Shown: one piece after another, positions 1-64,000 of the stretch
Numbering within the stretch: the stretch's first letter is position 1
Layout: each line of letters starts with the position of its first letter
Source of the DNA: Alphaproteobacteria bacterium
Lineage (GTDB): Bacteria; Pseudomonadota; Alphaproteobacteria; RF32; CAG-239
Reading direction: 5' to 3'
Length of the DNA: 64,000 nt
Assembly (NCBI GenBank): GCA_015062345.1
Contig: SUUV01000004.1
Coordinates: forward strand, 8,298-72,297
Translations under genes and position numbers: made by a program
Notes under the pieces: model-generated
Seen by the model: only the letters and a program-made list of their open reading frames with translations
Database searches by the model: none
What the model was told of the DNA's origin: nothing

Positions 1-20
1 GAGTCTCTCTGTTGGCACCA
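1..20 (+). tRNA. 3' end of a tRNA (T-arm, acceptor strand, CCA), truncated by the window edge; possibly tRNA-Leu
   Basis: GAGT-CTCTC-TGTTGGC-A-CCA fits T-loop end, T-stem, 7 nt acceptor strand, discriminator A and encoded CCA. The anticodon lies outside the window. Confidence 0.55.
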
Positions 21-89
21 TTAAAACAAAACACCGTTGAGGTGTTTTTTTTGTTTTAAAGTGCCGACAAGAGAGGTAAGAACTTACGA
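10..89 (+). repeat. 80 bp direct repeat, copy 1 (tRNA 3' end plus long hairpin)
   Basis: Identical to 271..350 (tgttggcaccattaaaac...gaggtaagaacttacga). Confidence 0.95.
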
Positions 90-270
90 CCCACTTGGGT
101 CGGGTCGAGGATAAATATTGCTCTTAGATGAGCAATATTTACCGCAGATTACCTTTTTGTTAACTTGTGAGCAAGAGATAACGAAGCGAAACAAGTGTTA
201 CAAAAAGGGTGACCGAAGCGAGTTAGAGAGCGTTTGAAAAACGCGAACTTATGAGCAAGAACGAGACTGA

Positions 271-350
271 TGTTGGCACCATTAAAACAAAACACCGTTG
301 AGGTGTTTTTTTTGTTTTAAAGTGCCGACAAGAGAGGTAAGAACTTACGA
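271..350 (+). repeat. 80 bp direct repeat, copy 2 (att-like duplication of tRNA 3' end)
   Basis: Identical to 10..89 and begins with the tRNA terminal tgttggcacca. Confidence 0.95.
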
Positions 351-509
351 GTTCATCGGACTTATCGTCAAAAGTAGTGGCGGAAAAAAGAAACAAAAAA
401 CAAACTCACCCCTCATTTTTATGAAATAAAAATGTCTTGGGGTCTTCGAATTAGTAAAAAACACAAGATTTTTGTTTTTTATTCTCATACTTTGAAACCG
501 CCCCTAACT

Positions 510-606
510 GTCACTCCGGCACTTGATGCCGGAGTCCAGGTGGTAATATAGCTAAATTATTCCCTGGATACCGGTGTCTATTCCGAACTAAAGTTCGGGC
601 ACCGGT
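510..606. repeat. REP-like composite palindromic element
   Basis: Contains hairpin ACTCCGGCA-cttga-TGCCGGAGT, a TCCAGG/CCTGGA pair and a nested ACCGGTG...CCGAACT-aa-AGTTCGG...CACCGGT. The right half recurs inverted at ~25722..25800. Confidence 0.7.
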
Positions 607-630
607 AAGACCGTGATGAGAGAGACACCT

Positions 631-788
631 CTACATCATTTTTGATTTAAATTCTTTAAACGACTCTTTTTACTTGCAAAAAAAAAAACGGTTTATGATG
701 CGATGTGAAAGGCAAATTTTTGCACCTTTCAAATGTACTTAAACTTAATTTTTGTAAAGGAATTAAAATTATGAGAAAATATTTTCTT
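631..788 (+). promoter_or_regulatory. Conserved upstream module of pilin-like family, copy 1 (poly-A11 at 678..688)
   Basis: Near-identical to modules at 25564, 35555, 51344 and 60069: TTGCAA(674-679)...TATGAT(694-699), TGAAAGG/CCTTTCA hairpin, aagga RBS, ATGAGAAAATATTTTCTT. Confidence 0.9.
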
Positions 789-1289
789 TTAAGTCTTTCT
801 TGTATATTTAGCAGTTATCAGGCAAATGCTGATAATTCATTTGCGGCCGGACAATTTACAGCTGGTGTATATGTCACCCAAGCTGATGAAATTACTTGTG
901 AACAAAATCTTGAGGCTAGAATAGTTGTTAAAGACAAACCTGAACAATTTACATTACAAATTCTCCCCAATGCATATAATATGGGTGTTTCTGTTGATAC
1001 CAATGTGATAACTGCTGTTGTAACACCTGCACAATGTACAATATCAAACGGCACATTTACTGATGTTTCTAAATTTGAGCTACCAACTGTTGTACCATTA
1101 AATTCTGCAGGAAGTGATGATATTCTTTCCGCAACTCAATCAACCATTGGTGATTTTGAGCTTGTTATATCACCTGATGGTAAAAGTGTAAATATCGGTG
1201 GAACATTTACTATCTATCCTGAAGATATACCAAATACACCAGATCAGATGATAGGTTCAGTAATTCCAATTACTTATACTTATGAATAA
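771..1289 (+). CDS. Secreted pilin-like protein (DUF4402/Csu-like family), paralog 1, the most divergent
   Basis: Start reassigned to the ATG at 771 after the RBS. Signal peptide MRKYFLL...ANA; IGGTFTI motif; C-terminal ITYTYE beta-strand. Confidence 0.7.
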   Translation: MRKYFLLSLSCIFSSYQANADNSFAAGQFTAGVYVTQADEITCEQNLEARIVVKDKPEQFTLQILPNAYNMGVSVDTNVITAVVTPAQCTISNGTFTDVSKFELPTVVPLNSAGSDDILSATQSTIGDFELVISPDGKSVNIGGTFTIYPEDIPNTPDQMIGSVIPITYTYE

Positions 1290-1326
1290 GCACAAAGCTC
1301 CGTGTCTAACTAAGTATTTTAGGCAC

Positions 1327-1361
1327 AAAAAAACTCGCAGGATTTTCCTGCGAGTTTTTTT
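1327..1361. terminator. Bidirectional intrinsic terminator
   Basis: A7-CTCGCAGG-atttt-CCTGCGAG-T7 between convergent genes. Confidence 0.85.
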
Positions 1362-1369
1362 GAGCATTA

Positions 1370-3559
1370 TTAACTTGCTTTTTTAAGCTCCTGATTTTCC
1401 AGTTCTTCAAGAACTTGTTTTTTCAAGGTAATATTATCTGTCTTACCGGTTGCAAATGTCGGAATACTGTCTTGATACATTATGATACGAGGTAAGAACA
1501 ATTCAGATAAACCATTGTTTTTTACATATTCGTGTAAAACAGATTGTTTAACTTGTTTGTTGTTGGTAACCAAAACAATCTGTTCACCTTTGCTTTCATG
1601 CGGAATGGATACAACACCATATTCAAAATCAGGTCCCATCCACTCGTAAGCCTTAACAACCATTTCCATAACAGCGGTCAAAGATACCATTTCACCGCCG
1701 ATTTTTGCAAAGCGTTTGATACGGTCACGAATATATACAAAACCGATTTCATCAATTTCAACCACATCACCGGTCTTATACCAACCGTCTTCCGGCGGTA
1801 CCAAAACTCCCGGATTTTCGGGCAAATAGTATCCCAACATAACATTCGGACCTTTAACCCAAAGTTCACCGCCGTTTTCAATTCCGGGAACAGTCTCAAT
1901 TTTATATTTCATTGCCGGCAATAATTTACCGATTGAACCGAATCGATTAAACACACTGTTGTTACCGGTTACCACCGGAGCGCATTCGGTTGAGCCATAT
2001 GCTTCCATCATTCTGATACCCATGCGTTCCATCCACATATTGCGGGTATCAAGCTTAACAGCTTCGGCACCGCCATACATAAAGCGTATATTATGAAAAT
2101 CATACGGGTGAGCAATTTTTCCGTATCCTCTGAAGAATGTGTCCGTACCGAACATAATGGTTGCTCCCAACTCATAAACAAGTTCGGCAATTACACGATA
2201 ATGAAGCGGTGAAGGATACAAAAACAATCTGGCACCTTCAAATAAGGGGAAAAATGTGCCGACCGTTAAACCGAAACTGTGGAACATCGGCAACGCATTA
2301 AACACCAAATCAGTTGTATTCAGGGTTTCAAGACAAGCCAATTGTTTTGTATTTGAAATGATATTAGCATGGCTCAATACAACGGCTTTAGGTGCACCCT
2401 CAGAACCTGATGTAAACAAAATTACAGCCTTTTTGTTGCCACCGTCTTTGTGCGGAACGCGTTTAATTTTATAACGCAAAAAAGCACCGATTTTGGCCAA
2501 CAAACCAATGTGTTTTGCCATATGCTCCAAATAGAACACTTCAACACCGCTGGCTTTTAACAACTCAACAACCGATTCTAATTTTGCCGTTCTGACAAAA
2601 GTCAACGAGGTTATAACCATTTTAACTTGTGCGGTTTTGCACATAGAGAGCATATTTTTGGCGCCAACCGAAAAGTTAAGCATTACAGGCACTCTTTCAT
2701 ATGCGGACAAACCAAACAATGTGCAAACCGTGGCAATGGTGTTTGGCAACATCAAACCTACATGCTCAAAATGTAAAGTTCTTTTTTTGAAAAACTTACC
2801 GATTACAAAAGCCTTAATAATCAAATCTTTAAATGAATTGGGCTTGCGATTGATATCCTCAATTACACGAGGGCGTTTGAAGAAAAAACCTTTTTTGGAA
2901 TGAACTTTTGAAGTTTTCATCAAATGAGCAAACAATGAAATGTTCGGATTATAATTAATCTCAAAGTTCATATCTCGTAAAATTGTGTAAACCTCATTGC
3001 TGATGTGGTCGCGTTGACGACGCAATTCGTCTTTTAATTTAAAAGGCTTGGGCTCTCCAACCGTAATGCGCATTTTGGGTAACGGACGATGCGGTAATTT
3101 GCCTTTGGTCTTAGAAAAGTATCCATATTGCGGACCGTCAATCCACACCGGAATAATCGGCGATTTTGATTTATCGGCCACCAACCCCGGAGCTTCGTAA
3201 ATTTTCATCAAACCGCCGCTTTCGGTTATGCGGCCCTCGGCAAAGATAACCACCAATCTGCCACTGTCAACCTTTGCGATAAGCTCTTTGATATCCGACG
3301 GCTCAATGGGATTAAAAAGCATTGTATCGGCATATTTCATCAAATTTCTAATCCAATGACGACGATGCAAATGACCATTTAAAGCAAAAACCGGATTTCC
3401 GGGCAAAAAGGCATATAACAACAACGGATCAAGATATGATACATGGTTGGATACATAAACACCCTTTTGGGGAAGCTTTTTCAAATCAAAGCAAATTTTA
3501 CATCTGCTTTTAAATATGGTAAAGAATGCTCTTAAACAAAATTTTACAAATTTATTCAA
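1370..3559 (-). CDS. aas: Bifunctional 2-acyl-GPE acyltransferase / acyl-ACP synthetase
   Basis: N-terminal PlsC motifs NHVSYLD and FAEGR; C-terminal AMP-binding motifs FTSGSEGAPK, YGSTE and YKTGD. Confidence 0.85.
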   Translation of the reverse strand: MNKFVKFCLRAFFTIFKSRCKICFDLKKLPQKGVYVSNHVSYLDPLLLYAFLPGNPVFALNGHLHRRHWIRNLMKYADTMLFNPIEPSDIKELIAKVDSGRLVVIFAEGRITESGGLMKIYEAPGLVADKSKSPIIPVWIDGPQYGYFSKTKGKLPHRPLPKMRITVGEPKPFKLKDELRRQRDHISNEVYTILRDMNFEINYNPNISLFAHLMKTSKVHSKKGFFFKRPRVIEDINRKPNSFKDLIIKAFVIGKFFKKRTLHFEHVGLMLPNTIATVCTLFGLSAYERVPVMLNFSVGAKNMLSMCKTAQVKMVITSLTFVRTAKLESVVELLKASGVEVFYLEHMAKHIGLLAKIGAFLRYKIKRVPHKDGGNKKAVILFTSGSEGAPKAVVLSHANIISNTKQLACLETLNTTDLVFNALPMFHSFGLTVGTFFPLFEGARLFLYPSPLHYRVIAELVYELGATIMFGTDTFFRGYGKIAHPYDFHNIRFMYGGAEAVKLDTRNMWMERMGIRMMEAYGSTECAPVVTGNNSVFNRFGSIGKLLPAMKYKIETVPGIENGGELWVKGPNVMLGYYLPENPGVLVPPEDGWYKTGDVVEIDEIGFVYIRDRIKRFAKIGGEMVSLTAVMEMVVKAYEWMGPDFEYGVVSIPHESKGEQIVLVTNNKQVKQSVLHEYVKNNGLSELFLPRIIMYQDSIPTFATGKTDNITLKKQVLEELENQELKKAS

Positions 3560-3720
3560 AGTTTTTCTCCATCAGTTACTACATATATTGTGTTGTATAC
3601 AAAAATCTCAATTTTGTAAAGATAAAAAAAAGTCTAGTGGATAGCTGAAAAAATCTTAAGAATAACATACTGATTTTGCGTTGCTTTTAAAAAATTATCA
3701 ACGAGGATAATCTTTTAGGC

Positions 3721-3749
3721 TTGCTTTTTGTTTTTTTATTGTCTATAAC
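3721..3749 (+). promoter_or_regulatory. Sigma70-type promoter upstream of fadL
   Basis: TTGCTT-17 bp-TATAAC. Confidence 0.55.
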
Positions 3750-3881
3750 GCCCCAGTAACATATTATGTACATTTATTTCAAATATGCCGCAAATATTAC
3801 AAAAAATTACAATAAACAATAAGTAAGGTATTGATGCATATTAAGTTACTTTTGGATTAACAGAAGAAGTGAATTAGTAAT

Positions 3882-5153
3882 ATGAATAAACTTTTAACTT
3901 TAACAGCATTGGGAACTGTTTTATTGGCTGCCAATGCAAATGCTGCCGGTTTCCACTTGCGTGAACAGTCAGCTGCAGCTCAAGGTAACGCTTTTGCAGG
4001 TGCAACAGCAGGTGCCGAAAACAATTCTTATGCTTATTTTAATGCAGCAGGTTTAACCAGACAAAAAGGAACACAATTTAACATTGGCGGAACATACATT
4101 GCGCCTAAAGCAAGAGCCGAAAATGTTAAATATGTTGACAACAGCGGTAACACTCAAAGAGGCTCTGATGTTAACAACATCGTGCATGCCGCAGTTGCTC
4201 CTAATATGAATTTTTCTCATCAACTTGATGAAAAAACATTTTTAGGCGTTTCTTTAAATGTTCCTTACGGTATGGTAACAAAATATGATAAAGATTGGGC
4301 AGGTTCCGATCATGGTATCACATCAAAAGTTACCTCCGTTACCGTTACTCCGATGGCTGCTTACAAAGCAACCGATAAGTTATCATTGGGTGCCGGTGTT
4401 CAGTTGCAATATATGAAAGCAAAATTGACCAACAGTGCATCAGGATTTGGTGTTGAGCATGTTCGTCTTGAAGGCGATACATTTGATATCGGTTATCAAT
4501 TAGGTGCTTTGTACGAATTTAATGACAATACTCGTATCGGTTTAGGGTACAGAAGCGAAGTTAAGCACAAATTAAAAGGTGAAATTGAAGCATCTCCTTC
4601 TGCAGCTTCCGGTATGACAGGTGCAGTAGTTAATGCTTTGCTTAACCAAGACATCAGTGCTCATTTAACAACTCCTGCTATGGCCTCGATTGGTTTATTC
4701 CACCAGTTAAACGAAAAATGGGCCGTTATGGCAGAATATCAGCGAGTATTCTGGAGTTCTTTTGATTATCTTACCATTATGGGCGAAGATACAAAATCAC
4801 AAGTTTCACAGGTTAAAGAAAAATGGCGTGATACAAACTTCTTTGCCGTTGGTGCAAGTTATCAAATTGACAATCAATGGAAATGGCGTTTAGGTTTAGC
4901 TTATGACCAATCTGCCGTTCGCATGAAACACAGAACTCCTCGCATTCCGGATTCGGATCGTTTGTGGTATTCAACAGGTTTGAACTATCAATATAACGAT
5001 AAGTTGAGTTTTGACTTGGCGTATACATACATTTATGCTCACAAAGCTCATATGCATACACAAAACATTACTCCAAATGATGTAAACAGAGCTTCAGTAG
5101 ACTTTACAAACTCTGTTCAGTTGTTCGGTTTCTCGCTTAATTATAAATTCTAA
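3882..5153 (+). CDS. fadL: FadL/OmpP1 family long-chain fatty acid outer membrane transporter
   Basis: Signal peptide, AAGFHLREQSAAAQGNAFAGA hatch motif, RTPRIPDSDRLW, C-terminal NYKF. Confidence 0.88.
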   Translation: MNKLLTLTALGTVLLAANANAAGFHLREQSAAAQGNAFAGATAGAENNSYAYFNAAGLTRQKGTQFNIGGTYIAPKARAENVKYVDNSGNTQRGSDVNNIVHAAVAPNMNFSHQLDEKTFLGVSLNVPYGMVTKYDKDWAGSDHGITSKVTSVTVTPMAAYKATDKLSLGAGVQLQYMKAKLTNSASGFGVEHVRLEGDTFDIGYQLGALYEFNDNTRIGLGYRSEVKHKLKGEIEASPSAASGMTGAVVNALLNQDISAHLTTPAMASIGLFHQLNEKWAVMAEYQRVFWSSFDYLTIMGEDTKSQVSQVKEKWRDTNFFAVGASYQIDNQWKWRLGLAYDQSAVRMKHRTPRIPDSDRLWYSTGLNYQYNDKLSFDLAYTYIYAHKAHMHTQNITPNDVNRASVDFTNSVQLFGFSLNYKF

Positions 5154-5165
5154 TTTAAGCAAAAC

Positions 5166-5200
5166 AAAAAACTCTCCGGCTTTTCGGTCGGAGAGTTTTT
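5166..5200 (+). terminator. Intrinsic terminator after fadL; a second hairpin at ~5210..5235 serves the convergent gene
   Basis: ACTCTCCG...CGGAGAGT followed by a T run. Confidence 0.75.
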
Positions 5201-5265
5201 ACATACAAAAACGGCGCTCATTAAAGGGCGCCGTTAATTAATAATACGAGAAAAGATTTTTACAA

Positions 5266-8187
5266 CTAACGCAGTCTCAATACAACTTCGTTGTTATATC
5301 TTGCCGTCAGGGTACCATCTTCGGTGGTGAATACATAACCGTCAACCTTGGTTGAGAAGTTACCGTCTCTCCAATTCCACCTCGCAAGAGTGGTATTACG
5401 AACATTACGCATACAAGTATCACCTACAAAGTACGCAATTCTGTCCTTCATATCCTTTGCTATGGCCGGCTCCCACTTTCCGTTAAGATAAACACCACTG
5501 TTATAAGTGCTGTCATAATTTCCTTCAACAAAGTTTCCGGAAGTAATGTTCTCAACGGTAGGAACGATTGTGTTCATATTAAACACAACAGCAACAGCTC
5601 CCTTGTCAGTTCTGATGCAAAGACATTTCTGAGCATAATCGCCGCTCTTGTCATCTGCCGGCACTGCACTGATACCTGCACCAAGAATTTTTCCCCACTC
5701 AGGAGGTAAAATCCTTTCAACCGGTTTTTCAACACAGATATCTGTATTTGCCTTACCGATTCCCGTATACGAGTCAGAAACAACATCATAAGTATAGTTC
5801 ACATTGTTTACATAAGGATAAACATTATAAACTATACCATCAGTAGTCACCTCACCAGACTTTGCTCCAACACTGCTCACACCCTCTGTGACAGACCAAC
5901 TTCCATAGTCAAATTCTACCTCATAGTACTCGTTCTTGTAAACAGCCCTCTGGCTATTGTACGAATACTGGTTATTAAAGGACTTATGGCCGTTATCGGC
6001 TGTTGATGAATAACTGTTTGTCTTAGTATAGACTGTCCAGTTACCATCCTTTGCTGATGTTTCACTTCCAGCTACAGAACCATTTGACAATGTCGCATAG
6101 TCAGTATTTTCAGTGTAAACTGTCTGCTTAGAAGGACCAGAAAACCCAAAAGTCAACACCTTTGTGATTTCTCTTTCGTTCTTCTTTCCGGAATTTGACC
6201 AGACCTCATATTCTTTAAAAGAAACTCTTTCAGATGTTGCTGAGATAATCTCTCTTTTTACATCAGAAAAAGACTTTCCGGTCATTACATCTTCGTGCTT
6301 GAGCACTCTAGAGTAAGGAACCGCAACAGAATAGGTCTTAGTCTCGGCAGTAGCTTTTGTTTCAACAACATCTTCACGCCTTACATCTACATTAAAGTAG
6401 AGAATAACATCATAGACTGTTGAGTCAGCATTTGATTTCAACTCATTGCGAGATGCACTGAAAGTGCTGTATCTCACATTAGATATTGAAGAATGCACAA
6501 AAGCCGTTTCGCCATAAGCTTCCTTCTCAAATTCGGTAGCAGAAACAATCTTCTCACCCTCATTGAACCTAAAATTATAGTTCTGTGAGCGAGCTGTTGT
6601 TGTAAAGCCGCCTGAATTTTTAGAATTAAGCTTATCTCCGTCTCTTGAAGAACCGGCAAGAGTAACCTTAGAAAGAGCATCTTCGGTTTCTACATACACC
6701 ACATCGGGAGCATTAAAGATTGCCTCAAGGTTAATATCCCTTTCGAAGCTGTTTCTTTCTACTTCCGTATGGTTTCTGTAGGTTACAAAATCACCATTTA
6801 CCTTTTGCTTAACGGTAAAAAGCTGTTTTGTAGCCGTATCAAATTTGCCCTCGTATCCGGTGTTCTCAAGCTTTACTTCTACAACCTCCGGCTGATACAC
6901 TCTCTGTAAAGGAACTCGAACTGTATAAGTTTTGTTCACTTCGGAGTTTTCTTTGCACTCAACCTCAACATCAAAGTAAAGATTGATATCATAAACGATT
7001 TCATCGTTGTTTGACTGCTCTTTATTAAGCTCTGCATCATACTCTTTGTACGATACATTCTTAATTAAAGCATATGCAAAAAGTGTGTCAGCATCAAAAA
7101 GCTGCTGATAAACAGTTTCAGCGGTAACCACCTCATTTTCATTGAACTTAAATGTATAGTTCTTTGAAGTGGTAGTCATTGTAAACTCGTCCTTTGCTTC
7201 GCTTGTAACAACCTCATCATCAGATGAATTTGACTTAAGCGCAACATCGGTAAGCTTAGCCTCGCTGTTTACAATAACCCTCTTAGGTGAGGCCGTAAAC
7301 ATAGCATCGAGATCAAGGTCATACTTGAACATCTTTCGTCCGATTTCCTTATCTCTCAAAGTAGTAACAAAGTAACCTTTGACATACTGCTCAACTGTAA
7401 ACAGATTGTTTGCAGTGGTGTCAAGCTCAACTTTATACTCTGTATCCTTGATGCTTGTCTCAGCCTCAGCCGGAGCCTCCTTAAAGATTCTCTGTAAAGG
7501 AACTCGAACTGTATAAGTCTTGTTCACTTCAGAGTTCTCTTTGCATTCAACCTCAACATCAAAGTAAAGATTGATATCAAACACGGTTGAATCCGCATTT
7601 GACTTAGCTTCATCAAGCTCTGCATCATACTCCTTGTACGACACATTCTTAATTAAAGCATATGCAAAGATAGTGTCTGCATGAGAAAGCTGCTGATAAA
7701 CAGCTTGAGCGGTAACTACCTCATTTTCATTGAACTTAAATGTATAGTTCTTTGAAGTGGTAGTCAGTGTAAACTCGTCCTTTGCTTCGCTTGTAACAAC
7801 CTCATCATCAGATGATGAAGCAGTATGCTCAACCTTAGAAAGATTCTCTTTCTTTGAAACATAAACCACTTGTGGCTTTGCTTCAAATTTTGCATTTAGG
7901 TTAAGGTTATGAGCAAAAGGAGCCCTATCTACCTCTTTTTCACCCTTATACAAAACCAGATTACCCTCTACATACTGCTCAACCGTAAACAGATTGTTGG
8001 CGGTGGTGTCAAACTGAGCGGTGTGCGCCGTGCCTTCATATACAAGGGTCTGACTTGGGTCAGCGATTCCCTCTGCAAATCCGACATAGGTGCTCTCCAT
8101 TTCTTCTTTCGAGCACGACAAGCTGCATATTACAACCATAATAGCAGCGAGAGCTGTTAAAGCTCTTGTAACGGTTTCTTTAGCCAT
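5266..8187 (-). CDS. Large predicted lipoprotein with three ~196 aa tandem domains, Bacteroidota-like
   Basis: 973 aa ORF; lipobox SLS-C followed by SKEE. Repeats 1 and 2 are near-identical in DNA at a 588 bp offset; repeat 3 is diverged. Confidence 0.75.
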   Translation of the reverse strand: MAKETVTRALTALAAIMVVICSLSCSKEEMESTYVGFAEGIADPSQTLVYEGTAHTAQFDTTANNLFTVEQYVEGNLVLYKGEKEVDRAPFAHNLNLNAKFEAKPQVVYVSKKENLSKVEHTASSSDDEVVTSEAKDEFTLTTTSKNYTFKFNENEVVTAQAVYQQLSHADTIFAYALIKNVSYKEYDAELDEAKSNADSTVFDINLYFDVEVECKENSEVNKTYTVRVPLQRIFKEAPAEAETSIKDTEYKVELDTTANNLFTVEQYVKGYFVTTLRDKEIGRKMFKYDLDLDAMFTASPKRVIVNSEAKLTDVALKSNSSDDEVVTSEAKDEFTMTTTSKNYTFKFNENEVVTAETVYQQLFDADTLFAYALIKNVSYKEYDAELNKEQSNNDEIVYDINLYFDVEVECKENSEVNKTYTVRVPLQRVYQPEVVEVKLENTGYEGKFDTATKQLFTVKQKVNGDFVTYRNHTEVERNSFERDINLEAIFNAPDVVYVETEDALSKVTLAGSSRDGDKLNSKNSGGFTTTARSQNYNFRFNEGEKIVSATEFEKEAYGETAFVHSSISNVRYSTFSASRNELKSNADSTVYDVILYFNVDVRREDVVETKATAETKTYSVAVPYSRVLKHEDVMTGKSFSDVKREIISATSERVSFKEYEVWSNSGKKNEREITKVLTFGFSGPSKQTVYTENTDYATLSNGSVAGSETSAKDGNWTVYTKTNSYSSTADNGHKSFNNQYSYNSQRAVYKNEYYEVEFDYGSWSVTEGVSSVGAKSGEVTTDGIVYNVYPYVNNVNYTYDVVSDSYTGIGKANTDICVEKPVERILPPEWGKILGAGISAVPADDKSGDYAQKCLCIRTDKGAVAVVFNMNTIVPTVENITSGNFVEGNYDSTYNSGVYLNGKWEPAIAKDMKDRIAYFVGDTCMRNVRNTTLARWNWRDGNFSTKVDGYVFTTEDGTLTARYNNEVVLRLR

Positions 8188-8296
8188 ATTTTTAGATTTT
8201 TAGATTAAACAACTAAAGTTTTTGCGTACACCTAACGGTTTTGAAAAATCTTTTCAATTTATCAAATAATACACACAAAAACTTTTTATCCATTAC

Positions 8297-8325
8297 AATT
8301 TAGCAGAAAAATCGCCAACTTACAA
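8297..8325 (-). promoter_or_regulatory. Sigma70-type promoter for the lipoprotein gene
   Basis: Minus strand TTGTAA-17 bp-TAAATT. Confidence 0.5.
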
Positions 8326-8402
8326 GAAAAAAATGCGCTTAAAACGCATTTTTTTGACAAAACATTTTAGCCTGAAAAGTGTCGATAAAACAATATGTTA
8401 TA

Positions 8403-9860
8403 TCAGTCGCACAATCTTTCGTTAGATTTCACCCTAACCATATAGTCTAATTTTGCGGTTGCGTTTGGTTTTAAGTTTATTTTCCATTCGTACAAATTGA
8501 TATTTTTAAGATTGCCTTTTATGTTTTCTTTAACAACTTGATAATCTTTTCCGATATGTTGTGCAAAAACAACCTCTGAACTTACATCTGAGCTGTTAAC
8601 AAACTCAACTTCCGCAGTATAATCTCTAATGATATCTCCATTATAACAACCGTTTCCGATAAGTTGATTTTTAGATTTTGAAACTTCTTTTACATCAACA
8701 ATTTTACCTTGAGCAAACACATCAAACATTTGTCCCAGTCTTAACTCAATTTTTTCTCCTTTGGCAGTGTTTGCAATGGTATTTTCGCCGATAAACTGCA
8801 TATTGTTTTGCGCATCGTTTTCATAAAACCGAATCGTACCGGCAGGGAGCACCAAATCCAAATTCGCTTCTTTGGTATTATCTAAAATGTAATATATATC
8901 AGGGTGCATTTTTTCAAACGATGCACTTTCCGTTCCGCTAAAGTACAATCTTGATGTTAAGCGACCTTGTTTTTTATATTTTACATCAAATTTTTCAAAC
9001 AGGCTGATTTGTTTGGTCTGATTGTTTTTTATATCGGTTCGGTTTGGCAAACTGTACAGTTGATATGAGCTTAAAGATTGAGGCGCAACTCCCGATTCTG
9101 CCATAGCATCTGTTTCAACTGCCGCTCCGAGAGCTTTGGTCATCATAATCCGATTAGTTCTTATCGGGCTTTCATATACCTGATTTACATCGCCGGCAAT
9201 TAAATCTATCTTGGCATTTTCATAATCTGCACCCGAGTTGTTGTTTATGGTTACCCAAGCCGTCAAATTCAGCAAATTTTCATTTTTTATCCGAGCTACA
9301 TAATTGGTTTTCCACGATATTGAACTTGTAAGATATGCAAGCTCAAGTTCTTGAGTTATTTCTTTATTGCTGTTGATTTTGGCGATTAAAGTCGGTTTTT
9401 CACGCAAATTTTGCGGTAATTTTTCAAAAACTAACCGGCCGTTAAAATCGGGCTCAATACCGTAATCAAATTCCAAAACCGGCTTAGCTCCGCTTGCACT
9501 TACAATTTTTGCCTTGTTAAAAATATTTTCGCCCGTTGTCGGATTTTGGGATATGGTTTTAACCGTTTCTCCAATCGATTTTTGTATGATATTTTCATTG
9601 GTTATCAAGTCATAATCATAATTTTGCTCCAAAACATTTATGTCCTTACCGACAATAATTACGCTTTCAGGCTTAATTTTGGTTGCCACTCCTTCAAATG
9701 CAACTTCGTTGTTACCTTGTCTCAATTTGGTTTTCATCAAATTTTTTACCAAAGCCAAATTATTGTTATAGATGCTTATTTGAGTATCTTTTATAGTATC
9801 TTGAGCATAGCTTTGAGCGGTTAAAAACAAACAACAAAGCAATAACATTTTAGCAAACAT
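8403..9860 (-). CDS. DUF4139 domain secreted protein
   Basis: Start MFAKMLL. Motifs SIYNNNLALVK, YLTSSISWKTNY, LTAWVTINNNSG, LPAGTIRFYE. Confidence 0.75.
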   Translation of the reverse strand: MFAKMLLLCCLFLTAQSYAQDTIKDTQISIYNNNLALVKNLMKTKLRQGNNEVAFEGVATKIKPESVIIVGKDINVLEQNYDYDLITNENIIQKSIGETVKTISQNPTTGENIFNKAKIVSASGAKPVLEFDYGIEPDFNGRLVFEKLPQNLREKPTLIAKINSNKEITQELELAYLTSSISWKTNYVARIKNENLLNLTAWVTINNNSGADYENAKIDLIAGDVNQVYESPIRTNRIMMTKALGAAVETDAMAESGVAPQSLSSYQLYSLPNRTDIKNNQTKQISLFEKFDVKYKKQGRLTSRLYFSGTESASFEKMHPDIYYILDNTKEANLDLVLPAGTIRFYENDAQNNMQFIGENTIANTAKGEKIELRLGQMFDVFAQGKIVDVKEVSKSKNQLIGNGCYNGDIIRDYTAEVEFVNSSDVSSEVVFAQHIGKDYQVVKENIKGNLKNINLYEWKINLKPNATAKLDYMVRVKSNERLCD

Positions 9861-10000
9861 TTTAATATCCCCTTTACAAACAACATTTTCATTTAAGGTA
9901 TTACACATAAAAGCATATTACAAGTTTTATCTTTTGTATGGTGGATTTTTATTTTCGGACCATTATATCTTATGCGAAACAACATTTTAGGGAGGAAATA

Positions 10001-10927
10001 ATGAAATATATAAGCTTAAACACCGGTGCCAAAATGCCCGTTATCGGCCTTGGTACTTTCAAATCCGGAGCAGGCGAAGTTTATCAGGCAATTCGTTGGG
10101 CCTTAAAGCTCGGATATAATCATTTTGACTGTGCCTCAATTTACGGCAATCAAGAAGAAATCGGACAAGCGTTTCACGATGCTTTCAAAGAAGACAATCT
10201 CAAACGAGAACAAATTTTTATCACTTCAAAACTCTGGAATGATTCTCACAATCCGCAAGATGTGTTACCGGCTTTAGAACAAACATTAAAAGAACTTCAA
10301 CTCGAATATCTTGATTTATGGTTGATGCACTGGCCTGTTGCTCAAAAAAAAGGCTCAGCAGTACCGCAAAATGAAGATGACCTGATTTCACTGTCAGAAC
10401 TTCCGTTAAGTGTTACTTATAAACAAATGGAAAATGCGCAAAAACAAGGACTTACCAAAGCAATCGGAGTTTCAAATTTTGGGCAAAAAAATTTGGAAAA
10501 CATAATCTCAGAATGCGAAATTGTTCCGGCTGTCAATCAAATAGAATCGCACCCGTATTTGGTGCAAACCGAACTTATAGATTTTTGCAAAAAAAATATG
10601 ATTACAGTTACCGCCTATTCTCCTTTAGGGGCGGGAGAACATATCGGCCAAGAAAATTTGCTTGAAGATAAAACCATTGTCGAAATTGCACAAAAACTTA
10701 ATATTACACCGGCTCAAGTTTTGTTAAGTTGGCAAATAAATCGTGATGTTGTTGTTATTCCAAAATCCGTACACGAAGCCAGACTAAAAGAAAACTTAAC
10801 AGCATTAAATGTTGCTCTAGACAGTGAAGATATGCAAAAAATTTCAAGTTTGAATAAAAATCATCGTTATATTGATGCCAAAGTTTTTGCATACAAAGAC
10901 TATACGCAAGATTCGATTTTTGCTTAA
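10001..10927 (+). CDS. Aldo/keto reductase
   Basis: GLGT, D..SIYGNQ, FITSKLWN, LDLWLMHWP, IGVSNF, NQIESHP, IPKSV; SD ggagg before the ATG at 10001. Confidence 0.92.
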   Translation: MKYISLNTGAKMPVIGLGTFKSGAGEVYQAIRWALKLGYNHFDCASIYGNQEEIGQAFHDAFKEDNLKREQIFITSKLWNDSHNPQDVLPALEQTLKELQLEYLDLWLMHWPVAQKKGSAVPQNEDDLISLSELPLSVTYKQMENAQKQGLTKAIGVSNFGQKNLENIISECEIVPAVNQIESHPYLVQTELIDFCKKNMITVTAYSPLGAGEHIGQENLLEDKTIVEIAQKLNITPAQVLLSWQINRDVVVIPKSVHEARLKENLTALNVALDSEDMQKISSLNKNHRYIDAKVFAYKDYTQDSIFA

Positions 10928-10995
10928 AAGTTTTAAGCACTTTTTAAGTTGTTTCAAGTTACTATCCTTTCAAGAGTTTTTGAAAGGATAGTGCT

Positions 10996-11268
10996 ATGAA
11001 ATTAATGTTTTATACGATACTGGTTGTAATTATTGCTTCGTTGTTAACTTGGTCAATCGGCAAAATTGAGCCCAAGCAACAATTTGAATATGTAAAATCA
11101 TATGCTTATGATATCAGCTCAAGCATATCATCAGGCATATCCGATTTGACATCAAGCGCTTCTAAGCTGAAAGACCGCTTAAAAGGTGAATATGATGTGG
11201 CTGCCGATGCTTATAAAGATTCTGTCATTGGAGAAGAAAAGCCAAAAACTTTCGGTTTTAAACCGTAA
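10996..11268 (+). CDS. Small hypothetical protein with N-terminal membrane anchor
   Basis: SD aagga, hydrophobic N-terminus, helical Ser-rich body. Confidence 0.6.
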   Translation: MKLMFYTILVVIIASLLTWSIGKIEPKQQFEYVKSYAYDISSSISSGISDLTSSASKLKDRLKGEYDVAADAYKDSVIGEEKPKTFGFKP

Positions 11269-11291
11269 TTTTCAATTATATTAAATAACAC

Positions 11292-11320
11292 TTGACAAAA
11301 TTGTAAATATAAGCTAAATT
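11292..11320 (+). promoter_or_regulatory. Sigma70-type promoter
   Basis: TTGACA-17 bp-TAAATT. Confidence 0.6.
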
Positions 11321-11360
11321 GCAGGCATTACAATATTATTAATTAACTAAATCAATCATT

Positions 11361-11732
11361 ATGAAAGACAAAATTTTTATTTGGCTCGGCCTGATATGTG
11401 TGGTCGTTGGCGGAATCGTTGCTCACAATGTTTCAAAATGGGCATTTTTGTTGATATTGGGACTTTATGTTCCTTTGTGTGTTTTTGCTACCGAAAGACA
11501 TGAAAATCGGACAATAGGTTTTTTTGTAGCATCATTGGCCACTTTGGTTGTAATGTTGCTCTTAAAACTGAATGCACACTATGCTTTTATGGCAATTCCC
11601 GCCGCAATGCTGGTCGGTTATGCTCTTATATCCGATAAAAATTGTCTATCAAGCATTGCAGTATGGATTTCCGCACTGATATGGGGTGCTTTGCTGTTTG
11701 TTGTAAGCAATTTGATGTACCTCTTGGTATAA
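11361..11732 (+). CDS. Hypothetical integral membrane protein (4-5 TM)
   Basis: Uniformly hydrophobic 123 aa ORF between a promoter and a terminator. Confidence 0.65.
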   Translation: MKDKIFIWLGLICVVVGGIVAHNVSKWAFLLILGLYVPLCVFATERHENRTIGFFVASLATLVVMLLLKLNAHYAFMAIPAAMLVGYALISDKNCLSSIAVWISALIWGALLFVVSNLMYLLV

Positions 11733-11774
11733 AAAACTTCAACCCGTCGACTTAGTCGTCGGGTTGAAGTTTTT
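11731..11774 (+). terminator. Intrinsic terminator
   Basis: AAAAAACTTCAACCCG...CGGGTTGAAGTTTTTT. Confidence 0.8.
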
Positions 11775-11993
11775 TAGGGGATGAAAAATCTAACTCCGGT
11801 ATTTTTGCCTTATGTAAGAAAAAATAATTTTTAAGTGAAAAGCTAAAATTCAGCAGATTAGACTTGATAAAAAGGAAAGCACAAGGGCATTCGAATATAA
11901 TTAAAAATTTTTTGCTGATGCAAAAATCAGCGGTGACTTGTTTATTAAAAATTTAAATACCATCACCCCAAAGATGACTAATTATCCACAATA

Positions 11994-12038
11994 GACTCTT
12001 TAAAATTGCAAAAAAAACCCCTCCGGTTTATGATGTGA
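11994..12038 (+). promoter_or_regulatory. Promoter related to the pilin-like family module, with a 17 bp spacer
   Basis: gactctttt...TTGCAA(12006-12011)-17 bp-TATGAT(12029-12034)gtga, sharing CGGTTTATGATGTGA with the five modules. Confidence 0.75.
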
Positions 12039-12066
12039 GCAAAATATAATATATGGAGTTAGTTTG

Positions 12067-12636
12067 ATGAAAAAAGTTTGTGAACTTGGAAGAAGTATGG
12101 TAGAAATGCTCGGTGTTTTGGCTATTATCGGAGTTTTATCGGTCGGTGGCATTGCAGGTTATTCAAAAGCCATGCTAAAACATAAAATAAACACAACATT
12201 AGATATTGTATCAGGTGTTATTGCAAAAATAACTGAGTTACAAGTATCCGATTCATTAACGGGTGACATAGATGTTGAAGACGCACCTAAAATAGGTCTT
12301 GACTGTGATTTATATTTTGATGAGCATTATAATGGTCATAAGTGCAAACTTCCTATTGGTGATTATGGCTTTGCGAGTTACACAAATGGTTCCACATATT
12401 TTAGTATATATCCTACAATTGACTTTGCTGTTGATATGTGTAATGCCTTTTTTACAAGCGGTATATATAAGCACTTACATTCTTATGAGTACATTAGAAT
12501 AGATGCTCCGGTTGATGCAGCGCTGTTTTCTCCGGAAGATATGATTAATATAAATATGTCACAAATAAGTAATACTTGCAAATCTACTTGTAGCAACCCA
12601 GAGGCCGTGTGTACGATAGATGTGTTTTTTCAATAA
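12067..12636 (+). CDS. Type IV prepilin-like protein
   Basis: G|RSMVEMLGVLAIIGVLSVGGIAGY class III signal (Glu at +5, hydrophobic helix); Cys-containing C-terminal domain. Confidence 0.75.
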   Translation: MKKVCELGRSMVEMLGVLAIIGVLSVGGIAGYSKAMLKHKINTTLDIVSGVIAKITELQVSDSLTGDIDVEDAPKIGLDCDLYFDEHYNGHKCKLPIGDYGFASYTNGSTYFSIYPTIDFAVDMCNAFFTSGIYKHLHSYEYIRIDAPVDAALFSPEDMININMSQISNTCKSTCSNPEAVCTIDVFFQ

Positions 12637-12651
12637 TCTGGTATTAAAAGT

Positions 12652-13104
12652 TTAGATGCTTAAACAATAGTGCAAAACGACAGCTATCAGGCAACCGAGG
12701 ATAAAACCTGCAATTACTTCATTTGGGGTATGTCCCAACAATTCTTTAAGTTGTGCCGACTTTGTTTTGATGTCAGACTTATAAAAATCTTTAATTATCT
12801 GGTTAACGATTCGGGCAATATCACCGGCATTTTTGCGTAATCCTGCGGCATCATGCATAACTACCAAAGCATATCCGCTGCTAAGGGCAAAAAACAACGA
12901 GTCAAAACCGGCAATCAGCCCCAATGATGTGGTTAAGGCACACACTCCGGCACTGTGAGAACTGGGCATTCCGCCGGTGCTTGACAACACGGTCATATCA
13001 ATTTGTTTGGTTTTAACATAGTGTGTCAAAATCTTTAAGGCCTGTGCGATAAAAACACCTAAAAGTCCGCTGATTATTGCTTCATATCCTGTATTAAGAA
13101 TCAT
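12652..13104 (-). CDS. Divergent PAP2 family (DUF212) membrane protein
   Basis: TGGMPSSHSA, VVMHDAAGLR, LKELLGHTP.EV motifs. Confidence 0.85.
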   Translation of the reverse strand: MILNTGYEAIISGLLGVFIAQALKILTHYVKTKQIDMTVLSSTGGMPSSHSAGVCALTTSLGLIAGFDSLFFALSSGYALVVMHDAAGLRKNAGDIARIVNQIIKDFYKSDIKTKSAQLKELLGHTPNEVIAGFILGCLIAVVLHYCLSI

Positions 13105-13198
13105 TTTTTCACCTCATAAAATTATGCTTTGAGAGAATAGCAAATTAAAAAATAATCAAAATGATATATACCAAGTTATAAACAAAAAACTTTTAACT

Positions 13199-15199
13199 TC
13201 AAATTTTAATGGCCGCTTTTTCCAACTCACGAAGTTTGTCACGATAAACCATTGCTTGCTCAAATTCCAGATTTAAGGCGGCTTCCTTCATCAACTTGGT
13301 ATATTCTCTGATTTTTTTATCAATATTTTTCAAATCGGCAACAGGTGTTTTTTCATCTTTTGCAAAATCAGTTTCGGTCATTTCTTTTAAGGTTGAAGAA
13401 ATGCTTTTTTTGATGGTTTGCGGGGTGATGTTATGCTCTAAGTTATATTTTATTTGTTTTTCACGACGACGATTTGTTTCATCTAAAGCCGCCTTTATGG
13501 ACATGGTAATTTTGTCGGCATATAAAATTACTTTGCCTTGTGCATTGCGGGCAGCTCTGCCGATGGTCTGAATCAGCGAACGGGCAGAACGCAAAAAACC
13601 TTCTTTGTCGGCATCTAAAATGGCCACCAGTGAACATTCCGGAATGTCCAAACCTTCTCGCAACAAATTAATTCCGACCAAGACATCAAAAACCCCTAAG
13701 CGCAAATCTCGTATAATTTCAATGCGCTCCAAAGTGTCAATATCAGAGTGCATATAACGAACTTTTATGCCGTTTTCATTCAAATATTCGGTTAAGTCTT
13801 CGGCCATTTTTTTGGTCAAAGTCGTCACCAACACTCTTTGACCTTGTTGCGCAATTTGTTTACACTGATGCATCAAATCATCAATCTGATTTTCAACCGG
13901 ACGAACTTCACAAACAGGGTCTATAAGTCCGGTAGGACGGATAATTTGTTCTGAAAACACACCTTGACTTTGTTCTAGCTCCCAATCTCCGGGTGTTGCT
14001 GAAACAAATATGGTTTGCGGACGCATTTTATCCCATTCTTCAAATTTTAAGGGCCGATTGTCCAAACATGAAGGTAGCCTGAAACCATAATCCGCAAGTG
14101 TGCTTTTGCGGTTAAAGTCACCTTTGTACATAGCTCCGATTTGCGGAACTGAAATGTGGCTTTCATCAATAAACAACAGCGCATTTTTTGGAAAATATTC
14201 AAACAAAGTGGGTGGTGGTTCGCCTTGCAAACGACCGGTTAGATATCTTGAATAGTTTTCAATGCCTTTGCAATGTCCTGTTGTTTCAAGCATTTCTAAA
14301 TCAAATCGGGTGCGTTGTTCAAGTCTTTGCGCTTCCAATAACTTATTTTGCGATTTTAATTCATCAAGTCTGAGTTTTAAATCGGCTCTGATGTGTGATA
14401 TGGCTTGCGAAAGAGCAGGGCGAGGGGTTACATAGTGGTTTGCCGGATAAACAATAATTTCTGATAAATCGGCTGTTTTTTTGCCGGTTAATGCATCAAA
14501 TTCGACAATGCTTTCGACTTCATCACCGAAAAAGCAAATTCTCCAGGCTCGGTCTTCATAGTGAGCCGGAAAAATGTCTAAAGTGTCGCCGTTTACCCTG
14601 AATGTGCTTCTGACAAAGTTTAACTGATTGCGTTCGTACAAAAGCTCGGTCAAATTGCGATAAATTTCTTGCGGCTCAATGATGTCACCGACTTTTATAC
14701 CAAAGGCCATCGAAGAATATGACTCCATGGAGCCTAAACCGTAAATGCAAGAAACCGAAGCCACAATGATAACATCGTTTTCTTCTAACACATTGCGAGT
14801 TGCACCATGACGCATACGGTCAATTTGCTCATTGATGGCAGAGTCTTTTTCGATATATGTGTCGGTTTTGGGAATGTAGGCTTCCGGCTGATAATAATCA
14901 TAATATGAAACAAAATATTCAACCCTGTTGTTAGGGAAAAACTCTTTCATTTCGGCATAAAGTTGTGCGGCTAAAATTTTGTTTGGAGCCATAATCAGAG
15001 CCGGTCTTTTGGCTTGTTCAATGATTTTTGCCATGGTAAAAGTTTTGCCCGAGCCGGTAACTCCGAGCAAGACCTGATTTTTAAGTCCGTTTTTTAAGCC
15101 GTCGCATAATTCTTTGATGGCCTGCGGTTGGTCACCTGAAGGCTCAAACGGACTTATTATTTTAAATTCTTTTTCTTTCATGGCATACAGTGTAATCAT
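13199..15199 (-). CDS. uvrB: Excinuclease ABC subunit B (start may be 15181)
   Basis: [40 protein letters not shown]-terminal UVR domain. Confidence 0.97.
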
Positions 15200-15299
15200 T
15201 TTTAAAAAAAAATAAATATTTTTTTCGTTTTAAAAACACAAGAACAAGAAAATATTAATAATTTCAAATTTATAATATAAAAAAAATTATCGGATATGT

Positions 15300-15956
15300 A
15301 TGATGAAACCAGACTATGCAGAGTTTTTGATATCGGAATATAAAAAAGCCGGATTAAAACCGGAAGTAGCTTGCATTGACCAAAAAAAATACATAATTCC
15401 TTGTTTTTATATTCAAAATTGTAAATTTCCGTTAAAGTCGTTTTTGACGGATTTTTTTGACTTTATGCGCAAAGATTATGTCTTATATAAGCGATATAAG
15501 AAAAAAGTTTGTTATATTGCTTGGTTTGACGGTAAGAAAAAGCGTCGATTGATTGTGCCCTTTGTCTATCGTAACAGCAAAATTTCGGCTTCGCAAATTG
15601 CCGATAAAATTTTTGAAAAAGCGGCCAGAAAATATAAAAAAGCAGTTGTAACGGCAACGAACTTGGCAAAATTTTATCCGAATATGGTTTTTGAACATAT
15701 GGTAAGCTCAAAAACCTTGTCCGAAATGCTCAAAGCCTTAAAATCCGTTCAGGTAAAACAAAATCGAACTATGGCAGTTTATATTACAGGAAAAGTAGGG
15801 GGATTCTTGTCTAAAAATCCGATGTTTGTGTTTGGTAATATATTTCATATTTCTGCTCCGTTGTTGCGGCAAAAGGCCAAAAAATGGGCTTTGAAAAAGG
15901 TTTTAAGTGCAACGGTTGCAAGCAGTGTATTTGTTGCACTAAATACCGATATTTAA
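15300..15956 (+). CDS. Hypothetical basic protein
   Basis: 218 aa Lys-rich ORF filling the gap; no recognised motif. Confidence 0.55.
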   Translation: MMKPDYAEFLISEYKKAGLKPEVACIDQKKYIIPCFYIQNCKFPLKSFLTDFFDFMRKDYVLYKRYKKKVCYIAWFDGKKKRRLIVPFVYRNSKISASQIADKIFEKAARKYKKAVVTATNLAKFYPNMVFEHMVSSKTLSEMLKALKSVQVKQNRTMAVYITGKVGGFLSKNPMFVFGNIFHISAPLLRQKAKKWALKKVLSATVASSVFVALNTDI

Positions 15957-16075
15957 AGTGTGTATAAGTTAGTTTTAATGTTGAATTTTTGGCAAAAAAG
16001 CACGACTATGAAGCCATACTACATTTTATGTAGTGATGGTATATTCACTATTAAACTAAAACAAAGGGTCTGAAT

Positions 16076-19000
16076 ATGAAATTTAACAAAACAATGCTTT
16101 TAGGAGCAACGGCATTGGTTGGTATGTTTAGTACAACTGATGTGGCAGCAAGTGTAAATAATTACATTGAAAGCGATGCTCAAACATATAATAATGATGT
16201 TGCAAAAAATCTGGATATTTTAGCAGTTGACGCAACCAGAACAGATAATAAAAGTTTTGGTGGTTATGCTTTTGTTAACAGAGGCGCAAGTTTAACTGTA
16301 ACCGGTTCAACATATGAAAATATTACATTTGACGGTTATGGTGCGGTTTTTGCAACCAGAACACCTAAATCCGGAATGTTAGCAACATTAAATGTCGATG
16401 GTACAACATTTAAAAACAATCATGCAAAATTAGATGGCGGTGCTATTGCCAACTATAATGCATTAACGATTACGGGTTCTGTTTTTGAAGGTAATACCGC
16501 TAATTTGGATTTGGAAAACGGAGCATACTCAAAAGTTGTAGATATGAGCACCAGTATCGGAGGCGGAGCCATCGCTTTAGGTGCGGTGTCTGATGCCAAA
16601 ATTGCTTCAATTACCGATACCAAGTTCATAAACAATATTTCGGGACGCTCCGGCGGTGCAATCGGTACTCGTTTAGGCAATGTGGCTGATAACTCGGGAG
16701 CAAAATTAAAAGTTTCTGCATATTTCAAAGGAAACCATGCTTTTCAAGATGGTGGTGCTTTGTATAACACATTCTATGCCGGAGAAAAAGGTGTAGAAGT
16801 TACAGGTGAGTTTGATGGCAATACTGCAGGTGTTTCCGGCGGTGCAATTTATAATGACGGTGCAAAAGATAAATCAGGAAATGTTGGCGGTAAAATGACC
16901 ATTACGGATTCTACTTTTACCGCAAATGAATCCGGTGTAGACGGCGGTGCCATTTTTAACACAGGTGATTTAAAAATCAGCTCATCTGTTTTTGATAAAA
17001 ATGTGGCTTCAATAGAAGGTGAAGGTTACGGCGGTGCTATCTTTTCAAACGCCAGAGGCCTTAATATAGATGGTACGGATTTTACCAATAATACCGCATA
17101 TTCAGGTGGTGCAATTTATGAATCGAGATATTCTGCTTATAGTAGTGACAATGCTAAAGGTATGGTTATTTCAGATGCTACATTTACAAGCAACCATGCG
17201 GCTGCAGACGGCGGTGCTATCGGTCTTAGCAAAAAAGCCACAATTACTGATGCCGTATTTACATCTAACACTGCAGGTTTGTCAGAAGGCGGAATAAGTG
17301 CTGCTTCAGATGCAAACGGCGGTGGTGCTGTTTATGTTGCACAATATGGACAAGCAACTTTATCAAATGTTAAATTTTATGATAATAAGTCAGGTGCTCA
17401 TGGTGGCGCTATCGGTGCAAGGCACAATGTTGCTGACGGAGGTTTCTTATCTTTAACCAATGCAATATTTGAGGGTAACAGTGCAACCAAAGAAGGTGGC
17501 GCTATTGCAAGTATTTATAATGGTTCTGTCAATATTGAAGATGCTACTTTTACAAATAATACGGCAGGTACAAATGGTGGTGCCATCTATATTGGTGTAG
17601 CTGACAACTTTGGCGGTTCAGACGGAAAATCTACACCTTCTACAGGTGGCGGTACTATCAATTTTTCAGGCTTGAATACATTTAGCGGTAACAGTGATGC
17701 CAAAGGTCTAAATGATATCTATAACGATGGTAGCATCAATGTTTTAAGCGGTGCTGAGCTTCAACTTGATGGCGGTATTTCAGGAACAGGTTCTATTGTT
17801 TTTGAAAGTGGTTCAAAGTTGCAAGTTAATGCTAATGAAACATTTATATCCAATGATGTTACCAACAACGGTGTTGAATTGAGCATGGTGTTTAAAAATG
17901 CTTATACCGGCCCATATGAAATGGTAACAGGAACAGTTACGGGTGCATTCGGTGATGTTGAAAACTCCTTGTATGACATCATTGAAACCGATGTTTTGGG
18001 TACATTTGAAATTTCTAAAAAATCCTCAGAAGAAATTGCTGAAAATACCGGTGCAAGCGGTAGTCAGGCGGAGGCTTTAGATGCAGTATTAAGCGGAACT
18101 TCCGAAAGCAACGAAAACTTTAATACTGCTGCCGATAACATTGTCGGAATGCTTCAAAACGAAGAAACAAAATCTGAAGGCTTGAAAGCATTAGATGCAA
18201 TGTCAGCTGAAGCCGCTCCGATTGTTAAAGCTTCTCAAACCAATTTGGTTAGCCAGATTCATGGTGTGGTTTCTACTCGTATGACAGGCGGAAACATCAA
18301 TGCCGGAAAAGGTAAATCATCAGGTGATTTGTTTGAAAATGCGGCTACTTGGGTACAAGGTATGATAAACCATACCAAGCTTGACGGTCAATTTGATACC
18401 GATACAAACGGTTTGGCATTTGGTTTTGAAAGACATGTAAACGATGAAATTAAAGTCGGTGTTGCTTATGCTTTGGCAAAAACCGTCATTGAAAGCTACA
18501 GTCGTGATACACAGGTTAAAACTCATTCTGCAATTGCATATGCCGAATATAAGCCTTCAAACTGGTTTGTAAATGGTATTTTGAGCTACAGTGTATCTGA
18601 TTATGAAGAAGATAAAGTTGTTGCCGGTGTAAACGGTGAGGCCGATTATAAAGCAACCAACATTTCAATTCAAGCTGTTACCGGTTATGAATATTTAACC
18701 AAACACGCACTTGTTACTCCGACTTTCGGATTGCGTTATATGAATATTGACCGTGACGGTTACACCGATGCATTGGGTACCAATGTTGACAGTAACAACA
18801 TGGATACATTAACTGCCGTGTTGGGTGTTAAATTCTCTGCAAACTATGTTGTAAGAGAAAAGACATACACTCCGGAACTTCGTATGGCTGTTACTTACGA
18901 TTTGATTCGTGATGATGACAATGCGCTTGTAACATTGGCAAATGGTGCCGCATACAGTGTTAATAACTCCGGCTTAAAGCGTTTTGCTTATGAGTTTGGT

Positions 19001-19117
19001 GCAGGCATTACAACCGCAATTAATGACGAATGGGAATTGAATGTTGCATATGAAGGTAAATTCCGTAAAGATTATCAGGATCATACCGGACTTATCAATG
19101 CTAAATTTCATTTCTAA
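16076..19117 (+). CDS. Autotransporter with Pmp-like GGA(I/L/V)/FxxN repeats
   Basis: Signal peptide, many FxxN..GGAI repeats, C-terminal beta-barrel ending AKFHF. Confidence 0.88.
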   Translation: MKFNKTMLLGATALVGMFSTTDVAASVNNYIESDAQTYNNDVAKNLDILAVDATRTDNKSFGGYAFVNRGASLTVTGSTYENITFDGYGAVFATRTPKSGMLATLNVDGTTFKNNHAKLDGGAIANYNALTITGSVFEGNTANLDLENGAYSKVVDMSTSIGGGAIALGAVSDAKIASITDTKFINNISGRSGGAIGTRLGNVADNSGAKLKVSAYFKGNHAFQDGGALYNTFYAGEKGVEVTGEFDGNTAGVSGGAIYNDGAKDKSGNVGGKMTITDSTFTANESGVDGGAIFNTGDLKISSSVFDKNVASIEGEGYGGAIFSNARGLNIDGTDFTNNTAYSGGAIYESRYSAYSSDNAKGMVISDATFTSNHAAADGGAIGLSKKATITDAVFTSNTAGLSEGGISAASDANGGGAVYVAQYGQATLSNVKFYDNKSGAHGGAIGARHNVADGGFLSLTNAIFEGNSATKEGGAIASIYNGSVNIEDATFTNNTAGTNGGAIYIGVADNFGGSDGKSTPSTGGGTINFSGLNTFSGNSDAKGLNDIYNDGSINVLSGAELQLDGGISGTGSIVFESGSKLQVNANETFISNDVTNNGVELSMVFKNAYTGPYEMVTGTVTGAFGDVENSLYDIIETDVLGTFEISKKSSEEIAENTGASGSQAEALDAVLSGTSESNENFNTAADNIVGMLQNEETKSEGLKALDAMSAEAAPIVKASQTNLVSQIHGVVSTRMTGGNINAGKGKSSGDLFENAATWVQGMINHTKLDGQFDTDTNGLAFGFERHVNDEIKVGVAYALAKTVIESYSRDTQVKTHSAIAYAEYKPSNWFVNGILSYSVSDYEEDKVVAGVNGEADYKATNISIQAVTGYEYLTKHALVTPTFGLRYMNIDRDGYTDALGTNVDSNNMDTLTAVLGVKFSANYVVREKTYTPELRMAVTYDLIRDDDNALVTLANGAAYSVNNSGLKRFAYEFGAGITTAINDEWELNVAYEGKFRKDYQDHTGLINAKFHF

Positions 19118-19133
19118 TTTGATTTAAGCATCA

Positions 19134-19175
19134 AAAAAACAGCTCTCGTATTGACAAATATGAGGGCTGTTTTTT
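19134..19175 (+). terminator. Intrinsic terminator
   Basis: AAAAAAACAGCTCTC...GAGGGCTGTTTTTTT. Confidence 0.75.
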
Positions 19176-19257
19176 TGTTCATCTTTGCTGTGATAACTTT
19201 GTAACAATGCTTGCAATCTGTGCTAAGAGTGTTAAAAATATGATATGGAGAACTGAT

Positions 19258-20589
19258 ATGAATTTTTTGCAAACTCAATATGCTGTTTTAATTGTTTACG
19301 GTGTCGCATTCTGTTTGTTGATAACGGCAATTTTTTTATATTTTAAATATCGCAAAACCAAAGACCAAATCATTGCCTCTAAAGTTTTGTTTGATGAAAA
19401 ATCATCTCTAATCAAATCGTTGCAAGATAAAGTTGAAGTTTTGAACGAAGAAAATTCAGAGCTTATGGCACAAAATATTCGTATGCAGTCGGATATTGAT
19501 AATCAGAAAAAATATTTAGAAGAAAAAATTTTGTTTTTGGAACAAAACAAAGAAGAATTGTCTTTGCGGTTTAAGGATATATCAAATCAGATTATAAAAG
19601 CGCAAAATGAACAATTCGGTATTGAACAGAAAAATACATTTTCTTTGCTGTTAAAACCGTTTCAGGAACAAATGGCAGAATTTAAGCAAAAAGTTGAGCA
19701 GACGCATGAAGAAAATGTTAAGAACAATGTTTTGTTTGATAAACAGATTAAAGATTTGTTGGATTTGAACAAATCTTTAAGTGATGATGCAAGAGATTTG
19801 AGTAATGCGTTGAAAGGAAATAAAAAAATACAGGGAAACTGGGGTGAGTTTCAACTTGAAAGAGTGCTTGAAATTTCAGGATTGCAAAGAAATATTAACT
19901 ATGTGACGCAAGAAACTTTTCGAAATGAAGACAATCAGATGTTGCGTCCTGATGTTATTGTGATGCTTCCTAATGACAGAAAAGTGATTGTTGATTCTAA
20001 GGTGTCGTTAAATGATTATGTTGCGTTTGTAAATTCCGAAGATGAAAATATGCGTAAAGATTGTTTAAAAAAACACATTCAGTGCATTAAAAACCACATA
20101 GATGAGCTTTCATCGAAAGAATATCAAAAACTGCTAAAAGATTCTATGCTTGATTATGTGGTGATATTTATTCCGGTTGAAAGTGCATATGTTGAGGCTG
20201 TAAGAGAAGATACATCTCTATACGATTATGCATATAAGAAAAACATTATTATTACGACGCCGTCATCGTTGTTGCCTATATTACGAACAATTGAAAATTT
20301 GTGGCAGATAGAAAACCGCAACAAGAATGTGGCAAAAATTGCTGAGCTTGGCGGGGCTTTGTATGATAAAATATCAAATTTTGTTGAGGATATGAAACGC
20401 ATTGATAATGCTATCGGTACAAGCCGAAAATATTATGATGAAGCAATTAAAAAACTTTCAACCGGAAAGGGAAATGCACTGTCATTAGCCGGACAGTTAA
20501 GAGACAGAGGAGCAAAAGTCAGTAAAACATTGTCGGTTGAATATGAAGACAATAATAACTTGTTGACAGATGAGGTGGCAAATGGCTAA
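19258..20589 (+). CDS. rmuC: DNA recombination protein RmuC
   Basis: TM anchor, coiled coil, QGNWGE, RPDVIV.LP, IVDSKVSL, FIPVESAY. Confidence 0.92.
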   Translation: MNFLQTQYAVLIVYGVAFCLLITAIFLYFKYRKTKDQIIASKVLFDEKSSLIKSLQDKVEVLNEENSELMAQNIRMQSDIDNQKKYLEEKILFLEQNKEELSLRFKDISNQIIKAQNEQFGIEQKNTFSLLLKPFQEQMAEFKQKVEQTHEENVKNNVLFDKQIKDLLDLNKSLSDDARDLSNALKGNKKIQGNWGEFQLERVLEISGLQRNINYVTQETFRNEDNQMLRPDVIVMLPNDRKVIVDSKVSLNDYVAFVNSEDENMRKDCLKKHIQCIKNHIDELSSKEYQKLLKDSMLDYVVIFIPVESAYVEAVREDTSLYDYAYKKNIIITTPSSLLPILRTIENLWQIENRNKNVAKIAELGGALYDKISNFVEDMKRIDNAIGTSRKYYDEAIKKLSTGKGNALSLAGQLRDRGAKVSKTLSVEYEDNNNLLTDEVANG

Positions 20590-21658
20590 AAAAATTATAT
20601 TCACGGGTGGCGGAAGTGCAGGGCATGTTACATTAAATTTGGCCTTAATACCCATATTTTTGCAACAAGGCTGGAATGTGACATATATCGGTTCGTATAA
20701 CGGAATTGAAAAAGAGTTGGTGGCCAAATTTGAAAATGTAAAATATATTCCGATTTTAACCGGAAAATTGCGTCGTTATTTTTCTTGGCAAAATTTTATC
20801 GATATGATAAAAATTCCGCTTGGGGTTTTAGAGGCAATTTGGATTGTGTTTAAGCAAAAACCGGATATTGTTTTTTCAAAAGGCGGATTTGTGTCATTTC
20901 CGGTGGTTTTAGCCGCAAAGGTAAATGGTGTTAAGTGCGTAATGCACGAATCAGATGTCACTCCGGGGCTTGCAAATAAAATGTCATTACCGTTTGTATC
21001 AAAGTTCTTTACCACTTTTGAAGATACCGTAAAATATGTCAAAGACAAATCAAAAGTAGATTGCGTGGGGCCGGTGTTGTCCGACAGATTAAAAAACGGT
21101 ACCAAAAAATCAGCTTGCCAAGTGTGTGATTTTGATGAAGGCAAACCGGTTATAATGGTAATCGGCGGTAGCTTGGGTGCTAAAAGCATAAATGATGCCA
21201 TAAGAAAAAATTTATTTAAGCTTTTGAAAAAATATCAAGTCATACACATTTGCGGTAAAGGTCAAGTTGATGAAAGCATTGATAAAAAAGGTTACAAACA
21301 GTTTGATTATGTTTCAGACGAGTTAAAAGATTTTATGGCGGCCGCAGATGTTGTGATATCAAGAGCCGGCTCAAATTCTATTTTTGAACTGTTAAGTTTA
21401 AACAAACCGATGGTTTTGATACCCTTATCCGGTGCATCAAGTCGAGGTGAACAAATGCTTAATGCAAAGTCGTTTCAAAACAGAGGCTATTGTGAGATTG
21501 TTGCCGATGATAAATTGTGTGAAGACGGCTTGTTGCTTGATACACTGGATAAGGTTTACAAAAATAGAGAAATTTACATTGAAAATATGAAAAACAGCGG
21601 ATTTAAGGCTACAAATAATTATGAATTGGTTGAGAAAATAATAAAAACAGATAAATAA
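20582..21658 (+). CDS. murG: MurG glycosyltransferase (Firmicutes-like sequence type)
   Basis: FTGGGSAGHV, TGKLRRY, SKGGFVSFP, HESDVTPGLAN, GGSLGA, SRAGSNS, RGEQMLNA. Confidence 0.88.
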   Translation: MAKKIIFTGGGSAGHVTLNLALIPIFLQQGWNVTYIGSYNGIEKELVAKFENVKYIPILTGKLRRYFSWQNFIDMIKIPLGVLEAIWIVFKQKPDIVFSKGGFVSFPVVLAAKVNGVKCVMHESDVTPGLANKMSLPFVSKFFTTFEDTVKYVKDKSKVDCVGPVLSDRLKNGTKKSACQVCDFDEGKPVIMVIGGSLGAKSINDAIRKNLFKLLKKYQVIHICGKGQVDESIDKKGYKQFDYVSDELKDFMAAADVVISRAGSNSIFELLSLNKPMVLIPLSGASSRGEQMLNAKSFQNRGYCEIVADDKLCEDGLLLDTLDKVYKNREIYIENMKNSGFKATNNYELVEKIIKTDK

Positions 21659-21669
21659 GGAGAACGGAT

Positions 21670-22743
21670 ATGAAAGTGCTTGTCGGTTTAAGCGGAGGAG
21701 TTGATTCGGCGGCGGTTGCCTACATTTTAAAACGAAGCGGCCATGAGGTGATAGGCGCTACGATGAAAGTTTGGGACGATAATACTGATTTTGGCAACAG
21801 TTTAAAGGCAAAAGGTTGTTTTAGTGCACATCAGGAAGAAGATATTGCTTCTGCTCGCAAAATTGCTCAGGCACTTGATATAAAATATTATGTTTTTGAT
21901 TGCAGTCAAGAATATAAAAAAATTGTGTTATCAAATTTTAAGGCTGAATATTTGGCCGGCAGAACACCAAATCCGTGTGTTATATGCAATACGAGTATAA
22001 AGTTTGATGCTTTACCAAAAACCGCCAAAGCTCAAGGTTTGGAGTTTGATAAGTTTGCAACCGGACATTATGCCAGAGTGGGATATGATATAATGTCAAA
22101 AAGGTTTCATCTTTACCGAGGATTGGAGAAAAAACGAGATCAATCATACTTTTTATATCGTTTGACACAAGAACAACTAAAAGATGTTATCATGCCATTG
22201 GGACGATATACAAAAGAAGAAACCCGAACATTTGCCAAGATGGCCGGACTTGAGGTGGCAAACAAAAAAGACAGTCAGGATTTTTATTCGGGTAATATCA
22301 ATGATATATTAAAACAAGATGCTAAAATCGGCAATTTTGTAACCACAGACGGCAAAGTTTTAGGTCATCACGAAGGCATATGGCATTATACGGTCGGTCA
22401 GCGCAAAGGAATGGGAATTGCGGCCGAAAGACCTTTGTATGTCATTGATATCAGGCCTCAAACCAATGAAGTTGTGGTCGGCTTTGAAGAAGAAGCGGGC
22501 TGTAACGGGGTAATTGCCGACGGTTTAAACTGGGTAAGCATACCGCAAATTGATAGACAAATGAATATCAAAGCAAAGGTAAGGTCGGCACAAGAGCCGT
22601 TTAAGGTTTGTGTTAAACCGCTTGCAAACGGACAATATCAGGTAGACTTTTTGGAAGCGCAAAGAGGTGTCGCAACAGGACAATCGGTTGTGTTTTATGC
22701 AAAAGATATGGTCTTGGGCGGTGGATTTATTGTAAAATCGTAA
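21670..22743 (+). CDS. mnmA: tRNA 2-thiouridylase MnmA
   Basis: SGGVDS, GRTPNPCVICN, ATGHYA, DQSYFL, SQDFY, YTVGQRKG, GQSVVFY. Confidence 0.93.
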   Translation: MKVLVGLSGGVDSAAVAYILKRSGHEVIGATMKVWDDNTDFGNSLKAKGCFSAHQEEDIASARKIAQALDIKYYVFDCSQEYKKIVLSNFKAEYLAGRTPNPCVICNTSIKFDALPKTAKAQGLEFDKFATGHYARVGYDIMSKRFHLYRGLEKKRDQSYFLYRLTQEQLKDVIMPLGRYTKEETRTFAKMAGLEVANKKDSQDFYSGNINDILKQDAKIGNFVTTDGKVLGHHEGIWHYTVGQRKGMGIAAERPLYVIDIRPQTNEVVVGFEEEAGCNGVIADGLNWVSIPQIDRQMNIKAKVRSAQEPFKVCVKPLANGQYQVDFLEAQRGVATGQSVVFYAKDMVLGGGFIVKS

Positions 22744-22754
22744 AGGAGATAAAT

Positions 22755-23582
22755 ATGGCAAAAAAACTTATTCCGATGGCAATATGTTATGATTTTGACG
22801 GTACACTATCACCGGGAAATATGCAAGAATATGGCTTTATCAAAGAACTGGGAGTTACACCGGAAGAATTTTGGGACAGGTCGAACACTTTGGCAAAAGA
22901 GAAAAAAGCCGATGACATTTTGGCCTATATGAAAGTTACCATTGATGAGTCAAAAAAACGAAATTTGCCGATAAGACGAGAAGACTTTTTAAAATACGGT
23001 AGAGACATCAAACTGTATAAAGGGGTTGAAGAATGGTTTGATCGCATAAATAAATATGCTCGTTCAAAAGGGGTTAAAATGGAGCACTATATTTTATCTT
23101 CCGGCTTAAAAGAAATGCTTGAAGGCTCTCCGATTGCAAACAAATTTACCGAAATTTTCGCCTCATCATTTTTATATGATGAAAATGGGGCGGCGGTCTG
23201 GCCGGCAATTGTGTTAAATTATACCTCAAAAACGCAATATATGTTTCGTATCAATAAGGGGTGTTTAGATGTAACCGATACCGAAGGTGTAAACAGACAT
23301 ATTGACCGAGCGTGTCGCCCGATGCCGTTTGAAAATATGATATATATCGGGGATGGCAGCACCGATATTCCGTGTATGGCAATGCTCAATAAGGCAGGAG
23401 GTCATACATTGGCAGTGTATAAAAACGGCAAAAAAGAACGGGCTTCCGCCTTAAACCGAGACGGCAGGGCTCATATGGTTGCACCGGCTGATTATTCTGA
23501 AGGCAAGGGTATTGATAAGTTTGTAAAAGCCGTCATTGATAAGGTGGTAAGCGATAATGCGTTAAAATCGATTAAACCCTAA
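22755..23582 (+). CDS. HAD superfamily hydrolase
   Basis: DFDGT motif I, SSG motif II, YIGDG.TD motif IV. Confidence 0.85.
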   Translation: MAKKLIPMAICYDFDGTLSPGNMQEYGFIKELGVTPEEFWDRSNTLAKEKKADDILAYMKVTIDESKKRNLPIRREDFLKYGRDIKLYKGVEEWFDRINKYARSKGVKMEHYILSSGLKEMLEGSPIANKFTEIFASSFLYDENGAAVWPAIVLNYTSKTQYMFRINKGCLDVTDTEGVNRHIDRACRPMPFENMIYIGDGSTDIPCMAMLNKAGGHTLAVYKNGKKERASALNRDGRAHMVAPADYSEGKGIDKFVKAVIDKVVSDNALKSIKP

Positions 23583-23672
23583 ACTGTGGAATAGGTGAAA
23601 AAAGTTGTTTATTAAAACAGGCTTTTGACCTATAACATATTGTTATGAACTAATAAAAAAAACAGGTGATAA

Positions 23673-24227
23673 ATGATAAAAAAAATAATCTGTGCTTTGG
23701 CTTTTGTGTTGTGCGCTTTTGTTGCAAATGCAAGCGAAACCGATGGTATGAACTGGAAAGAAAAAATTAAATATAACTTTTCGCAAACTTGGGCTTCCGA
23801 CACATATGACTTGTATGTTCCATTATATGCTTGGCATAACCGCCTGACATATGATGATGAACATATTGATAAATATAATGAAAATCCGTGGGGTGGCGGA
23901 CTTGGTGTTTCTCGTTACGATTCCGATGGCGACTGGCATGCTTTGTATGCAATGGCCTTTATAGATTCTAACGATTATGTTGAAACTATGTTCGGATACG
24001 CATTTTTGAAAAATTGGTACTTAAATAAGGCAAAAGATTTTAGGATTGGAGTCGGCTTTACGGCGGGGCTTACTCAAAGGCATGAATATTCGTATATTCC
24101 GGTGCCGTTGCCGTTGCCGATGTTTGGTATCGGATATAAAAGGTTTGATTTGCAGGCTGCATATGTTCCGGGAGTGGAAAACGACGGAAATGTGTTGTTT
24201 GTATGGTCAAGATTTAAGTTAAACTGA
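23673..24227 (+). CDS. pagP: Lipid A palmitoyltransferase PagP
   Basis: YDLYVP..AWHNR..YD, YNENPWGGGLG, LYAMAF.DS (catalytic His/Asp/Ser equivalents), PLPLP, YVPG..NDGNVLF. Confidence 0.88.
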   Translation: MIKKIICALAFVLCAFVANASETDGMNWKEKIKYNFSQTWASDTYDLYVPLYAWHNRLTYDDEHIDKYNENPWGGGLGVSRYDSDGDWHALYAMAFIDSNDYVETMFGYAFLKNWYLNKAKDFRIGVGFTAGLTQRHEYSYIPVPLPLPMFGIGYKRFDLQAAYVPGVENDGNVLFVWSRFKLN

Positions 24228-24241
24228 TAAAGGAGATTAAA

Positions 24242-25087
24242 ATGGAGCAAAGAAAAGTTAAAATAGGCAACTTTGAAATCGGTAATAAGTTACCCCTTTC
24301 ACTTGTTTGCGGACCTTGTCAAATTGAGAGCCGTGAACATGCCGTTATGATTGCTTCCGAGATGGTAAAAATTACGCAAAAACTTGGTATTAACTATGTT
24401 TTTAAGGCATCTTTCGATAAGGCTAACAGAACATCAATCAACGGTGCCAGAGGTGTCGGAATTGAAGAAGGTATGAGAACATTTGAAGAAATTAAAAAAC
24501 TCTATCCTGATTTGCCGATTGTTACCGATGTGCATGAAGCATCACAGTGTAATGAAGTTGCAAAATATGTTGATGTGTTGCAAATTCCGGCCTTTTTATG
24601 TCGCCAGACAGATTTGGTTGTGGCCGCAGCTAAAACCGGAAAAGTTGTAAACATTAAAAAAGGTCAGTTTTTGGCTCCTTGGGATGTTAGAAACTTGGTG
24701 CAAAAATCAGTTGATTCCGGAAATGAAAAGGTTTGTATCACCGAAAGAGGAACAAGCTTCGGGTATAACACCTTGGTTGTTGATATGAGAGGCTTTCCGC
24801 AAATGGCAAAAGACACAGGTTGTCCGGTGATTTTTGATGCGACCCATTCGGTGCAACAACCGGGAGGTAAGGGAAGTTCAACCGGCGGTCAAAGAGAATT
24901 TGCTCCCGTGTTGGCAAGAGCTGCGGTGGCTGTTGGTGTTGCGGCAGTGTTTATCGAGACTCATGATAATCCGGATAAAGCCTTGTCCGATGGCCCGAAT
25001 ACCATTCCATTGGCAGATATGGAAAAAGTTTTAACCGAGCTTATGGCTTATGATAAAATTACAAAATCTATGATAAATGACTACTAA
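24242..25087 (+). CDS. kdsA: KDO8P synthase
   Basis: GPCQIES, KASFDKANRTS, LQIPAFLCRQTD, NIKKGQF, FDATHSVQQPGG. Confidence 0.96.
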   Translation: MEQRKVKIGNFEIGNKLPLSLVCGPCQIESREHAVMIASEMVKITQKLGINYVFKASFDKANRTSINGARGVGIEEGMRTFEEIKKLYPDLPIVTDVHEASQCNEVAKYVDVLQIPAFLCRQTDLVVAAAKTGKVVNIKKGQFLAPWDVRNLVQKSVDSGNEKVCITERGTSFGYNTLVVDMRGFPQMAKDTGCPVIFDATHSVQQPGGKGSSTGGQREFAPVLARAAVAVGVAAVFIETHDNPDKALSDGPNTIPLADMEKVLTELMAYDKITKSMINDY

Positions 25088-25094
25088 GCAAAAT

Positions 25095-25129
25095 AAAAAA
25101 GGCTCTTGAACAAAATCAGGAGCCTTTTT
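25095..25129. terminator. Bidirectional intrinsic terminator
   Basis: AAAAAAGGCTC...GAGCCTTTTTT between kdsA and paralog 2. Confidence 0.75.
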
Positions 25130-25140
25130 TATGATTCAAG

Positions 25141-25581
25141 CTAATCTAACTCAATAACTGTAAATGAACCTGTATATACACCAACCGGAACATTAGCAGG
25201 AATATTTAATGTGCCACCAATTGCAAAACCACCAGTGGATTCATCAGAAAGGCTTATAGATAGTGTGTTTTCACCATTTTTAATTGTAACAGTTTCTGGA
25301 AAATGCATACTATTTAGGTCATCAAAAGTGGCTAATGTAGCATTGTCTACACTTAAGACATCACCTGTGTGAGATACAACACTGTTTTTTGATATAGTTA
25401 CAGTTGAATCTTTATTGTTTGATTTTATGGCAATTACACCAAAATCTAAATCAGAATATTTTTCAAAAGTATTAGCGGTTACAAGTTCAGCTTTAGCGGT
25501 AACCTCTGCATATCTTGTAGCAGCATTTGCGGTGCTTGTTGCTAAAAGAGCCACAGCGCTCAAAAGAAAATATTTTCTCAT
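25141..25581 (-). CDS. Secreted pilin-like protein (DUF4402/Csu-like), paralog 2
   Basis: MRKYFLLSAVALLATSTANA signal; DLDFGVI; IGGTLNIPAN.PVGVYTGSFTV. Confidence 0.75.
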   Translation of the reverse strand: MRKYFLLSAVALLATSTANAATRYAEVTAKAELVTANTFEKYSDLDFGVIAIKSNNKDSTVTISKNSVVSHTGDVLSVDNATLATFDDLNSMHFPETVTIKNGENTLSISLSDESTGGFAIGGTLNIPANVPVGVYTGSFTVIELD

Positions 25582-25721
25582 AATTTTAAATCCTTTACAA
25601 AAATTCAAGTTTAAATGTACTTGAAAGGTAAAAACTCACCTTTCACATCACATCATAAACCGTTTTTTTTTTTTGCAAGTAAAAAGAGTCTTTGCGTGGA
25701 TTTAAATCAAAAATGAGGTAG
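25564..25721 (-). promoter_or_regulatory. Conserved upstream module, copy 2 (poly-A12; T12 at 25663..25674)
   Basis: Reverse-complement match to 631..788. Confidence 0.9.
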
Positions 25722-25800
25722 AAGTGTCTCTATCCTCCACAGTTATACCGGTGCCCGAAGGGCTTTAGCCCTTAAGGATTAGACACCGATATCCATGCAA
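25722..25800 (-). repeat. Partial REP-like element homologous to ~564..630
   Basis: Minus strand ggatatcggtgtctaatcc...ttcgggcaccggta...agagacac matches ggataccggtgtctattcc...ttcgggcaccggta...agagacac. Confidence 0.75.
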
Positions 25801-25893
25801 TGCATAATTGCATTTGCTGTAATATCTGTAGCAATTAGAGCGCCGATAAAGACTCTTTATACGAATTTGAAGCAATTAAAATATGCATTGTTT

Positions 25894-26967
25894 TTATACC
25901 CTGTCAAAATTTATTCTCGGATCAACCAACGAATAGGTTATATCGCTAACAAGTTTTAGTACCAAGCCTAAAAGTGCAAAGATATAAAGAGTGCCGAATA
26001 TCACCGGATAATCACGCGTCATAATGGCTTCATATCCCAACAAACCCAGCCCGTTTAACGAAAATACAACTTCAATCAGAAGTGAGCCCGTAAACAACAT
26101 TTTTATCAACAAAGAGGGAAATCCGGCAATGATAATCAACATTGCATTTCTAAAAACATGCTTGTACAAAATTTGTTTTTCGCTCAAGCCTTTTGACCTC
26201 GCTGTTAAAACATATTGTTTGCTGATTTCATCAAGAAAAGAGTTTTTTGTAAGCATGGTAAGGGTGGCAAATCCACCGATTACAATGGACAATACAGGCA
26301 AAGCAATGTGATGAAAATAATCAAATATTTTTTGCAAAAGGCTTAAATCTTCAAAATTATCTGATGTCAAGCCTCTTAGCGGAAACCATTGAAAATATGT
26401 TCCGCCGGCAAAAAACACAATCAAAAACACCGCAAACAAAAACACCGGTACAGCAGAACCAAAGATAACCGCAAAAGATGTCATTATATCAAATTTTGAA
26501 CCGTCGTATAGGGCTTTTTTAATCCCCAGAGGAATTGAAATTAAATATATAATTAAGGTTGACCACAAGCCTAACGATATCGAAACCGGCATTCTTTCCA
26601 CAATGAGCTCACCTACGGTTTTATCTTTATAATAGCTTTTACCGAAATCAAACTTGGCATAATCGGTTATCATCTTATAAAACCTTTCATACCAAGGCTT
26701 ATCAAAGCCAAATTGTTTTTTTAAATCTGCAACCAAATCTTCCGGCACACCCTGTGCACCACGATATTGTGTTTGCGCAGAAGTATTTTTCACATTTGCG
26801 GTTGCCGTAAACTGAGCCTTAGAATCAACATTCATACCCTGATATTTTGCCAACATATATTCCACCGGACCGCCGGGAGCAAGCTGAACGATACAAAAAT
26901 TGATGGCCAAAATACCCAACAATGTCAGAGGAATTAAAAACAATCTCTTAATGATATAATTTCTCAA
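25894..26967 (-). CDS. yejB: Microcin C / peptide ABC transporter permease YejB
   Basis: [46 protein letters not shown]. Confidence 0.88.
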
Positions 26968-28766
26968 TTTTTAACCTCCAAACTTTTGTCCCACCACAAA
27001 AACGGTTGATATCCGATTTTTAACTTTGTATCAGGTAACCCGAATTTGTTGCGATAGCCCACTCTGTTTACTCCCGAATACCATTGAAAAATCAAATAAT
27101 ATTGGCTTAACAACACTCTGTCCAAAGCCTTAACATATGCTTCATATTCGACTTTTGTTTGTGCAGATACCACTTTTTCAATGAGCTTATCAACCACCTC
27201 GTTTTTAATGCCCATAATATTGTAGCTTCCTTTTACATCAGCCGAATTTGAACCGAACATTTCTTTAAGCTCGTTTCCGGGCATTTGACTCATACGATAC
27301 GACATTATGGCTACATCAAAATCAAAATTATCCATTCGATTTTTAAATATATTCACCTCAATTGTTCTAAAACTTGCTTCAATGCCGATTTTTTTCAAAT
27401 TGGCAATAAACGGCAACATAACTCTTGTAAATGTGGCTCCGTTAGCCGAATTGCTCAAAATTTCAAATTTTAGGGGCTCGCCGGTTTTAAGGTTGGTCAT
27501 TTTGCCGTCAACAAAATCAAAACCTGCCTCTTGTAACAAATTAACCGCTTGTCTCAAGTTTTCTCTTAACTTTGGTGCTGATGAATTATCGGCAAGCAAA
27601 AACTCTTGTGTAAACACACTTTCATCAAGTTGGTCTTTATACTTTGTTAAAATATCCAACTCCAATCCTTGCGGTAAACCATAAGCTTCCATACCGGAGT
27701 TTGTAAAATAGCTGTTTAAGCGCTTATATTGATTATAAAACAATTTATTATTCGCCCATTCAAAATTAAAAGCCAAATCAATAGCACGGCGAACTCGTTT
27801 ATCCTTAAATTTATCTTTGCGCAAATTAAAAGCAAAGTGTTGCAAAACTGCCGGTTCATTGTTCTCAAATGCTTGTTTGATGACGGTTCGGTTTTTCACT
27901 TGCTCATTGTCATAACCGGTGGCCCAAATTTTGGCGATATATTCTTCCCGAACATCAATATTTCCGGCAAACAACGCCTGTAAAGTAACCGTTGTGTCTT
28001 GATAATAATCAATCCGGATTTCATCAAAATTAAAATATCCTTTTCTTGACGGCAAATTTACGGCCCAATAGTTTTTATCTCTTTCAAGTACAATATATTT
28101 CCCGGCCTCAAATTTTTTAATTTTGTACGGTCCGTTTCCGAGCGGAATGTCAAGACTGGGCTTAGAAAAATCTTTATCTTGCCAATATTTTTTTGAAAAT
28201 ATTTTAAGTTGAGATAAAATCAGTGGCAATTCTTTGTTGTTTGAGCCTTGCTTAAAATAGAATCTGACATGTGTATCACTAAGTTTTTCAACCCTTTCTA
28301 CATCAGAATAATAAACCTTATAAATCGGAGCTCCTTGTTGGGTTAGGGCATTAAAACTGTATATAACATCATCAGCCACAATTTTTGAGCCATCGGCAAA
28401 CTTGGCTCGTTCGTCTAAAATAAAACCGACATAATCTTTTTCATATTCAAATTCTTTGGCAATGAGAGGATATACGGTTGCAATGTCGTCTGCGGGTGAA
28501 AAACCCAAACTGTCCCATATCAGTCCGGCAACTGTTCCTGATGCTGAGCCTTTGAAAATAAACGGATTAAAGTTGTCAAATCCGCCATATTCGGGCATAA
28601 CAATTTTTCCGCCTTTAGGTGCGTCCGGATTTACATATTCAAAGTGTGAAAAAGTATCGCTATATTTTGGCGCATTGTACAAAGATATATTTTTTTGTGC
28701 CGCATTTACGGCAAACGCAAAAAAATATACCAATAACATTATACTATTTTTTATAATTTTCTTCAT
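26964..28766 (-). CDS. yejA: Peptide ABC transporter substrate-binding protein YejA
   Basis: PKY...[50 protein letters not shown]. Confidence 0.85.
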
Positions 28767-29964
28767 TTACCCAACCGCCGAACGGATATGCAAAATTATT
28801 GTCTGAAACAGTCGTATCTTTAGTGCTTTCGTTGTCTTTGATGTCTGTTGTTGCATCAAGCTCAATATACGGCTCAAATTTTTCTTCTGTTATATTCATA
28901 TTTAATCTTGGTGTTAAAGCATTTTCTTTTTCAGGCTCAACAGGTATATCAAAGCGCGGGAAATCTTCTTTTTTATCATCTAAATCTGCATTAAACTTGA
29001 AATCTTGATGTTTTTCTTCCGGTGAGTTCATGCTCTTTTCCAAAGCCATAAAAAAGGCTTCATCGCTTGTTTTATTGTCATCAAAAGAAACATCATCTAT
29101 TTTAGCTTTTTTAAACGGATTTATTTTGCGCCAGAACGAAGTTTGTTCATGAATTTGAACAGGTTCTTGCATTTGTAATATACGAGGCGAAATTTCAACT
29201 TCTTCTTCTGCTACAGAATCGAGCTCAACTTCGGGCTCAACCGAAAAATTTGTGGCATCGGCAACGGGTGCCAATATGGAATATACCTTACCCATAACAC
29301 CGGTTTCCAAAATGGTAATAAACACTCGGTCTCTATCGTGTTTTTCCAGCAGTGCGGTCAAATTTTGATAGCGATAACAAAATTCTAATAAAGTACCCTT
29401 AAACACTTCGTCTTTTTGTGATTTTTGAGCCAAATAGGAGGCAAAATCATCATAACTTTTAGATGTTTCAACCAGTGTCTTTGCAATAGCCCATCGTTCA
29501 CCGTTTTTAACCTTTGCCCAAAGTTGCTCCATTTGCATTGATGAAGCTGCATTGCATCTTTGAACTATGTCAGCTAAAATTTCGTTCATATCGGCGACAA
29601 ATACATCAAATTTATTAACTACAAAACCGTCTTTGATTTCGTGTTCGGCATCAAGCATAACTCTGACTACCAAATCGGTATAATCTTGATTTTTTTTCAT
29701 TTGATTGAACAACTGAAGCAATTTTTTTTCGGTCTGTGTGCTTGATTTATAAGTGCTAATTAAACCGAAAATCTGCCATAAAGCCCAAACGGGAGCAACA
29801 ATTAATCCGATATAAAGAGCAACATCGGTTACCGGCAACGAGCTTAAATCGTTTCCGGCCAAATTGGCAACAACATACAAAGATATGTATACTACCCATG
29901 TTACAGATGAAAAAACTGATATAAAAAACAAAACCGCTAACAATGTTCTACTCCGATTAATCAA
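28744..29964 (-). CDS. Hypothetical membrane-anchored protein with acidic C-terminal tail
   Basis: Two N-terminal TM helices and a helical core. The segment DRDR...GKVYSILA loosely recalls the C-terminal domain of alphaproteobacterial TipN/RgsE-like polar proteins (low certainty). Confidence 0.6.
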   Translation of the reverse strand: MINRSRTLLAVLFFISVFSSVTWVVYISLYVVANLAGNDLSSLPVTDVALYIGLIVAPVWALWQIFGLISTYKSSTQTEKKLLQLFNQMKKNQDYTDLVVRVMLDAEHEIKDGFVVNKFDVFVADMNEILADIVQRCNAASSMQMEQLWAKVKNGERWAIAKTLVETSKSYDDFASYLAQKSQKDEVFKGTLLEFCYRYQNLTALLEKHDRDRVFITILETGVMGKVYSILAPVADATNFSVEPEVELDSVAEEEVEISPRILQMQEPVQIHEQTSFWRKINPFKKAKIDDVSFDDNKTSDEAFFMALEKSMNSPEEKHQDFKFNADLDDKKEDFPRFDIPVEPEKENALTPRLNMNITEEKFEPYIELDATTDIKDNESTKDTTVSDNNFAYPFGGWVNEENYKK

Positions 29965-30122
29965 TCAAAAAATTTCTTTCATAATATTTAAGTTTACACT
30001 CGTTTTCAACGAAAATAATCATATCTTTGACAAGAAAAATTAACAGGCACTAAAAATTATTGATGAAAAATGTAAAAAAAAATGATAAGAAAGGCTAAAG
30101 TTTAATTTTTAACGAGGAAAAA

Positions 30123-31106
30123 ATGGCTGACAGCAATCAAGTTGTATTGGATTTTGAAAAAAACATTGTTGAAATTGAAGAAAAACTCGAACATCTCAAG
30201 GCTCTTGCAAAAGATGAGGATATTGATATTTTATCCGAAATTAAAAGGCTTGAACAAAAATTGACTAGATCTTTGACCTCAGTTTATCAAAACCTGACAG
30301 CATGGCAAAAAGCACAAATTGCTCGTCACCCTCAAAGACCGCATTGCCTTGATTATATTAATGCGCTGATTGATGATTTTGTGTTGCTTTGCGGCGACAG
30401 AGGTTTTGCCGATGATGAAGCAATGGTGGCCGGAATCGGTAAATTTGATGGTGTTTCGGTTGTGGTTATCGGACAAGAAAAAGGCAACTCAATTGAAACT
30501 CGCATGAAATATAATTTCGGAATGGCCAAGCCTGAAGGCTATCGTAAAGCTCAACGCCTGATGGATATGGCATCTCGTTTTAATATGCCTGTATTGTCGT
30601 TTGTTGACACAGCCGGCGCATATCCCGGAGTCGATGCCGAAGCCAGAGGCCAAGCTGAGGCCATTGCATCTTCCATTGAAAAATGTTTTCAGGTTAAAGC
30701 TCCCATCATTGCAACCGTTATCGGAGAAGGCGGTTCGGGGGGTGCAATTGCCGTTGCAACCGCAAATGTAATTTTGATGTTGGAACATTCAATATATTCG
30801 GTAATTTCGCCTGAAGGTTGTGCTTCCATTTTGTGGCGCAGTGCCGAAAAAACCAAAGAAGCAACCGAAGCGCTTAAATTAACGGCGCAAGATTTAAAAG
30901 CTTTTGGTGTAATTGATGAAATTGTTGCAGAACCCATCGGCGGAGCTCATCGCAATCCGCAAGCCGTGTTCGAAAATTTGCGTAAAGTGTTGCAAAAACA
31001 TATCGGCAATTTGAGTAAATTTGACGGAGAAGAACTCAAAAAACAAAGAACAGATAAGTTTTATGCAATGACTCGTAACTTAGAAAAAAACATTTCCAAA
31101 AAATAA
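30123..31106 (+). CDS. accA: Acetyl-CoA carboxylase carboxyltransferase alpha
   Basis: ARHPQRP, NFGMAKPEGYRKA, DTAGAYPG, GEGGSGGA, VISPEGCASILW. Confidence 0.96.
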   Translation: MADSNQVVLDFEKNIVEIEEKLEHLKALAKDEDIDILSEIKRLEQKLTRSLTSVYQNLTAWQKAQIARHPQRPHCLDYINALIDDFVLLCGDRGFADDEAMVAGIGKFDGVSVVVIGQEKGNSIETRMKYNFGMAKPEGYRKAQRLMDMASRFNMPVLSFVDTAGAYPGVDAEARGQAEAIASSIEKCFQVKAPIIATVIGEGGSGGAIAVATANVILMLEHSIYSVISPEGCASILWRSAEKTKEATEALKLTAQDLKAFGVIDEIVAEPIGGAHRNPQAVFENLRKVLQKHIGNLSKFDGEELKKQRTDKFYAMTRNLEKNISKK

Positions 31107-31423
31107 AATTTGCATTGAACTTATTATGCATCGTATGAAATTTTCGTACGATGTTTTTTATTTATAACAGAAAGCTCGGAAACCGAAGTTTTCGAGCTCA
31201 ATATCGAAATAAATTTCTTATTAGCGAACTAAACATTTTTCTATATATAGCATATTGGTTTTGAATGTCTAGTCGCAACTAAAGAAACAATTACTTATTT
31301 TGTGAGCTGATAAAATCGCAAAAAAACTAAAAAACCAGTTGACTCTTGTGAAAAAAGCTTGTATAACCAAGCCAAACTTAAACGAAATTAACATTAAAAA
31401 GTTTGTTTTATATACACACTCTA

Positions 31424-31465
31424 AGGAGTGCCGCCAGTCAGCGAGGGTTCGCACACTGGCGTGCA
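31424..31465 (+). promoter_or_regulatory. Candidate ffh leader RNA hairpin
   Basis: CGCCAGT-ca-GCGA-gggt-TCGC-ac-ACTGGCG about 40 nt upstream of ffh. An ffh leader motif is known in Alphaproteobacteria; membership is not verified. Confidence 0.5.
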
Positions 31466-31503
31466 ATATGTTATATAGGCCGGCTTTAATACAAGGAAAC
31501 ACA

Positions 31504-32877
31504 ATGTTTGAAACATTAACCGATAAATTAGGTTCTGTCTTTTCAAAAATCACTTCACGAGGTGTTTTAAGCGAAAGTGACATAGACAGTGCTATGCGTG
31601 AAATCCGCATTGCCTTGTTGGAGGCTGATGTTTCTTTGCCTGTGGTTAAAGATTTTATTGCCAAAGTTAAAGACCAAGCTTTAGGTGAAAAAGTTGTTCG
31701 TTCCATTCAGCCGGGGCAAATGGTTGTAAAAATTGTTCACGATGAGTTAGTTAAGCTTTTAGGTGATGAAAGTTGTGCTCTAAACTTAAATGCGGTTTCA
31801 CCTGTTGTGATATTGATGGTTGGTTTGCAAGGTTCAGGTAAAACCACAACATCAGCCAAAATTGCAAACAGATTAAAGAAAAACAAAAAAGTTTTGATGG
31901 CATCATTAGACATATATCGTCCGGCTGCACAAGAACAACTTGAACAACTCGGTAAACAAATCGGCGTTAACACATTGCCGATTGTCAAAGGTCAAAAACC
32001 GCAAGAAATTGCCAGACGAGCTTTACAGGATGCCAAAAACGGTGTTTATGATGTGTTGATATTGGATACGGCCGGTCGTTTGCATATTGATACTGAGCTG
32101 ATGGAAGAAGTTAAAGAAATTAAACAAATTTCTAATCCGTCGGAAGTTTTGCTCGTTGCTGATGCACTTATCGGTCAAGATGCTTGCAATGTGGCCAAAG
32201 AGTTTAATGAACAAATCGGGATTACGGGTTTGGCCTTAACCCGAATTGACGGCTCATCAAGAGCAGGTGCCGCACTTTCAATGAAAATGGTATCGGGTGT
32301 GCCGATTAAGTTTTTGGGTACGGGTGAAAAATTAGACGAGATTGAAGAATTTCATGCCGACAGAATCGCTGGTCGCATATTGGGGCAGGGTGATGTTGTG
32401 TCGTTGGTGGAAAAAGCCATGGAAAAGGTTGATAAGGAAGAAACCGAAAAAATGGCTGCCAAAATGATGAAAGGTCATTTTGATTTAAATGATATGCTAA
32501 GCCAATTAAGGCAGATGCAAAAATTGGGAAGTATGGGAAGCATTATTTCGATGATTCCGGGGCTTTCCAAATTTAAAAATCAGATTGAACAAGCCGGAAT
32601 TGGTGATAATCTGATTAAAAAACAAGAGGCGATTATTCTTTCGATGACTAAAAAAGAAAGAACAAATCCCGATATCATCAAAGCCTCACGCAAAAAAAGA
32701 ATTGCGCTTGGCTCCGGTGTTGAAGTTCATGAGGTAAACAAGTTGCTCAAATCATATGAGCAAATGTCTACCATGATGAAACAAATGGGCAAATTCGGCG
32801 GTATGTCCGGACTTGCACAAATGATGAAAAGAAATCCGATGAACAATATGTTTGGCGGGTTTAACAAACGGTTTTAA
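31504..32877 (+). CDS. ffh: Signal recognition particle protein
   Basis: Start MFETLT; GLQGSGKTT, DTAGR, RILGQGDV, Met-rich M domain. Confidence 0.97.
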   Translation: MFETLTDKLGSVFSKITSRGVLSESDIDSAMREIRIALLEADVSLPVVKDFIAKVKDQALGEKVVRSIQPGQMVVKIVHDELVKLLGDESCALNLNAVSPVVILMVGLQGSGKTTTSAKIANRLKKNKKVLMASLDIYRPAAQEQLEQLGKQIGVNTLPIVKGQKPQEIARRALQDAKNGVYDVLILDTAGRLHIDTELMEEVKEIKQISNPSEVLLVADALIGQDACNVAKEFNEQIGITGLALTRIDGSSRAGAALSMKMVSGVPIKFLGTGEKLDEIEEFHADRIAGRILGQGDVVSLVEKAMEKVDKEETEKMAAKMMKGHFDLNDMLSQLRQMQKLGSMGSIISMIPGLSKFKNQIEQAGIGDNLIKKQEAIILSMTKKERTNPDIIKASRKKRIALGSGVEVHEVNKLLKSYEQMSTMMKQMGKFGGMSGLAQMMKRNPMNNMFGGFNKRF

Positions 32878-32939
32878 GGCTTTGCCATAAGGCTTAAAAC
32901 TATTAAGTGTTTTAATTTTATTAGAAAGGAAAAAATAAA

Positions 32940-33317
32940 ATGGCAGTTCGTATCAGACTTTCAAGAGGCGGTTCAAAAAAGCGTCCGTTCTATCGCATTG
33001 TTGCTGCTGATCAACGCGCACCTCGTGATGGTAGATTTATTGAAAAATTGGGAACATACAATCCGTTGTTGCCTAAAGAACACGCAGAGCGTTTGGTTGT
33101 TGATACCGAAAAAGTAGCAAAATGGCTCAAAAACGGTGCTCAACCGACAGAAAGATTGCAAAAATTGTTTGCCGGTCTCGGACTTTGCGAAGCTCCGGTT
33201 ATTCGTGAACAAACCAAAAAATCTGCTCCTCGTGCTAAAACCGTTGAGAGAATGAAAGAAAAAGAAGAAAAAGCAAGAGCCGCTGCCGAAGCTGCTGCCG
33301 CTGCTCAAGCTGAATAA
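32940..33317 (+). CDS. rpsP: 30S ribosomal protein S16
   Basis: [32 protein letters not shown]. Confidence 0.97.
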
Positions 33318-33347
33318 TTTTTATTTTGTTATTAAGAAGGCTACTTT

Positions 33348-33905
33348 ATGAAGGCAGAAAATTCAAAAGAACGAGTTTGTTTAGGCGCTATTGTAGGTGT
33401 ACACGGCATCAGAGGTGAAGTTAAGGTTAAAAGCTTTACCGCTGATGATACGGATATTGATGCTTATGGTGTGCTTGAAAACAAAGACGGTTCAAAATCT
33501 TTTGCCTTGAAAGTTGTAGGACGCAGTAAGGAATTGTTGCGTTGTAAAATAAAGGGCATAATTGACAGGAATGAAGCCGAAAATCTGATTGGTACAGAAC
33601 TTTATGTTAACCGAGAAGTGTTGCCCGAACTTGATGAGGAAGAATATTATCTTACGGATTTAATAGGTCTTAAGGTGTTTGAAAAATCTTCTGAAATTGA
33701 GGTCGGAACGGTTGCCGGAGTGTATAATTTTGGGGCGGGAGACATTTTGGAAATCAAACTGATTGAAACAGGTAAGTTAGAGATGATTCCGTTTACCAAA
33801 GAATATGTTCCCGAAATTGAGCTCACAAAAGGTTATATAAGTGTTACATCAACATTTATGAACTATGCCGCAGATGATGAAAAGGACGAAAGTGATGAAG
33901 GTTAA
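33348..33905 (+). CDS. rimM: Ribosome maturation factor RimM
   Basis: GVHGIRGEV, YYLTDLIG, NFGAGDILE, IPFT; operon position. Confidence 0.93.
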   Translation: MKAENSKERVCLGAIVGVHGIRGEVKVKSFTADDTDIDAYGVLENKDGSKSFALKVVGRSKELLRCKIKGIIDRNEAENLIGTELYVNREVLPELDEEEYYLTDLIGLKVFEKSSEIEVGTVAGVYNFGAGDILEIKLIETGKLEMIPFTKEYVPEIELTKGYISVTSTFMNYAADDEKDESDEG

Positions 33906-34584
33906 GTTTTTAACACTTTATCCTGAAATTTTCCCCGGTTTTTTGGGATATTCCGTTACCGGAAAAGCCTTAAGCGAGGGCAAATGGTCGTTTGAAACGG
34001 TCAATATAAGAGATTATGCTTTTGATAAATATGGGTCTGTTGATGACACGCCTTGCGGAGGCGGAGCCGGAATGGTTATGAGAGCTGATGTGTTAGGAGC
34101 TGCAATAAAAGCAAATTACACATCAGGAAAGCTGATATATATGAGCCCGAGAGGAAAACCTCTTACTCAAGAAAAGGTACATCAGTTGGCAAATGAGCCC
34201 GAACTTACCATTATATGCGGTCGCTTTGAAGGTGTTGACCAAAGGGTTTTGGAAGCCTACCAAGCAGAAGAAATCAGCATTGGTGATTATGTCCTCACAG
34301 GTGGTGAGCAAGCAGCAATGATAATGTTAGACAGCATTATAAGGTTGTTGCCTGATGTTTTGGGAAACTCACAATCTTATCAAGATGAGAGTTTTGAAAA
34401 CTGTTTGCTTGAATATCCGCAATATACTCGCCCGATTGAGTGGGAGGGAAGAAGTGTTCCTGAGGTGTTGTTAAGCGGTCACCATAAAAACATTGAAAAT
34501 TGGCGTAAAGAGCAGTCTTTAAAAATAACAAAAGAAAACAGACCTGACCTTTTGAAAAAATATCTTGATTTACAAAAGGTTTAG
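33895..34584 (+). CDS. trmD: tRNA (guanine-N1)-methyltransferase
   Basis: DDTPCGGGAGM, SPRG, CGRFEGVDQR, SIGDYVLTGGE, LEYPQYTRP. Confidence 0.96.
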   Translation: MKVKFLTLYPEIFPGFLGYSVTGKALSEGKWSFETVNIRDYAFDKYGSVDDTPCGGGAGMVMRADVLGAAIKANYTSGKLIYMSPRGKPLTQEKVHQLANEPELTIICGRFEGVDQRVLEAYQAEEISIGDYVLTGGEQAAMIMLDSIIRLLPDVLGNSQSYQDESFENCLLEYPQYTRPIEWEGRSVPEVLLSGHHKNIENWRKEQSLKITKENRPDLLKKYLDLQKV

Positions 34585-34623
34585 GTATATAAGATAACAA
34601 AATTTTTTATAAGGGTAAAACTG

Positions 34624-35013
34624 ATGAATATAATTGAAAATTTAGAACAAGAGCAAATTGCAAAGCTCACCGAAGGTAAAAACCTTCCTGATTTTAAAGC
34701 CGGCGATACCTTAAAAGTTCATACAAAGGTTAAAGAAGGCGACCGTGAACGCATTCAGGTTTACGAAGGTGTTTGTATTGCTCGTAAAAATGATGGCTTA
34801 AACTCATCTTTCACTGTTAGAAAAATTTCTTTCGGTGAAGGTGTAGAACGCGTATTTCCGCTTTATTCACCAAATGTAGCAAAAATTGAAGTTGCTCGTA
34901 TCGGTAAAGTTCGCCGTGCAAAACTTTATTTCTTGCGTGCATTGCGTGGTCGTTCAGCTCGTATTGCCGACGATTTGTCAGCAAGAGCAAAAGCAAACTC
35001 AGATAAAGCATAA
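34624..35013 (+). CDS. rplS: 50S ribosomal protein L19
   Basis: [39 protein letters not shown]. Confidence 0.97.
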
Positions 35014-35034
35014 GTTTTAGTTTGCATAAAAAAC

Positions 35035-35072
35035 AAACCCCTTGCTTGGCTGATTGTCAGGCGAGGGGTTTT
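35035..35072. terminator. Hairpin terminator between rplS and paralog 3
   Basis: AAACCCCTTGCTTGGC...GTCAGGCGAGGGGTTT. Confidence 0.7.
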
Positions 35073-35092
35073 AGGTTTGAAAATATGTTTAA

Positions 35093-35572
35093 CTAAAAAG
35101 TAACAGAGAAAGTGACTGTGCCACTATAAGCTCCTGAAGGTGCAGATGCGGGTATTGTTAATATTCCACCAATATTCTCACTACCATCACCAATCCATAT
35201 TTCACCGGAAAGTGTGGGTGATCCTTCACCGGTATCTTCTCCATAAAGTGTAAAATCAACCTGCTTATCTTCAGAAAAATAACTGAAACCAGAAGGAAAA
35301 CGACACTCAAACCTAGTATTATCATATGGAAGACTAATACCGTCAGATAGAGTTGTTTCACCTGAATATTGGTCTACTTGTATTGTTTGTTCTCCCTGTG
35401 CTGAAGCGCTTCTAAGTATAGTTCCGAATTCAGCATCACAATTAAACTCATAGGTATCCATAATAAAAGCTTCGACATTAACGGTAGCATTACCCATAGC
35501 ATCAGCATATGTCTTATTTGTGATAACTGAAATCATCAAAGCCACAGCTGATAAAAGAAAATATTTTCTCAT
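35093..35572 (-). CDS. Secreted pilin-like protein (DUF4402/Csu-like), paralog 3
   Basis: MRKYFLLSAVAL signal; C.AEFGTI; IGGILTIPAS.PSGAYSGTVTFSVTF. Confidence 0.75.
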   Translation of the reverse strand: MRKYFLLSAVALMISVITNKTYADAMGNATVNVEAFIMDTYEFNCDAEFGTILRSASAQGEQTIQVDQYSGETTLSDGISLPYDNTRFECRFPSGFSYFSEDKQVDFTLYGEDTGEGSPTLSGEIWIGDGSENIGGILTIPASAPSGAYSGTVTFSVTF

Positions 35573-35713
35573 AATTTTATTCCTTTACAAAAATTAAGTT
35601 TAAGTACATTTGAAAGGTGCAAAAATTTACCTTTCACATCACATCATAAACCGTTTTTTTTTTTTGCAAGTAAAAAGAGTCGTTTAAAGAATTTAAATCA
35701 AAAATGAGGTAAG
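35555..35713 (-). promoter_or_regulatory. Conserved upstream module, copy 3 (T12 at 35654..35665)
   Basis: Near-identical to copy 1. Confidence 0.9.
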
Positions 35714-35793
35714 AGAATAAAACAAACAATGTCATGCCTATTTTTTGCGTTAGCAAAAAATTCAAGTAACTGTATTAAAAGTCAAACAAAAAA

Positions 35794-35889
35794 TTAAAAA
35801 TTTTTCACAATAGAGTTAGCATAGCAAAGAAGTTTACGCATACAAGCAACAATAGCAACTTTAGAAGGTTTACCTTCTGCTTTTAGCCT
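35794..35889 (-). mobile_element. IS110-family transposase C-terminal remnant
   Basis: RLKAEGKPSKVAIVACMRKLL...NSIVK* matches the typical IS110 C-terminal helix; the rest of the gene is missing. Confidence 0.7.
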
Positions 35890-36076
35890 TAACATTCCGG
35901 CATCAATCAAAGAATGGGGTGTTTCTAAAGAAGATTTTGCCAAAGCCATGGAAGAACTTCCTACCCTTGCATTTGATGACCAATGCACCGGATCTAACCC
36001 TCGCTATCCGCTAATTGAAGAAATTGAAAAACTTTATTGGTACGCATATGAGGGCGATTATAACTTCAATATTTAA
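35888..36076 (+). pseudogene. adhE: 3' remnant of adhE-type aldehyde/alcohol dehydrogenase
   Basis: Frame LNIPASIKEWGVSKEDF...AFDDQCTGSNPRYPLIEEI...YAYEG* has the AdhE C-terminal signature. No start; followed by its terminator (36089..36118). Confidence 0.8.
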
Positions 36077-36121
36077 ACTTTTATGTACAAACCCCTCACA
36101 AAAATTTGTGAGGGGTTTAAT

Positions 36122-36520
36122 TTATTCTTCGTCAACTTTGACATATTCTCTTACAAGAGATTGTAGACCTTCAAGATCATTGAGACATTTTTGTTTAGTT
36201 TCAACAACCTTAAACGATGAGAAATAATGTTGGTAGCCATCTTTGTTAATGGTAAACTCAATTATATCTCCTGCGACAAGAGCGCCAACTTTACCTACCG
36301 CACCGCAATATGAATCGTGGGATATGTAGGATTTTGCATCTCTTACGGAAAATGCTACTTTATGCAAATAGTCATCAAACACCACTTTTCTTGTTTTGTT
36401 TGTTCCTATCTCACAATAAGAGAATTCCTTTACCAACACAAGCAATGTCGGGAATGGTCCGCCGGTTACATTGACAACTTTTGCCTTGACAACCGCCTTA
36501 GAAATTTCAACACTTTTCAT
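36122..36520 (-). CDS. Hypothetical protein
   Basis: ~132 aa beta-rich ORF coupled to the upstream ORF. Confidence 0.55.
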   Translation of the reverse strand: MKSVEISKAVVKAKVVNVTGGPFPTLLVLVKEFSYCEIGTNKTRKVVFDDYLHKVAFSVRDAKSYISHDSYCGAVGKVGALVAGDIIEFTINKDGYQHYFSSFKVVETKQKCLNDLEGLQSLVREYVKVDEE

Positions 36521-36842
36521 AATATTTATCTGGCAACACACTACCTAAATTACGCGTAATGTTTTTGAAACAGATAATTTTTCCGGTATAAAACCCTGAT
36601 TCTGTTTCAACATCAAGTTCAACATAATCTCCGATAGAAGATAGTGCAATATGTGATGTTTGTCTTCTTATAATCTGTGCACCAATATTTTTTTGCGAAA
36701 GAATTGGAGTTGAAAAATAAAATTCCTCATAACCTTTATCTGTTTCTATCATGATTAATGTCGTAATTTCTCTTACGGAAGTAATCACAACCGGTTGGAC
36801 GACAACTTTTCCGGTAATTCTGATTGGTCTTATAGATTTCAT
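36507..36842 (-). CDS. Hypothetical protein
   Basis: 111 aa beta-rich ORF downstream of rpsI. Confidence 0.55.
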   Translation of the reverse strand: MKSIRPIRITGKVVVQPVVITSVREITTLIMIETDKGYEEFYFSTPILSQKNIGAQIIRRQTSHIALSSIGDYVELDVETESGFYTGKIICFKNITRNLGSVLPDKYYEKC

Positions 36843-36980
36843 AATACATATTTTTAATTATTTAACATCATAATTTTCATCTGTGTAGAATTATAAAACT
36901 TTGTCAACTAAAAGTAAAGTATTAAATACAAAAAAGGTTGCAATTTCTTGCAACCTTTGAAGTTTCCAAAACAACAAATA

Positions 36981-37460
36981 CTAACGCTTTGAGAATTGGT
37001 ATGAACGACGAGCTTTTGCTTTACCATATTTTTTGCGTTCAACAACACGATCATCACGTGTTAAGAAACCGGCTTGTTTCAAAACAGAGCGAAGTTCGGG
37101 CTCATATTCATTCAAAGCTTTTGAAATACCGTGTTTGATAGCGCCGGCTTGACCTGACAAACCACCGCCTTTAACTGTACATACAACATCAAACTCGTTT
37201 ACACGATTGGTAATTTCAAACGGTTGATTGATAATCATCTTCAACACCGGACGAGCAAAGTATGTATCAATATTTTTATCATTTACGGTAATGTTACCTT
37301 TACCCGGCATAATCCATACACGAGCAACAGCATCTTTTCTTTTACCGGTTGCATATGAACGACCAAGCTTGTCTTTGTTGGCTTTGCGAGTAACACTGAT
37401 TTCAGCTTTGGTTGTTGTTGCAGATTTAATTTCTTGCAAAGATTCTAATTTCTTAGCCAT
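36981..37460 (-). CDS. rpsI: 30S ribosomal protein S9
   Basis: [38 protein letters not shown]. Confidence 0.97.
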
Positions 37461-37927
37461 TATAATGCACTCCTTTTATTTTTGGGGTTTTTAGATGCAA
37501 TGTCCAAAACTTCCGGATTTTGCGCAGAGTGAGGATGATTTTCACCGGCATAAACTTTGAGTTTTGTCATTTGTTGACGACCCATCGGATTGCGAGAAAT
37601 CATGCGTTCAACAGCTTTTTCAACAACTCTTTCAGGGAAACGACCTTCTAAGATTTTGCCGGCTGTTGTTTCTTTGATACCGCCAATCCAACCTGTGTGT
37701 TTGAAATATTTTTTATCGGTTAATTTTTTACCTGTTAATCTGACTTTGTCAGCGTTAACAACAACTACATAGTCACCACAGTCAAGGTTTGGAACAAAGT
37801 ATGGCTTGTGTTTACCGCGCAAAATTTTTGCAATTTCGGCAGCAAGACGACCCAATACAACACCTTGTGCGTCAACTACATACCATTTTCTCTCAATGTC
37901 TGAGGGTTTGGTTGCATATGTGTTCAT
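37460..37927 (-). CDS. rplM: 50S ribosomal protein L13
   Basis: [35 protein letters not shown]. Confidence 0.97.
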
Positions 37928-38245
37928 CTTTTTCTCTTTCTAAAAAATTGTTATTAAATTCTCGTCCAATATACATATTTTTTTTTGCTTGTCAACAAGA
38001 AAAAACACCGTATATTCAACACATTATCAAGCGGTATCACAATACCGTTTGTTAATCTGTTGATTTTATGACATTTTACCTATTTTTCACAAAAAAAGAA
38101 AATTGAAAATTATTTTTTTGTAAACAATATCAATTTTCTTTCCTTCTTTACTTTATTCAGCTAAATTGTTATTAGCCGTTTTTTTAAAAGTACAACCCGA
38201 TACAAATTTATTCTATATACCGGTAGCCTTTCTATTCTATATTAT

Positions 38246-40600
38246 TTATCTGTTATCATATCCGTCACATTTGCACTTGTTGGTAGATACAGTTGTGTCT
38301 TGTTGCTCAGAATTCGATGAATTATTGCCCTGTTTAATCTCTGTTATATTACTGCTTTGATGTTCTGAAAGCTTATTACGGACAATATCTAATCTAGAAG
38401 GGAATCGTGTGTTTATAATTTGGTCTGTGTCATTCATTATATTTTGTACTCGTGGATCTATGCGTAATTTTCCACCCAAGCTTGTCCATATATCCTTAAT
38501 TATACCTTTTTTATCTTCGTTTATATTTGAAGCAATAAATTTCATAAAGTCTTTTAAGCCTGTTTCATTATTATTTTTTAATTCGCGATTAAAAAACATA
38601 TTAAACGGCATTGCTTCAAATTTATCACTGAAAAATCCGGCTTTCGTAAAAGGGCTTGCGCCGTTATTTAAAGCTAAAACAACACCCTCTTTTTCTTTAT
38701 ACCACAACATTTCATTTAAAAATGTTGTATGGGAACCATCAGAATGATGGTAAGAAGCTTCACATAAAAACTTTTCGTTAAATTCGTATACTTTTGGATT
38801 TTTAGGATAGTCAACTTCAATCCCTCTTTTTCTGTATGAGATTAAATTCATTGGGCTCTTTAATGATAATTTTACTCCTCTGTTAGCCAGTTCGTCTAAT
38901 AATTCATCTGATTGTATGTTTATTTTAGAAAAATCTGTTTTAGCAATATCATTAAAAATGCCATTAAAATTATGGATTTTATCTTTGTGCTCAATCAGAA
39001 ATTCACCTAAAGATACAATATTTCCGCCTACTTCTGCAAATTTTTTGACATTGATTTTATCAAGTAAATTTATAATTACTTTCGGCACACCATAATCTGA
39101 ACGAGCCTGCATCAGATAAGCAAGACTCATATTTATCGTTTCATCATTAAATTTAATTTTATCGGGGAATCTGTTGATTAGTGCAGCATATGTTTGAACA
39201 AAGTCAAAATTTCCTATCAGTTCTTTAGAATCAATAGGAAAGAGAGCGGTAAGATATTTCATAGCTATATCGATTTGAGACAGATTTTTATCTGCGCATA
39301 ATAGTCCGGATATTGTTTTAGTTTTCTCTTTGTTCGATTTAAATGTCAAAAAATGAACTTTTTGAGCATCGCTTTCATTAAACAACCCATCTCTAATTAA
39401 CCACCCTAGTTCTTCATTTAGAAACGGCACATCTCCTTTTAAATAAAAAATATCTTTTATTGCCTGATTTCTCATTATATCCCTATTGCTTTTTAATTCA
39501 TGAACTTGCTCATCATTTAAGCAATCATTTTGATAAAAATACAACAAAGCATCTGTTCTGTATGCATGTCCCCGATTTCCTATGTCAGGTCCTACAGTAT
39601 CTAAAATGCGTTTACAGGCTTCTTTAGTGTTTTCAGGATAATGCATAAAATACCAATATAGCTTTTCTAAATTTTCCTTTGAAAATGTATTTAGACGCTC
39701 CTTAAATTGCGATGATGATATAACAGTTTGTAAGCAATCTTCCGAACAAGGGTTTTGCAAACTAGATTCTATGCTTATATGGGATTTAAGTATAAATTCA
39801 AGCATAGAATCAGCATATGTCATACCATTACTAAGCAATATCAGAGGTGAACCTGTTATTTTTTCACATTCTTTTTGTAACTCTAAAACATCGTCTGACG
39901 ATAAAGTTGGATTAAGCCTTAATAAGTAGTCAGCATCTCTTAAAACCAATTTATCTGGTAATGTATCCTTATATTTTTTATGTTGTTCAAAATCTTTTTT
40001 ATATGTGTTGCCATTATTTCTGTAAGGGATATAATCATCATCCGGTATTAAAGAATTTAATAATTTCAAACGCTCTTTGGGAAGATTTATATCATTTTGC
40101 TTTTCAAAATCTGAATACAGATTACTAATTTTATGTTTATATGTTTTCGGAAAATATTTTTGAAGATATCTAAGTGTATCAACAGCTTCAGGAACAGTTA
40201 AATCAGCTTCATATATATAATGATTGATGATAAGATTTGCTACATTTTTGGCATGCGCACCATCTGATGATATATAATTAGCGGAAAAACCTTCAACATC
40301 ATCTCTTATTTCATAAGGCATTTCATTGGTAGGAATTGCATAATTATCGTACCATACATCATCATTTTTGTTAAGAATATTTTCGCTGATACCAAATTTT
40401 AAAAAATAATGTTTATCTTCTTGAGATAATTCTTTTCTTCCTAAAGCAAAAAGATTTTTAAAAAATTCTTCTCTTACAGAATCGTTATCAAGCACAAATT
40501 GATTAAAATCTAACGATATTTCTGTTTCTAATTTTTGTTTTTTCTCTATACTAGAAAGACTAGCACTACTTGAAGTTTTAAAACGCCATCCATCAGCCAT
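38246..40600 (-). CDS. Large hypothetical helical protein (784 aa), AT-rich island
   Basis: Long ORF with no signal peptide; low-complexity C-terminal tail. Confidence 0.7.
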   Translation of the reverse strand: MADGWRFKTSSSASLSSIEKKQKLETEISLDFNQFVLDNDSVREEFFKNLFALGRKELSQEDKHYFLKFGISENILNKNDDVWYDNYAIPTNEMPYEIRDDVEGFSANYISSDGAHAKNVANLIINHYIYEADLTVPEAVDTLRYLQKYFPKTYKHKISNLYSDFEKQNDINLPKERLKLLNSLIPDDDYIPYRNNGNTYKKDFEQHKKYKDTLPDKLVLRDADYLLRLNPTLSSDDVLELQKECEKITGSPLILLSNGMTYADSMLEFILKSHISIESSLQNPCSEDCLQTVISSSQFKERLNTFSKENLEKLYWYFMHYPENTKEACKRILDTVGPDIGNRGHAYRTDALLYFYQNDCLNDEQVHELKSNRDIMRNQAIKDIFYLKGDVPFLNEELGWLIRDGLFNESDAQKVHFLTFKSNKEKTKTISGLLCADKNLSQIDIAMKYLTALFPIDSKELIGNFDFVQTYAALINRFPDKIKFNDETINMSLAYLMQARSDYGVPKVIINLLDKINVKKFAEVGGNIVSLGEFLIEHKDKIHNFNGIFNDIAKTDFSKINIQSDELLDELANRGVKLSLKSPMNLISYRKRGIEVDYPKNPKVYEFNEKFLCEASYHHSDGSHTTFLNEMLWYKEKEGVVLALNNGASPFTKAGFFSDKFEAMPFNMFFNRELKNNNETGLKDFMKFIASNINEDKKGIIKDIWTSLGGKLRIDPRVQNIMNDTDQIINTRFPSRLDIVRNKLSEHQSSNITEIKQGNNSSNSEQQDTTVSTNKCKCDGYDNR

Positions 40601-40732
40601 TTTCTTTATCCTTAGTTTTTATGCCTTCAAAAACTCGTCTAATTTTTGATTAAAAATTGACTGTTACAAAGCAACCAATGCACCTGATTTTCTATGACTA
40701 TATCTTATGATATGTCTACTCAATTTTTTTTA

Positions 40733-51495: not shown

Positions 51496-51671
51496 AAAAT
51501 TATTAAATGTCATTTTATGAGCCGCACAGGGTGTCAGCTCAAAAAAGAAATCTTATCTTGAAATGCGTTAGCATTGCTTGCTTAAATTTTGCAAGCATAA
51601 ATTATGGGTGAGGGGATTAAAAATAAATTTCCCTCCATAAGCTATATGAAGGGAAAACATAATTTTAAAAA

Positions 51672-51908
51672 TTATGAACGATAAGTCACATCAATTTCTT
51701 CGTTATCATCATCGTCATCATCGCTTGAAAAAACATCTTTGGTCTTATCCCAAGCCTTAGCACTAACTTCTTTGGTTTTATCCCAAGCTTTTGCCGTTCC
51801 GTCTTTTGTAGCTTCCCAAGCATCAGAGCTTACATCTTTGGTTTTTTCCCATAAACTCGGATTGCTTTTTTGATGATTATGTATTTGCGGACCATTATTC
51901 TGTGTCAT
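51672..51908 (-). CDS. Small protein with four 11 aa W(E/D)xTK(D/E) repeats (LEA/CsbD-like)
   Basis: SD aaggag; WEKTKDVSSDA-WEATKDGTAKA-WDKTKEVSAKA-WDKTKDVFS; acidic tail. Confidence 0.65.
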   Translation of the reverse strand: MTQNNGPQIHNHQKSNPSLWEKTKDVSSDAWEATKDGTAKAWDKTKEVSAKAWDKTKDVFSSDDDDDDNEEIDVTYRS

Positions 51909-52075
51909 AAGTTTCTCCTTTGTTTCAAATTGTTATTGTGCATCTAAAAAATAAAGCGCAAACTAAATTTTTCAACTAAACAATAGTCATATAAATAAAC
52001 AAAAAAGACAAATAATGCTTGAAAATTTGGCAATGATGTGCTAGTGTGAATATAACTTTGTAAGGATATGTTTTT

Positions 52076-54541
52076 ATGGTTAATGAAGTCGGCATACAAA
52101 ATGATTTTGATGTATTGGCAGAGTTTACGGGAACTGCCGCTTTTTCGTATAATGAAATACATAATCAATATATTTCAACTTCCACTTCTTATGATTATCC
52201 GAGAATTATCCGTGAAGTCAGCAAAGCCCGAGGTTGGTCACATGAAAAAACCAAACAAGAGCTGATTGATGCCGGTGTCTTGGTATATTTATCAAATGAT
52301 GAATATGCCGTTGATGTTCATGGCACAACCAGAAACGGAGGTGGTGTAAATTATAATCAAGGGTTGGTGCTATTTAATTTTGATAAAGCAGATTCTCAAT
52401 CAACATATCATGAATACGCTCATTCACTCCAAAGCATTTATGAGACATTTAACGATAACACACTAAAACAAATGTATGATAATGTCGGTCTTGATATTAA
52501 AGCTGAGTCCGAGTTTGAAAAACACGATTATACAAGATATTTGAAAGAAATGCATGCAGACACTTTCGGATTTGCCGCATTGCTGTTAAGGGCTGAAAGT
52601 TTGCCGGAGTTTTTAGAAATTTCATTAAGAGCAATGCGACGAGCAGCTCATATGACTGTAAAGGGTGAAAATCAAAAAAATACGATATATGGTCGAGATG
52701 ATTCAAATTTAAAATATTATGCCTCCTATAATGTAATGAAAAAAACCATAAAAGAAATATGGAAAATAAGAAACTTAAAAGACATAAATCAATATTTTGA
52801 TGAAAACGGAGTTATAAAATTTAAAGAGTTGTGCAAGTTATCTGAAGATATTGTATCACAAAGTGCCTATTCTCCAAAACAATTTAAGGCTTTTAAAAAT
52901 CATTCTTTGAACATTTCATACACAAAAAGAGGTATACACCCCATTGACCACAATCACAAAAGAGATATCTTAAATTCAATAATATTGCTTGGCATGGTTA
53001 CTATGCTTGAGGCCATAAGAAAGAAAAAAATGACCAAAAGCATCAAAGCTCAATCTTTAGCGCATAAAAAACTGATTGACGAATATACAAACTTGCAAAA
53101 TAAGTTTGTGCAGTTGGACATAATTGATAATGTATCAAAACCGCTCATTGCTGAGCAAAGCATTGAAAGGTTACATGCCGGTATTGCAATGATAAATCAC
53201 AAATTAGGTTTTCCTTCGATTGGTGAAGATATTTTAAGAACAATGATACATAAACGCTATAAAAATCAAGACTTCACCGAAGAAAATCGCAAAAAAGATA
53301 TTGAAAATTGTTGTATGCTCATGAACATAAAGAATAGTCAAGACATTGAGTTGTTGAGTAACTTTTTGTTACGAGCAGATGCAATTTGTGCCATAAATAT
53401 TCACAATGAATATTTCAAAAAAATTATGTCATATTCTGATGAAACATTATACGAGCAACGAGACATCATTAAAACTCTAAAAGAAAAGCCGGAAAAATTA
53501 AAATATTCGCATGAAGTTATAAGGCCGCTGATTGAAAAAGAAGAACCGTTGATGCTTTTGCAAAATGCAGATAAAATTAAGGCTTTAATTGAATTAGGTT
53601 ATGATGTTAATAAACAAGATATTGATGGGTACACTCCTTTAATGTGCTGTATGAATCCTGAAAAAACAAAAGTTTTGCTTGAAAACGGTGCCGATATTAA
53701 TGCAAAAGATTCTGAAGGCAACACAGCATTGATGCAAACTGACAATAAAATGATTATGCAAGTTTTATTGGAAGCAAAACCAAATTTAGAAATTAAAAAC
53801 AATATTGGTAGAACTGCTCTTATGAACTGTACCAATCTTGAATGCGTTGAATTGTTGATAAATGCAGGTGCTGACATAAACGCACAAGATAACAATGGTG
53901 ATACGGCTTTAATATTATCCACCGAGCAAGAAGAATTGAAAACTCTGCTTAAAGCTAAACCCAATCTGGAAATTAAAAACAAAAAAGGCAAAACCGCTTT
54001 AACATCTTTTACCAATGCCGAAAATTTTGCATTGTTGCTCAATGCCGGCGCCAACATTACAACAAAAGACAATTATGGTAGCAATCCGTTGATGGGTGTT
54101 TTGATATCAGATATACCGGATATTCAAAAAGAAAAAATTGTTGATATATTGCTTGATAAAAAAATTGAAGCAAATGATACAAACAAAGACAATGAAAACG
54201 CACTTGTATATGTAGCAAGAAGCAAAAAAATCAGCAATGAGTTTAAAAATTCTTTAGCGCAAAAGCTCATATTATATGGTGTTGACATTGATTCCGCATT
54301 AAGTAAAATTCCCAATAAAAACGAAAAGGAAATTATCACAAATGCTAATCAAGAAATACAAAAAAAAGCACAAAGGCTTGCAACCATTAGAAATAAGATT
54401 GCCAAAGGTGTTGATAAAATTGATGAAAAAATCGGCTCACCCATACAAAAGGTGTTAGGTAAAAAAGTTCAGGACATTCAGCTTCCTGATGCCATAAAGC
54501 AAACCGAAGCCCAAATCAGCTCAAAATTGTTCCGAAGATAA
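52076..54541 (+). CDS. Ankyrin-repeat protein with N-terminal HExxH (zincin-like) domain
   Basis: YHEYAH and downstream EMHAD; several G.TPL/TAL...LL..GADIN ankyrin repeats in the C-terminal third. Confidence 0.75.
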   Translation: MVNEVGIQNDFDVLAEFTGTAAFSYNEIHNQYISTSTSYDYPRIIREVSKARGWSHEKTKQELIDAGVLVYLSNDEYAVDVHGTTRNGGGVNYNQGLVLFNFDKADSQSTYHEYAHSLQSIYETFNDNTLKQMYDNVGLDIKAESEFEKHDYTRYLKEMHADTFGFAALLLRAESLPEFLEISLRAMRRAAHMTVKGENQKNTIYGRDDSNLKYYASYNVMKKTIKEIWKIRNLKDINQYFDENGVIKFKELCKLSEDIVSQSAYSPKQFKAFKNHSLNISYTKRGIHPIDHNHKRDILNSIILLGMVTMLEAIRKKKMTKSIKAQSLAHKKLIDEYTNLQNKFVQLDIIDNVSKPLIAEQSIERLHAGIAMINHKLGFPSIGEDILRTMIHKRYKNQDFTEENRKKDIENCCMLMNIKNSQDIELLSNFLLRADAICAINIHNEYFKKIMSYSDETLYEQRDIIKTLKEKPEKLKYSHEVIRPLIEKEEPLMLLQNADKIKALIELGYDVNKQDIDGYTPLMCCMNPEKTKVLLENGADINAKDSEGNTALMQTDNKMIMQVLLEAKPNLEIKNNIGRTALMNCTNLECVELLINAGADINAQDNNGDTALILSTEQEELKTLLKAKPNLEIKNKKGKTALTSFTNAENFALLLNAGANITTKDNYGSNPLMGVLISDIPDIQKEKIVDILLDKKIEANDTNKDNENALVYVARSKKISNEFKNSLAQKLILYGVDIDSALSKIPNKNEKEIITNANQEIQKKAQRLATIRNKIAKGVDKIDEKIGSPIQKVLGKKVQDIQLPDAIKQTEAQISSKLFRR

Positions 54542-54609
54542 AAAAGTTGATTTTGTTGTTAAATGGTATAAATTAAAATCAAAGCAAAACAAAAATAGGG
54601 GAGAGATAA

Positions 54610-55464
54610 ATGGGAAAAATTAAAACATTTTGCCTAATGGCGGGCTTGATGCTGATTTTTATGTATGTCGGCAATTTGTTTGGCGGTGTTCAAGGTATGA
54701 AAACAGCATTTATTATTTCATTGGCGCTAAATTTTTACAGCTATTTTTTCAGCGATAAATTGGTCTTAAAGCACTATAAAGCTCAAGAAGTAAACAAAAA
54801 CAATGCACCTATGCTGTATCAGATTGTAGAAAATTTGAGCCAAAAAGCCAATTTACCGATGCCCAAAGTTTATATTGTGCCCGATGATGTTCCAAATGCT
54901 TTTGCCACGGGTCGAAACCCCAAACACGCAGCAGTTGCCGCCACTCAAGGCTTGTTAAACTTGCTTGATGAAAACGAAATTGAGGGTGTTTTGGCTCATG
55001 AATTAAGCCATGTAAAACACTATGACATTTTAACCGGCTCAATTGCCGCAGTTTTTGCCGGTGCTATTGCCATGATATCAAATATGGCAAGATATAATGT
55101 CAGTTCAAGAAATAATAACTCAAACAATCGTTCAAACGGTTTGTTTGCAGTGTTGGCTGTGGTTTTATTGCCGATTGCCGCCAGTGTTATCAGGTTTGGT
55201 GTTTCAAGAACCAGAGAATATGAAGCCGATGAAGGAGCCGCAAATTTAACTCAAAAACCGCAATATTTGGCATCTGCATTGGCAAAGTTGGAAGGATATG
55301 CAAAAAATTATAGTCTTAACAAAGCCACATCAGAAACGGCTCATATGTTCATTATCAATCCGTTTAGCGCTCAAAAAGCCGATTTTTCTTCGCTGTTTAG
55401 CACACATCCCTCTACTGCCGACAGAATACGGCGCTTAAAAGCTTTAGAAGATAAATATCAATAA
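54610..55464 (+). CDS. htpX: Zinc metalloprotease HtpX
   Basis: PNAFATGRNP, EIEGVLAHELSH, SRTREYEAD, LFSTHP...RI. Confidence 0.93.
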   Translation: MGKIKTFCLMAGLMLIFMYVGNLFGGVQGMKTAFIISLALNFYSYFFSDKLVLKHYKAQEVNKNNAPMLYQIVENLSQKANLPMPKVYIVPDDVPNAFATGRNPKHAAVAATQGLLNLLDENEIEGVLAHELSHVKHYDILTGSIAAVFAGAIAMISNMARYNVSSRNNNSNNRSNGLFAVLAVVLLPIAASVIRFGVSRTREYEADEGAANLTQKPQYLASALAKLEGYAKNYSLNKATSETAHMFIINPFSAQKADFSSLFSTHPSTADRIRRLKALEDKYQ

Positions 55465-55506
55465 AATAAAAACTCCGGATAAGTGCTAAAATCCGGAGTT
55501 TTGCTT

Positions 55507-56061
55507 TTAATAATCAATTGTTCTATTCTTAAAATAAAAATATTCCACAATTTCCAAAATACCGTATAAAACAATGTAGAGTCCTAAAAGTGTGCTGATG
55601 GTAACCGCACCTAATTCCGGATATTGCAAAATTAAAAAACCGAACACAATACCCAACAATCCCAAGGTCAAACTCCAACCCCAAGGCAACTCGGCTTTGC
55701 TTAAATGATAACTGCTCACCAGTTGCACAGCGCCGACCGCAATGCTCCATAAGGCAAAGATAATCGGCAATGTAACGGCACTAACCCCCAAATTTGATAC
55801 CAAAATGATACCGACAATTACATCAATTACCCCGACAAACATAAACCAACCCGATTCTAAGGACATTGATGATGCCACATATCCGGCACCGATAACAATT
55901 AAGGCAATGCCGATATATAAACTTAATGCCAATAAACTTATAAACGGATTAAACCAAACATATGTGCCCAAAACAACCATTAAAATACCGGCAAGCATAT
56001 GCCAAATTCCGGCACAACAAGGTGTCGGAGCAGTGTTTTTTGTTATAACCAAATCAACCAT
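55507..56061 (-). CDS. HdeD/DUF308 family membrane protein
   Basis: Six hydrophobic helices with the G..L...P repeat pattern. Confidence 0.75.
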   Translation of the reverse strand: MVDLVITKNTAPTPCCAGIWHMLAGILMVVLGTYVWFNPFISLLALSLYIGIALIVIGAGYVASSMSLESGWFMFVGVIDVIVGIILVSNLGVSAVTLPIIFALWSIAVGAVQLVSSYHLSKAELPWGWSLTLGLLGIVFGFLILQYPELGAVTISTLLGLYIVLYGILEIVEYFYFKNRTIDY

Positions 56062-56213
56062 TGATAATCTCCTAAAATGTTAAGTTAGACAAAGCTTATA
56101 TATAGTTGATTTGAGGCGAAAATAAATAATACAAAAGTTGTAGACACATTTAAAAACAAAATTTACACACTATGTTCAAAATGGATTTTTAAGTTTAATT
56201 CAAGGAGAAAATA

Positions 56214-56585
56214 ATGAAAAAAATAAGTTTAACTGCACTTGCCGTAATGCTTTGTTTATCAAGCTTGGCAAATGCAAAAGAACATTGCGATTATATGGAT
56301 AAAAAAGGCGGATATATTGTAAGCGACAGCGACATCACAACGGTTAAAACAGCGTTAGGGATGCAAGAAGATTCAATTGTAACATTGCAAGGACAAATTG
56401 AAAAGCGCCTTAAAAAAGATATGTATCAATTTAAAGATGCAAGCGGGACTATGATGATTGAAATCGGTAAAAAAGTATGGCACGGACAAACCGTAAGTGC
56501 AAAAGATACCGTGCAAATCACCGGTGAACTGGATAAAGATGATGATAAAATTGTTTTAGATGTTGAAAGCCTGATTAAAAAGTAA
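56214..56585 (+). CDS. Periplasmic bacterial OB-fold (YgiW/YdeI family) protein
   Basis: Signal peptide; V.LQG.I, Y.F.D.SG...EI....W.G, V.I.GELDKD. Confidence 0.85.
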   Translation: MKKISLTALAVMLCLSSLANAKEHCDYMDKKGGYIVSDSDITTVKTALGMQEDSIVTLQGQIEKRLKKDMYQFKDASGTMMIEIGKKVWHGQTVSAKDTVQITGELDKDDDKIVLDVESLIKK

Positions 56586-56630
56586 ATATATTAAAACCTC
56601 CCCTTGTTTATAACTTGGGGAGGGAAAATT

Positions 56631-56890
56631 TTAACTATTAGTAATAATTGTAAGGGTAAAAGTGCCTACATAATCACCGGCTTCTATTTTGGAAGGGATA
56701 TGCAATGTGCCACCCATTCCCCAATTATCATCATCAGACAAGTCTAATGTTAATGTTTTTGTTTTACCGGCGGCAAAAAGTTCAATTGTTGATGGATAAT
56801 CCACACCTACCGCATCGGAAAAATGATAACCACCGGGAAATTCATCACAAACAGATGAGGTGGCTGATGTTGTAAATTGTACATAAAGAC
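56631..56890 (-). pseudogene. 5'-truncated pilin-like paralog 6
   Basis: Not in the ORF track. Minus frame ...CDEFPGGYHF...WGMGGTLHIPSKIEAGDYVGTFTLTIITNS* carries the family C-terminal motif; no start, signal peptide or module. Confidence 0.75.
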
Positions 56891-56923
56891 ATATTTTACG
56901 AGTGATGAAAGGTAGTGTTTAAT

Positions 56924-57415
56924 ATGATTGTGAATGATAAAATGCAACAAGGTTATGAATATGTTCTTTTATCCCCGATGGGGCAAGATTTTGCACCCGA
57001 TTTTACTCCCGAATTATCCCCGAAACAAATGTTATCATTGGGAGTTTTTGAAGGACACTATTTAACCGACTGTCAAGCCGAGTTTCCGGCAGATTGGTTT
57101 ATTGAGGCCAAATTATCACCTTTATATCCCGATATTAAGCAAAATTGTTTTGGTGTAAAATCGAGGTTGTCTTTGAAAATATGGCAACAAAAAGGTTGGA
57201 TAATCGGTCCTGATGTCAGAGGTTGGTTTCAGTGGTATTGCCGATATTATATGGGCAGAAGATTACCTTCAGTTGATAATATTCAAATTAAACGATGGAA
57301 AGCGTTTAAGCGCCATTATGCGCAAGTTTACAAAAACTGCCTGCCGTTTGATTTAGATTGTCGTAAAAAACAAAGACAAGCATTGTTGCAATGGGCATAT
57401 AATCCGTTTTTTTGA
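56924..57415 (+). CDS. Conserved hypothetical protein
   Basis: PELSPKQML.LGVF.G.Y, W..KGWI...D.RGWFQWYCRYY.GRR, QI.RW, RQALLQWAY. Confidence 0.7.
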   Translation: MIVNDKMQQGYEYVLLSPMGQDFAPDFTPELSPKQMLSLGVFEGHYLTDCQAEFPADWFIEAKLSPLYPDIKQNCFGVKSRLSLKIWQQKGWIIGPDVRGWFQWYCRYYMGRRLPSVDNIQIKRWKAFKRHYAQVYKNCLPFDLDCRKKQRQALLQWAYNPFF

Positions 57416-57483
57416 TATAATTTGTCTTGCAGAATTTTTGCTTTTGTGTATAATGAAAAAAATAAATTTTCAAGGGTTATACT

Positions 57484-59541
57484 ATGGCAAAAAATTTTCA
57501 GGGTGTTCGTAAAAACAACAATAAAACAGAGTTTTGTGTGCGCTCTCCTAAGGCACAAAAAGTTGAACTTTGTCTGTTTTCAGATGATGAACAAACAGAA
57601 ACCAGAATTGAACTTCATAAAGATGAAAACGGCAATTGGTCTGTTTTGCTTGATGATATCAAAGAAGGGCAAAAATACGGATATCGAACATATGGCAAAT
57701 ATAATCCTGATAAAAGATGTTTTTTTAATCCTAACAAATTGCTTGTTGACCCTTATGCGCTTGAAGTTACCAAAAGCTTAAATAACATTTCAACCGATGA
57801 TAAATATATTTTGTTTGGCAATAACAATTATGATTCGGCGGCCATAACCCCTAAAAGTGTAGTCAGGTTTTTTGATAAGGCTGATTTAGAAAAAAAATAT
57901 CCGTATCTGTATAAAAAACCGCATCACAGTTGGGCAAAAACCCACATTTATGAATTGCATGTCGGCAATTTTTCGGCTGATAAACCTGATGTTCTCCCCT
58001 CAAATCGAGGCACATTGTCGGCTTTAAATCAGTCGGCGGGATATTTTAAAGATTTAAGCTATAATCAAATTGAACTGATGCCTTTAACTCCGACTATGGC
58101 GGATATGCATTTAGAAAAAAATAAAGGACTTTCCGACCAATGGGGATATAACCCGATAAATCATTTTGCCATTGACCCCAGATACGGCAAAATTGATGAT
58201 TTGTTGGCATTTATCAATGATATGCACAAAGAAAATATTGAGGTATGCCTAGATGTTGTCTATAACCATACCGGAGAATCTAAAAATGACAGATTTTTGC
58301 TTTCGTATAAAGGTTTGGACCCTGATGCATATTATCGTTTCAGCCCTCATGACGGCCATAGCTTTGTTGATACCACAGGTTGCGGAAACGGTTTTAATCC
58401 GAACAGCGAGCAGGGTGGTCGCATAATTAAAGACAGTTTGATGTTTTTTAGCGATATTTGCGGCGTTGATGCTTTCAGGTTTGACTTAGCAGGTGATTGT
58501 GCTTTAGATAACAATTTAGAGTTTAATCCCAATGGCAATTTTATGCAAATTGTCAGAGAAGTTTCAGAACTTACGGGCGCCAAAATGAGCGGGGAGCCAT
58601 GGAGTGCGGTCGGCGGATATTTTTTGGGACAAATGGAAGGCATTTATGAGTGGAATGATAAACACGAACATTGTTTAAGAAAATTTATTCGTGGTGAACA
58701 CGGACAGGTTGGAAGTTTGGCATATTTTATGGCCGGAGCAAATAGCAAAAGAAAAATCAATGTGTTTACCAAGCACGATGGTGCAACCGCTTATGACTGG
58801 GCAACATATCAGCAAAAAAACAATTATGACAACAACGAAAACAATCGAGACGGAAGCAATGACAACTTTTATAGTCCGTCGGCAAGCGATGATATAAAGC
58901 TTACCAAAACAAAATCGGCGCATGCTTTAAACACTCTTGCCAGAGGAGTGCCTTTGTCTTTAAGCGGTGATGAGTTGTGGCGTTCGCAAAACGGAAATAA
59001 CAACGGTTATGCAAAACCTTTTCCGCTAAAATGGAAAGATTTGAGCGCAGAACAAAAAGAAAGATATTTGTTTGAAAGAAAGCTTAATGCATTTCGCCAA
59101 GAGCACCCGATATTCAGCAATATTGACGGGGCAAGCGATGAAATTATGCCCAACGGTAAGCCCTCATGGGAATGGATAAATATCAACGGCGAACAAATGA
59201 AACAATGCGATTGGGACTTTGAATATAACAGATATTTAGCTTATGTCTTAAACGGACAAGATAAAAACGGCACTCGCTTTGATGATGATTTTTTGGTTAT
59301 GACATCGGGAAATGTTGAAAGCTCATTGCAGGTTAAGTTGCCTAAACCTCCACATGTCGGAAGTTGGAAAGTGGTGTTTGATACCTCAAAAAGAACATCT
59401 GAAATTGATGATACAGAATATGAAAAAGGCTCAACATATAACATTGCGCCTCATAGCGTGGTTGTAATGACTTGTAAACGAGATGAAAGTGTTGCTAAAG
59501 AAAACTTGCTTTTAAATATTAAAGATGCAAAATCAAGATAG
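57484..59541 (+). CDS. glgX: Glycogen debranching enzyme / isoamylase (GH13, GlgX-like)
   Basis: YGYR, LLVDPYA, WGYNP, DVVYNHT, FRFDLA (nucleophile), EPW (acid/base), HDG. Confidence 0.85.
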   Translation: MAKNFQGVRKNNNKTEFCVRSPKAQKVELCLFSDDEQTETRIELHKDENGNWSVLLDDIKEGQKYGYRTYGKYNPDKRCFFNPNKLLVDPYALEVTKSLNNISTDDKYILFGNNNYDSAAITPKSVVRFFDKADLEKKYPYLYKKPHHSWAKTHIYELHVGNFSADKPDVLPSNRGTLSALNQSAGYFKDLSYNQIELMPLTPTMADMHLEKNKGLSDQWGYNPINHFAIDPRYGKIDDLLAFINDMHKENIEVCLDVVYNHTGESKNDRFLLSYKGLDPDAYYRFSPHDGHSFVDTTGCGNGFNPNSEQGGRIIKDSLMFFSDICGVDAFRFDLAGDCALDNNLEFNPNGNFMQIVREVSELTGAKMSGEPWSAVGGYFLGQMEGIYEWNDKHEHCLRKFIRGEHGQVGSLAYFMAGANSKRKINVFTKHDGATAYDWATYQQKNNYDNNENNRDGSNDNFYSPSASDDIKLTKTKSAHALNTLARGVPLSLSGDELWRSQNGNNNGYAKPFPLKWKDLSAEQKERYLFERKLNAFRQEHPIFSNIDGASDEIMPNGKPSWEWININGEQMKQCDWDFEYNRYLAYVLNGQDKNGTRFDDDFLVMTSGNVESSLQVKLPKPPHVGSWKVVFDTSKRTSEIDDTEYEKGSTYNIAPHSVVVMTCKRDESVAKENLLLNIKDAKSR

Positions 59542-59571
59542 AAAAAAGGCTCTCAAATGAGAGCCTTTTTC
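59541..59571. terminator. Bidirectional terminator between glgX and paralog 5
   Basis: GAAAAAAGGCTCTC-aaat-GAGAGCCTTTTT. Confidence 0.8.
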
Positions 59572-59591
59572 TACAATATATGGTTGGTATA

Positions 59592-60086
59592 TTATTCAAC
59601 GGTAACCAACACTGAAAAAGAACCTGTATATTCACCTACAGGTATGTTTTCTGGAATAAATAATGTGCCACCTATACCAAGGTAATATCCGACGGAATCA
59701 TGTCCTGCCGGACCGCTAGTGAATTGAGATACAAGAAGAGCTGCCTCAGGATTATTAGCATTTGTAAGTATCAACATTTGAGGCAATATAACATTAGCAT
59801 TTTCTACTGAGCTTTGAAATATACAACGAGCAGATTCTATTCCATTTGCAAGCACACCATTATCACCGGTAATTAAAGTGCCTGTTGCAGAATTATAGTC
59901 AAGAGTAAGCATGCTCGTCGGATTATTAGAAGGTACATAAATATCTCCAAAAGTCATTTCAGAGCAAGAAATGCTGGTTACATTTTTAACTGTGGCACTA
60001 ACTTGAATTGTTCCGGTATAATCTTCGGCATTAGCTGTGCTCACAGTTAAAACAGCTACAGCACAAGTAAGAAAATATTTTCTCAT
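59592..60086 (-). CDS. Secreted pilin-like protein (DUF4402/Csu-like), paralog 5
   Basis: MRKYFLT...STANA; CSEMTFGDI; IGGTLFIPENIPVGEYTGSFSVLVTVE. Confidence 0.75.
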   Translation of the reverse strand: MRKYFLTCAVAVLTVSTANAEDYTGTIQVSATVKNVTSISCSEMTFGDIYVPSNNPTSMLTLDYNSATGTLITGDNGVLANGIESARCIFQSSVENANVILPQMLILTNANNPEAALLVSQFTSGPAGHDSVGYYLGIGGTLFIPENIPVGEYTGSFSVLVTVE

Positions 60087-60224
60087 AATTTAATCCTTTA
60101 CAAAAATAGTTTAAGTACATTTGAAAGGTGCAAAAATTTACCTTTCACATCGCATCATAAACCGTTTTTTTTTTTTGCAAGTAAAAAGAGTCTTTTAAGG
60201 TATTTAAATCAAATTTGAGGTAAG
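60069..60224 (-). promoter_or_regulatory. Conserved upstream module, copy 5 (T12 at 60165..60176)
   Basis: Near-identical to the other copies. Confidence 0.9.
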
Positions 60225-60316
60225 AAAAAACAAAGTCTATATTTTTGCTTGTTACATATACAAAATGCGGGGAATGTTACTTAACCCCGCATTTTTAGAG
60301 CTCTTAAATGCTAACT

Positions 60317-64000: not shown

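Follow-up and report, generated by a model that had tools for sequence, protein, structure and literature searches.

A poly-A tract of conserved length in a promoter shared by dispersed surface-protein genes of gut Alphaproteobacteria

Upstream of each of five paralogous genes for small secreted proteins in an alphaproteobacterial contig, a run of eleven or twelve adenines lies between two promoter-like blocks, which raises the question of whether this run is a slipped-strand switch or a fixed part of the promoter. The window analysed here is the whole stretch of 64,000 nucleotides (contig SUUV01000004.1, positions 8,298 to 72,297), with a GC content of 36%. In the preliminary description of this DNA, the tract was proposed as a candidate phase switch on every paralog: the assembled A11 and A12 alleles would be weak or OFF, and A13 or A14 would turn a given paralog ON, the stated alternative being that A12 is the functional length. 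Invariance of the tract across reads and strains was named there as one observation that would speak against a switch.

Homopolymers are known from several bacterial promoters. The vlp genes of Mycoplasma hyorhinis, a family named in reviews, have a poly-A tract between the -35 and -10 elements and are ON at one tract length; the fim2, fim3 and fimX promoters of Bordetella pertussis and Bordetella bronchiseptica contain a C-stretch between the BvgA site and the -10 element. Other examples are the T-tract 'rheostat' of sabA in Helicobacter pylori and the spacers of porA (poly-G) and opc (poly-C) in Neisseria meningitidis. A 12-nt homopolymer slips at rates orders of magnitude higher than that of base substitution.

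The promoter module and the genes behind it

The pattern TTGC-A(n)-CGGTT-TATGAT occurs in five copies in the window, as had been described, with A11 in one copy and A12 in four, and direct counting confirms TTGCAA/TATGAT spacers of 14 bp with A11 and 15 bp with A12. Exact matches to TTGC-A(10+)-CGGTTTATGAT number five in the window versus 0 expected (100 shuffles). The five tracts are uninterrupted and long enough for slippage (about 9 or more for A/T); they are also the longest homopolymers of the window, the next being four runs of 9. A9 runs outside the module lie at 15204, 30074 and 37978. A sixth promoter of the same family, with an interrupted tract, precedes a type-IV-pilin-like gene. 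The promoters and their genes are as follows.

662..700, plus strand: promoter core of copy 1, with GACTC at 662-666, TTGC at 674-677 and A11 at 678-688 (TTGC...TATGAT spans 674-699)
689-700, plus strand: 3' part of the copy 1 core, with CGGTT at 689-693, TATGAT at 694-699 and G at 700
771..1289, plus strand: copy 1 gene, 172 aa, secreted DUF4402-like paralog of the longer 'NGTF' subfamily, no Pfam match
25652..25678, minus strand: promoter core of copy 2, A12 (T12 on the plus strand at 25663-25674)
25141..25581, minus strand: copy 2 gene, 146 aa, Pfam DUF4402 at 44.7 bits
35643..35669, minus strand: promoter core of copy 3, A12 (T12 on the plus strand at 35654-35665)
35093..35572, minus strand: copy 3 gene, 159 aa, DUF4402 at 27.5 bits
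51425..51451, minus strand: promoter core of copy 4, A12 (T12 on the plus strand at 51436-51447)
50927..51361, minus strand: copy 4 gene, 144 aa, DUF4402-like at 17.6 bits (below the cut-off)
60154..60180, minus strand: promoter core of copy 5, A12 (T12 on the plus strand at 60165-60176)
59592..60086, minus strand: copy 5 gene, 164 aa, DUF4402 at 40.2 bits
11994..12035, plus strand: interrupted-tract promoter of the same family, GACTC-N7-TTGC (TTGC at 12006-12009), A8 at 12010-12017 and CCCCTC at 12018-12023
12024-12034, plus strand: 3' part of the interrupted-tract promoter, CGGTT at 12024-12028 and TATGAT at 12029-12034; 17-bp spacer
12067..12636, plus strand: type-IV-pilin-like gene behind the interrupted-tract promoter, 189 aa, beginning MKKVCELG/RSMVEMLGVLAIIGVLS...

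The gathering cut-off of Pfam DUF4402 (PF14352) is 25.2 bits. All five copies share a module of ~170 nt upstream of the small secreted DUF4402-like genes, which comprises, next to GACTC and the core, AT-rich sequence upstream, a leader that can form a hairpin, the ribosome-binding site AAAGGA and the signal peptide MRKYFLL. Sigma-70-type hexamers are found in all copies (TTGCAA with 4/6 matches, TATGAT with 5/6). The canonical sigma-70 spacer of 16-18 bp is absent at the five sites (14 or 15 bp); with 17 bp, the interrupted copy at 12006 is alone in falling within this range. The -10 element is near consensus and the hairpin sits about where the transcript would start; given also the strong AAAGGA ribosome-binding site, the module looks built for strong expression, as judged from its letters. 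Two repeated elements lie nearby. A REP-like palindrome (ccggtgtc...gggcaccgg) is found at 493-585 and again at about 25700-25800, preceding copies 1 and 2 but none of the others; metagenome contigs cover it at a depth of 400-800 versus about 3 in the unique flanks, thus the element itself is highly repeated. A terminator-like hairpin, AAAACACCGTTGAGGTGTTTT, is present in identical form at 28-48 and 289-309, 261 nt apart, upstream of copy 1.

The preliminary description had set the short spacers against 17-bp spacers at four other promoters. The one at 12006, which reads GACTCTTT-AAAA-TTGC-A8-CCCCTC-CGGTT-TATGAT, is confirmed as a member of the promoter family of the poly-A copies. Hexamer pairs are also present at 11292 (TTGACA-17-TAAATT) and 3721 (TTGCTT-17-TATAAC), while no -35-like hexamer is visible at 8297. 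As generic hexamer pairs are not above chance in the window (70 found versus 63.9 +/- 9.5 in shuffles), the promoter at 12006 is the sole meaningful 17-bp comparison.

The two families behind the promoter have quite different leaders (DUF4402-like genes, MRKYFLLSAVAL...; pilin-like genes, ...G/RSMVEMLGVLAIIGVLSVG...). The copy 1 protein aligns with the DUF4402-like family despite its lack of a Pfam match, and the mature DUF4402 proteins have diverged to 26-48% identity. Type IV pilins and pseudopilins are recognised by a prepilin leader that ends in G, a Glu at +5 and a hydrophobic N-terminal helix. In the gene at 12067, which has no Pfam match, the motif G/RSMVEMLGVLAIIGVLS is visible at the N-terminus (G/RSMVEMLGVLAIIG), and a relative has a weak NCBIfam match to a prepilin-peptidase-dependent protein (E = 0.0027). 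The predicted DUF4402 model (pLDDT 73) has its best PDB resemblance to the chaperone-usher subunit Caf1 (E = 0.05, TM 0.38-0.46), a weak likeness that we take as a lead only. Precursor residues about 21-36 of many DUF4402 paralogs make up an alternating strand-like segment (TTDYAEVTAKATIEVA) after the signal peptide, which is disordered in the monomer model; this segment and the weak resemblance to Caf1 would fit a subunit of a donor-strand fibre. Neither a chaperone nor an usher was seen in the window, and no mention of DUF4402 was found in the literature searched. The window also holds the relic of a DUF4402 paralog at about 56570-56740 (minus strand), a C-terminal half ending in ...GGTLHIPSKIEAGDYVGTFTLTIITNS and a stop, which lacks both the promoter module and the N-terminus. 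In addition, an Rfam match to the Staphylococcus sRNA S414 (55.7 bits versus a gathering threshold of 45) was found inside a coding region at 21113-21287 (minus strand); in an alphaproteobacterial contig this match is probably spurious or driven by protein coding.

Reuse of the promoter in relatives and the length of its tract

GTDB species genomes were scanned with the pattern TTGCAAAAAAN{0,20}CGGTTTATGAT, and the counts given here are taken from the matches listed. Among these matches, true family copies are found only in metagenome-assembled genomes (MAGs) of uncultured gut Alphaproteobacteria: RGIG4267 (roe deer colon) has at least 40 copies and BRZ_SP bin53 about 20, and the promoter is also carried by RGIG3968, BRZ_FB bin86 and BRZ_LA bin12. 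The other matches to the pattern have unrelated spacers and are due to chance. Altogether, the matches listed in the related herbivore-gut MAGs place the core before about 60 genes of two families. An identical core stands ahead of two gene families that are unrelated and differ in their 5'UTRs, in four or five MAGs of differing GC content. In BRZ_FB bin86 (GC 40.5%), the core also precedes a third gene type, secreted and Cys-rich. The copy concerned (contig L050, 1141-1168, minus strand) is the sole A13 copy among the GTDB matches listed; as the gene behind it, which encodes a Cys-rich protein with a signal peptide, belongs to neither the DUF4402-like nor the pilin-like family, use of the promoter extends beyond these two.

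When 59 distinct copies are compared, conservation is high from (A)GACTCTTTT through TTGC and the tract to CGGTTTATGATG and collapses immediately outside, and GACTC and CGGTT are conserved to the same degree as the hexamers. The clade consensus of about 45 bp can be written as (A)GACTC-N7-TTGC-A12-CGGTT-TATGAT-G. Such a footprint is to be expected if transcription from the promoter begins immediately downstream of TATGAT, the putative -10 element. GACTC (662-666 in copy 1 and at an equal offset in the other copies of the window; contigs L001-L064 in the relatives) lies exactly 12 nt before TTGC in 40/56 promoter copies. It is an instance of GANTC, the CcrM methylation motif of Alphaproteobacteria, the background of which is 1.5 GANTC per kb. 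Control that depends on methylation is possible.

The clade DNA examined, 379 kb in all, contains 62 module tracts: 46 of A12, 6 of A11, 3 of A10, 4 of A9, 2 of A8 and 1 of A13. The range among paralogs is A6 to A13, and nearly all deviants from A12 are shorter, i.e. contractions. A survey anchored on the coding sequences through a protein motif gave a similar picture, with 38 A12 tracts among about 57 genes, and nearly every family gene has the promoter; a base change in CGGTTTATGAT was seen in just two copies in this survey. The tract is pure A in 57/58 family promoters, the exception being the A8CCCCTC of the window. Non-module A/T runs in the same 379 kb become rapidly scarcer with length (7 nt, 376 runs; 8 nt, 78; 9 nt, 10; 10 nt or longer, 1); since runs of at least 10 are thus nearly absent, the A12 tract is not compositional. 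Its length and purity have been kept while the leader, the upstream sequence and the mature proteins diverged.

Most of the copies with A8-A11 retain intact ORFs; therefore, short tracts may not abolish expression, or these copies are kept for another reason. A link between a short tract and a broken ORF is not significant (2/13 short-tract copies versus 1/37 with A12, p = 0.16). Decayed copies were seen in RGIG4267 at L042 (A10), L036 (A9), L061 on the minus strand (A12) and L041:4779 (A8 with TAAGAT); the types of decay are a lost start codon, a 43-53 aa truncation and a mutated -10 element, and they are not limited to short tracts. Short tracts were considered as a mark of the 'NGTF' subfamily, as 3/3 members had them at first (p = 0.015); two more members then proved to have A12, which leaves a weak tendency (4/6 versus 4/22, p = 0.038).

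Tract length across samples, strains and bulk populations

Look-ups with exact protein sequences returned about 50 contigs for 9 loci, each read at the consensus level, and tract length was invariant at 8/9 loci, including strains that are 0.06-2.7% diverged. The loci read as follows.

Window copy 1: A11, 2/2 contigs agree
Window copy 2: A12, 5/5 contigs agree
Window copy 3: A12, 6/6 contigs agree
Window copy 4: A12, 4/4 readable contigs agree
Window copy 5: A12, 4/4 contigs agree
Pilin promoter of the window (12006): A8CCCCTC, 5/5 contigs from other samples agree
A8 locus of RGIG4267: A8, 5/5 contigs agree
A9 pilin locus of RGIG4267: A9, 3/3 contigs agree
Two further A12 loci of relatives: A12, 6/6 and 2/2 contigs agree

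Many of the cross-sample contigs are 100% identical to the window and hence represent one and the same strain, which makes them non-independent. At least 9 contigs belong to non-identical strains (97.3-99.94% flank identity), all of which keep the tract length, and in some of these strains the leader, 5'UTR or upstream neighbour is different and the tract is unchanged. If fast slippage is valid here, a neutral tract should have changed its length at these divergences. The invariance that the preliminary description had named as evidence against a switch is thus found, at the consensus level, at eight of the nine loci, and its proposal of a switch on every paralog is not borne out at these loci, where each tract has the same length in every sample and strain.

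The ninth locus is that of the P0002 gene next to carD (L121-L128), which has three promoter alleles: A12 with TAAGAT in one strain and A11 with TATGAT, in two different modules, in two others. Each combination of tract and -10 element is one step from the consensus promoter. The P0002 leaders differ between the strains, and one of the A11 strains carries the exact module of window copy 1, which points to replacement of the module rather than to clean slippage. Whole promoter/leader modules are thus exchanged between loci.

Bulk populations were examined in eight metagenome runs from at least four studies (goat-type faeces, gut, sheep gut), using Logan contigs with an A12 copy as the reference. 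Module depth at the tract is 150-4300 in these runs, and A12 accounts for about 90-97% of the module contig depth, A11 for 0-8% and A13 for 0-2%; as Logan contigs lose rare variants and are interrupted within the repeated module, these figures show the dominance of A12 and not the absence of minority lengths. One A13 contig, in run X6, is distinguished by substitutions of its own and by a depth near that of a single copy; it therefore represents a fixed paralog allele, not a sub-population. A scan of metagenome contigs for A13-A16 was empty, in a collection that does not hold the family (in the control scan, 18/18 matches were unrelated). None of the RNA runs searched holds copy 3. Runs X25-X28, found via the 5'UTR, were considered as RNA and rejected, because the promoter is covered too, at a depth of 2-5, which is DNA-like.

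Fixed geometry or switch

Taken on balance, these data make it somewhat probable that the poly-A run is a fixed, selected part of one clade-specific promoter, with A12 as its normal and most likely active state. The argument is that OFF lengths would be invisible to selection and would drift; A12 is held in families, species and strains, so A12 is the selected state, and the simplest reading is then that A12 belongs to the working promoter. The promoter would have been placed before dozens of dispersed genes, for secreted DUF4402-like and type-IV-pilin-like proteins, in uncultured herbivore-gut Alphaproteobacteria, and purifying selection would keep both the length and the purity of A12. For RNA polymerase or a dedicated factor, the rigid A-tract may set how the TTGC block and the CGGTT-TATGAT block are placed relative to each other. 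The slippery run and the exchange of modules between loci would yield occasional heritable variants (A6-A11, rarely A13, or a TAAGAT -10 element), and these would be stable, locus-specific alleles, probably promoter-down, rather than fast ON/OFF states. We infer, too, that A12 gives the active spacing and that expression falls with a shorter tract. Against this reading, a 15-bp TTGCAA/TATGAT spacer is short for a sigma-70-type promoter, a promoter of this family functions, or at any rate survives, with 17 bp at 12006, the low-power hexamer census described below peaks at 16-17 bp, and most copies with A8-A11 have intact ORFs. A 15-bp optimum could possibly be due to a dedicated factor, or to a -10-dominated promoter that is boosted by TTGC at the right distance.

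In anatomy the poly-A promoter resembles those of Bordetella fim and Mycoplasma vlp, as far as such an analogy goes. With the fim system it shares dispersed paralogous genes for filament subunits, a homopolymer of ~12-15 nt between a conserved upstream block and the -10 element, and paralogs with much shorter tracts that retain intact ORFs. Unlike in fim, the tract is A rather than C, dozens of genes of two families are concerned instead of three or four genes, and A12 is strongly fixed, with no strain-to-strain switching seen at a locus. As in vlp, each member of a multigene family for surface proteins has a conserved 5' region and carries poly-A in its putative -35/-10 spacer. On the other hand, vlp tracts differ by gene and clone and switch at high frequency, while the tracts here are near-uniform and stable, in a Gram-negative alphaproteobacterium whose genes are dispersed and not clustered. 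In sabA, porA and opc, where the homopolymer is next to or between promoter elements, its length changes promoter strength stepwise, which by analogy would be the most plausible action of the A6-A13 alleles here; however, the tracts of those genes are polymorphic between isolates and within populations, and the consensus-level search found no such polymorphism.

A genuine contingency switch that is ON at A12, in which slippage to A11 or A13 in a few cells would give reversible down or off variants and a mixed surface repertoire, is unlikely. A pure 12-nt homopolymer before surface or pilus-like multigene families, with its purity conserved though the flanks diverge, is what such a switch would look like. 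It also agrees with the paralog lengths of A6 to A13, with bulk A11 and A13 contigs at 0-8%, with consensus assemblies that would show only the majority A12, and with the analogy to the fim and vlp promoters. Selection for tract purity is expected of a contingency locus too. However, length polymorphism at a locus, the contingency-locus behaviour that is testable here, was not observed: no clean change of length was found at 9 loci in about 50 contigs, diverged strains included, the sole A11/A12 difference accompanied the replacement of a module at P0002, the X6 A13 contig is a fixed paralog allele, and the deviant A8 and A9 tracts are stable, not oscillating. In its broadest form, a genome-wide contingency regulon would comprise at least 50 unlinked genes of two filament/surface families, each independently tunable in a minority of cells, and selection returning each locus to A12 would make the consensus appear fixed; we hold this form to be unlikely.

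It is quite improbable that the A-tract is instead a recognition or architectural site (for an activator, a nucleoid protein or an alternative sigma factor), or that the start site is elsewhere and the spacing frame is wrong. Such a reading would account for the conservation of CGGTT and GACTC at the level of the hexamers, which is unusual for sigma-70 spacer and upstream positions, for the GANTC (CcrM-type) site at a fixed distance in 40/56 copies, and for the intact genes behind A8-A11, which suggest that strict -35/-10 spacing is not essential. Yet by eye no sigma-54, ECF, sigma-28 or IHF consensus fits (for sigma-54, there is no GG at -24), and the conservation ends right after TATGATG while the 5'UTRs of the two families are unrelated, which would place the start site just downstream of TATGAT. 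Two further candidates were rejected: a transcription start inside the A-run from an upstream TATAAA, which is found in one upstream variant only and would leave TATGAT unexplained, and a terminator tail formed by T12 on the opposite strand, which has no preceding stem.

The model proposed in the preliminary description, with A11 and A12 OFF or weak and A13-A14 (16-17 bp) ON, which would leave most copies silent in any cell, is very improbable, although parts of it hold. The tract does separate two conserved promoter-like blocks within a shared cassette, has a length at which slippage can occur and varies from A6 to A13 among paralogs; what the data do not support is its action as the switch proposed. 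The canonical sigma-70 optimum is 17 bp, the promoter of the pilin-like gene is locked at 17 bp by its interrupted tract, and a census of TTGnnn-N(x)-TAnnnT in 154 clade intergenic regions has a weak peak at 16-17 bp, not at 15 (with low power). Rare A13 alleles do exist, and one ON locus of about 50 per cell would give A13 at about 2% of bulk depth, which is compatible with the data. However, nothing would hold an OFF A12 at exactly 12, yet this length is found in 46/62 tracts, unchanged between diverged strains and species; A12 is modal in two gene families and several species and dominates the depth in eight runs; deviants are almost all shorter, with A13 present as single alleles only and no A14 among the family promoters surveyed; and the module otherwise looks built for strong expression. 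The data agree better with the alternative offered in the same description, in which A12 is the functional length.

If the tract acts through geometry only, it would be a clear natural case in which purifying selection acts on both the length and the base composition of a homopolymer spacer, throughout a regulon that comprises dozens of genes for surface proteins, and the natural allelic series of A6-A13, together with the interrupted 17-bp form, would allow spacer length and A-tract structure to be related to promoter strength in Alphaproteobacteria. Should the tract switch within populations as well, the surface repertoire under homopolymer control would far exceed any other described in a Gram-negative commensal. 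On either reading, the assembled A11 and A12 alleles should not be annotated as silent genes.

Follow-up and report, generated by a model that had tools for sequence, protein, structure and literature searches.

Promoters controlled by homopolymeric tracts have been described for single genes or small gene families in pathogens. In Neisseria, a poly-G tract in the porA promoter and a poly-C tract in the opc promoter are positioned between the -35 and -10 hexamers, and the homopolymer within the sigma-70 spacer grades the expression of the surface protein. The vlp genes of Mycoplasma hyorhinis, studied by Citti and Wise, reportedly have a poly-A tract between the -35 and -10 hexamers, where a change of length by a single base is said to switch expression. 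They are clustered lipoprotein genes of a wall-less bacterium, and 17 A's correspond to the 'on' state. The fimbrial genes fim2, fim3, fimX and fimN of Bordetella have a C-stretch that varies in length from gene to gene and from strain to strain, with an effect on transcription (PMC1891110). Some of these tracts are interrupted, as in the B. parapertussis fim promoters, which contain C6TC3 and C9TC8 (PMC1891110).

The promoter described here precedes a gene for a type IV prepilin-like protein in a 64-kb stretch of alphaproteobacterial DNA, which is called the window below. A preliminary description of the locus had assigned this gene and the genes of a second surface-filament family, identified here as DUF4402, to one promoter family. 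This assignment holds in the window and in at least 10 related metagenome-assembled genomes (MAGs). The lineage is without published work on its pili, and no paper naming DUF4402 was found in a search of the literature.

The promoter region of the prepilin-like gene

The stretch at 11994 - 12636 was found to be as first described in its letters, its tract and its spacer of exactly 17 bp. From 11994 to 12038 the order of the elements is GACTCTTT-aaaa-TTGCAA-A6CCCCTCCGGTT-TATGAT-GTGA, and an intact gene for a 189-residue prepilin-like protein follows. The block GACTCTTT occupies positions 11994 - 12001, and the next four bases are AAAA. A GANTC site, here GACTC (11994 - 11998), is located 7 nt 5' of TTGC. 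Within the tract, A8 extends from 12010 to 12017 and CCCCTC from 12018 to 12023. The alignment of contigs that carry paralogues sets in at 11962, where the word depth climbs from about 5 to 30 - 78. The features of the locus and the other copies of the cassette in the window are listed in Table 1.

Table 1. Positions of the cassette copies and of the elements around the prepilin-like gene in the window
Feature	Position	Strand	Remark
DUF4402 cassette core, copy 1: GACTCTTTTTAC-TTGC-A11-CGGTTTATGATG	662..700	+	gene at 771
Terminator of the upstream 123-aa gene (inverted repeat I1)	11730..11776		perfect hairpin with 23-nt arms, flanked by A/T runs
Pilin-class upstream half of the cassette (…ATTATCCACAATAGACTCTTTAAAA)	11962..12005	+	fits the pilin-class consensus ttatcc.ca..agactCtTtaaAA
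-35-like hexamer TTGCAA	12006..12011	+	no other hexamer with TTG is at a usable distance from the -10
Spacer tract A8 + CCCCTC	12010..12023	+	interrupted form of the A12 run; TTGCAA-TATGAT spacer of 17 bp
Conserved block CGGTTTATGATGTGA	12024..12038	+	holds the -10-like hexamer TATGAT (12029-12034)
Ribosome-binding site GGAG	12055..12058	+	8 nt 5' of ATG; GGAG-ATG layout also in homologous cassettes
Prepilin-like gene, 189 aa	12067..12636	+	leader MKKVCELG (12067-12090), predicted cleavage after Gly8
DUF4402 cassette core, copy 2 (A12)	25651..25690	-	gene starting at 25581
DUF4402 cassette core, copy 3 (A12)	35642..35681	-	gene starting at 35572
DUF4402 cassette core, copy 4 (A12)	51424..51463	-	gene starting at 51361
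DUF4402 cassette core, copy 5 (A12)	60153..60192	-	gene starting at 60086

The TTGCAA/TATGAT pair with its 17-bp spacer agrees with the consensus at 9 of 12 positions and lies 32 nt from the ATG. A consensus promoter scan of the 290-bp intergenic region listed no other sigma-70-like site on the + strand. The scan by itself is not significant, as it returned 13 sites where 9.8 are expected. We infer that transcription starts near 12041. The pilin gene is a transcription unit of its own, because a strong terminator hairpin is located upstream of it and the gene downstream is convergent. Translation begins at ATG 12067 and not at TTG 12064, on account of the spacing from the ribosome-binding site and of the homologues, which begin with MRKVCELG.

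Several other assignments were considered. Other promoter types were compared by eye with the consensus sequences of sigma-54 (GG-N10-GC), sigma-28, sigma-32/RpoH-like and EcfG-type promoters and of the CtrA box; all of them fit worse than TTGCAA/TAnnAT. Placing the -35 hexamer in another register so that the A12 copies acquire a 17-bp spacer requires the hexamer 'AATTGC' or 'ACTTGC', which has 0 of 6 consensus matches. An invertible promoter was rejected as well, as there are no convincing inverted repeats on either side.

The cassette in the window and in related genomes

The blocks that flank the tract on both sides are identical in the pilin copy and in the five DUF4402 cassettes of the window. 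The 12-mer CGGTTTATGATG has six occurrences in the window against an expectation of 0.009, and TTGCAAAAAAAA has seven (0.05 expected). The 15-mer formed by the 12-mer and a following TGA, CGGTTTATGATGTGA, is found four times (0.0002 expected). Overall, the expectation for the exact 15-mer, 12-mer and 8-mer blocks ranges from 0.0002 to 2.4 per window, and the match between the pilin copy and the DUF4402 cassettes is far beyond chance. Five of the six copies of the 12-mer lie within a block of about 170 bp ahead of genes for paralogous secreted proteins of 144 - 172 residues (MRKYFLL...), and three of these proteins score above the curated cut-off of the Pfam family DUF4402. The A-run of the DUF4402 copies is A11 in one case and A12 in four, which results in a spacer of 14 or 15 bp.

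The likeness between the pilin copy and the DUF4402 copies begins at GACTC and ends a few bases past the -10 hexamer. The stretch common to the cassettes begins at about -47 and reaches the predicted start of transcription, whereas the 5' untranslated regions differ by class: the leader of the DUF4402 genes is about 80 nt long and has a hairpin, compared to about 26 nt for the pilin gene. Similarity that stops where transcription is expected to begin is what one would expect if the promoter is shared.

The GTDB genomes, one for each species, were scanned with the pattern TTGC-A8-N(0-8)-CGGTTTA, and at least 63 matches with the context of the cassette were obtained. Wherever a title was shown, the records behind the matches listed are MAGs of gut Alphaproteobacteria. 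The closest among the matches listed is RGIG4267, which is 93 % identical to the window across 3 kb. Downstream of the 63 matches listed there are at least 35 pilin genes with Arg at position +1 of the product (and 2 more), 6 DUF4402-like genes, 15 contig ends and a few other genes. Pilin genes are the main users of the cassette among the matches listed, normally with an unbroken A-run. The cassette also precedes a TrbC/VirB2-type pilin gene in L068 (PF04956, 31.1 bits compared to a cut-off of 27.9) and, in L019 and L093, a family of Cys-rich secreted proteins of about 400 residues with a signal peptide. It was stated at the outset that a motif common upstream of functionally unrelated genes would speak against a shared promoter. 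Among the matches listed the cassette marks surface or secreted proteins, and its occurrence ahead of different genes therefore does not refute the assignment.

The sequence TTGC-A(n)-CGGTT-TAnnAT is present in all of the cassettes, with the homopolymer between the -35 and -10 hexamers. The -10 hexamer is TAGAAT, TATGAT, TAAGAT or TATAAT across the 63 matches listed, and GANTC is found at the same position in 49 of 60 cassettes. The tract is A12 in 46 of the 63 matches listed, corresponding to a 15-bp spacer, A11 in 8, A9 in 4, A13 in 3 and A10 in 2. No tract among these 63 has 14 or more A's and none is interrupted. A diverged cassette in L106 again has a spacing of 15 bp. The more conserved Bundlin/PilS-type relatives, L221 and L222, are without the poly-A cassette.

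The upstream half of the cassette separates a pilin class from a DUF4402 class, and the window copy has the half of the pilin class, ttatcc.ca..agactctttaaaa. Hybrid cassettes occur in both directions, in RGIG4267 and in others, with a pilin gene behind a DUF4402-type half and a DUF4402 gene behind a pilin-type half. It follows that the shared core is the place at which the two halves reassort. In a collection of metagenome contigs the general cassette pattern gave 114 matches, all of them unrelated and none with a poly-A tract, and a pattern specific for the flank of the locus gave 0 matches, even though the flank is present in L002; this collection evidently lacks the cassette clade.

The prepilin-like protein and its relatives

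The product, MKKVCELG-RSMVEMLGVLAIIGVLSVGGIAGYSKAM... (the hyphen marks the predicted cleavage site), would be processed to a mature protein of 181 residues that begins at Arg9 (12091). The features of a prepilin are found in MKKVCELG-RSMVEMLGVLAIIGVLSVGGIAGY, namely Gly at -1, Glu at +5 and about 20 hydrophobic residues thereafter. The part of the gene up to about position 12174 encodes the N-terminal segment that is invariant in the family, and the remainder is a variable head that contains Cys residues.

The combination of Arg+1 with Glu+5, which had already been pointed out, is confirmed and occurs in each of the 120 homologues listed. The segment G-RSM(V/I)EML, with cleavage after the Gly, is found in each of these 120 matches, so that Arg+1 is a hallmark of the family and not a peculiarity of the window gene. 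A large protein collection contains at least 7969 proteins with E <= 0.001. The sources of the homologues, where named, are 'Alphaproteobacteria bacterium' MAGs, and the annotations include 'type II secretion system protein'. Among the relatives that have this N-terminus, some match the Pfam families Bundlin (PF05307) and PilS (PF08805). The gene is one member of a very large type IV-pilin-like family of uncultured gut Alphaproteobacteria with an invariant G-RSMVEML N-terminus. The word depth of the conserved N-terminal coding segment is 135 - 200, compared to 3.4 - 5.7 in the unique flanks, a depth that agrees with tens of paralogues when those of co-resident relatives are counted in.

A Pfam search of the window protein gave no match, pilin models included, and the score of TIGR02532 (10.9 bits, E = 0.33) is below the cut-off of 16.3 bits. 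PF07963 is found at E <= 0.1 in 40 of 44 aligned relatives, at best with E = 2.3e-4. Type IV pilins have a 'lollipop' fold, in which a globular head is joined to a long N-terminal helix. An AlphaFold2 model of the window protein (mean pLDDT 83.8) consists of a helix of 52 residues (9 - 60) and an alpha/beta head, which carries conserved cysteines. When the Protein Data Bank (PDB) was searched with Foldseek, nothing matched at E <= 0.001 and the top matches included no pilin, and a profile search of the PDB gave only weak matches to the N-terminal helix, those of geopilin and PilA (E of 0.07 - 0.4).

Residues other than Phe at position +1 are common in type IVb pilins. Type IVa pilins have Phe+1, a short leader and a mature length of about 150 - 160 residues, and type IVb pilins have a leader of 15 - 30 residues and a mature length of 180 - 200 residues (PMC3927602). 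The window protein does not belong to type IVa as so defined, having Arg instead of Phe at +1 and 181 residues in its mature form; only the leader of 8 residues agrees. With type IVb it is the mature length that agrees, but not the leader. The protein resembles the type IVb pilins BfpA (bundlin) and PilS, the latter of Salmonella Typhi and plasmid R64, in the logic of its class III signal peptide and in the 181-residue mature length. It differs from them in the invariant Arg+1, in the 8-residue leader and in being encoded by an orphan gene without machinery nearby. The Arg+1 prepilin signal implies a specificity of the peptidase not described so far.

The window encodes neither a prepilin peptidase nor an assembly ATPase, a platform protein or a secretin, and no pilus machinery lies beside the pilin genes in L001, L106, L221 and L222. 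A motif scan of related loci for the Walker motif of GspE/PilB, the GDxK motif of prepilin peptidases and secretin motifs found none. A tblastn search of a plasmid collection with the pilin gave no match.

Spacer length, expression state and relation to known systems

The 17-bp spacer had been regarded as canonical for the pilin gene. It turned out not to be a property of pilin genes: 25 of the 35 pilin matches listed have A12 (15 bp) and, except for one A13, none of the 35 has a spacer of 16 bp or more. As the related pilin genes carry an unbroken A-run, the A8CCCCTC tract of the window, with its 17-bp spacer, is a rare derived allele. It is present on zero-mismatch contigs of L002, a JGI metagenome, and of X1, X6 and X12, which are three of 12 faecal or gut samples. 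Samples X2, X3 and X7 have the identical unique upstream flank and no contig that spans 12018 - 12023; their lack of the allele is moderate evidence, because contigs show presence better than absence. Being missing there despite the identical flank, the allele has not gone to fixation. To judge from these contigs, it is strain-specific and is carried by one strain lineage. The samples with the allele (X1, X6, X12) and those without it (X2, X3, X7) represent a natural experiment.

Near-identical pilin cassettes carry tracts of A12, A7, A6C and A8CCC. The element is therefore conserved apart from the tract, which is where it varies. The C-interrupted forms A6C and A8CCC show that interruptions recur in other samples, and over copies and strains the length of the tract ranges from A6 to A13.

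The spacing used by ordinary promoters of the clade was examined in 528 kb of clade DNA by counting TTGnnn/TAnnnT pairs at distinct sites ahead of 142 non-cassette genes. The distribution peaks at 17 bp (26 sites); spacers of 16, 18 and 15 bp account for 17, 12 and 5 sites, respectively, whereas the coding control is flat (1 - 5). The polymerase therefore seems to be conventional. The A12 cassettes are two bases short of the 17-bp optimum, and the window allele is on it. The window copy had also been proposed as an internal control for the assignment of the two hexamers. In its favour, the flanks are kept, the interior is replaced and 2 bp are added, as in a passive spacer; as a single recent allele, the copy is suggestive only.

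We propose that the gene is transcribed from a cassette used throughout the clade, (GANTC)-N7-TTGCAA-[A-run]-CGGTT-TAnnAT, in which the A-run would separate the -35 hexamer from the -10 hexamer as a spacer. Since A12 is two bp short with respect to the 16 - 18 bp of ordinary promoters and the length of the run varies, most copies of the cassette would probably have a low output that is altered by replication slippage. In the window copy, the change of four A's to CCCCTC extends the spacer to 17 bp and cuts the slippery run down to A8. An allele with both of these properties would most likely be stabilised and constitutively active. The interrupted run probably sets the gene in one expression state. 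We lean, if modestly, towards a sigma-70-type promoter family with homopolymer spacing, in which the A8CCCCTC copy would be stabilised at the optimal spacing and locked on. On the other hand, the sharp A12 mode in several species and the lack of A14 or longer tracts among the 63 matches listed fit equally well with A12 being the selected working geometry, and A8CCCCTC may be just a recent neutral or damaging mutation.

A more tentative extension of the locked-on reading is that the cassettes constitute a genome-wide contingency system. The system would consist of a recombining promoter module with a poly-A ruler ahead of dozens of orphan genes, each of which could be switched separately by slippage; 17 bp would be the 'on' state, in which A8CCCCTC is locked. 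The genes concerned would encode filament subunits of at least three kinds (the Arg+1 type IV-like pilins, the DUF4402 chaperone-usher-like subunits and the VirB2-like pilin) and other secreted proteins.

The prevalence of A12 has another, rather unlikely explanation, in which the promoter depends on an activator and works with 15 bp (A12). The conserved GACTCTTTAAAA-TTGC block would be bound by a factor, whose distance to the -10 hexamer would be critical, in the way of BvgA at the Bordetella fim promoters. The window allele, longer by 2 bp and interrupted by C's, would then be weakened or silenced ('locked off'), or it would be a neutral recent mutation. Such a geometry would account for A12 in 46 of the 63 matches listed over several species with no tract of 14 or more, for the 15 bp retained in the diverged L106 cassette, and for the conservation of the block upstream of TTGC, including GANTC in 49 of 60 cassettes. 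The lack of fixation of A8CCCCTC points in the same direction. However, the ordinary promoters of the clade peak at 16 - 18 bp, so that TTGCAA and TATGAT at 17 bp should work unaided, and the pilin gene downstream of the allele is intact while the allele persists in three samples. We know of no activator of the cassette.

It is improbable that the core is mainly a joint for recombination or gene conversion through which self-contained surface-gene cassettes are moved and reassorted among loci, with a secondary role as promoter and with the C-interruption as a by-product of exchange. Exchange is indeed suggested by the hybrid cassettes in both directions, by a pilin in L001 that is 81 % identical and lies in a different genomic neighbourhood, and by other samples in which the flanks are identical and the head-coding region is 3 - 8 % diverged. 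Nevertheless, the position of the core, its hexamers and its distance to the start codon are those of a promoter, and the core is flanked neither by a recombinase gene nor by the inverted repeats of an invertible element. The recombination and promoter readings are compatible, and both can hold. Finally, homopolymers are error-prone, but an assembly or sequencing artefact in the tract, coupled with a chance likeness to the DUF4402 copies, is hardly conceivable given the same 14-nt tract on zero-mismatch contigs from different assemblers (L002, X1, X6, X12) and the expectations stated above for the exact 15-mer, 12-mer and 8-mer blocks.

Of the described systems, the Bordetella fim genes are nearest to the cassette family. 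In both, unlinked subunit genes have one conserved promoter (in Bordetella with the 'C-stretch' and the 'fim box') with a homopolymer between an upstream element and the -10 hexamer, and interrupted tracts are found in both. The present family differs in having poly-A and not poly-C, dozens of copies and not four, and several unrelated protein families behind the cassette, and it is known from sequence alone. With the vlp genes of Mycoplasma it shares the poly-A run as the promoter spacer, and vlp is likewise a multigene family of variable surface proteins. Unlike vlp, it belongs to a Gram-negative alphaproteobacterium, its genes are scattered and the spacer at the modal tract length is only 15 bp. 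The porA and opc tracts of Neisseria control single genes, whereas here one cassette is placed ahead of many genes of several families. The new aspect is that surface-filament families unrelated to one another appear to be under the control of a single cassette, which would serve dozens of genes in each genome of this uncultured commensal lineage.

Filament and secreted-protein genes downstream of the cassette, and other surface-linked genes

The promoter cassette, in which an A-run spaces the -35 and -10 elements, is located directly upstream of a gene for a TrbC/VirB2-type (type IV secretion) pilin in a related MAG. This copy is of the pilin type and carries A13, resulting in a 16-bp spacer. 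The 113-aa product matches PF04956 with an E value of 2.7e-7, exceeding the curated cut-off. The TrbC/VirB2-type pilin brings to three the classes of filament subunit that have this putative promoter.

The cassette is also found upstream of genes for one family of Cys-rich secreted proteins of about 400 aa, which begin with MFIKVSLCGVLTLLSTTSAFALTC and have no Pfam match. Here the cassette has the form CTTTAAAG-TTGC-A9..A13-CGGTTTATAAT, and the leader is unusually long, 160-190 nt.

The window holds further genes tied to the cell surface or host interaction, listed in the table. It also contains the relic of a DUF4402 gene, of which the C-terminal coding end alone is left (…GGTLHIPSKIEAGDYVGTFTLTIITNS, stop), the cassette and the 5' part being missing.

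Cassettes and genes in the window and in other genomes (L-numbers)
Feature	Locus	Position	Strand
TrbC/VirB2-type pilin gene	L068	1389-1727	-
Cys-rich secreted protein gene	L093	1140-2414	+
Cys-rich secreted protein gene	L019	1356-2537	-
Cys-rich secreted protein gene	L069		
Hybrid cassette	L008	261	-
Hybrid cassette	L105	4662	-
Hybrid cassette	L052		-
Hybrid cassette	L008	7959	+
Diverged cassette	L106	9940-9970	
DUF4402 gene relic	window	~56610-56700	-
Autotransporter, Chlamydia-PMP repeats, 1013 aa	window	16076-19117	
Ankyrin-repeat protein, 821 aa	window	52076-54541	
PagP	window	23673-24227	
Uncharacterised ORF, 2030 aa	window	41830-47922	

Variation in the cassettes and the prepilin-like genes

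Hybrid cassettes occur in both directions: some pilin genes have the DUF4402-type upstream half, and some DUF4402 genes have the pilin-type one. The joint lies inside TTGC-A12-CGGTTTA. In a more distant relative, the cassette upstream of a long-leader pilin has diverged to TTGC-A11-TAAACT-TATAAT, and the distance from TTGCAA to the -10 element is once more 15 bp.

Long leaders, of 40-86 aa, are present in many pilin paralogues (L003, L051, L013, L057, L060, L081 and others). They open with a normal short leader (e.g. MRKVCELG), continue through a basic Cys-containing segment and are followed by a second G|RSMVEML site.

When window positions 12165-12600 were compared with gut metagenome runs X2-X4, the locus flanks were identical, whereas contigs across the head-coding part differed by 3-8 %. 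This divergence points to a pilin head that has undergone allelic replacement or is under diversifying selection, although the contigs possibly come from paralogues.

Upstream of the window pilin promoter, a 22-nt stretch (11787-11808) is complementary to the ribosome-binding-site region at 12055-12065 (11 nt, 91 %) and to an intragenic site at 12223-12240 (18 nt, 89 %). Both matches are probably due to chance in AT-rich DNA.

GANTC sites in the cassettes

In 49 of the 60 cassettes a GANTC site is positioned 7 nt 5' of TTGC; in the window pilin copy it occupies 11994-11998. The motif is rarer in the window than base composition predicts (100 observed, 214 expected). GANTC is the CcrM methylation motif of the Alphaproteobacteria, and its presence in the cassettes could represent a candidate additional, epigenetic layer.

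Follow-up and report, generated by a model that had tools for sequence, protein, structure and literature searches.

The genes for small secreted DUF4402 proteins that are scattered through the genome of an uncultured gut alphaproteobacterium share a promoter/5'UTR cassette, and the history of this noncoding cassette is independent of the phylogeny of the gene bodies behind it. Recombination or gene conversion between cassette copies, which a preliminary description had proposed from five copies in a single stretch of DNA, is well supported by the incongruence of cassette segments and by the lack of conserved synteny around the cassettes. We consider it likely that these dispersed promoter/5'UTR/signal-peptide cassettes were diversified by ordinary homologous recombination (gene conversion) between copies.

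The cassette family in the window and in the host genome

The window (the whole stretch of DNA analyzed, 64 kb in length) lies in the host MAG G000, which comprises 1.58 Mb in 62 contigs. Searches with tblastn and blastn against the window revealed five DUF4402-family paralogs, c1-c5, whose proteins each start with MRKYFL (Table 1). As had been described, c1 is inverted relative to the others, being encoded on the plus strand with c2-c5 on the minus strand. The upstream ~140 nt and the first ~20 coding nt are common to all five copies, with 83-89% identity to the stretch under study (blastn E-values of 1e-45 to 1e-60), and the whole-protein identity of the other window copies to c2 is 26-43%. 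This stretch, at positions 25480-25800 on the minus strand, spans the end of the c2 signal peptide, the noncoding cassette, and a palindrome-rich extension. The PF14352 scores of c2, c5, and c3 (44.7, 40.2, and 27.5 bits, respectively) are above the gathering cut-off of 25.2, c4 (17.6 bits) falls under this cut-off, and c1 had no match; the basis for including c1 and c4 in the family is a tblastn match to c2 together with the cassette that they have in common with the other copies. The window also contains a partial relic of a family gene, at which a cassette was not found by blastn.

Table 1. Coordinates of DUF4402-family genes, cassettes, and associated elements in the window
Feature	Position	Strand	Basis or content
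c2 CDS, 146 aa	25141-25581	-	ORF; signal peptide MRKYFLLSAVALLATSTANA then DUF4402 domain; PF14352 E=2.7e-11
c2 promoter/5'UTR cassette	25582-25721	-	Alignment of c1-c5; module parsing genome-wide
c2 cassette order, gene orientation	25582-25721	-	ctacctcatttttgatttaaat, 12-nt variable box, invariant core gactctttttacttgc-A12-cggtttatgatg, 6-nt variable spacer
c2 cassette order after the spacer	25582-25721	-	gaaagg..cctttc inverted repeat, proximal UTR, aagga (SD-like)
c2 A12 tract (T12 on the plus strand), within the invariant core	25663-25674	-	Sequence
c2 variable distal box atccacgcaaagactc (gene orientation)	25686-25701	-	Alignment and family module parsing
c2 REP-like palindromic extension, ccggtg..caccgg type arms	about 25722-25800	-	Also present at c1
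c1 unit: REP-like extension ~498-610, cassette ~611-770 (A11), CDS 771-1289 (172 aa)	498-1289	+	
c3 unit: CDS 35093-35572 (159 aa) and cassette 35573-~35712	35093-35712	-	
c4 unit: CDS 50927-51361 (144 aa) and cassette	50927-51500	-	Same NATTDYAEVTAKAT subfamily as c2
c5 unit: CDS 59592-60086 (164 aa) and cassette	59592-60226	-	
Partial family relic, C-terminal third only	56652-56822	-	tblastn 36% identity over 59 aa, E=2.6e-6

Genome-wide, the host MAG contains about 130-140 dispersed genes that encode small secreted proteins with a DUF4402 domain (127-141 MRKYF-type genes of 100-210 aa), together with 152 copies of the promoter core TTGC-A(n)-CGG and 126 exact matches to a 35-38-nt core pattern. 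By rough arithmetic, the family accounts for ~6% of the host DNA, and many host contigs terminate within a cassette. Pfam DUF4402 matches numbered 66 in the host and 29 in the sister species (G003); two further members of the genus had 9 and 2 matches, and the remaining three had none. When one genome per species was scanned with the core pattern, it was found only in the sister species, an 'Alphaproteobacteria bacterium' MAG from roe-deer colon. Beyond these two genomes the promoter core was detected only as fragments, with core-only matches in other genera, including 20 in G019. The kdsA genes of the host and the sister species are 93% identical at the DNA level, compared to about 85% for the other genus members. 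The host has gained many cassettes, mostly of the TTDYAEVTAKAT subfamily, and rearrangement is frequent in this lineage.

The structure of the cassette was obtained by parsing 95-102 host copies. The layout comprises an invariant ttgatttaaa, followed by a distal box that has a constant length of 12 nt and occurs as discrete variants, the two commonest being present in 18 and 13 of the 95 parsed copies. The gactctttttacttgc-A12-cggtttatgatg core is invariant, and its cggtttatgatg part is identical in 95/95 parsed copies. Downstream of the core, the 6-nt spacer has four main variants, the gaaagg..cctttc inverted repeat has several inner variants, and the proximal UTR occurs in three main forms that are several substitutions and indels apart; the SD-proximal region has two forms and is followed by an invariant atgagaaaatattttct. 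None of the 95-102 parsed copies is incomplete: each has an entire promoter core and an SD-like aagga, followed by an ATG and a signal peptide. The arrangement of silent-cassette systems, i.e., promoterless silent copies and one or a few expression sites, was not found among them. A REP-like extension had been reported as shared by c1 and c2 alone; both copies do have it, and within the window they are the only ones. However, this extension is not private to c1 and c2, since it is a separate repeat that occurs ~83 times genome-wide. Of these occurrences, 65 adjoin a cassette block (within 400 nt of a promoter core), and the extension is a common optional module carried by about a third of cassettes.

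The A-tract of the 152 cores is A12 in 119 copies, A11 in 19 copies, and A13 in 3 copies. At the consensus level, the tract length at each of c1-c5 was the same in every independent assembly (A12 in five assemblies for c2), and variation of the kind expected from within-population ON/OFF switching by tract length was not observed at this level. With an A12 tract, TATGAT lies 15 nt from TTGCAA, and the tract would be positioned between putative -35 and -10 elements; a standard sigma-70 scan did not call the cassette promoter, and this assignment is therefore kept as a predicted one. At the gathering threshold, Rfam gave no match in any cassette. Although the gaaagg/cctttc repeat is conserved, double compensatory changes were found for 0/5 predicted pairs of the hairpin, and so we make no claim of a structured RNA.

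Mosaic structure of the cassette and its independence from the gene body

Different segments of the aligned window copies support different pairings, in agreement with what had been read from the sequence earlier. The distal box attctttaaacgactc is common to c1, c3, and c4, c2 has atccacgcaaagactc (25686-25701 as numbered on the plus strand), and c5 has ataccttaaaagactc. Copies c1 and c5 have tatgatgCgatg with a C at a position where c2 (25646-25657), c3, and c4 have a T, a hairpin/proximal-UTR variant groups c1 with c3 and c5, and the extension groups c1 with c2. The resulting splits {c1,c3,c4}, {c1,c5}, {c1,c3,c5}, and {c1,c2}, as read from the alignment, are mutually incompatible and fit no single tree of five sequences. 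The DNA likeness of c2 and c4 through ~31 codons was also reproduced, with 83% identity versus 49-62% for every other pair. This N-terminal identity was considered as a conversion tract and rejected. The c2-c4 N-terminus represents a motif, NATTDYAEVTAKAT or close variants, that is present in 57/109 host genes and 6/29 genes of the sister species, and the bodies of this motif group are more alike (mean bit score of 44 versus 22). Since the synonymous codons of the motif are polymorphic, its conservation is attributed to protein selection in an expanded subfamily rather than to recent conversion between c2 and c4.

Linkage within the cassette was analyzed using 106 aligned copies with 92 informative sites. 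All four gametes were present at 96% of site pairs in these 106 copies, and mean r2 decreased from 0.20 at 1-5 nt to 0.036 at 11-20 nt and 0.01 beyond 40 nt, linkage being at background within about 20-40 nt. Neighboring sites were more compatible than permuted ones (permutation test, p<0.0005). Because alignment shifts can inflate short-range linkage disequilibrium, the test was redone with whole-module haplotypes. Across 102-107 copies, the variants of the extension, the 12-nt box, the 6-nt spacer, the hairpin, the proximal UTR, and the signal peptide assort independently. Among the 21 pairs of seven modules, a clear association was observed only for the adjacent proximal UTR and SD region (Cramer's V of 0.57, p=2e-4) and for the spacer and proximal UTR (p=0.012). 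The box/SD pair was nominally significant (p=0.023), as is to be expected by chance with 21 tests, and the remaining pairs could not be distinguished from random.

Comparison of cassettes with the gene bodies behind them yielded zero coincidences between nearest neighbors by cassette and nearest neighbors by body, and the nearest neighbor of a body had a median rank of 50 of 110 in cassette similarity, i.e., a random one. The Mantel controls gave r=0.62 between odd and even body columns and 0.48 between the N and C halves, compared to a non-significant r=0.03 between cassette and body. Similarly non-significant values were obtained for UTR versus body (0.015), distal part versus body (0.05), distal part versus UTR (0.014), and UTR versus the first 36 codons (0.006). 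These 36 codons are linked to the body (Mantel r=0.67), and thus, of the parts that had been proposed to be swapped, the promoter and UTR modules stand, whereas exchange of leaders and variable domains is a much weaker claim. In AU topology tests, foreign trees were rejected (delta lnL of ~1530 when the cassette alignment was fitted to the body tree), but the odd/even body control was rejected too (delta lnL of 296-451); the AU tests were therefore regarded as non-discriminating, and the Mantel test was used instead. The preliminary description had named congruent trees as the outcome of a segment-wise comparison that would speak against exchange, and both the module assortment and the Mantel correlations revealed incongruent segments.

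Cassette replacement and gene order in the sister species

All 52 contigs of the sister species were compared with the host genome. Orthologous downstream flanks (78-97% nt identity), often beginning at the first base after the stop codon, were identified at 11 sites, at which the resident proteins are 81, 70, 53, 51, 49, 47, 36, 32, 29, 29, and 28% identical. Flanks that are 84-97% identical lie beside bodies that are only 28-53% identical. The occurrence of divergent bodies on orthologous downstream flanks indicates that the resident cassette has been replaced, and the mismatch between body and flank cannot be a mis-join, since there is no repeat at the 3' junction. In another case, the cassette L029 of the sister species and its counterpart in the host (C5:37172) are ~90% identical from the cassette 5' edge to the stop codon and have unrelated flanks. 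For five body-orthologous pairs, with a body nt identity of 0.78-0.93, the identities of the 5' modules (distal 0.51-0.69, UTR 0.65-0.87, and signal region 0.73-0.85) were no higher than those of random cross-species pairs (0.59, 0.69, and 0.69, respectively).

Cassette similarity was slightly higher within than between genomes (0.804 versus 0.771, p=0.001), and the nearest neighbor of a cassette was found in its own genome for 117/138 copies versus 92 expected. Several variants are skewed between the two species, including the ttttatagaaagga-type SD regions (6% versus 59%) and the boxes ttctttaaacga and tcttttaaacga, which occur in 29 and 22 copies in the host and in 0/16 parsed cassettes from the first-fetched loci of the sister species. 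The within-genome likeness and the species-skewed variants point to partial concerted evolution, with a modest degree of within-genome homogenization.

For the analysis of gene order, the 1.2-kb flanks of internal host cassettes were mapped to the sister species, with size-matched random sites as controls. The cassette sites comprised 50 rearranged and 2 collinear ones, compared to 57 and 131, respectively, among the controls (Fisher p=5e-19), corresponding to breaks at 96% of cassette sites and 30% of control sites. Conserved gene order had been named as an observation against exchange, and instead 50/52 cassette sites are broken relative to the sister species. At the c2 locus, kdsA and an ABC permease each adjoin different genes in the sister species. 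The rearranged flanks adjoin a cassette in the sister species in only 9/50 cases downstream and 2/50 cases upstream, and hence simple cassette-to-cassette crossover or inversion does not account for most breaks. Some of the apparent breaks could be mis-joins, as the MAGs of both species were built from short reads and their contigs frequently terminate within a cassette. An inversion by crossover between c1 and any of c2-c5 is a logical prediction from their opposite orientation.

Origin of the mosaic and related systems

The mosaic and the synteny breaks might in principle be produced by short-read assembly of a ~150-copy repeat and by the binning of several strains into one MAG, given that many contigs of both genomes start or end within a cassette. 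To the same effect, the stretch was found in public data in 21 runs as Logan k=31 contigs at 3-7x depth, all of which break inside the cassette, where the depth is at least 100-fold over the unique flanks; usable junctions were not obtained from them. However, exact-protein look-ups of c1-c5 in assemblies of other samples, produced by the JGI and ENA pipelines, recovered all five copies, the match extending over 278-450 nt upstream and over 700 nt that cover the gene and its downstream flank, with 0-2 mismatches. Among them, c1 had 0 mismatches over 278 nt upstream in another assembly, and c3 was reproduced in four other assemblies. Since the window cassettes and flanks were recovered base for base in as many as five independent assemblies, which differ in sample and pipeline, and random chimeras would not recur, the window mosaic is not an assembly artifact. 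Two MAGs that were assembled separately follow the same module logic, and the cross-species junctions between body and flank are free of repeats. Three short contigs from other samples change from one copy to another within the cassette: in L042 the c2 body is connected to the C22-end flank and distal cassette, L052 joins c3 to the C33 cassette flank, and L059 joins c5 to the C36 block. Because the foreign part of L059 is exactly the first 141 nt of the contig, taken from another copy's block (k=141), L042 contains another breakpoint, 131 nt beyond the stop codon, that has no explanation, and a search for the reciprocal product of c3 and C33 found only the parental arrangement, in other samples, these contigs are kept as candidate recombinants that could be assembly or PCR chimeras. 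For L042, a simple k=141 graph jump at c2 is argued against by the absence of a host paralog with a long identical stretch, as the 5' coding region of c2 has at most 93 nt, at 85% identity, in common with any other host paralog. Overall, we regard an artifactual origin of the mosaic and the synteny breaks as very improbable.

The two remaining alternatives assign the pattern to processes other than homologous exchange. Without any exchange, purifying selection on a promoter and leader could maintain the invariant parts while unconstrained or hypermutable sites mutate repeatedly and independently in old paralogs, so that the copies would only look mosaic. The bodies are indeed very old (median best within-genome identity of 41%), the conservation of the core in 95/95 parsed copies requires selection, the synonymous sites of the N-terminal motif vary freely, and homoplasy in a 100-member family can inflate four-gamete counts. 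Nevertheless, the variants are discrete multi-nucleotide haplotypes with indels, e.g., aatgtacttaaacttaatttttgtaaagga versus aattaagtttaactatttttaagga, and the 12-nt boxes differ at 4-6 positions; each of these variants is present in 6-36 copies. Linkage disequilibrium is positive between nearby sites and falls off as their spacing increases. In addition, bodies that are 90-93% identical between the species have 5' modules like those of random pairs, and flanks that are 92-97% identical surround bodies that are 28-53% identical. Repeated mutation without exchange is thus strongly disfavored and hardly credible as the source of the mosaic. Alternatively, the cassette, or the cassette with its gene, could be a mobile unit (a mobile promoter, or a MITE-like or integron-like cassette) that moves by site-specific recombination or in a transposition-like manner, as independent insertion of element variants before existing genes would uncouple the histories of cassette and body without homologous recombination. 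Such a unit would be consistent with the very sharp 5' boundary at c(t)tacctca in most pairwise comparisons, with the cassette that has exact edges from block to stop codon and unrelated flanks in the two species, with the core that stands alone before a non-family gene (G000:C4:44353-44418) and the core-only matches in other genera, and with the palindromic REP-like repeat beside many cassettes. In contrast, insertion of a whole element cannot yield the free assortment of sub-modules 40 nt apart, and hardly any empty sites were seen (2/52 flank pairs are adjacent in the sister species). The alignments gave no sign of a target-site duplication or of terminal inverted repeats at the cassette ends, a recombinase was not noticed beside the window cassettes, and the 3' end of the shared sequence grades into the coding sequence at several different points. 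We therefore consider a mobile unit unlikely.

The cassette is organized as invariant 20-40-nt stretches with short variable sub-modules between them, each having a few discrete multi-nucleotide variants. Under ordinary homologous recombination between copies, which we favor, the invariant stretches would prime RecA-type gene conversion, by which short patches would be repeatedly moved between dispersed copies, and patchy heteroduplex repair could give rise to the very fine mosaic. As a consequence of repeated short-patch transfer, each cassette would be a different combination of common parts, and its history would become fully uncoupled from the gene body behind it. Double events via the cassette and the conserved C-terminal codons may replace whole genes or cassettes at a fixed site, and cassette homology may turn the cassettes into sites where gene order breaks between species. 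The recA, mutS, and mutL genes are present and intact in the host; loss of mismatch repair as a facilitator is thus ruled out by intact mutS and mutL. The enzymology and tract lengths are what we infer from these patterns, events are presumably ongoing, and cell-surface variation is their presumed outcome. A broader proposal, which we find doubtful and put forward only tentatively, is that the ~150 cassettes constitute a genome-wide recombination network that continually re-deals regulatory sub-modules (box, spacer, hairpin, and proximal UTR), as a combinatorial promoter code for more than 100 alternative fiber-subunit genes, and that this network is the chief driver of chromosome rearrangement and of cassette turnover in this lineage of small-genome gut Alphaproteobacteria. 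If so, the expression of each gene would be set individually and could evolve, in place of a simple ON/OFF tract, and surface variation and genome architecture would be mechanistically coupled.

Recombination in multigene surface-protein families is already known from a few pathogens such as Neisseria, Borrelia, and Mycoplasma, and its scale in the present genome is unusually large. The present system differs from the known ones in the host phylum, the DUF4402 family, the copy number, the linkage equilibrium within the promoter, and the tie to synteny breaks. In Borrelia burgdorferi, mutation and recombination of the upstream homology box (UHB) genes (ospE/ospF/erp) reportedly create new variants. 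These genes encode lipoproteins and are present in roughly ten copies on the cp32 prophage plasmids of this spirochaete. Similarly to them, the DUF4402 genes have a conserved upstream promoter/leader block before divergent mature proteins, but the latter genes are chromosomal and dispersed, number about 130-140 in an alphaproteobacterium, and have a promoter with a homopolymer tract that is divided into sub-modules which assort freely. The Bordetella fim2, fim3, and fimX genes encode alternative major fimbrial subunits for one chaperone-usher machine; like the DUF4402 genes, they are unlinked and have related promoters that contain a homopolymer tract. However, they comprise three or four genes with a C-stretch, BvgA dependence, and canonical usher-family assembly, in contrast to more than 100 genes here with an A-tract and no Pfam Usher protein beside the PapD-like chaperone. 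Neisseria pilE/pilS and Mycoplasma vsa/vsp also recombine via conserved segments flanking variable ones, which changes a surface protein, but use one or a few expression sites and promoterless silent cassettes, or a dedicated invertase, whereas each copy here is complete and separately promoted.

As in families of the opa and UHB type, the DUF4402 genes are dispersed complete paralogs in which conserved segments flank variable ones, with incongruent segments and decay of linkage. The Neisseria opa genes occupy 9-12 loci at consistent positions, have their own promoters, and owe their diversity mostly to gene conversion; their HV1 and HV2 regions are non-randomly associated, and switching depends on a pentamer repeat within the coding sequence (Yu et al., 2026, PMC13183285). 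Both systems thus consist of complete self-promoted genes at many loci, with shuffling of existing sequence and a repeat tract in each copy, although the copies are ~tenfold more numerous here, the noncoding modules are in linkage equilibrium, and the loci lie at synteny breaks. The vlp genes of Mycoplasma hyorhinis (Citti & Wise, 1995, in PMC10502178) are few in number, encode lipoproteins, and lie in one cluster, and their ON/OFF switching by tract length has been demonstrated. They resemble the present genes in having their own transcription unit, a conserved promoter with a poly(A) tract, a conserved signal peptide, and a variable body, and they differ from them in that the tract here is A12 in 119/152 copies and identical across independent samples, as well as in protein family and organism.

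Unlike those pathogens, the host lives as a commensal in the guts of ruminants and is uncultured. Its genome is unusual both in the fine-scale promoter patchwork, which is in linkage equilibrium around an invariant core, and in that nearly every family member marks a break of gene order relative to the sister species. If diversification by homologous recombination holds true, the family would offer a natural system to measure short-tract gene conversion among many dispersed repeats and an example of a repeat family shaping a reduced genome. In practical terms, the cassettes are points at which MAGs of this clade built from short reads become fragmented and may be mis-joined.

With respect to the encoded proteins, the AF2 model of c2 is an all-beta sandwich with a pLDDT of 79. 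Foldseek against the PDB returned nothing at E<0.08 and Caf1 weakly (TM of 0.35-0.38, probability of 0.30), a profile search of PDB sequences gave no match, and no mention of DUF4402 was found in the literature searched. The dispersed DUF4402 genes have no adjacent chaperone. An operon on host contig C30 contains a tandem-DUF4402 gene (315 aa), followed by a gene for a PapD_N protein (256 aa, 31.4 bits) and a gene for a 1090-aa protein that has only a CarboxypepD_reg match and no Pfam Usher match. Based on this one operon, which pairs tandem DUF4402 domains with a PapD-like chaperone, the DUF4402 proteins are candidate chaperone-dependent fiber subunits.

Translation start and promoter core of the DUF4402 family genes

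The first five codons, ATGAGAAAATATTTT, were unvarying, including at synonymous positions, in all 38 of the 38 genes of the subfamily that shares the N-terminal motif common to window copies c2 and c4, and conserved residues farther downstream in these genes were encoded with mixed codon usage. This pattern suggests that a nucleotide-level constraint acts at the translation start of the family genes. The A-tract of the promoter core was exactly 12 nt long in 119 of the 152 cores in G000, the metagenome-assembled genome (MAG) containing the window, and the tract length of each of the five window copies (c1 to c5) was identical across all independent assemblies of that copy. Copies with an A11 tract were tested for association with any cassette module variant, and none was found.

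The distal promoter module (A12 followed by CGGTTTA) also precedes a gene on contig C4, outside the window, that does not belong to the MRKYFL family and whose protein begins MIKLFLFVLLVFPLVSEATTCVK; this part of the promoter has thus been reused beyond the DUF4402 family. In G019, a genome from the same family but a different genus, matches to the promoter core were detected at 20 places (24-34 nt, 85-92% identity); they cover query positions 61-94, and several lie close to contig ends. The promoter core, A-tract included, may predate the MRKYFL cassette and be more widely distributed than it.

Locations of the features described
Feature	Location	Remark
REP-like repeat	window 498-610 and 25722-25800	~83 copies genome-wide
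A-tract of c2	window 25663-25674	
Codons 1-5 of c2	window 25567-25581	
RF02895 match	window 21113-21287 (-)	full model length
Distal promoter module before non-MRKYFL gene	G000:C4:44353-44470	
Operon-like DUF4402 locus	G000:C30:70030-74995 (= L159:2031-6996)	
Deletion relic of a family gene	G000:C44:2660-2880	outside the window

REP-like repeats, gene order and a deletion relic

The REP-like repeat contains two GC-rich palindromes, ctccggca..tgccggag and accggtg..caccggt. The majority of its copies are situated directly upstream of cassettes, with 18 found elsewhere, and the repeat may act as an insulator or as a terminator, or may be a mobile element of the REP or MITE type. In a genome-wide comparison of G000 with the sister-species MAG G003, whose housekeeping genes are ~93% identical, 57 of the 188 informative random 3.5-kb intervals away from cassettes were non-collinear, reflecting either unusually fast gene-order turnover in the clade or mis-joins within the MAGs. 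In the relic on contig C44, 12 signal-peptide codons directly abut the final ~15 codons plus the terminator, and the cassette tract has decayed to A9, with TGG replacing CGG; the matching position in G003 carries an intact 176-aa gene.

Other loci

The locus on contig C30 is the sole operon-like arrangement among the DUF4402 loci examined. The tandem-DUF4402 protein encoded there has 315 aa, the PapD_N chaperone-like protein 256 aa and a third protein 1090 aa; for this last one Pfam gave a CarboxypepD_reg match alone and no Usher domain. Within the window, Rfam model RF02895 ('Staphylococcus sRNA 414') scored 55.7 bits, above its gathering score of 45. This match, unexpected in an alphaproteobacterium, falls within the ORF at 20570-21658 or runs antisense to it.
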